This document shows, piece by piece, positions 1 to 32,341 of a stretch of DNA of 32,341 nucleotides. The translations under genes were made by a program, and so were the position numbers. Under the pieces are notes generated by a model. The model did no database searches and was not told the DNA's origin. It worked only from the letters and a program-made list of their open reading frames with translations. How positions within the stretch are numbered: the stretch's first letter is position 1; each line of letters begins with the position of its first letter. Origin of the DNA: Microscilla marina ATCC 23134 (GTDB lineage: Bacteria; Bacteroidota; Bacteroidia; Cytophagales; Microscillaceae); contig NZ_AAWS01000006.1 in the NCBI RefSeq assembly GCF_000169175.1, positions 263,192 through 295,532 on the forward strand. The letters are read 5' to 3'.

Positions 1-17
1 CCAAGATATAAAGGTAG

Positions 18-46
18 CCCGAACCCAACAAGGTTCGGGTTTTTTT
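18..46 (+). terminator. Rho-independent terminator-like hairpin for a gene ending upstream of the window
   Basis: Stem cccgaacc (18-25) pairs with ggttcggg (32-39) around a 6-nt loop. It is followed directly by a T7 run (40-46). Confidence 0.5.
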
Positions 47-158
47 GTGCCTTTTTTTGCCAAATCCGCAAATAACACACCGCCGTGAACACCCGCAAGG
101 GGAAAGAAATAACACTAAATTCAAGTATTTCACACAATTTAAATAACACATAACAAAA

Positions 159-611
159 ATGTTTAGCCTATTTACCACCTCCAAAAAGGGGCAGCCTAGT
201 GTGGTGAAAAAGCCCAGTAAACCTAGGTTTGCTGCCAGATTAATAATTGTAAAACGACATGCCGACTGGTGTGCCGCAAGTAAGGTGATGACTCCGGTTT
301 TCAATGATTTGAAAAATCGTTTCGACGGTAGAGAAGTGTTGTTCGTGGACTTTAATTACACCAATAATACCTCCCGTTATCAGTCTGACCTTTTGGCTAC
401 TGCCCTCGGAGTTGACCGCAGTGTTAAAAAGCATGCGGGCACTGGGTTTATCTTGTTGATAGACGCCGAGACCAAGCAGGTAATCGAGAAATTTACTCGT
501 AGACAATCGTTCGAAGAAATGGTAAACTTAGTAAAAGACAGACTTTTAGAGAGTTTGGAGCGGGAAAAAATGATTGCCCAACTACAAAAAGAAGCTGGCA
601 AAGGCAAATAA
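159..611 (+). CDS. Thioredoxin-fold protein with a monothiol CxxS motif (WCAAS instead of WCGPC)
   Basis: ATG start, 150 aa. The segment IIVKRHADWCAASKVMTPVFNDL lines up with the thioredoxin active-site block (ADWCGPCK-MIAPIL pattern). The second Cys is replaced by Ser. A terminator follows. Confidence 0.55.
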   Translation: MFSLFTTSKKGQPSVVKKPSKPRFAARLIIVKRHADWCAASKVMTPVFNDLKNRFDGREVLFVDFNYTNNTSRYQSDLLATALGVDRSVKKHAGTGFILLIDAETKQVIEKFTRRQSFEEMVNLVKDRLLESLEREKMIAQLQKEAGKGK

Positions 612-642
612 CCTTTTGTGGTTTCGTTGGGCAACAGGTGTA

Positions 643-668
643 CACAACCCTGCATGGGGTTGTGGTTT
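643..668 (+). terminator. Rho-independent terminator of the 159-611 gene
   Basis: cacaaccc (643-650), loop tgcat, gggttgtg (656-663), followed by gtttt. Confidence 0.5.
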
Positions 669-1072
669 TCCCCAACAAACACCCCTTTAAAATTTAAACA
701 AATTTATTAGATGAAAACGTGTAGCGTCGAAACCCATTCGGCGAAAAAAGGACTTGATTGTCCAGGCTATGAATGGGTTTATTTATATCGTATAAATACG
801 ATATTTTAGATTTGTTTATTCACCTATCACAGGTGGAGCAAAAACCGCATAGGTACTTCATTAAAACCTGAGCAATAGGGTAATGCTCTGTTGCTCATAA
901 ACCTAAAATAACAATGACAAAATCAAAAATGATATTACGGAATGTTACTGTATTCAGTAGTAACAATTTTATACTCCTGAAGGAGTTTGGTTCTTTTCTT
1001 TATTCTAATACTTCATGAAGCTTTGAGCGACTTGACTATAGTTTGCCTGACAAATATAAATAGGGTAAGTTA

Positions 1073-2387
1073 TTGAAAAACAGTTGTTTAATACCTAAAA
1101 AAAACACTTGGTCGCTTGAAGCTTTGTCATTGAAAACTCTTATAGTGATGAGTTCTCGACTAAAAAAAGCGGACTTGACAAAGCCTCGCAAAACATTGGA
1201 GGCTTTGTTCCGCAAAAAGCTTAAACCAGAAAATTTAGAAGAAAATTCGCCTTATAAAGCCGTAGGGCAATTGATCCGTGGTGACTGGCAACGCACACGC
1301 CACGAGAAAAAAGCATTTTATCATTTTTTAGATAACATAGCCCGACGTAAGGGGTATGAGATTTACCGTGAAGCTGAGGCTTTGCTCGCCGTATTTGGTC
1401 AGGCAAGCCAATGGTTGCGTTTGCCCAAAGGCTGGATGCCTACCCAAACTGAAGATACCCAAACGGTATTTTCTGATTTGGTACATTACCTATTTGCACA
1501 GTATGAGGTACCCCAGTTTATGGACAATGCCTGGCACAAAGGCAATGTGGTACATATCGACTGGTTTATACATTTGGGCAAAGGGCAAAATATCAGGACT
1601 GCCCCTAATATGTATGCACATTTGACTAAAAAAATGGCGCATCATTTTTTGCAGGCACCCGCAGATTATACCATCGAAGAAGCCTTGACATACGGACAAG
1701 TAACTGCCTTAGGGGGCGATGATTTGTTGATTAAACAATTGCTGAACAGCCCATTGTTGGGTATATGCCAAGACCAAGGTTTTTGGTTGTCGCTATTACA
1801 ATTCTTCCTGAACAACAAAGAGCTGGCTCAAGATAACCACATAAAAAATATAGTGGAGTTTATCAACATCAAACGAATGACTGATGTGGTAGTAGATGAT
1901 TATGGACAACTTACAGGCAAAGTAGGCAGACCTTATTTGCTTAAGCAAAAAACGGCTGTTTCGATGATGCGAGAGGTAAGGGTTTGGCAACAAAAAATGG
2001 CGAATAGTTATAGCTATGACCAGCTCACTACTTGGGCACCTGTCAAGGTGAATAATTTCTTGAAAAAAGGCAATGGTATCACTTATCGCATTATGCAACT
2101 GACCAACAATTTTGCGCTCTTGCGTGAAGGCGAAAAAAATGAGACATTGTGTGGGCAGTTATATGCATCGATGCCAAATAGGTGATGTATCTATTTGGGC
2201 ATTGACCGCTACTTCGGGTTCTTCAGTAAAACCACTATTAACGATAGAACTCAAGCAGAACAATACCATTGCACAAGTAAGGGGAAAGGTAAACAGAATG
2301 CCTGACCTGGAAGAAGCTAAGTTGATAAAACAATGGGCTACCCGTGAACAACTTAAGGTAGCACAGCATTGTGAGATTAGTGATTAA
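1073..2387 (+). pseudogene. Frameshifted member of a paralogous hypothetical-protein family (paralog of 2640-4022). It is split into ORFs 1073-2185 and 2112-2387 by one extra base in an A7 run near 2129-2135.
   Basis: The two ORFs together align collinearly with the intact 460-aa paralog. Matching blocks include LVHYLFAQYEVPQFMDNAW vs LLQHLFVKYAMPEFMYPVW, WFIHLGKGQNI vs WFVHLGKGGSI, FLQAPADYTIEEALTYGQVTALGG vs FTQAPRHYSVEKALLYGQVGALGG, and the C-terminal MRHCVGSYMHRCQIGDVSIW vs MMHCVGTYTHKCMGGYSTIW. The 2112 frame is +1 relative to the 1073 frame. Deleting one A from gaaaaaaatg restores a single ~455-aa ORF. The track start at 1073 is TTG; the first in-frame ATG is at 1148. Confidence 0.6.
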
Positions 2388-2639
2388 TTAATTGTTTAAA
2401 TAACTGATAATGAGGATTATATTTAAATATTTAGCGATATGCGAAACCATATTTTAGATGGCTTAGAAGATAGCGATCCTCTTGCTGAGAAAGCTATTTT
2501 CTTTCCTCTCCCTTCCTGAAAAAGCCAAAGAAGTAAGCTTGTTTGGGTAGGGTAAGACGACCAATGCTATTGTAGCATACCTTCATAACAAAACAATTAC
2601 TTCTTGTATTGGGGTGGGTAAAATATACCTGCCCACAAT

Positions 2640-4022
2640 TTGGCAATCATGAATAGACGACACTGTTCAAAATCTCACCGCAAAAACCGTAAATCACTCA
2701 AGATAGAGAAGAAAAAGCGGTTTCATAAAAAGCAAAACAAAAAATATCTCAAAAAATTAGTGTGGTCGGCTTATGCCAACACCATCAATGGTTTGCACCA
2801 ACTTTATCATCAAGAAGTCAAGGCAGAAAATGCGTCTTTGTTGTTGCAAGGTATAGGAGATGTTTTACAGAATAACCAGCAGTTGGAGGGAGGAAAACGC
2901 ATCAAGTTTTTAAACTTCTTAAAACAAGTTTTACGACCTGAAACCCTCCCGCTTTTGTATGCTCCTACTGCCTTATACAACACCTTTCGCTTTCGCAAAT
3001 ACTGGCTCAATACTCTAGAGAGTTGGCAACCTGTCAAGCACTGGAACCCTACCCATAAAAGCGGGGGTTTTGAGGTGTATGAGGCAATGCTGAAAGATTT
3101 ATTACAACATTTGTTTGTGAAGTATGCGATGCCTGAGTTTATGTATCCAGTCTGGCAAGCCCAACATTCTACCCATTTATGGTGGTTTGTTCACTTGGGC
3201 AAAGGGGGCAGTATTAAAGATGTGCGTTCATTGCCTTTTAAGCTGAATAGTAAAATGGCGCATTATTTTACCCAAGCCCCCAGACACTACTCAGTAGAAA
3301 AAGCTTTGCTGTATGGGCAAGTAGGTGCACTAGGTGGCACTGAGGCTTTTTTTGAACAATGGTATGCTGCCCACTGGAAACGGATTTATAAAGACCCCCT
3401 GTTTTTTAGGCAAGTTATACAGTTTTTTGCCCGCTATCCTGAGCTCACCAATAACCGAGAAGTAGCACAGGTCATTAGTTTTATCAATGCTCACAAATAC
3501 GATGGACAAAAAATATACACCAGAGCTAAGGGCATTGTACATGAGCCACCTGTTGCCCCAAGTTTTAGCCTCAAGGGGAGGACTGACCAATCAATCATGC
3601 GATTGGTAGACGAGTGGTTGAGTTCGCCTAGAGTATTGAGTAGTGTGTTTGATGATTCGTTACTTACCTGGACTCCAGACCCTACCAGCGACTTTGAATA
3701 TTGGGATGCTGAAAAACAGGTATTGTACAAAATCTCGCAATTGATTAACAACTATGAGCTATGGCTAGAGGGCAAAGTTATGATGCATTGTGTAGGTACC
3801 TATACCCACAAATGCATGGGGGGCTATAGTACCATTTGGACAATGACCAAGGTAAATGCTCAGGGCAAAGAGGAGAAGTGTGTGACTATTGAGATGGGCA
3901 AAAAATGGAGAGTTTGCGAAATAAAGGGCAAGCGAAACCGTGAACCTAAGCCACAAGAGGTGGAAGTGGTAAAGCAATGGGTAAATAAAGAAAATCTGGC
4001 TTTGTCGATTGATTATTTATAG
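2640..4022 (+). CDS. Hypothetical protein, intact paralog of 1073-2387. It has a highly basic N-terminal tail and a C-terminal Cys/His cluster (HCVGxYxHxC...C...C). It may be PcfJ-like, unverified.
   Basis: 460-aa ORF. The TTG at 2640 is less likely than the ATG at 2649 (MNRRHCSKSHRKNRK...). Collinear similarity to the upstream frameshifted paralog. The N-terminal 40 aa are about 45% Lys/Arg/His. Confidence 0.7.
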   Translation: MAIMNRRHCSKSHRKNRKSLKIEKKKRFHKKQNKKYLKKLVWSAYANTINGLHQLYHQEVKAENASLLLQGIGDVLQNNQQLEGGKRIKFLNFLKQVLRPETLPLLYAPTALYNTFRFRKYWLNTLESWQPVKHWNPTHKSGGFEVYEAMLKDLLQHLFVKYAMPEFMYPVWQAQHSTHLWWFVHLGKGGSIKDVRSLPFKLNSKMAHYFTQAPRHYSVEKALLYGQVGALGGTEAFFEQWYAAHWKRIYKDPLFFRQVIQFFARYPELTNNREVAQVISFINAHKYDGQKIYTRAKGIVHEPPVAPSFSLKGRTDQSIMRLVDEWLSSPRVLSSVFDDSLLTWTPDPTSDFEYWDAEKQVLYKISQLINNYELWLEGKVMMHCVGTYTHKCMGGYSTIWTMTKVNAQGKEEKCVTIEMGKKWRVCEIKGKRNREPKPQEVEVVKQWVNKENLALSIDYL

Positions 4023-4442
4023 TAGTTAGTCATCACAGAGTTTAGTCATTTAACCATCCCCCCCTGTTTAACTCCGTTGAGAGATTACTGTATGTCGTCT
4101 TATTTGGGCAGTGGTGTATCAGGACACTGTTCTATTTGGTGTTTGTTAATAAGTACAATTACTCTAGGAGTAAATGATAGTACAAGCAAGAGGGATATAT
4201 AGCTATATGCTTGACCATAAAGAGACGGGTATGCTGAATGCTTGAGCAGATGCTCAAGGTTTGATTTATGATGTGTGTTGATACATTGTAAACCTAAAAA
4301 TCGTGTGTGAAATGTAAGCTTAAGAAAAGTAAGCTAATTTGGAACAGGTACGTGAGGTTTCGCGCTATCTATTTTTTTTGTGTAGAAAACTGAAGTAACT
4401 TTAATCATCAAATTTTTGAACTTATTATGAAATCTTAACATT

Positions 4443-5276
4443 ATGAATCCTACTGTATTAATTACAGGTGCGTCGAGTGGTATTGGAGCTGCTTTGGCGT
4501 ATGTTTTTGCTGCTAAAGGCTACAATACGGTGTTGGTGGCACGTCGCGAAGACAAGCTCAAGGCCATTGCCGAAGATATAGAACATCGGTTTGAAACCAA
4601 AGCATGGGTGAAACCACAAGACTTAAGTGTAGCAAATGCCGCCCAAACACTTTATGAGCAACTCATCGAGAAAGACATTCATATCAATGTATTGATAAAT
4701 AATGCAGGTTTGGGCAATATAGGTAAACTTGCTGAACAAACTACTGCCAATAGTTTTCAGATGTTACAAGTAAATGTGACGGCTTTGACTGAACTTACTC
4801 AAGTGTTTGTCAAAGATATGTTGGTACAAAAAGAACGAGACCTAGCCAATGGAGTAGCAGCGCATTACAAAATAATGAACATAGCTTCTTTGGCAGCGTT
4901 TCAGCCTGGCCCTAATATGGCGGTTTATTTTGCTTCTAAGGCTTATGTTTTATCATTTTCAGAAGCTATAGCCGAAGAGTTGAAAGAAGCTAACATAGGT
5001 GTTACTACTGTATGTCCTGGTATTACCCGCACCGATTTTTTGGAAAAAGCTCATTTGGCTAAAGAAAACCTTTATACCGAATGGGTAAGCCAAAGTGCCC
5101 AAGAAGTAGCTGAGGAAGCTTATAAAGCTTTATTTGATGGCAAAAGAGTGCATATTACCGGAGGAGTAGTTAATAGTATTTCAGCGAAAGCGGCAAGTAT
5201 AGTACCCAACCGTTACCTCAACCCTATTACGGGTTGGTTGATAGAAAACATAGGAGGAGGCAAAGATGTGTGGTGA
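4443..5276 (+). CDS. Short-chain dehydrogenase/reductase (SDR) family oxidoreductase
   Basis: N-terminal Rossmann motif LITGASSGIGAALA (TGxxxGIG). NNAG motif present. Catalytic YxxxK as YFASKAY. 277 aa is typical of classical SDRs. Confidence 0.9.
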   Translation: MNPTVLITGASSGIGAALAYVFAAKGYNTVLVARREDKLKAIAEDIEHRFETKAWVKPQDLSVANAAQTLYEQLIEKDIHINVLINNAGLGNIGKLAEQTTANSFQMLQVNVTALTELTQVFVKDMLVQKERDLANGVAAHYKIMNIASLAAFQPGPNMAVYFASKAYVLSFSEAIAEELKEANIGVTTVCPGITRTDFLEKAHLAKENLYTEWVSQSAQEVAEEAYKALFDGKRVHITGGVVNSISAKAASIVPNRYLNPITGWLIENIGGGKDVW

Positions 5277-5336
5277 TATATAAATAACACAATGGAGAAG
5301 TACTTGTGGCGTCTCTCCATTGTGTTTTATATTGGG

Positions 5337-5876
5337 TTATAAGAAAACCCTTAATCCTAATCCTAAGTTGATTACCCTAGAAACATTTTCTGACGAACTT
5401 ACAGAGTTGGTGTCTCTGGTATACTGGTAGTATAGTCCTGGTTCAAGCGCTACATTAGGTGCCAAGAAAAACGAGTAACCTACGCCTACTTGCCAGTTAA
5501 AATTACTTACCTCAGTATTGCTATCCTTCACATTGGTTTGTCCCCAGCCTACTCTTCCAGCAAGAAACAAATCCTTTACCACATAACCCCGTACCCCAGG
5601 CTGAAGGCTTACTGTGTTGGCTACATTGCTGAAGTTAAAGTCGGTATTAAGTGTAAGGGCAAAACCTGGGGTGATAAAATAACCTACCTGTGGTGATATG
5701 TTAAACACATTTTGTGTGCTTGAAGTAGTTACCCCATTGATAGTGTTTTCGAATGTTGCGTTTACGAAAGCAATATTGCCGCCCAACATCCACCTGCCTT
5801 TAGCATAATGGTTATTTTGTGCCTGTAGGTTGAGGGCAACAAATATGAGGACGACTAGTAAAGTTAACTTTTTCAT
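5337..5876 (-). CDS. Small outer-membrane beta-barrel protein (OmpA-like beta-barrel / porin family)
   Basis: Signal peptide MKKLTLLVVLIFVALNLQAQ. Alternating hydrophobic/aromatic beta-strand pattern. Gly/Asn/Tyr-rich. C-terminal aromatic-ended RVFL. 179 aa. Confidence 0.6.
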   Translation of the reverse strand: MKKLTLLVVLIFVALNLQAQNNHYAKGRWMLGGNIAFVNATFENTINGVTTSSTQNVFNISPQVGYFITPGFALTLNTDFNFSNVANTVSLQPGVRGYVVKDLFLAGRVGWGQTNVKDSNTEVSNFNWQVGVGYSFFLAPNVALEPGLYYQYTRDTNSVSSSENVSRVINLGLGLRVFL

Positions 5877-6039
5877 AAATAGTGTTGTGTTTAAGCTTTG
5901 AACAAGTTCATTGATAAAGCAACAAACTTACTTGTTTTTTGGGGTTTTCTCAAATACTATTTCTCAAACCATTTTTCACAAAAAATACACAGGTAGGTTT
6001 TAAAAACTTGTCAGACCTGGTTAGCATTTAGAAACCTCG

Positions 6040-6165
6040 ACAGGGGTAAGTCGCTAGATGCCGATGCATATCGGTGCTTTAAGCAACAAGCTGCAAGTCC
6101 TTAGATACCGATGATGGTGCCCCGCAAGCGGGATGTCGGTATAGCCTGCACCAGGAAAACCCTGT
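6040..6165. other. GC-rich (~55%) island with repeated AGATRCCGATG motifs and nested hairpins. Candidate small structured RNA or regulator-binding array.
   Basis: tagatgccgatg (6054-6065) and tagataccgatg (6103-6114) are direct repeats. gatgtcggtat (~6132-6142) is an inverted copy. Local hairpins are ccgat-gcat-atcgg and uaccgau...gucggua, the latter enclosing cccg-caag-cggg. This is a sharp compositional contrast with the AT-rich flanks. Confidence 0.3.
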
Positions 6166-6336
6166 TTAATTCCTCTTTGGCGTATTTACTATCTTGTGTT
6201 TGTAAGTTGTAGGCAGTAAGCGTGATTAATGTTAACAAGAATAATTTTTTCAGGGTGAATAAATATTTACTTTAATGAACCACTAAATGAGCAGGAATGT
6301 AGTATTTCTGAATGGCTCAACAAATGTTTTTTTCTT

Positions 6337-6795
6337 ATGTCAAATAATATTGTAATACAATCTTCTAATGGTACTAAAATAGGCGAACTTGTACTTAAAA
6401 ACTATTACCAGCCCACGTGGTCACCGTCTAAGGCTGACTTTTTTTTGGTCTATTACAACCTTGATCTTCATGGCGAAAAAAAGACTAACAACCGATACTT
6501 CACCAATAAGTATGTGATCAACGAAAAGTACCTGGCACTTCAAGAGTTTGTTGTCAAGGCAAGTGAAAAAGATTTGGATAATCAAAATACGCAATTGGTT
6601 GTGATAGATTTAGAACATAAACAGCAAAGTATAATATCCAGGATAGAACATGGGTATGTTACGCCAGTAGAGTTTACCACTAACGCTATTTTATATACAA
6701 AAAGCAAGGTAGGACAAGGTAGCCTACACAGCCATTTTGAAGCAACCCTAGCAGACATAAAAAACTGGGAGCCTATTGGCCTGACTAATAAATGA
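6337..6795 (+). CDS. Hypothetical protein (152 aa, no recognisable domain)
   Basis: ATG-initiated ORF with coding-like composition. It overlaps the 3' end of the convergent LRR gene by 11 bp. Confidence 0.45.
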   Translation: MSNNIVIQSSNGTKIGELVLKNYYQPTWSPSKADFFLVYYNLDLHGEKKTNNRYFTNKYVINEKYLALQEFVVKASEKDLDNQNTQLVVIDLEHKQQSIISRIEHGYVTPVEFTTNAILYTKSKVGQGSLHSHFEATLADIKNWEPIGLTNK

Positions 6796-8251
6796 TAGTA
6801 TGAGGCAAGGCTAATTTTAAACGTTCTATTTCTTGAGCTTTTATAGGATTTCCTGCAAGCAGTAAAGTGTGCAAGCGTGGAAAATCTCCTTGCGTTACAG
6901 GAAGAGATTTGAGTTGGTTGTTTTCCAGTATCAGTGTTTCTAAATAATGAAGCTGACCAATGTTGGCGGGCAATGAGCTTAGTTGATTGTATCCCAAATG
7001 CAAAAAACGAAGCTTTTTTAGATTGTTGATAGTTTCCGGAATTTTGAGTAACCTATTTCCTTCAAAATTAGCTTCCTGCAACTGCTCCAGTGCCCCTATG
7101 CTATCAGGCAGGTCTACCAACTGGTTATAACTCAAATCTATACTCTTTAATTTTTTAAGGTAAATCAGGCTTTTGGGTAAAACGCTGATGTGGTCGTGCT
7201 TAATAGCGAGTTGTTGTAGTTGAATAAAATCTCCTATCCATTCAGGCAATGCTTGCCACTGTGTGTGTTGTATAACGAGCGTTTCTAACCAAGGTACTTT
7301 AGAGATTTGCAGAGCCATTTGGTGAATGTTCCCCCCTCCCGTTTTCAATGCTTTCAGGTTTTTTAGTTGACTAAAACCTTCTGGTAAATATTGAATTGGA
7401 TTATTGATCAGGTCAAGCTCTTGTAAGTGAGTCAACCGAGATAGGGACGCTGGCAGAGAAGTAAGTTGATTATCAGCTAAATATAATGCATTAAGCTGTA
7501 GCATATCTCCCAAGTGGGCAGGCAAACTTTGGAGTAGGTTATGGTTCAAGTGTAACTCTTCAATTTGCCCAAGTTTTGTGATGGCAACGGGTAAACTTTT
7601 TAGGCGATTGTAAGACAAATACAAGGCTTTGAGTTGAGTAAGCTTTCCTATACTTTCGGGGAGTTTGAAGAGTACATTACGGCTTGCCACAAGTTTTTGC
7701 AAAGAGGTAAGTGAACCTAACTGACTAGGCAAAGTGCTTAAATTTAGGTCTGATATAGTGAGCAGGGTTACCTGCAAACGCTGTAATACCTGCCATTGCC
7801 TAATCAACAGTTGTAGTTCCCGTTTATGTACAAGGGTCAGGCTAGCTAATGTAAGGTTTTGTGCCACAGCAAGCCAATCTAATTTATGCTCCAGGCAAAA
7901 CAACAAGGCTGTTTTTACCTTACAGTAAGGGTTATGAGTCAGTAGCATTTTCAATAGTTCCACTCCGTCAACCTCTGGGTATTTTATAAGCCTTTTGAAT
8001 ATGCGAAAAACTTGTTTGGGATCTAAAGTACTGTACAACGATTCTTGACTAAATTTTTGATTTGCCAGCTTGTCAAAAAATAGCCTGGCTTTGTTTTGAA
8101 TGGTAGCATCCTCGTGAAAATAACTCAAAAACAATAAAGTAGAGGTGAGCTCAGGTGCAGGCGAATAGGCAGGTAATAGCTCAAAACCTAGCAGAATATT
8201 AGCACTTTCGCTACTTTGTAACAACTTCTTTAAGTTACCTATGGCAGTCAT
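6785..8251 (-). CDS. Leucine-rich repeat (LRR) protein, cytoplasmic, with a unique ~170-aa N-terminal domain
   Basis: About 13 consecutive 23-aa LRRs of the LxxLxxLxLxxNxLxxLPxxIgx type (e.g. LTQLKALYLSYNRLKSLPVAITKL). No signal peptide. Confidence 0.85.
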   Translation of the reverse strand: MTAIGNLKKLLQSSESANILLGFELLPAYSPAPELTSTLLFLSYFHEDATIQNKARLFFDKLANQKFSQESLYSTLDPKQVFRIFKRLIKYPEVDGVELLKMLLTHNPYCKVKTALLFCLEHKLDWLAVAQNLTLASLTLVHKRELQLLIRQWQVLQRLQVTLLTISDLNLSTLPSQLGSLTSLQKLVASRNVLFKLPESIGKLTQLKALYLSYNRLKSLPVAITKLGQIEELHLNHNLLQSLPAHLGDMLQLNALYLADNQLTSLPASLSRLTHLQELDLINNPIQYLPEGFSQLKNLKALKTGGGNIHQMALQISKVPWLETLVIQHTQWQALPEWIGDFIQLQQLAIKHDHISVLPKSLIYLKKLKSIDLSYNQLVDLPDSIGALEQLQEANFEGNRLLKIPETINNLKKLRFLHLGYNQLSSLPANIGQLHYLETLILENNQLKSLPVTQGDFPRLHTLLLAGNPIKAQEIERLKLALPHTIIY

Positions 8252-8282
8252 TTATTTCCCTTTTTCTGTTTGTTAAAAGGTA

Positions 8283-10184
8283 CTAAAAAGATACTTGTGT
8301 TTGGGGCAACCAATCAGTGATTCGTTGTTTTTCGTGTGTTGGAATAGGGTTTTTATCCAATAATAAAAAACGCAACCCCCGCAGTTTCTGTATAGTCTGG
8401 GGCAGTTTAGTAAGCTGGTTGTTTTTTAGGTTGAGCGCATACAAACTGCGCATATTACCTATGCTTTTAGGCAATTGGGTAAGTTGATTTCCTTCAAGGT
8501 TCAAATGAACTACTTTACTTAATTGCCCTATACTTTCAGGCAATTGGGTAAGTTGATTTCCTTCAAGGTTCAAATGAACTACTTTACTTAATTGCCCTAT
8601 ACTTTCAGGCAAAGCAGTTAATGCGTTATAGTTCAATGACAGTAAAAATAATTTTTTCAAGTCATATATGATTTTGGGCAATTCAGTTAGCTTATTACCA
8701 TCCACACTTAATTGATGTAAATTTTTAAGTTTGCCCAGTGACTTAGGTAATACTTGTAATTGATTGTAACTCAGGTTGAGCAAGCTAAGTCGGTGAAGGT
8801 TACCTATCCCTGGTGGTAGGTGAGTAAGTTTATTACCATCCACACTTAATTGATGTAAATTTTTAAGTTTGCCCAGTGACTTAGGTAATACTTGTAGTTG
8901 ATTGTAACTCAGGTTGAGCAAGCTAAGTTGCTGAAGGTTACTTAGCTTTGGTGGTAGGTGAGTAAGCTTATTATAGGTCAGTTTTAGCTGAGTTAATGTT
9001 AATATTTGAGTAACCTGTTGGGGGAGACATGACAATTGATTTTGTTCAAGGTTTAACTCGCGTAGCTCGCTTAGTTTACCTATAGTGGCAGGCAAAGCGT
9101 CCAGTTGGTTGCGGGCAACCGACAATACCATCAGTTGAGCAAGATTGCCTATGCTGTCAGGTAGTTTTTTCAAGTGATTGTTGCTTAAACTCAAGTGGGA
9201 AAGCTTACGCAGATTGCCTATACTTTCTGGCAAATGTTTTAATTGATTTTTCTGAAGTTTTAAATATACCAGTGACGATAACTTGGTGATTACAGCTGGG
9301 AATTTTTCTATTCGGTTATTGTCGAGTGCCAGTTTTCCTATTTGCTTTAGTTGCTGCATAGACTCAGGTAGTTGTTGTATACGACAAGACGAAAGGGTAA
9401 GGTTTTGTAAATTGCTCAAGGTTCCCATTGTTTCAGGCAATGCCTTGATCCGATCTGATTTGAGAGTAAACGTCACAAGTTTTGAAAGTTTGCCTATATT
9501 GACAGGTACACAATGAAACTTATTACCACTTAGGTTGAGTGATTTTAGAGTGGTAAGGTGGGTTATTGCCAAAGGAAACTCTGTCAGTTGATTATTGTTT
9601 AGGTTGAGTTCCTGTAGGTGGGTTAATTGGTTTATTTCAGTAGGTATTTCAGTCAAACGGTTGCTTTGCAAGCACAGAGTTTGGATTTTTGGGATTTGAA
9701 ATACCAACGGAGGTAGTTTTTCCAATCCAAACTCCAACAAGTTGAGCGTAGAAGATGACAACACTGGATGCTTAAGGTTTTGTATGTCAATGAGATTATG
9801 CTTCAAACCAAACCTATAGCCTCGGTTAATGTGTGCTATGGCAATAGACACAATCTCTTTGGCATTTACTAAAGGCGATTTACAAAACTGATTTAAAAAG
9901 TCAGATACGTCATGTTCACCCGAATAATGTTGGTAATGCAGCTTTTTAGTAAAGCGCGTAAACCCTAAAGAAGCATGTTCAGCAAACACTGTTTTCATTA
10001 TTTCCTTTACTACGTTGTTTCGATGAAATAGCGATAAAACATAAATATAGCCCAACATAGACAAGGGTACCCCATTACCAGCCATAATTTGAACTGCCTG
10101 CCCTATGTTTGTCAGATCGTTGCTGTTAATCAATTGCTTGAGCTTTTTTGTATATATGCTTTTGTCCAAAGTTCCATCCATCAT
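8283..10184 (-). CDS. Leucine-rich repeat (LRR) protein with about 20 repeats, internal perfect duplications, and a unique ~180-aa N-terminal domain
   Basis: 633 aa. 23-aa LRRs throughout. The exact 23-aa unit LTQLPESIGQLSKVVHLNLEGNQ occurs twice. The 46-aa unit LQVLPKSLGKLKNLHQLSVDGNKLTHLPPGIGNLHRLSLLNLSYNQ occurs twice. No signal peptide. Confidence 0.85.
   Translation of the reverse strand: MMDGTLDKSIYTKKLKQLINSNDLTNIGQAVQIMAGNGVPLSMLGYIYVLSLFHRNNVVKEIMKTVFAEHASLGFTRFTKKLHYQHYSGEHDVSDFLNQFCKSPLVNAKEIVSIAIAHINRGYRFGLKHNLIDIQNLKHPVLSSSTLNLLEFGLEKLPPLVFQIPKIQTLCLQSNRLTEIPTEINQLTHLQELNLNNNQLTEFPLAITHLTTLKSLNLSGNKFHCVPVNIGKLSKLVTFTLKSDRIKALPETMGTLSNLQNLTLSSCRIQQLPESMQQLKQIGKLALDNNRIEKFPAVITKLSSLVYLKLQKNQLKHLPESIGNLRKLSHLSLSNNHLKKLPDSIGNLAQLMVLSVARNQLDALPATIGKLSELRELNLEQNQLSCLPQQVTQILTLTQLKLTYNKLTHLPPKLSNLQQLSLLNLSYNQLQVLPKSLGKLKNLHQLSVDGNKLTHLPPGIGNLHRLSLLNLSYNQLQVLPKSLGKLKNLHQLSVDGNKLTELPKIIYDLKKLFLLSLNYNALTALPESIGQLSKVVHLNLEGNQLTQLPESIGQLSKVVHLNLEGNQLTQLPKSIGNMRSLYALNLKNNQLTKLPQTIQKLRGLRFLLLDKNPIPTHEKQRITDWLPQTQVSF
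8470..8607. repeat. Perfect tandem duplication, 2 x 69 bp, inside the LRR gene
   Basis: ggcaattgggtaagttgatttccttcaaggttcaaatgaactactttacttaattgccctatactttcag is repeated head-to-tail. 69 bp equals one 23-aa LRR. Confidence 0.9.
8693..8968. repeat. Near-perfect tandem duplication, 2 x 138 bp (~94% identity), inside the LRR gene
   Basis: tattaccatccacacttaattgatgtaaatttttaagtttgcccagtgacttaggtaatacttgta... recurs with an offset of exactly 138 bp. 138 bp equals two LRR units. Confidence 0.85.
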
Positions 10185-10530
10185 AGTATTATTAAAGTAT
10201 GCTTGTTCAATAAGTGTAGTAGCTCTGTTCTATCTTTGAATTATATAATAATAAAAAAATAACTAAAAATAAGGCGAAACAGGCAGGTTATTCATTTTGG
10301 ATAAACCACCATTGATACTTAGGGTGATTTTTTTTACTTTTTGGCAAAACAAATTTACAATTAAATTGTTATTTTTGTTGTGCCCTCCTCATTTTCATAA
10401 TAAATAATCTACTTTTTACTTACATAAAACCCTGAAAAGATATGAATTTTACTATTTTTGTAAAACTCAATACTTACTATTTAAAATTACTCTTCATTGA
10501 TAAGAGAGTTTTAAAGATTCAACGCATTAT

Positions 10531-12093
10531 ATGGCAAAAAAACACAAACATGTCCTACACAAAGAAAACTATCTAGGGAATTTACAATTTGACTTACCCG
10601 CTGGCTTAGTAGTTTTTCTGGTAGCTATCCCCCTTTGTTTGGGCATAGCACTAGGTTCACAACCCAAAGATGCCGGCTTAAGTTTCCCTATTTTCGCTGG
10701 TATTATTTCGGGTATTATTGGTGGCATCATTGTTCCCATTCTTAGTCAATCGCAACTGAGTGTAAGTGGTCCAGCTGCCGGGCTTACTGCGGTTGTAGCT
10801 GCTGGTGTATTTACTATTGGTTCATTTAATGGCTTTTTAGTAGCAGTATTTCTTGCCGGGCTTATTCAAATATTACTAGGTGTTTTACGTGCAGGTTTCA
10901 TTGCTTATTATATTCCCTCCTCTGTCATTAAAGGAATGTTAGCAGCCATTGGTATCACACTTATTCTCAAAGAACTCCCCCACGCCATAGGTTACGACCC
11001 CAAACAATTTTCTCTTGCCTTTCATGACAACAGCCACGAAAACACATTTACTGCCATTGTACACGCTACTGAGCATGTAGAATGGGGAGCATTGATTATT
11101 ACAGTTATTTCGCTCATTATTATGATTACCTGGGACTACAGTCGCTTAAAAGACTTTAGATGGGTGCCTAGTGCGCTTATTGTAGTAGTATTAGGAATAG
11201 TATTAAACGAAGTAGTATTAAATGGTGCCTTGCCTGCGTTGAAGCTTAACAACACACACAGGGTAAGTTTGCCTACCGAAGGCATTTTGAGTGGCTTATC
11301 GTTTCCTAATTGGGATTATTTATTTAAAAAAGAAGTGTGGATTATAGCAGTAACCATTGGTCTGATTGCCAGTGTTGAGACCCTTCTTACTGTAGAGGCA
11401 GTAGATAAATTAGACCCTTATAAACGGAAATCGCCCTTAGACAGAGAGCTGATTGCACAGGGATTGGGTAACACAATCGCTGGATTGATTGGAGGCTTGC
11501 CTATCACATCTGTAATTGTACGGAGTTCAGCAAGTATCAATGCTGGAGGACGTACCAAGATGGCTGCTTTTTTCCATGGGTTATTTTTGCTTATATCAGT
11601 GTTGTTTATCGCCCGTTACCTAAACCTGGTTCCATTGGCAAGTTTGGCGGCTATTTTATTAGTAGTAGGCTACAAGTTGGCAAAACCTTCAGTGTTTAAG
11701 CTTATTTATAAAAAAGGTTGGGAGCAATTTATCCCTTTTCTTATTACGATTGTTTCTATACTCCTGACCGATCTACTGGTAGGAGTCACCATTGGTATTG
11801 TAGTAGGACTGTTTTTTGTAATTCGTTCTAATTTTCATTCTTCTATTTCGGTTACCAAAGACGGCGATCATGTATTGGTTCGTTTCAACAAAGATGCTTC
11901 TTTCCTGAACAAACCTTTGCTGTTGGATGCCCTCGAGAGCATAGAAGAGAACAGTCACGTAGTGATAGATGGCACTCGTGCCCAATATATGGATAGCGAT
12001 ATATCCGAACTACTGGATGAGTTTCAACAAGAAGCCAAACTTAAAAACATTAAAGTTGAACTACGCAATGTCACCAAGTTGATCCCTGTGTAG
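10531..12093 (+). CDS. SulP-family inorganic anion transporter with C-terminal STAS domain
   Basis: 520 aa. N-terminal SulP signature region (LVAIPLCLGIALGS, SVSGPAAGLTAVV). About 10-12 TM helices. The C-terminal ~110 aa are an anti-sigma-antagonist-like STAS domain (VLVRFNKDASFLNKPLL...DISELLDEF). Confidence 0.85.
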   Translation: MAKKHKHVLHKENYLGNLQFDLPAGLVVFLVAIPLCLGIALGSQPKDAGLSFPIFAGIISGIIGGIIVPILSQSQLSVSGPAAGLTAVVAAGVFTIGSFNGFLVAVFLAGLIQILLGVLRAGFIAYYIPSSVIKGMLAAIGITLILKELPHAIGYDPKQFSLAFHDNSHENTFTAIVHATEHVEWGALIITVISLIIMITWDYSRLKDFRWVPSALIVVVLGIVLNEVVLNGALPALKLNNTHRVSLPTEGILSGLSFPNWDYLFKKEVWIIAVTIGLIASVETLLTVEAVDKLDPYKRKSPLDRELIAQGLGNTIAGLIGGLPITSVIVRSSASINAGGRTKMAAFFHGLFLLISVLFIARYLNLVPLASLAAILLVVGYKLAKPSVFKLIYKKGWEQFIPFLITIVSILLTDLLVGVTIGIVVGLFFVIRSNFHSSISVTKDGDHVLVRFNKDASFLNKPLLLDALESIEENSHVVIDGTRAQYMDSDISELLDEFQQEAKLKNIKVELRNVTKLIPV

Positions 12094-12126
12094 TCTTCAT
12101 CAGGAAAACATAAAAACCAAGCAATA

Positions 12127-12162
12127 ATATCAGGCAACCTGCCTGATATTGTCGCTTTTTTT
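12127..12162. terminator. Bidirectional terminator between convergent SulP and glycosyltransferase genes
   Basis: atatcaggc / gcctgatat is a 9-bp stem with a 5-nt loop. It is followed by a T8 run on the plus strand and by an A/T-rich run on the minus strand. Confidence 0.55.
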
Positions 12163-13159
12163 ATAGCATTTCTTTTAGTTTTTCTGTAAAAATATAGTCA
12201 AGAATTTGTTGGGTTTGGTTGGGGTAATCTTTATGTACTATGGGAGTGTGAGCTAACCAATCTTTGAGTGTTTCGCTAAAGTCTTTGTTTATTTTTCGTA
12301 CTACTTTTATTCCTAAACGTCGCATTGCTTCAGCATTACACCATTGTTCATACTGTCCCAAAATAGGCAAAACCAATAGTTTTTTGCCTAAGGTAATGGC
12401 CTCAGCGGGACCCTCAAAACCAGCCCCAGTAATCATTCCTGATCCACTGGCAAGGCTTTGCATGAATGCCTGCCCGTCTATAGGGTGCAAGGTTACATTT
12501 TTATGTATTTCTTTGTGAGTACAATGTTTAGAGAATAAGTCAAAGCGTGTATCGGTAACTTTGAGCAGGTGAGGCACTACTTGCTGGTGATGGTAGTGCG
12601 ATAAATAAATAGTATAGTGGTTTTGCTGATCAAAAGGAAGAGTATATAACTCTTTACGTAAGATAGGCAGGAAAATATTCTGGTCGTATTTATCAAAGTG
12701 TAAGCCTACATAATGGCTTGCTGGGGCATAACGTTTCAATACTGCTTCACCTATCAGGTCAAAATGCTTAGGGCGTGGTACAGCCTTAGATTGAAACGAT
12801 GCTTGATGCCCAAAACCCAGGCAAGGTTTTTTTTTGAGACGACAAGCCCAGGCAGTAATAGGTTCAAAGTCATTGAGTACCACATCATACTGTTCTATTG
12901 GAAACTGTCTCATTTCTTTGTATGCCCTGCTAAACTGCAGCTCACGCAGGGTAGTCCAATAAGCAAGCCCTCCTTTTTTGGTATAGCTAAAAGTAATGCC
13001 TTTACTTTTATACTTAATATCATAAGGTATTTTTACCTGTGATTTGTTGCCACTCAAAAACACATCAACCTCCCCGTACTGTTGTAATAAAGGAATAAGT
13101 TCTATGGCCCGGCTTACATGCCCATTGCCTGTGCCTTGTACTGCGTACAAAATTTTCAT
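12161..13159 (-). CDS. Glycosyltransferase of the MJ1255 / GT1-GT28-like family
   Basis: N-terminus MKILYAVQGTGNGHVSRAIEL matches the conserved start of the MJ1255-type uncharacterised glycosyltransferase family. 332 aa. The C-terminal half has a GT-B-like nucleotide-sugar binding pattern (GSGMITGAGFEGPAEA). Confidence 0.65.
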   Translation of the reverse strand: MKILYAVQGTGNGHVSRAIELIPLLQQYGEVDVFLSGNKSQVKIPYDIKYKSKGITFSYTKKGGLAYWTTLRELQFSRAYKEMRQFPIEQYDVVLNDFEPITAWACRLKKKPCLGFGHQASFQSKAVPRPKHFDLIGEAVLKRYAPASHYVGLHFDKYDQNIFLPILRKELYTLPFDQQNHYTIYLSHYHHQQVVPHLLKVTDTRFDLFSKHCTHKEIHKNVTLHPIDGQAFMQSLASGSGMITGAGFEGPAEAITLGKKLLVLPILGQYEQWCNAEAMRRLGIKVVRKINKDFSETLKDWLAHTPIVHKDYPNQTQQILDYIFTEKLKEML

Positions 13160-13290
13160 TGGTTTTTGGCTTGCTTAATAACCATCAAACCTACAAAGCG
13201 TTTGCCTGAAACCCAAATGTCACTTCTTGAAACCAGGTCTTATACAATGTTATTACAGCAATTCCCTGGTTTGTATACAGTTAAAATTAT

Positions 13291-14130
13291 TTAAACAAAC
13301 ACTGTTTCGTGAATTACTTTTTCTATGTGAAAATTTTCTTCTTTAGACTTCATCTTTGTTTGTTTCTTATCTTTTTTGACTTGTGTTTCATCGTATTGGT
13401 ACAACTTCCAGGTACCATTGTTATACTCCAACGACGTTAGGTTTTCTATCCAGTCTCCGCTGTTTAAATACAATACCTCTCCTTGTTTTTGGGTGTTTTG
13501 CATTACTTTTATCTGTGGTTGGTGAATGTGTCCACATATCAAATAGTCAAAGTTATTCTCAATGGCAAGGTCAGAAGCTACCTGTTCGAAGTCTTGAATA
13601 TATTTGATGGCACTTTTTACACTATTTTTGATCCGTTTGGAAAGCGACATCTTCTCTCTGCCCATTTTGGTAAGCACAAAATTAACTAAGCTATTGAGCA
13701 TAATAAGTAAGTCGTAGCCAATGCCTCCTAAACGGGCTAACCATTTGGCGTTTTTCATTGTTGCATCAAACACATCTCCGTGAAAAATCCAAGCTTTTTT
13801 ATCGTCTATAGTCAGTGACATCTTGTCTAACAAGTGAAAGTTGCCAATGCTGGCGTTAGAAAAACGGCGTAACATTTCGTCGTGGTTTCCAGTGAGGTAA
13901 TATACTTCGGTGCCATCCAGCAACATATTGATTACTTGTTTGATTACGGCAAAGTGAGTTTTAGGCCAAAATCGTTTGTTAAACTGCCAAATGTCTATAA
14001 TATCACCGTTGAGAATAAGCTTCTTAGGCTTGATGCTTTTTAGGTAGCGGGTAAGTTCTTTTGATTGGCAACCATAGGTGCCTAAGTGTACATCAGAAAT
14101 TACTACAATTTCTACATCTCTTTTGTTCAT
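13291..14130 (-). CDS. LpxH-like metallophosphoesterase (UDP-2,3-diacylglucosamine diphosphatase family)
   Basis: Calcineurin-like phosphoesterase motifs: VISDVHLG (DxH), LNGDIIDIW (GDxxD), GNHDE (GNH[DE]), and ICGHIH. 279 aa. Confidence 0.75.
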   Translation of the reverse strand: MNKRDVEIVVISDVHLGTYGCQSKELTRYLKSIKPKKLILNGDIIDIWQFNKRFWPKTHFAVIKQVINMLLDGTEVYYLTGNHDEMLRRFSNASIGNFHLLDKMSLTIDDKKAWIFHGDVFDATMKNAKWLARLGGIGYDLLIMLNSLVNFVLTKMGREKMSLSKRIKNSVKSAIKYIQDFEQVASDLAIENNFDYLICGHIHQPQIKVMQNTQKQGEVLYLNSGDWIENLTSLEYNNGTWKLYQYDETQVKKDKKQTKMKSKEENFHIEKVIHETVFV

Positions 14131-14253
14131 AATGTATGGAGTATGGAGTGTAGGTCAAATGTAGGATTTTTTTAAGACGAATCGGTTAGCGCAAGGTCAA
14201 GCTTATTTTATCGAAAAAGCAAGGATAGGAACAAATGCAATCTCCAGACAACC

Positions 14254-14291
14254 TTACCTTAGCACTGACTTAATACTAAGGTAACTTTTTT
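14254..14291 (+). terminator. Plus-oriented terminator-like hairpin with no annotated plus-strand gene upstream
   Basis: ttaccttag (14254-14262) and ctaaggtaa (14276-14284) form a 9-bp stem with a 13-nt loop. A T6 run (14286-14291) follows. The element abuts the Uma2 stop codon, but it is in the wrong orientation to terminate that minus-strand gene. Confidence 0.3.
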
Positions 14292-14859
14292 AAAACTTCA
14301 CCTTCCTATAAATATCTTTAACCGTTAGATGGAGGTTCAATTGTACAAGTGTGATGGTATCTTCAGGTTGTTGATAGGTGGTATATTTCCAAAAACCTTC
14401 TTGTCGTTCGTATACTTCTACAAAATACTTGTATTGATCGATGAGTATATAATAACGCAAAGAAGGTATGCGCATATAAGTATTTTGCTTTTGGTCTTTG
14501 TCATATTGCCGGGTAGACTTAGACAAAACCTCTACCACCAAAGAGGGGGATGTGATCTTGTGATCTTGCCCATCTTCTAAGTCTTTTGGGGCACAGGTAT
14601 ACACTACATCTGGGTATACATAATGGGTATTAGCTAATATTTCTACTTTGATGTCGCCAGTGAAAACATCGCAGTCATCAGAAATTAAGTTGTCGATAAG
14701 GTGATGAGTATTATTGGCAATACGGTTATGATTGATTGTACCGCCTGACATGGCAAATACTTCTCCATGATAGTACTCATAACGTGTACCGTCGGTTTGC
14801 TCCAAATCAAGGTACTCTGGGTAAGAATAATGTGTTTGTTTAGGTTTTGCTTGTCCCAT
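14290..14859 (-). CDS. Uma2-family (DUF820) PD-(D/E)xK endonuclease-like protein
   Basis: N-terminal YSYPEYLDLEQTDGTRYEYYHGEV and the internal SPSLVVEVLSKST...D...Q block are hallmark Uma2 motifs. 189 aa. There is a paralog at the 3' edge of the window. Confidence 0.8.
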   Translation of the reverse strand: MGQAKPKQTHYSYPEYLDLEQTDGTRYEYYHGEVFAMSGGTINHNRIANNTHHLIDNLISDDCDVFTGDIKVEILANTHYVYPDVVYTCAPKDLEDGQDHKITSPSLVVEVLSKSTRQYDKDQKQNTYMRIPSLRYYILIDQYKYFVEVYERQEGFWKYTTYQQPEDTITLVQLNLHLTVKDIYRKVKF

Positions 14860-14970
14860 AATATTTTGCTTTTGTCAAATATACATAAAATTCTTCATAA
14901 CATTTTACCCCCACGGCTAGTTTAGCAGGCAGTGTAAAAATTGTATTTTCACCCAAAAAACATTCATTAT

Positions 14971-15135
14971 TATGTTAGGAATATTTAAGAAAAAAACTGC
15001 CAAACAAAAATTAGAAGCCAAGTACCAAAAATTACTCAAAGAAGCTTATGACCTATCAACGACCAATCGTATGGCAAGCGACCAAAAACAGGCTGAAGCA
15101 GCAGAAGTGCTTAAGCAAATAGAGGCAATGGAATA
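14971..15135 (+). CDS. Lacal_2735-family micro-protein (54 aa)
   Basis: Hand-translated ORF, below the 60-aa ORF-track cutoff: MLGIFKKKTAKQKLEAKYQKLLKEAYDLSTTNRMASDQKQAEAAEVLKQIEAME. It matches the conserved MxGxFKKK...KLxxKYxKLLxEAxxLSTxNR...A pattern of this Bacteroidota-specific family. ATG start, TAG stop. Confidence 0.55.
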
Positions 15136-15191
15136 GTAGGGGGGCAAGCTTTTTTTGAAGAAAAAATAAAAATTGATGTAACCTTCTGTAT

Positions 15192-15803
15192 TTGCTGAAG
15201 TTACCCCTACTAAATGACTTAATAAAACAGGAGGTGCACTTGGATGCTATTTCAGACAATGGATTGATGCTTAAAGTAAAGAATGGCGATGTAGACAAGT
15301 TGGGGTTGCTTTTTGAACGCTACAATAAAGCTTTGTTTGGCTTTTTTTATAGAATGACCCAAAACGCTAAAACCAGTGAAGACCTAGTACAAAATGTATT
15401 TTTGCGTATACTCAAGTACAAGCATACTTTTACTGGTGAGGGTAAGTTTACTACCTGGATGTATCATTTGGCGCGGAATATCAGCATAGATCATCATAAA
15501 AAACAAAGTCGTATGGGCTACAAAGATGATCTCAGCCAATGGGAAAACCAGTTACCTGAAGAGGTAAGCACAGAAGATAAGATGTACCAACAAGAAGACA
15601 TTCGCATGCTAAATGCTGCTTTAGGGCGGCTATCGCCTGAAAAACGTGAAATATTGATTTTGAGCCGTTACCAAGGACTTAAATACAAAGAAATAGGTGC
15701 ATTGATGGATTGCAGTGAGGGAGCTGTAAAAGTGCGGATTCACCGGGCTTTGAGCGACTTAAAGGACATTTACAAAAAGCTTGAAAAGAACCAACAACTA
15801 TGA
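15192..15803 (+). CDS. ECF-type RNA polymerase sigma-70 factor (sigma-24 family)
   Basis: Region 2 (LVQNVFLRILKYKHTFTGEGKFTTWMYHLARNISIDHHKK). Region 4 HTH (REILILSRYQGLKYKEIGALMDCSEGAVKVRIHRALSDLK). The track start at 15192 is TTG. The ATG at 15267 (MLKVKNGDVDKL...) is the more likely start. Confidence 0.9.
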   Translation: MLKLPLLNDLIKQEVHLDAISDNGLMLKVKNGDVDKLGLLFERYNKALFGFFYRMTQNAKTSEDLVQNVFLRILKYKHTFTGEGKFTTWMYHLARNISIDHHKKQSRMGYKDDLSQWENQLPEEVSTEDKMYQQEDIRMLNAALGRLSPEKREILILSRYQGLKYKEIGALMDCSEGAVKVRIHRALSDLKDIYKKLEKNQQL

Positions 15804-16639
15804 AGAAAGAACACTATCAGATATTAATGACTGAGTACCTTAATGGTGATATTCAACCTGAGCAAGAGGCAGAACTTAAGGCATACCTTGAGCAAAATGA
15901 AATGGGTAAAAATGAGCTGTTTGAGCTAAAAGTACTCAATGATCAGTTGGAACAAGTACAAGTGCCTGAACCTAGTGCGCAAATGTCGGCAAACTTCTAC
16001 AGTATGCTTGAGGCGCATAAACAAGATCAAAAAAACAGCGATAGTTTGGGGGCAATGCTCAAAAACTGGTGGACACACCTAAACTATCGTCGTTTTGCCT
16101 ATAATTTGAGTTACAGCATTGCAGGTATATTGGTAGGAGCATTGGGTATGTATTATTTCAGTCAATCACCTCACCGTCCTCAAGGCAAAGAAAATGAAAA
16201 TGTAGGATCACTTGCCGTGATTCAAAAGAAACTGAACAAGATGGAAGAAGATCAAAAAAGGTTGATTTCTTCTTTGCTGGAAAAGAAATCTGCCAGCGAA
16301 AGGTTAAGAGCGGTAAATCTTACCAGCAACATTTCTGTGGTAGACAATAAAATTACCAAGGCATTGCTCAAAATTCTTAATAGTGATCCTAATGTAAATG
16401 TACGCTTGACTACTGTAGAAACTTTAGCTCAATTTGCTGCTCGTCCAGAGGTACGTACTGGTTTGATCAAGTCTATTGCCAAACAAGAGTCTCCTTTGGT
16501 GCAAATAGCACTGATTGATGTAATGATTGAACTACAGGAAAAAAGCTCTGTAAAGGCACTCAAAAACCTGCTTAAAAAACAAGACCTTAACGAGGCTGTG
16601 AAAGGCAAAGTAGAACAAGGCATTCAGGTTTTGCTTTAA
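15800..16639 (+). CDS. Anti-sigma factor candidate: N-terminal cytoplasmic region, one TM helix, periplasmic C-terminal HEAT-repeat domain
   Basis: 4-bp overlap (ATGA) with the ECF sigma gene. TM segment FAYNLSYSIAGILVGALGMYYF. The C-terminus has about 3 HEAT/PBS-lyase-like repeats (RLRAVNLTS...KALLKILNSDPNVNVRLTTVETLAQ...). Confidence 0.6.
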   Translation: MKKEHYQILMTEYLNGDIQPEQEAELKAYLEQNEMGKNELFELKVLNDQLEQVQVPEPSAQMSANFYSMLEAHKQDQKNSDSLGAMLKNWWTHLNYRRFAYNLSYSIAGILVGALGMYYFSQSPHRPQGKENENVGSLAVIQKKLNKMEEDQKRLISSLLEKKSASERLRAVNLTSNISVVDNKITKALLKILNSDPNVNVRLTTVETLAQFAARPEVRTGLIKSIAKQESPLVQIALIDVMIELQEKSSVKALKNLLKKQDLNEAVKGKVEQGIQVLL

Positions 16640-16676
16640 ACGATGTCCACTCAGACAATAAGTTTACCTGAGTGAC

Positions 16677-17885
16677 TCAAATGCCTGCTGCTTTTCTTCG
16701 TTTCAACTCTTTCTTTATCAATTCAAGCTCTCGATTGCTCTGCCCGGTAATGGCAGTATTCTCTTGTGCCCGCCTAAATAAATAGGGCATCACTTCTCTT
16801 ACTTTACCATAAGGCACATACTTAACTGCATTGAAACCTGTTTTTGCCAAGTTGTAAGTAATGTGATCACTCATTCCATAAAGTTGCCCAAAAAACACCC
16901 TGGGGTTATTAGGAGCTATGTTCATTTGCTGGCAAAGCCGGGCGATGTGGTAACAACTGGTTTCGTTATGAGTACCAGCAAACAACGCAAGGTGCTCTAT
17001 GTTTTCGAGGCAAAAAGTGGCTGCATCATCAAACATTTGATCAGTAGTAGCCTTATCTGGATTCAACAAGTTGGTATGTCTGGGTTTTTCTGCCTGTTGT
17101 TGTTCTTTTACTACATAAGCTCCTCGCACCAGTTTTACTCCTAACAAATAGTTGCCTTGTTTTGCCAATGCCAAAGAGTTTTTTAAAAAAGTAAACCCTC
17201 GCTGCAGATACATTTGGTAAGTGTTATAAACCACCACCCTTCCTTGGTTGTATTGTGCCATCATTGCTTGAGCAAGCTCATCAATAGGGTCTTGTATCCA
17301 GGACTCTTCAGCATCAATGAGTATTTTTATATGATGTTCATACCCAGCAGCACATATTGAGTCTACCCTGTCTTTGACCTTATGCCAGGCATATTGGTCA
17401 GTATCTGAAAGTTTTTCACCATTATGAATTTTTGCCAGCAAATGAACCGAAGCAAGGGCGCTTAGTTTAAATGCTGCAAAAGGCAGTGCATCTTGTGGAG
17501 CAGCAAATTTGATGTATCGGATTATTTCAGCGGTGGTTTTGTCATATTCAGTGTCGTTGGTTTTGCTTTCTACCGAGTAACCCAGCATAGTATGTACCTT
17601 AGAGGCATAGAGTTTCTCGATAAAACTCTGACAATCCTGCAAAGTTTCTCCTCCACAAAAAACTTTGTAAAGGCTGTTTTTCACTATGCCTCTCACTAAC
17701 TTCAGGTGGAGGGTATGGTCAATAAAACGAGTACCATTGCGTACCAACCAAGGAGATTGCATGAGAGTAAAGGCACGTTTCATTAGCTGGAGTTCTTTGG
17801 TGCTTTTAGAGGCAAAGGCAATGGCTGTATTATCAAATGAGAGTTGGTTGGTGTGTGCCTCATTTGTATTAGGATAATTGGTCAT
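16677..17885 (-). CDS. Proline dehydrogenase (PRODH/PutA catalytic-domain family)
   Basis: C-terminal FFGQLYGMSDHITYNLAKTGFNAVKYVPYG...PYLFRRAQEN is the PRODH signature. The N-terminal SFDNTAIAF is typical of standalone bacterial PRODH. The track start (GTG at 17966) is less likely than the ATG at 17885 (MTNYPNTNE...). Confidence 0.75.
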   Translation of the reverse strand: MTNYPNTNEAHTNQLSFDNTAIAFASKSTKELQLMKRAFTLMQSPWLVRNGTRFIDHTLHLKLVRGIVKNSLYKVFCGGETLQDCQSFIEKLYASKVHTMLGYSVESKTNDTEYDKTTAEIIRYIKFAAPQDALPFAAFKLSALASVHLLAKIHNGEKLSDTDQYAWHKVKDRVDSICAAGYEHHIKILIDAEESWIQDPIDELAQAMMAQYNQGRVVVYNTYQMYLQRGFTFLKNSLALAKQGNYLLGVKLVRGAYVVKEQQQAEKPRHTNLLNPDKATTDQMFDDAATFCLENIEHLALFAGTHNETSCYHIARLCQQMNIAPNNPRVFFGQLYGMSDHITYNLAKTGFNAVKYVPYGKVREVMPYLFRRAQENTAITGQSNRELELIKKELKRRKAAGI

Positions 17886-18028
17886 AAGCTCGTGTTTAGG
17901 TTTCCAACAAAAATAATATTTTGGATGAGATAACCTATTGTCAACCTTCAAATCATTGTTTGTCACAACTTAAAAAATGCTTGCGTGTATATATAAGTTT
18001 ATTGTCACAAGAGCAAAAGAGGGAATTT

Positions 18029-18610
18029 ATGAACTATCATAAAGTATTGAGTATTAGCCCCAATGCTACACCAAAAGAAGTTGAGCAACAATACGACAGT
18101 TTGCTTGCTAGGTATGTAAACGAAGCTGAACGATTACAAGAAGTGAAAAAAGCTTATCAACTATGGCAAAAAGCCCAAGGTAACCCACCACAAAAACCAA
18201 AAAAAGACTACACAGCTTTCAAAGCTATCTCATTTGCTTTGGGGGTTTTCGTTGCATTGATTATACCAGTAGTATTAATTATGTATTTCGATGATAGCAA
18301 ATTTGCGGGAATGTATATAGGGTATGCCATTATGATGGTGATAGGGGCAATATTGCAAGTAATAGTAGGTGCAATCAAATTTGGGTTAGAGCGTGACCCT
18401 AGCCCTAAACAAGCTGCTAGTGTACAAGATAAACTTAACCACCGTCGTAATATTTTGAGTGGTGTACTGACCCTGTTGTTGTTTGTGATTATATTTTTGT
18501 TAGCCTACTTTTTTGATGAAGACAAAATAGTATTGGGTATTTTGATTGCTTCGGTTGTGCTACCCTTTATTCGTACAATTTACCACATGTATAAAAATAT
18601 CAAAGTATAG
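18029..18610 (+). CDS. Hypothetical membrane protein: N-terminal soluble helix-rich region plus 3 TM helices
   Basis: The ORF track begins at TTG 17921, which would overlap the PRODH gene. The in-frame ATG at 18029 (MNYHKVLSISPNATPKEVEQQYDSLLARY...) is more plausible. TM segments are AISFALGVFVALIIPVVLIMYF, YIGYAIMMVIGAILQVIVGAI and VLTLLLFVIIFLLAYFF. Confidence 0.45.
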   Translation: MNYHKVLSISPNATPKEVEQQYDSLLARYVNEAERLQEVKKAYQLWQKAQGNPPQKPKKDYTAFKAISFALGVFVALIIPVVLIMYFDDSKFAGMYIGYAIMMVIGAILQVIVGAIKFGLERDPSPKQAASVQDKLNHRRNILSGVLTLLLFVIIFLLAYFFDEDKIVLGILIASVVLPFIRTIYHMYKNIKV

Positions 18611-18700
18611 TTGTTAGGTAACAAAACTTGCTTTTGAGCAAACCCTGTAAAAAATAAACCATTTATAATCTACTGACTTTCAGTATAATGCTAGTATTTT

Positions 18701-18737
18701 GTGTTTAGCCAATAGCTGCCAACTATTGGCTAAACAC
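18701..18737. promoter_or_regulatory. Perfect 15-bp inverted repeat with a 7-bp spacer, 170 bp upstream of the ABC exporter gene. Candidate operator or RNA hairpin.
   Basis: gtgtttagccaatag (18701-18715), spacer ctgccaa, ctattggctaaacac (18723-18737). No mismatch. There is no downstream T-run, so it is not a canonical terminator. Confidence 0.4.
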
Positions 18738-18907
18738 TATAGACTGTTGATAAGAGTAAACCCTCAATAAACTTGCTTTATTTCATTCAAATATCAAATG
18801 AGTTATACAAATCCCAAAGGTTTGCTAACTTTGCAGCCAACATTACGCAAAACATAATCAGGTGGCTGACATCAAGGTATCACCCTTAACTAACACATAG
18901 AGTTCTA

Positions 18908-21103
18908 ATGGCGAAGAAGTTTCCTTCCTACATACAGTTAGACATGATGGATTGTGGTCCTTCATGTGTAAAAATCATTTCAGAACATTACGGCAAACGT
19001 TATTCGCTGCAATACCTCCGCGAACAAAGCTATATTACCCGCGAGGGGGTTTCTCTTTTGGGGATAAGCGATGCTGCTGAAGCAGTAGGCTTTCGTACCA
19101 TTGGGGTAAAAACCACTTTTGAACAATTAGCTGATGAGGCTCCGTTACCTTTTATTGCCCACTGGAACCAGCAACACTTTATAGTAGTACACAAAATTAC
19201 CAAAAAAAAGGTGCACGTGTCTGACCCCGCAGTAGGTTTGGTGACTTACGACCGTGAGCAGTTTATGAAACACTGGGCGAGCACCCGTGAGCAAGGCGAA
19301 GACAAAGGCGTGGCATTGTTGATGGAGCCAACCCCTGAATTTTTTCAGCGGGAAAGTGACGAAAAGCTGAAGAAAACCAGTTGGAAGTTTTTGCTGGGAT
19401 ATGTGTTGCGTTATAAAAAGTTTTTGGTACAACTATTTTTAGGGTTGTTGCTGGGGAGTTTGCTTAGTATGATTTTCCCCTTCCTTACCCAATCGGTAGT
19501 AGATATTGGAATTAACACTCGCGATCTCAACTTTATTTATATTGTATTGCTGGGGCAGTTTATGCTCTTTTTTAGCCAAACTGCAGTAGACTTTATAAGG
19601 CGATGGATTTTACTCCACCTCAGTACCCGGATTAACATATCGCTCATTTCTGATTTTTTGATCAAACTTATGAAGTTGCCCATTGGTTTTTTTGACACCA
19701 AAATGATTGGCGACCTTTTGCAGCGGATCAATGATCACCACCGGATTGAACGGTTTTTAAGTACCTCAACCCTTACTATCCTATTTTCTTTTTTTAACCT
19801 GATCGTTTTCGGGTTTGTGCTTGCGTATTACAATCTGTATATTTTTCTTATCTTTTTGATAGGCAGCGTTTTATATATTGGCTGGGTGTTGGCATTTTTG
19901 AATATACGTAAAAAGCTTGACTATAAGCGTTTTCAGGAAATGTCACGTAATCAAAGTAGCTTGATTCACCTTATCAATGGCATGCAAGAGATTAAGCTAA
20001 ATAATTGCGAAAAGCAAAAGAGGTGGGAATGGGAGCGTATCCAGGCAAAGATGTTTAAGATCAACGTAAAGAGCGTAACTCTGGAGCAAACCCAGCAGGC
20101 AGGTAGCTTATTTATCAATCAAAGTAAAAATATCTTGATTACTTTTTTTGCGGCTTATGCGGTGGTCAATGGAACAATGACCCTGGGGATGATGCTTGCT
20201 GTGCAGTCAATTATTGGACAACTAGACGGCCCTATTACCCAAATGATAAGTTTTGTGTATGAAATGCAAGACGCCAAGATAAGCTTGGAGCGTTTGGGCG
20301 AAATACATGAAAAAGAAGAGGAAGAAAGCAGCGAAGGAGATCAGGTAACTATATTACCTGAGGGCAAAAATCTTCATTTAGAGAACATTACTTTTCAGTA
20401 TGAAGGTCCCCACTCTCCTAAAGTTATAGATGGAGTGACTTTGACTATTCCTGAGGGTAAAATTACAGCCATTGTAGGTACCAGTGGTAGTGGTAAAACA
20501 ACCTTGCTTAAGCTATTGCTAAAGTTTTATCCTGTGACTGAAGGTGAAATAAAACTGGAAGGTGTTCAACTCAATAACCTGAGTGGGCGTTTGTGGCGCG
20601 AACGCTGTGGAACAGTCATGCAAGACGGCTTTATTTTTTCTGATACCATTGCCCGCAATATTGCGGTAAGTGACGAAATCATAGATCAACAAAGGTTGCG
20701 TCACGCGGTGCAAGTAGCCAATATCCAAGAGTTTGTAGAAGACCTGCCACTAGGGTATAATACCAAGATAGGGCAAGATGGTATAGGTGTAAGTGGAGGA
20801 CAAAAACAACGAGTTTTGATTGCCCGTGCGGTATACAAAAACCCTGAGTTTTTATTCTTTGACGAAGCTACTTCAGCGCTGGACGCCAATAATGAACGCA
20901 TTATTATGGAAAACCTGGACGAGTTTTTTAAAGGCAAAACTGCCGTAGTAATTGCTCACCGTTTGAGCACCGTAAAAAATGCTGACCAAATCATTGTACT
21001 CGAAAAAGGAAAACTGGTGGAACAAGGCACTCACAAAGAGTTGACGGCTAAAAGAGGCATCTACTATAACCTGGTAAAGAACCAGTTGGAATTAGGTGGG
21101 TAA
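18908..21103 (+). CDS. Peptidase C39 domain-containing ABC transporter (bacteriocin / double-glycine leader peptide processing exporter)
   Basis: N-terminal C39 papain-like domain with catalytic Cys in MMDCGPSCV and downstream His (HFIVVH). 6-TM ABC transmembrane domain. NBD with Walker A GTSGSGKTTL, signature VSGGQKQRV, Walker B LFFDEATSALD and H-loop AHRLST. 731 aa. Confidence 0.9.
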   Translation: MAKKFPSYIQLDMMDCGPSCVKIISEHYGKRYSLQYLREQSYITREGVSLLGISDAAEAVGFRTIGVKTTFEQLADEAPLPFIAHWNQQHFIVVHKITKKKVHVSDPAVGLVTYDREQFMKHWASTREQGEDKGVALLMEPTPEFFQRESDEKLKKTSWKFLLGYVLRYKKFLVQLFLGLLLGSLLSMIFPFLTQSVVDIGINTRDLNFIYIVLLGQFMLFFSQTAVDFIRRWILLHLSTRINISLISDFLIKLMKLPIGFFDTKMIGDLLQRINDHHRIERFLSTSTLTILFSFFNLIVFGFVLAYYNLYIFLIFLIGSVLYIGWVLAFLNIRKKLDYKRFQEMSRNQSSLIHLINGMQEIKLNNCEKQKRWEWERIQAKMFKINVKSVTLEQTQQAGSLFINQSKNILITFFAAYAVVNGTMTLGMMLAVQSIIGQLDGPITQMISFVYEMQDAKISLERLGEIHEKEEEESSEGDQVTILPEGKNLHLENITFQYEGPHSPKVIDGVTLTIPEGKITAIVGTSGSGKTTLLKLLLKFYPVTEGEIKLEGVQLNNLSGRLWRERCGTVMQDGFIFSDTIARNIAVSDEIIDQQRLRHAVQVANIQEFVEDLPLGYNTKIGQDGIGVSGGQKQRVLIARAVYKNPEFLFFDEATSALDANNERIIMENLDEFFKGKTAVVIAHRLSTVKNADQIIVLEKGKLVEQGTHKELTAKRGIYYNLVKNQLELGG

Positions 21104-21134
21104 CTGGTATAAAACCTTATAAACAAGCTAAAAA

Positions 21135-21166
21135 CCCTCTCTTAGTTGAGCAATGAACAGAGAGGG
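21135..21166. terminator. Hairpin between convergent ABC exporter and HlyD genes, mainly oriented for the minus strand
   Basis: ccctctct (21135-21142) pairs with agagaggg (21159-21166) around a 16-nt loop. On the minus strand the stem is followed by a T5 run (rc of aaaaacc). Confidence 0.45.
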
Positions 21167-21209
21167 GAGGTAGTGAATTCAGTGCAATGGTGAGTTACTT
21201 GATGTAGCC

Positions 21210-22625
21210 CTAAAACTGATCAAACAATTTTGCGAATTGATTAAAAATACGCTCAATCAGACGGAGGTCTTTGGTGATAATATCGGCTTGTCCTTGCATT
21301 TCTGCCTTGAACTCCAGGTCTTTTTTATAACTCGTCTTCAACCCGTTGGGCAGGCTTACATTGATCGTGTACATAGATCCTTTTTGTGGGTCAGCACTTG
21401 CTTGTGCTATCAACGATATGCGTTCTACTTTCCCCTCTACCATGCCAAACTCATCGGCGGGGTAGTTGGCAAAACGAATGTTTACCACTTGTCCCACTTT
21501 TACTTTACCCGACCCGTTTACTGGCATATTAATCTTGCCAATCAAGTTCTTGTTTTGTGGAATTACCGCCATGACCGTTTGTTCAGGCTTTACAAACTGA
21601 TTATCGCTCCAATAAGACAAAAATGAGACCTTGCCTTCCACAGGAGTAGTGAGTATGTAGCGTTGTATCCAGATGTTTACCTGGCTGCGTAAGGTTTGGA
21701 AAGCGTTGTTAGTGGCAAGTAAATAGGTTCTTTCCTGTTCGCGAAAAGTAAGGGTAAGTTCTCCAATGTTGTTTTGTAATTCATTAATCCTAATTCGGTT
21801 ATTAATGATACTGGCCTCTCCATTTTTCAAGGCCCTGCGTTGTTGCAACAAACTGGCTTTAGTTTTGTCAAATTCAAGCCTTGCCATTAGTTTTTCTTCG
21901 GCAAGGGTGGAGTCTGCTTTGTATTGATTATTGAATATTTTGAATTCTTTGCCTAAAATCCTTTGTTGAGAAAGTAGGTTTTGGTTGAGCTTCTTGTATT
22001 GGATAATCTGCGATTGCAGGTTTTGAATTTGGTTTTCAGGTTTCGACAACTCATAAAAAAGCAATAACTCTCTAAAAGTTTTAGCAAACGATTCGTAGGC
22101 TCCTTGCAACTCGCCCAGCTTAAGGTTTTGTTGACTTATTACTTTGTCAAAAGCCAGTAAATCTTGGGTGCCTCTTTGGCGGTTGTTTAATATTTTTTGA
22201 AATTGAGTAATTTGTTTTTTCAATACTTGATAGTCTTCAAAAACTGTGGGGTTTTGAATATATCCCAACACCTCTTGAGGCTTTACATTTTGCCCATCTT
22301 TTACCATCAACTTTAATGCTCCCGAACTACGCGCCAAAATGCGTTGGGGAGGGGTTTTGGTAGTAACCATAATGCTGGAGTGAATAATATCGGGATATTT
22401 CATAAACCATGATACTGTCAGCAATACCATAAAAGTGAAAAATACTATAGTAATGCCCCAGCGAATAATCCAATGAGGAATATAGCTGAGAATCTCTTGT
22501 ACTTCATCACTTCTTAACTCTAAGTCGGGGATCTCTTCTGCTTTTTGGGTAGGTGTATGAGTAGAAACTATAGTGCCTGTAGGTGTACTATGGGTATTGT
22601 TTGGTGTCTCTTGTGCTTCTGGCAT
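21210..22625 (-). CDS. HlyD-family secretion (membrane fusion) protein
   Basis: N-terminal cytoplasmic tail. Single TM (WIIRWGITIVFFTFMVLLTVSWF). Long coiled-coil region. C-terminal beta-barrel/lipoyl-like segment (VEGKVSFL...GKVKVGQVVNIRFANYP). 471 aa. Confidence 0.85.
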   Translation of the reverse strand: MPEAQETPNNTHSTPTGTIVSTHTPTQKAEEIPDLELRSDEVQEILSYIPHWIIRWGITIVFFTFMVLLTVSWFMKYPDIIHSSIMVTTKTPPQRILARSSGALKLMVKDGQNVKPQEVLGYIQNPTVFEDYQVLKKQITQFQKILNNRQRGTQDLLAFDKVISQQNLKLGELQGAYESFAKTFRELLLFYELSKPENQIQNLQSQIIQYKKLNQNLLSQQRILGKEFKIFNNQYKADSTLAEEKLMARLEFDKTKASLLQQRRALKNGEASIINNRIRINELQNNIGELTLTFREQERTYLLATNNAFQTLRSQVNIWIQRYILTTPVEGKVSFLSYWSDNQFVKPEQTVMAVIPQNKNLIGKINMPVNGSGKVKVGQVVNIRFANYPADEFGMVEGKVERISLIAQASADPQKGSMYTINVSLPNGLKTSYKKDLEFKAEMQGQADIITKDLRLIERIFNQFAKLFDQF

Positions 22626-22810
22626 TGTGAGTAATTAATGTTTTGATGGACAAAAATACAAAAAAACAAGGGGATTACTTGGCTATTGTTGGGTGTTATT
22701 TTGTGGGTTTGCCAAAACCAAAGATGATTGCCGTATTGAAACGCTCAAATCCTGTTTTAAATTACTAACTTGCACGTTTTATAATTGCTTGATTAAAAAC
22801 AGATAAAATA

Positions 22811-23248
22811 ATGCTTAGAAAACCTGCGCCTACAACGTCTACTGCAAGGGTAGCCCTGCGCTTTGGCGTAATTACAGGACTACTCCTGAATTTGTATAAC
22901 ACACTATTGCTTTTTTTGTGGTTCAACGCCCCTTGGGACGTAAAAATGATGGGATACGTTATTTTAGCTGGGGGCATTGTATACGCCATGCGTGAGTTTA
23001 GAGCTTACAACAAAAAGGGCATGAACCTGATTCAAGGCTTAGGACTAGGTACTATGCTATCGGCAGTAGCAAGCTTGGTGTATGGGTTGGTCAATATGGT
23101 CATTATAGCATTGTTTGCTCCAGCAAGCGCCCAATCAGGGGCAGTCTCTATCTTGTTTATCAACACCATTGTTGTGACGGTAATGATAGGAGTGATTATA
23201 TCATTGGTGGCGTCACTTTTTTATAAAACAGATAATACTGTCAGCTAA
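22811..23248 (+). CDS. Small 4-TM membrane protein (DUF4199-like)
   Basis: 145 aa with four hydrophobic helices. Immediately upstream of a GT2 gene, an arrangement I recall for DUF4199 proteins in Bacteroidota. The family assignment is from memory, not a search. Confidence 0.45.
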   Translation: MLRKPAPTTSTARVALRFGVITGLLLNLYNTLLLFLWFNAPWDVKMMGYVILAGGIVYAMREFRAYNKKGMNLIQGLGLGTMLSAVASLVYGLVNMVIIALFAPASAQSGAVSILFINTIVVTVMIGVIISLVASLFYKTDNTVS

Positions 23249-23368
23249 TACAACAGCGCCTGTTTATAGTCAAAAGTAAGCCTGAGCAATATTAAAGCGA
23301 ATACTTATTCTGAAAACGTTGCTTAAATTTATAACTTTGTTTGTCAAACAAAACAAAAGTCAATAGTA

Positions 23369-24394
23369 GTGTCTAAAACAAACCTGGATATTTCGGTAGT
23401 AGTACCTCTGTTAGATGAAGAAGAATCTTTACCAGAGTTGTGTGCCTGGATTGAGCGAGTGATGCAAACTAACAAGTTTAGTTATGAAGTGATTATGGTA
23501 GACGATGGCAGTCGCGATAAATCGTGGCAGATTATAGAAAAACTCGCCGCCCAAAACCATTGTCTGAAGGGCATTCGTTTAAACCGCAACTATGGTAAAT
23601 CGGCAGCTTTGAATACTGGTTTCAAAGAGGTACAAGGGCGAGTAGTAATTACTATGGATGCTGATTTGCAGGACAGCCCCGATGAGATTCCGGGATTGTA
23701 TAAAATGATTGTTGAAGACAAATATGATATGGTGTCGGGTTGGAAGAAAAAACGTTATGACCCTATCACCAAGACCCTTCCTACTAAGGTATACAACGCT
23801 TTTACCCGCTGGTTTTCGGGGATCAAGTTGCATGACTTTAACTGTGGCTTAAAAGCTTATGACTATCAAGTAGTAAAAAGCATAGAAGTATACGGTGAAA
23901 TGCACCGTTACATTCCTGTAATAGCTAAATCGGCAGGGTTCAAAGAAATTGGCGAGAAAGTAGTGCAGCACCAAGCCCGTAAATATGGTAATACTAAGTT
24001 TGGAGGCATCAAACGTTTTATTCGCGGACCGCTCGACTTACTATCTATTACTTTTGTTACCCGATTCAGGAAACGCCCTATGCACTTTTTCGGAGCCTTT
24101 GGTATTATCTTTTTTTTAGTAGGTTTTGCCAGTGCTGCCTGGCTTATTTTAGATCAGTTCATTGCCACTTACTTTGGCACCGAAATGGGCTCGCTGGTTA
24201 CCAACCGCCCATTGTTTTACTTATCGTTAGTCACCATTATTATTGGAGTTCAATTGTTTTTGGCAGGTTTTCTGGGCGAAATGATGGTGGTTAACTCTCC
24301 TCAAACCCACGAATATATAGTAGCCGAAAAGTTGGGGATTAATCATAGCAAAATGACAGCCTCTGATATAACAAAAACCGACTCCAACACTTAA
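23369..24394 (+). CDS. GT2 glycosyltransferase, polyprenol-phosphate sugar transferase type (DPM1/ArnC-like), with C-terminal TM helices
   Basis: ISVVVPLLDEEESLPEL...VIMVDDGSRDKS...ITMDADLQDSPDEIP are the GT-A / DXD motifs of polyisoprenyl-phosphate glycosyltransferases. 2 C-terminal TM helices. The predicted start is GTG. Confidence 0.85.
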   Translation: MSKTNLDISVVVPLLDEEESLPELCAWIERVMQTNKFSYEVIMVDDGSRDKSWQIIEKLAAQNHCLKGIRLNRNYGKSAALNTGFKEVQGRVVITMDADLQDSPDEIPGLYKMIVEDKYDMVSGWKKKRYDPITKTLPTKVYNAFTRWFSGIKLHDFNCGLKAYDYQVVKSIEVYGEMHRYIPVIAKSAGFKEIGEKVVQHQARKYGNTKFGGIKRFIRGPLDLLSITFVTRFRKRPMHFFGAFGIIFFLVGFASAAWLILDQFIATYFGTEMGSLVTNRPLFYLSLVTIIIGVQLFLAGFLGEMMVVNSPQTHEYIVAEKLGINHSKMTASDITKTDSNT

Positions 24395-24401
24395 AAAACC
24401 T

Positions 24402-25379
24402 ATGAAGTACTCAATCATTATTCCAGTATACAATCGCCCTGATGAGGTGCAAGAGTTACTGGATAGCCTCACCCGTCAAACTTACAAAAACTTTGAAGTG
24501 ATCATTGTAGAAGATGGCTCTACCAATAAATGTGATGAAGCGGTGGCACAGTTTGTCGGTATTCTGGATATACACTATCATTTTAAAAAGAATGAAGGAC
24601 AGGGTTTTGCCCGTAACTATGGTTATGCACATGCCGTAGGTGATTACTTCATTGTGTTTGACTCTGATTGTCTGATTCCAGAGAAATACCTGGAAATAGT
24701 CCATCACCGTCTTTCTGAAAATTTTCTTGATGCCTTTGGCGGCCCTGATAAAGCCGCTGACTCGTTTACCAATGTGCAAAAAGCCATTAGTTACTCCATG
24801 ACCTCGCCTATGAGCACAGGGGGCATACGTGGCAACAAAAAACGTTTAGGGGGAACCTTTCATCCGCGAAGCTTTAATATGGGCATATCGCGTGAGGTAT
24901 ACGAAAAAACCAAAGGCTATATTTTACCCCGAATGGGTGAAGACATAGAGTTTAGCATTCGTATCATTAAAAATGGGTTTACCACAGGGCTTATTCCCGA
25001 AGCCCACGTATACCACAAACGACGCACTAACTTTAAACAGTTTTATAAGCAACTTCATTTTTTTGGGCGTGCCCGTATCAATATTAACCGTTATCACAAA
25101 GGACAAATCAAACTTGTACACCTGTTTCCGGCAATATTTACATTGGCAGCACTGTTATTACCCATTATGCCATTTATTAATCTCAACTTGTCGTTGCTGC
25201 AAGTGTCAGGGTTTGCATTGTATTCACTTATTGTGTTTTCAGACGCTGCCACCAAAGAGCAAAATACAGTAGTGGCTGCCTTTAGTGTAGTGGCAGTATG
25301 GACTCAACTGTTGGCGTATGGTATAGGTTTTATTACAGAGGCTTTTATGATCCGCCCCAAAATAAAACCCAAGCAGTAG
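24402..25379 (+). CDS. GT2 glycosyltransferase with C-terminal membrane domain
   Basis: MKYSIIIPVYNRPDEVQELLDSLTRQTYKNFEVIIVEDGS...VFDSDC (DXD). 2-3 C-terminal TM helices. 7-bp spacing from the upstream GT2 suggests an operon. Confidence 0.8.
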   Translation: MKYSIIIPVYNRPDEVQELLDSLTRQTYKNFEVIIVEDGSTNKCDEAVAQFVGILDIHYHFKKNEGQGFARNYGYAHAVGDYFIVFDSDCLIPEKYLEIVHHRLSENFLDAFGGPDKAADSFTNVQKAISYSMTSPMSTGGIRGNKKRLGGTFHPRSFNMGISREVYEKTKGYILPRMGEDIEFSIRIIKNGFTTGLIPEAHVYHKRRTNFKQFYKQLHFFGRARININRYHKGQIKLVHLFPAIFTLAALLLPIMPFINLNLSLLQVSGFALYSLIVFSDAATKEQNTVVAAFSVVAVWTQLLAYGIGFITEAFMIRPKIKPKQ

Positions 25380-25511
25380 CCCAGAGGTGTAAGGCGATGG
25401 ACTGATTGAGTGATGAATCCTTACAATTTAAGGGAGAGTTTCATACATCTTGCCAAAATTCTGCTATTTTTGTAAACAGTCAGCATAAAACTGAACACCA
25501 AAAACATCACC

Positions 25512-26129
25512 ATGATACGTAGCTTTACATCTATTATCTTTTTTTTGCTTGGTGCCGTAGCAGGCATCGTTTTCTGGGGATTTTATACTACCGGAACATT
25601 TGCCTTTTTGCCCGCCGATAAACCTGTAACTACCCATAATGTGGTGCTCAAGAAAATAGAAGCTTTGGGTAACCTGGAGTTGATTCGTTATAAATACAAA
25701 GATATGGTAGAGCACGAAGTAATAAAGGCTTACTTGCCCGATCCCAAAGTGGTGCTCATGGTAACAGGAGAAGTAGTGGGTTGTATCAACCTAAAAAAAG
25801 TAAAAACCGAAGATATAATAGAGAAAAAAGATACGGTATACATTCGCTTACCTCGTCCCGAAATCTGCTACTCTAAGGTAAACCACAGTGAATCTAAGGT
25901 ATTCGACACCCGCAATACTACCTTGTTTGCCGACCGTAGTAAGTTGATTGATCAAGCATACAAAATAGCCGAAAATCATTTGCCACAAGCTGCCAAGCAA
26001 GCCAATATCATAGAAAGAACCAGGGTCAGTGGGGAAAACCTCTTGCGCCCTCTGTTTGAAAACCTGTCTAAAAAGAAAGTCGTGTTTACGTATGATATAG
26101 GAGGAGAGAAAAAAATCAAACTAAAATAA
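25512..26129 (+). CDS. N-terminally membrane-anchored hypothetical protein (DUF4230-like)
   Basis: TM helix SIIFFLLGAVAGIVFWGFY followed by a ~180-aa soluble domain. The size and architecture fit the DUF4230 family. Assignment from memory only. Confidence 0.4.
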   Translation: MIRSFTSIIFFLLGAVAGIVFWGFYTTGTFAFLPADKPVTTHNVVLKKIEALGNLELIRYKYKDMVEHEVIKAYLPDPKVVLMVTGEVVGCINLKKVKTEDIIEKKDTVYIRLPRPEICYSKVNHSESKVFDTRNTTLFADRSKLIDQAYKIAENHLPQAAKQANIIERTRVSGENLLRPLFENLSKKKVVFTYDIGGEKKIKLK

Positions 26130-26161
26130 TATTGAAGCCATCAAGTGTTGCATAAAAAAAG

Positions 26162-26203
26162 AGCCTTTTGCCAAACAATGCCTGTTTGCCAAAAGGCTTT
26201 TTT
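26162..26203. terminator. Bidirectional rho-independent terminator
   Basis: agccttttgccaaaca and tgtttgccaaaaggct form a 15-bp stem with 1 mismatch. It is flanked by A7 upstream and T6 downstream. Confidence 0.6.
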
Positions 26204-26305
26204 AGTTGTAGTAGGTTCATTTCTGTCAAACAGGAAATTCAACTTTGTGAATTACAATGCTTCAAAATACTCAAATACCTGGTAATTGAAGCCAAACCCT
26301 AAATA

Positions 26306-26731
26306 TTAACCAATCTCTACCATTTCAATATCAAATATCAGGTCTTTGCCCGCCAATGGGTGGTTAGCGTCTACTAAAATAGTAGTATCTTTGATCTCTT
26401 TTACGACTACCATGATCTGATTACCATTGGCAAGTTGAGCAGGCAATTCTGTACCTACCTTTACGTCCATTTGCTTTAATTGATCTTCATAAGGCATTTC
26501 TACCAACAGTTGATCATTCACAGGACCATACGCTTGGTCGCTGGGAATGTTGATGGTTTTATTTTCGCCTAGTCCCATTCCAATTACACCTTGCTCGAAT
26601 CCGGCAATCATTTGTTTTGCGCCTATGGTAAATTCGAGTGGTTCACGATCACGAGATGAGTCAAAGACAGTTCCATCAGTTAATTTGCCAGTATAGTGTA
26701 CCTTAACTTTGTTTCCGTTTTGTGCAGTCAT
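26306..26731 (-). CDS. slyD: FKBP-type peptidyl-prolyl cis-trans isomerase (SlyD-like)
   Basis: KVKVHYTGKLTDGTVFDSS...PLEFTIGAKQMIAGFEQGVIGM is the FKBP fold signature. An insert-in-flap-like region is present. 141 aa. Confidence 0.85.
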   Translation of the reverse strand: MTAQNGNKVKVHYTGKLTDGTVFDSSRDREPLEFTIGAKQMIAGFEQGVIGMGLGENKTINIPSDQAYGPVNDQLLVEMPYEDQLKQMDVKVGTELPAQLANGNQIMVVVKEIKDTTILVDANHPLAGKDLIFDIEMVEIG

Positions 26732-27011
26732 TGCAGAGGAGTTTTATAAAAAAATTAAATAAGCCATAAAGGTAGTGATAAAAGCTTGAAGCTACTATTC
26801 TGAACTATTTTTTAAGCCTTAGAGGAGTAATTCTTGATGAAAAATTGCAGAATAGTTCCTTTACCAACACATTGTGAAGAACCCATAAAAACTCCAAATT
26901 CCTGTAGGTTTGGCTCGATACTCCTCTAAATCAAGTTTGCTTTGAGCAAGCTGCAAATTGTCTGGGCAAAGGAACAGGCTGATAGAAGCACTCGAAAAAG
27001 TAGCTTGATAG

Positions 27012-27566
27012 CTAATTCTCCTCAGGAAACTCAAGGTATTGTACAGGCACCTGGTCGGTAAGCCACACACCGTTTTCAGACTGAAAAAATTTGTATCCAT
27101 CTTGTTGCATGTCCAAGGCATTTACAGTTAAAATTACAGGCTGCCCATGGCGCCCCCCTACTTTTGTAGCGGTGTCTATATCTGCCGAAAGGTGAACGTG
27201 GTGACGGTTTCTTTTCTTAAGCCCTTGCTCACGAATACTGTGGACAAAACGAGTAGCAGTGCCGTGATAGAGTTGAGCAGGTGGTTTGATAGCCTCATAC
27301 CCCAAATCAATCTGGATAGAGTGTCCCTGACTAGCTCTTATATAAGCCTCATCATCACTAAAAGCAAAACGCTTTTTGTCGTTTTGTGCCACTACCTTTT
27401 GCAGGTCTGCCAAAGTAATAGGGAAATAATTGTTAGAAAACCTATCTAATAACAAGTCTACTTCTACCCAACCTTCCTCATCCATGATCAACTCTATCTC
27501 TTCGGGACGGTGACGTAATACATAACTTAATCGTTTGCTTATTTTTACTATTTGGTTCTTCTGCAT
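27012..27566 (-). CDS. kptA: RNA 2'-phosphotransferase (Tpt1/KptA family)
   Basis: ISKRLSYVLRHRPEEIELIMDEEGWVEVDLLL and the LYHGT...HHVHLS block match the Tpt1/KptA catalytic motifs (the R-H-R-R tetrad context). 184 aa. Confidence 0.9.
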   Translation of the reverse strand: MQKNQIVKISKRLSYVLRHRPEEIELIMDEEGWVEVDLLLDRFSNNYFPITLADLQKVVAQNDKKRFAFSDDEAYIRASQGHSIQIDLGYEAIKPPAQLYHGTATRFVHSIREQGLKKRNRHHVHLSADIDTATKVGGRHGQPVILTVNALDMQQDGYKFFQSENGVWLTDQVPVQYLEFPEEN

Positions 27567-27681
27567 GCTTTTGTTAATTTGGTTATGAACTAATCAGTGA
27601 ATTACGAGGTAACATTGTTTGAAGTTGTATAAATTGCCGTGAAACCACTGGTTACGTAAGCCAACTATCAATATCTATCTT

Positions 27682-28416
27682 ATGAAAATATATTCAACAG
27701 TTAAAAAAGGAGAGCTACACCCTGTATATTGTGAAGATTTTCTCATTAGTACATTTATGGGGGAAAGTTATTATTTGGGAGCGGTGCTCGATGGTTGTTC
27801 ATCAGGCGAAGATTCTCATTTTGCTTCAGCATTGATGGGCAAATTGCTCAAAAAAATAAGCAAAGGTATTTCTCAGGAAGAACGCTTATTGTTTGAGTCT
27901 CCGCCACCTAGTGCCGAGAAAATAGCCACACAGGTGCTTCAAAAATTATTTTGGGAGCTACGCGATGCTCGCAAACAATTGGGGCTTGCCAATACCGAAA
28001 TTTTATCGACTTTGATTTTGCTGGTGTACGATGAAAACCTCAAGCAAGCTTATATTATGTCTATTGGTGATGGTATAATAGCCATTGATGGCAAAATTAC
28101 GGAGATAGACCAAGAAAATATGCCTGATTATATGGCGTATCATCTCAACCACAGTTTTGATCAATGGCAGCAAAAGCAAGAACATATTTTTAAGGTAGAT
28201 CAGCCCAAAGATATTAGTATTTCTACTGATGGCATTGATACTTTTCGCACCCATAAAACAGATAATCCCGCTGATTTTAGCCCAATAGAGTTTTTGTTGC
28301 TGGACAATACGCTCGAAAGTACTCAAAATATGCTGAGCCGTAAAGTCAACATCTTACAAAAACAGTATGGTTATTTGCCAGCTGATGATTTGAGTATTCT
28401 CAGAATTAAGTTTTAA
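27682..28416 (+). CDS. PP2C-like Ser/Thr protein phosphatase (short, divergent)
   Basis: CEDFLIS....YLGAVLDGCSSGEDSHFASALM resembles PP2C motifs 1-2 (the D-G-x-G-G metal-binding region). A later SIGDGI / DG motif is present. 244 aa. It lies immediately upstream of a kinase gene with a 21-bp gap. Confidence 0.55.
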   Translation: MKIYSTVKKGELHPVYCEDFLISTFMGESYYLGAVLDGCSSGEDSHFASALMGKLLKKISKGISQEERLLFESPPPSAEKIATQVLQKLFWELRDARKQLGLANTEILSTLILLVYDENLKQAYIMSIGDGIIAIDGKITEIDQENMPDYMAYHLNHSFDQWQQKQEHIFKVDQPKDISISTDGIDTFRTHKTDNPADFSPIEFLLLDNTLESTQNMLSRKVNILQKQYGYLPADDLSILRIKF

Positions 28417-28437
28417 CTTGGTTGACCCCATAGCACA

Positions 28438-30198
28438 ATGAAAGCAATTACTGAAAATGGTCATACCATTACAATTGATGATCAATATGAAATAAGGCGG
28501 GGAGGCGAAGGTAAAATTCTGACCATTCCTGAGCGCCCTGATCAGGTGGCCAAAATATATCTTGACCCAAACGTAACACACTTGGGTCAAGCCCAAAAAG
28601 ATGCCTTAAGCGTGTTAGATGCTACTTATTTTGTGCGCCCAATTGATTTGATTTATCAAAAAAAAGGCAAAAAAGCCAACACTCAAAAGGGGGCTATAGG
28701 TTTCACGATGGAGTATTTGCCTCCCGATTTTGTGCCATTGGCGGCTTTGTTCAAAAAAAACTATTGTACAACCAACCAAATAGACGCTGGCTTTAAAAAT
28801 GATTTGATTCAACAGTTGCCCTCAATTGTAGACCAGGCGCATAGTCAGGACATTGTCATTGGCGACCTGAGTGGTTACAATATTATGGTAAACCCACAAG
28901 GTACCCTCAAGTTTATAGATGTAGACGCTTATGAAACCCCCATTCATACTCATTCGGGGGTATTGTTTGACGAAATCAGGGATTACTTGTATAAAGGCAT
29001 TGTGTCAAAAAACAGCGATTATTTTGCTTTGTCAGTAGTGGTTTTTAACCTCCTTACTTATATGCACCCTTTCAAGGGGGTTCATAAGCTATACAAGGCA
29101 ATGGCAGAGCGTATGGTGCGTAAGATTCCAGTATTTGCCAACGACTCCAACCTTATCATACCTAAATGTTACCTACCAGTAAAAGATGTAGCTTTACAGC
29201 AACAATTTGAATTGTTGTATGTTGAAGGTGAACGGTTTATGCTTACGGTAGGGCAACCTGTAGCACCTAGTGTAACAACTCCAGTAGTAGCCCCTGCCAC
29301 GGTTACAGCGGGCAACTTAGCCGTTAAAGAAGTATACCAACCCAAGCCTGACGAGTATATCATCAGGGCAGTATTTCAGCAAAACCTGGGTTTGGTCATT
29401 ACCAATCACCAAACTTTGATATATGACACCAGCAATCAAGGGTATGTAATACTTAAACACAGTATTGCTTCAGCACAATTGCCAGCTTATTTGCCACAAG
29501 AGGAGCTAGAGTGGTTTGCAGGAGAAAAAAATATTTTGGCTTTATACCAAGGTAAACTATATCATTTGCTCAACGGTGGAGGTTTTCAACTCATTAGCAA
29601 TTTTAGCCTTTCGGCGAAAGCCAGGTACAAGCTAATCGACAATATATTGGTCGTACTGGATGGTGAACATAAACGTTGGGTGCATTTAGATGATATTACC
29701 AAAGATTTTATTCGCATTGAGCAAACACCAGTGTTTGTGCCTGGTTTTGATGTTTTCAATGGCTTGATCCAAAACACGGGTGGGGTACAATATGTATTCT
29801 ATCATTCAGGGCACAGTATTTCTACTGTAAAATCTGCCCTACCGTTGATTGCCTCTGTTCACATTCAAGGCAATGTAGGTTGGGTAAGTTATGATGAACA
29901 ATTGGTAGGTGAGGTTACCCGAAAATATGAATACTTTAGTATTGATGGGTTGCAAATGAAAATGAGCGGAGAGTTATTATCAGGGCAGAGGCACTTTGCT
30001 TACAAAGCCACTTCGCCTCAGGCAGGCATTGTGTTTGAACCTGACGATGACCAAATGCGGGTAAGACGTAGCCAGGACTTTAAGGTTCTGCAATCGTTTG
30101 ATTGTAGTATTCTTACTACCGAAAGTAGCCTGATGAGCACTCAGGCAGGAATTATTGCCTATGAAAAAGATTTTTGTTATTTGTTGAACAGTAAATGA
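28438..30198 (+). CDS. Atypical Hanks-type Ser/Thr protein kinase-like domain (~270 aa) fused to a ~300-aa C-terminal domain of unknown function
   Basis: G-loop-like RRGGEGKI. VAIK-like VAKIY. Catalytic-loop-like IGDLSGYNIMVN (Asp and Asn retained, HRD replaced by IGD). DFG-like FIDVDAYE. APE / helix F block SDYFALSVVVFNLLTYMHPF. 586 aa. Confidence 0.6.
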   Translation: MKAITENGHTITIDDQYEIRRGGEGKILTIPERPDQVAKIYLDPNVTHLGQAQKDALSVLDATYFVRPIDLIYQKKGKKANTQKGAIGFTMEYLPPDFVPLAALFKKNYCTTNQIDAGFKNDLIQQLPSIVDQAHSQDIVIGDLSGYNIMVNPQGTLKFIDVDAYETPIHTHSGVLFDEIRDYLYKGIVSKNSDYFALSVVVFNLLTYMHPFKGVHKLYKAMAERMVRKIPVFANDSNLIIPKCYLPVKDVALQQQFELLYVEGERFMLTVGQPVAPSVTTPVVAPATVTAGNLAVKEVYQPKPDEYIIRAVFQQNLGLVITNHQTLIYDTSNQGYVILKHSIASAQLPAYLPQEELEWFAGEKNILALYQGKLYHLLNGGGFQLISNFSLSAKARYKLIDNILVVLDGEHKRWVHLDDITKDFIRIEQTPVFVPGFDVFNGLIQNTGGVQYVFYHSGHSISTVKSALPLIASVHIQGNVGWVSYDEQLVGEVTRKYEYFSIDGLQMKMSGELLSGQRHFAYKATSPQAGIVFEPDDDQMRVRRSQDFKVLQSFDCSILTTESSLMSTQAGIIAYEKDFCYLLNSK

Positions 30199-30337
30199 AA
30201 CAACAAGGTATGAGCGTCAAGTTTCAAGTGAAGAGAACTTTTAGGGTAAGTTAATTATTCCTAAATGTTGTAATAACATAGCAGGAGCAAAAAGCTCTAA
30301 AAGCATACTTGTCGCTTGTACCTTGTCTCTTATTACT

Positions 30338-31864
30338 TTATTTACCCACTTTCACTACTTGTTTTTTCAGAGTGTTGAGGTCTATTTTAACTATTTGATG
30401 GTTGTTGGTGTCAGACACCCACATAGCATTGCCTACAAACATTACATCATTGGGCTCATTTAGCCCAGCCACAAAAGTTTTTAAGCGTTGGGTCTTAAGG
30501 TCAAACGTTTTGATTTTGCCGTTATAAGTGTCGGCAATATAGAGTTTGTTTGCACGAAAAGTAACCCCCACGGCATGTTGCAAACGCGCTTTGTTTGCCT
30601 TACCATCTACATCGCCAAACTCAAACAAACCTTTACCCAATGGTGTACTTACTTCTCCCTTTGCCAAGTCAATGGCACGAATGGCACTTGCCTCACTATC
30701 TGCCACATACAAAGTATTGCCATTCTTGACTAAACCGCTGGGTTGATTAAACGCCGACTTACGAAAACTGCCATCGGTCAGGGCTTCGCGCCCACTGCCA
30801 GCAAAACGTTTGACTAGATTGGTTTGTAAATCCATCGTCAAAATCTGATGGTTTCCAGCGTTGGCAATGTACATTACCTCTCCGTCAATCCATAAGTCCC
30901 AAGGGCTGTTAGGATTCACAGCAACACCCCAGCGCTCTTTGCCAAAGTAATAGTCTAACCGACCATCGCCTGCTATAGTTTTTACCTTTTTGCGTTTCAG
31001 GTCTACCCGTCTTATTACATTGTTTTTGGTATCTGCCACATACAAAAAATCACCTTTAAGTGCCAACCCGTGGGGTTCATAAAAAGTAGCCTTGTCAAAG
31101 TCTCCATCTTTTAAGCCTTGAGTTCCACTGCCGATTTGCAAGAGCACCTTGCCATTTTTATCTATTTTGAGAATACGGTTGTTGCCACTGTCTGAAATAT
31201 ATAACTCACCCTTGTCGCCTTGAATAATTTTGGAAGGAAACCGCAAAAAGGTGTGCTTGGTTTTGTTGCCTTGTTGGTCTTTCTCAAGCATAAACTTGAG
31301 CGGCGTGCGGTTGATCTTGTCGCCTCGTTCTTTGACCATTTTCTGAATGTACAAACGTACCGCATTGTAAAACCCCTCCCCGGCGGCATTGCCCACTACT
31401 CTTCCCTCAGGGTCGATGAGTACTACAGTAGGCCAAGCATTTACCCCATAGCTTTGCCATACCTTAAACTTAGCATCATTGACTACAGGGTGTTCAATGC
31501 CAAATTTAAGTATTGCTTTTCGGATGTTTTTGTTGGCTCGTTCTGAATAAAACTTTGCCGAATGTACCCCAATCACCACCAACTCGTTGGGGAATTCTTT
31601 TTCCAGCTTGCGCAAATCAGGGATTATGTGCTGACAATTGATGCAACCAAATGTCCAGAAGTCGAGCAATACCACCTTGCCTCTAAAATCTTTGATTTGC
31701 CACGATTTGTTGGTATTGAGCCAACCATAAGGCGTGTTTATTTCGGGGGCAGGGTATTTACCTTTGGTTTTGTAGTCAGCTGTGGTTTTATCGGATGAGG
31801 TTTGTGCCTGACAACTTAGAAAAGAAAGGGTGACCAAACTTATCAAAAACAAGAATTTATTCAT
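30338..31864 (-). CDS. Lipoprotein with N-terminal thioredoxin-like (TlpA/redoxin, CxxC) domain fused to a 6-blade NHL-repeat beta-propeller
   Basis: The track start at 31885 is TTG. The ATG at 31864 gives the lipoprotein signal MNKFLFLISLVTLSFLSC. Redoxin motif LLDFWTFGCINCQHIIP. Six NHL repeats (YISDSGNNRILKID, YVADTKNNVIRRVD, YIANAGNHQILTMD, YVADSEASAIRAID, YIADTYNGKIKTFD, WVSDTNNHQIVKID). Confidence 0.8.
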   Translation of the reverse strand: MNKFLFLISLVTLSFLSCQAQTSSDKTTADYKTKGKYPAPEINTPYGWLNTNKSWQIKDFRGKVVLLDFWTFGCINCQHIIPDLRKLEKEFPNELVVIGVHSAKFYSERANKNIRKAILKFGIEHPVVNDAKFKVWQSYGVNAWPTVVLIDPEGRVVGNAAGEGFYNAVRLYIQKMVKERGDKINRTPLKFMLEKDQQGNKTKHTFLRFPSKIIQGDKGELYISDSGNNRILKIDKNGKVLLQIGSGTQGLKDGDFDKATFYEPHGLALKGDFLYVADTKNNVIRRVDLKRKKVKTIAGDGRLDYYFGKERWGVAVNPNSPWDLWIDGEVMYIANAGNHQILTMDLQTNLVKRFAGSGREALTDGSFRKSAFNQPSGLVKNGNTLYVADSEASAIRAIDLAKGEVSTPLGKGLFEFGDVDGKANKARLQHAVGVTFRANKLYIADTYNGKIKTFDLKTQRLKTFVAGLNEPNDVMFVGNAMWVSDTNNHQIVKIDLNTLKKQVVKVGK

Positions 31865-32026
31865 ATAGATATTGATTTCTAACAAAATGGAGGGATTGCC
31901 CTCTTTTAATCATACTTGTTTGCAACTCAGACAAGTAATATAACAAACCTACGAAGGTATGCTTTGATTGGATGATAAGACAAAGAAAGGCAATTAGGAG
32001 GAAACGAAATGTCGGTTGGTTGACAA

Positions 32027-32341
32027 TTAATCAAACTTTACTCGCTTATAAATATCACTTACCTTAAGGCTTAAGTTCAACTTGGGCAAGGCAATTACTT
32101 GATTGGGGGCATTGTAAAGAGTATAAGACCATAAATCTTTTTGGCGGCTGTAAAGCTCTATTTCACAAGTATTTTGTTCTATCAACATGTAATACTCAAG
32201 TGAAGGCAAGCGCATATACGCTTTTTGCTTTTCGTTTTTGTCATAGCCTTGGGTAGACTTAGAGAGGACTTCTGCCACCAGAGAAGGGTGTTTTACATAC
32301 ACTTCTTGGTCGTTTTCTACATCATTGGCATCACAGGTAAC
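32027..32341 (-). CDS. Uma2-family (DUF820) endonuclease-like protein, 5'-truncated by the window edge. Paralog of 14290-14859.
   Basis: The visible C-terminal part PSLVAEVLSKSTQGYDKNEKQKAYMRLPSLEYYMLIEQ...LNLSLKVSDIYKRVKF aligns with SPSLVVEVLSKSTRQYDKDQKQNTYMRIPSLRYYILIDQ...LNLHLTVKDIYRKVKF of the first Uma2 gene. The reading frame stays open to the last base of the window. Confidence 0.7.
   Translation of the reverse strand, partial: VTCDANDVENDQEVYVKHPSLVAEVLSKSTQGYDKNEKQKAYMRLPSLEYYMLIEQNTCEIELYSRQKDLWSYTLYNAPNQVIALPKLNLSLKVSDIYKRVKFD

Follow-up and report, generated by a model that had tools for sequence, protein, structure and literature searches.

A single-base insertion in a short A-run as the probable origin of a young pseudogene in a PcfJ-domain gene array of Microscilla marina ATCC 23134

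Results

A PcfJ-domain gene split at a run of seven A's

The window analysed here is the whole 32,341-nt stretch of Microscilla marina ATCC 23134 DNA (contig NZ_AAWS01000006.1, positions 263,192 to 295,532). It harbors a PcfJ-domain gene divided between two overlapping ORFs, an intact tandem paralog and the relic of another paralog (Table 1). The two ORFs, 1073-2185 (ORF1) and 2112-2387 (ORF2), are present as listed in the original prediction, which took them for the N- and C-terminal parts of one protein separated by a +1 frame change at an A7 homopolymer. The frame of ORF2 is indeed +1 relative to that of ORF1. The A7 run, where the window reads ...cgtgaaggcgAAAAAAAtgagacat..., lies 4 nt to the right of the position predicted for it (about 2129-2135). 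Deletion of one A gives a 412-aa protein (...LLREGEKMRHCVGSYMHRC...), and this fusion aligns with the intact paralog (ORF 2640-4022) across the junction, over 409 residues with 30% identity (E 4e-66), in agreement with the view that the ORFs are parts of one protein.

Because the orthologues begin with MSSRL, the true start of ORF1 is the ATG at 1148. From there, ORF1 consists of 330 native residues, ending with ...LLREGEK, and a 15-aa out-of-frame tail (NETLCGQLYASMPNR) followed by a stop codon (2183-2185). ORF2 contains the family-invariant H-C, the V..Y motif and the C-terminal beta-sheet. In the databases, ORF1 is found as GenBank EAY30650 (M23134_03288) and RefSeq WP_045113152, and ORF2 as GenBank EAY30651, a 74-aa version, and RefSeq WP_002694974.

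Table 1. Features of the PcfJ-domain locus, in window coordinates.
Feature	Position	Strand	Remarks
ORF1, 5' part of paralog B (split PcfJ-domain gene)	1148..2185	+	345 aa; start shared with orthologues (MSSRL)
6-bp in-frame deletion site in the split gene	2011..2012	+	SYSSSYDQ to SYSYDQ, only in the ATCC 23134 copy
A7 homopolymer carrying the extra base	2133..2139	+	from comparison with orthologues
ORF2, 3' piece, +1 frame	2139..2387	+	82 aa from ATG 2139 (MRHCVGSY...); Pfam PcfJ
Intact tandem paralog C	2649..4022	+	457-aa PcfJ-domain protein, EAY30653 / WP_002694979
Paralog D relic, C-terminal ~75 residues	4086..4275	+	two frame segments, 4086-4169 and 4177-4275; in-frame stop

Domain composition and predicted structure

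The Pfam profile PF14284 (PcfJ-like), whose gathering score is 25 bits, matched ORF2 with 40 bits (E 4.3e-10) and paralog C with 42.8 bits (E 6e-11). The C-terminal region of the repaired protein also exceeded this score, and the orthologues carry a precomputed match to the same profile. ORF1 alone had no Pfam match, no Pfam model covered the N-terminal helical region of roughly 300 aa, and searches of NCBIfam, PADLOC and PDB sequences gave zero matches for the repaired protein. The motif of the family, E-G-x-x-M/L-x-H-C-V-x-x-Y, is present across the two frames as EGEK in the first and MRHCVGSY in the second; H333 and C334 within it were invariant among 53 homologues.

An AlphaFold2 model for the repaired protein, based on these 53 homologues, had a mean pLDDT of 88.5; its N-terminal region is helical, and its C-terminal domain is of the alpha/beta type. 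In this model, the native frame ends with residue 330, within the helix 321-331 and two residues ahead of H333/C334, and the break leaves strands 304-318 of the C-terminal domain on one side and strands 347-378 on the other. The 6-bp deletion site is located in a stretch with block-mean pLDDT of 65-78. The PcfJ domain may adopt a GNAT/MYST-like acyltransferase fold with the invariant His-Cys. Full-length homologues of about 480 aa, with the helical N-terminal region and the PcfJ domain, are very common in the MAGs of Candidatus Poribacteria and Planctomycetota (loci L010-L069), and some of these loci carry two copies.

Orthologues and conservation of the A-run

We compared the orthologous loci, as the original prediction had proposed. 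The closest one is in the uncultured Microscilla MAG GCA_947493425.1 (L001, hereafter the sister MAG), a syntenic locus with the gene order thioredoxin-like, PcfJ, PcfJ, SDR and outer-membrane protein. Its orthologue is 94.6% identical in nucleotide sequence and forms a single intact 414-aa ORF with A6 (GAA AAA ATG, encoding E-K-M). The next one is a syntenic locus of a Logan assembly (L002) in which four PcfJ genes occupy the corresponding position; the orthologue there is 79% identical, reads GAGAAAATG at the tract site and is also an intact single ORF. The split was found in none of the orthologues. In 78 further loci, the peptide motif was almost universally kept. The original prediction had considered that the orthologues might all be intact and use different codons at this site: no orthologue is disrupted, yet the codons of the closest one are those of the window, apart from its A6.

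The A-run is confined to M. marina and the sister MAG, and other relatives have GAAGTAATG, GAGAAAATG and similar sequences. This distribution marks the A-run as a side effect of how one small lineage encodes E-K. The seventh A is specific to ATCC 23134. In a 7.3-kb alignment of the window with the sister MAG, the only coding indels were the A7 insertion and the 6-bp in-frame deletion at about 2011, both in the same gene, and the former was the sole frame-breaking one. The 457-aa copy of paralog C in the sister MAG has no coding indel and falls into the same 90%-identity cluster as that of the window. The same alignment revealed a 164-bp insertion between the SDR and outer-membrane-protein genes of the sister MAG that is absent from M. 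marina (window 5280); its ends resemble an inverted repeat by eye (TAAGAGTATGTTTAAA...TTTAAACATACTCT), and it may be a small MITE-like element.

Beyond these loci, a scan of genome contigs recovered the sister MAG along with distant homologues, but neither M. marina itself nor another close relative, and metagenome contigs gave no close orthologue in either an exact-pattern DNA scan or a protein-based scan, so that the comparison of A6 with A7 rests on two lineages.

Selection on the split gene

Differences between the window and the sister MAG were polarised with the L002 sequence. The window branch had 15 synonymous and 14 nonsynonymous changes (dN/dS about 0.24), and the sister branch had 19 synonymous and 11 nonsynonymous changes (dN/dS about 0.15). 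The window branch departed strongly from the neutral expectation of 79.5% nonsynonymous changes (p = 1.9e-4) and did not differ from the branch of the intact sister gene (Fisher p = 0.43). In addition, the 82 codons 3' of the shift are still open. These results indicate that the gene was constrained for most of the branch and that the frameshift is recent.

Contraction of the tandem array

Four tandem paralogs, A-B-C-D, are present in L002, L006 and L008, whereas M. marina and the sister MAG retain only B and C. A tblastn search with paralog D of L002 within the 420-bp gap after paralog C, apparently intergenic between paralog C and the SDR gene, detected the paralog D relic (E 7e-11). Its translation reads YCMSSYLGSGVSGHCSIW... 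/ IVQARGIYSYMLDHKETGMLNA, a stop and ADAQGLIYDV, with a frame change. No relic of paralog A was found in window 612-1147. Since the array has shrunk in this lineage from four genes to two and a relic, the frameshift in paralog B appears as the latest step of an ongoing contraction.

The surrounding window contains several other gene groups. Two adjacent large leucine-rich-repeat proteins of 488 and 633 aa are encoded near the locus (6785-10184, minus strand). Two Uma2-family ORFs, putatively restriction endonuclease-like, lie on the minus strand at 14290-14859 and 32027-32302; for the second of these, near the window end, the match is limited to the C-terminal half of the profile. At 18908-22625, an ABC exporter with a C39-peptidase domain adjoins an HlyD-family protein on the opposite strand, and the two look like a bacteriocin or peptide export pair.

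Authenticity of the seventh A

The window contains 39 A/T runs of at least 7 nt, compared with 30 +/- 5 in dinucleotide shuffles; ORFs contain 25 of the 39. The frame is broken at only one of these 25, and in only one of the approximately 28 genes of the window. All other ORFs of the window gave the expected Pfam matches, mostly spanning the profile end to end, and had no signs of being split. Thus, the A7 tract itself is not unusual, and the non-random part is the frame break there. Because the other 24 coding runs are unbroken, there is no sign of a systematic homopolymer error.

The Logan reference-free assembly of SRA run SRR9429781 contains 5.9 kb that are 100% identical to the window, the A7 included. 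One contig corresponds to window 129-3161 (3,033 bp, zero gaps) and carries the A7, and the 345-aa product is called there; another corresponds to window 3203-6083, likewise identical without gaps. These contigs are only about 3 kb long, which implies low coverage. A literature search for SRR9429781 found no paper. The run may stem from a community sample, or it may even bring the original capillary reads into SRA a second time; if the original reads were re-deposited, a consensus artefact would be ruled out, yet the run would not represent an independent culture.

At the protein level, the repaired (A6) 412-aa protein is absent from a collection of 15 billion proteins. An exact-sequence lookup of the 370-aa GenBank product matched no contig, whereas the 345-aa version matched one. 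A UniRef entry labelled 'n=2 Microscilla marina' was regarded as a candidate second assembly and rejected, as the count is accounted for by the 345-aa sub-fragment that RefSeq lists for the same record.

Discussion

A probable recent insertion and young pseudogene

We consider it probable that a real and recent A6-to-A7 insertion made a young pseudogene in M. marina ATCC 23134. Replication slippage, the presumed cause, would have added one A to the A6 run (GAA-AAA-ATG, E-K-M) in the second gene of the PcfJ tandem array. Translation from ATG 1148 would then leave the native frame after residue 330, add 15 wrong residues and end at the stop at 2183-2185. The predicted product would lack the invariant His-Cys, the V..Y motif and half to most of the C-terminal alpha/beta domain. 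With these parts missing, the gene is most likely inactive, a loss of function that we infer from the truncation of conserved residues. It would be a young pseudogene in which no other damage has so far built up. What is expected of a recent pseudogene is seen here: the copy of the sister MAG is intact at 94.6% nucleotide identity, and the A7 is present in both the window and the SRR9429781 contig, which possibly derive from the same reads.

The original prediction left three explanations open: sequencing error, pseudogenisation and a slippage-based switch. Pseudogenisation, and a recent one, gives the best fit. Sequencing error is unlikely given the A7 in the second assembly, and a switch finds little in its favor, as neither the split nor the A-run is conserved and the tract is short. 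These and two further alternatives are weighed below.

Alternative explanations

If the seventh A were a base-calling or consensus error, the true genome would have A6 and a single unbroken gene. In favor of this, the assembly is a draft (contig of 295,532 bp), and A6 occurs with identical codons in the nearest relative. The absence of other decay in the gene, the 82 open downstream codons and the branch dN/dS of 0.24 are just what an artefact would leave. Against these points stand the reference-free SRR9429781 contig, which has A7 and is 100% identical over 3,033 bp, the lack of any A6 version of the protein in the collection of 15 billion, and the 24 other coding runs of the window, none of which is frame-broken. 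Moreover, we take the ATCC 23134 genome to have been produced by capillary shotgun sequencing, and we know of no systematic miscounting of 7-nt runs by that method. We therefore regard an artefact as unlikely, although it is the alternative that survives best.

A phase-variable switch, in which replication slippage toggles the tract between A6 (ON) and A7 (OFF) and the sequenced culture happens to be OFF, would accord with the difference of exactly one tract unit between the two closest lineages. It would also suit a gene that belongs to a variable tandem paralog family, and the mutation is reversible in principle via the same mechanism. On the other hand, the tract is short, such A/T runs are a common background (39 in 32 kb), and it lies 80% into the gene and not near the 5' end. 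It is not conserved as a tract: relatives beyond M. marina and its sister have interrupted sequence at the same codons, so that the run occurs in two lineages only, and the count of such runs (39 against 30 +/- 5) exceeds the shuffle expectation only mildly. Both assemblies of the strain show A7, and A6 versus A7 divides lineages that are 5.4% apart, not cells within one population. A switch is thus very unlikely.

Expression-level rescue would leave the gene partly functional. RNA polymerase slippage, yielding mRNA with A6 or A9 as frame restoration requires, or +1 slippage of tRNA-Lys on AAA-A in the ribosome could restore some full-length protein. If tRNA-Lys moved by +1, from AAA (2135-2137) to AAA (2136-2138), codon-anticodon pairing would remain perfect and exactly the orthologous EGEK-MRHCVG would result, and there are precedents for the rescue of genes interrupted at poly(A) (PMC1088944, PMC4256274). 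Yet A7 is below the published slippage-prone lengths, which come from other organisms and may not be those of M. marina (PMC1088944, PMC6260861). In many bacteria, selection against slippage-prone runs shows from about 9 nt, and in a few organisms a run of 8 nt is productive (PMC1088944). With E. coli RNA polymerase, no slippage was detectable below T7/A8, and no deletion-type rescue occurred on any poly(A) tested (PMC6260861). The rescue of tssM1 in Citrobacter rodentium uses A11 (PMC4256274). The seven A's of this locus fall short of about 9 nt, and of the 8 nt sufficient in some organisms.

For the ribosome, the A-site codon would be AAT (Asn), which is neither a stop nor apparently rare at 39% GC and so differs from the codons that promote +1 shifts. 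The upstream GAAGG codes for the conserved E-G, and the unshifted orthologues have it too; it was rejected as a prfB-like stimulator for this reason. A -1 shift on A_AAA_AAT was also rejected, because the -1 frame (AAA TGA) stops at once and misses ORF2. Programmed +1 frameshifting of the prfB/antizyme type goes with a conserved split ORF and shift site, whereas all orthologues and paralogs examined here are single ORFs. The split arrangement is conserved in no relative, which removes the main criterion for programmed frameshifting. Rescue of this kind is highly improbable. To an equally slight degree, we allow that A6/A7 might serve as a low-frequency reversible switch or a low-level slippage rescue site, varying the dosage of one member of an array with rapid turnover.

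The least probable of the alternatives is that ORF1 and the 82-aa fragment from ATG 2139 would both be made and reassemble into an active protein: ATG 2139 directly abuts the seven A's, the 20 nt upstream of the window's own genes are A-rich, and at least seven A's among the eight upstream bases occur at 1 of the 534 ATGs of the window, taken to be ATG 2139, but initiation at this codon is a prediction from its sequence context, ORF1 gains a 15-aa aberrant tail, all full-coverage proteins among the matches listed are single proteins, and in the model the cut falls within a helix of one compact alpha/beta domain and parts strands that are probably neighbors in one sheet.

Implications for annotation and array turnover

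With a young pseudogene as the preferred explanation, the locus consists of one functional copy (2649-4022), a freshly broken copy and an old relic (4086-4275). GenBank and RefSeq list the pieces of the broken copy as separate hypothetical proteins; they should be annotated as one frameshifted pseudogene, and the locus should count as one functional PcfJ-domain gene. It provides a small and clean case of birth-and-death turnover in a tandem array, from four genes to two and a relic and then to one intact gene. The event is ordinary in kind, and it neither opens nor settles a wider question.

Comparison with known systems

The repaired protein and its paralog belong to the PcfJ-like family (PF14284) by both the profile match and the H-C-V..Y motif; what differs is that the break falls midway through the domain, at about position 80 of the 147 of the profile.

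Simple-sequence contingency loci, such as those of Campylobacter, Haemophilus and Neisseria, typically have longer tracts that are usually near the 5' end or promoter, are conserved as tracts and vary within populations. The Microscilla locus is similar to them in that the frame depends on homopolymer length and close lineages are one unit apart, whereas its A7 tract does not match their long, conserved tracts near the 5' end or promoter.

The slippage rescues of tssM1 and of the genes in PMC1088944 share with this locus the interruption at a sense-strand A-run and the placement of the missing C-terminal domain in another frame. Their tracts, however, have 9-11 A's and are conserved along with the split arrangement, whereas the Microscilla tract has 7 A's, would need a deletion (or +2) for rescue and belongs to a split that is absent from all relatives.

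The closest likeness is to ordinary homopolymer-indel pseudogenes, which have an extra base in a mononucleotide run, an early stop, an otherwise intact coding sequence and intact close orthologues. There is no essential difference from them, and the added detail is that this pseudogene lies in a tandem paralog array that was already shrinking.
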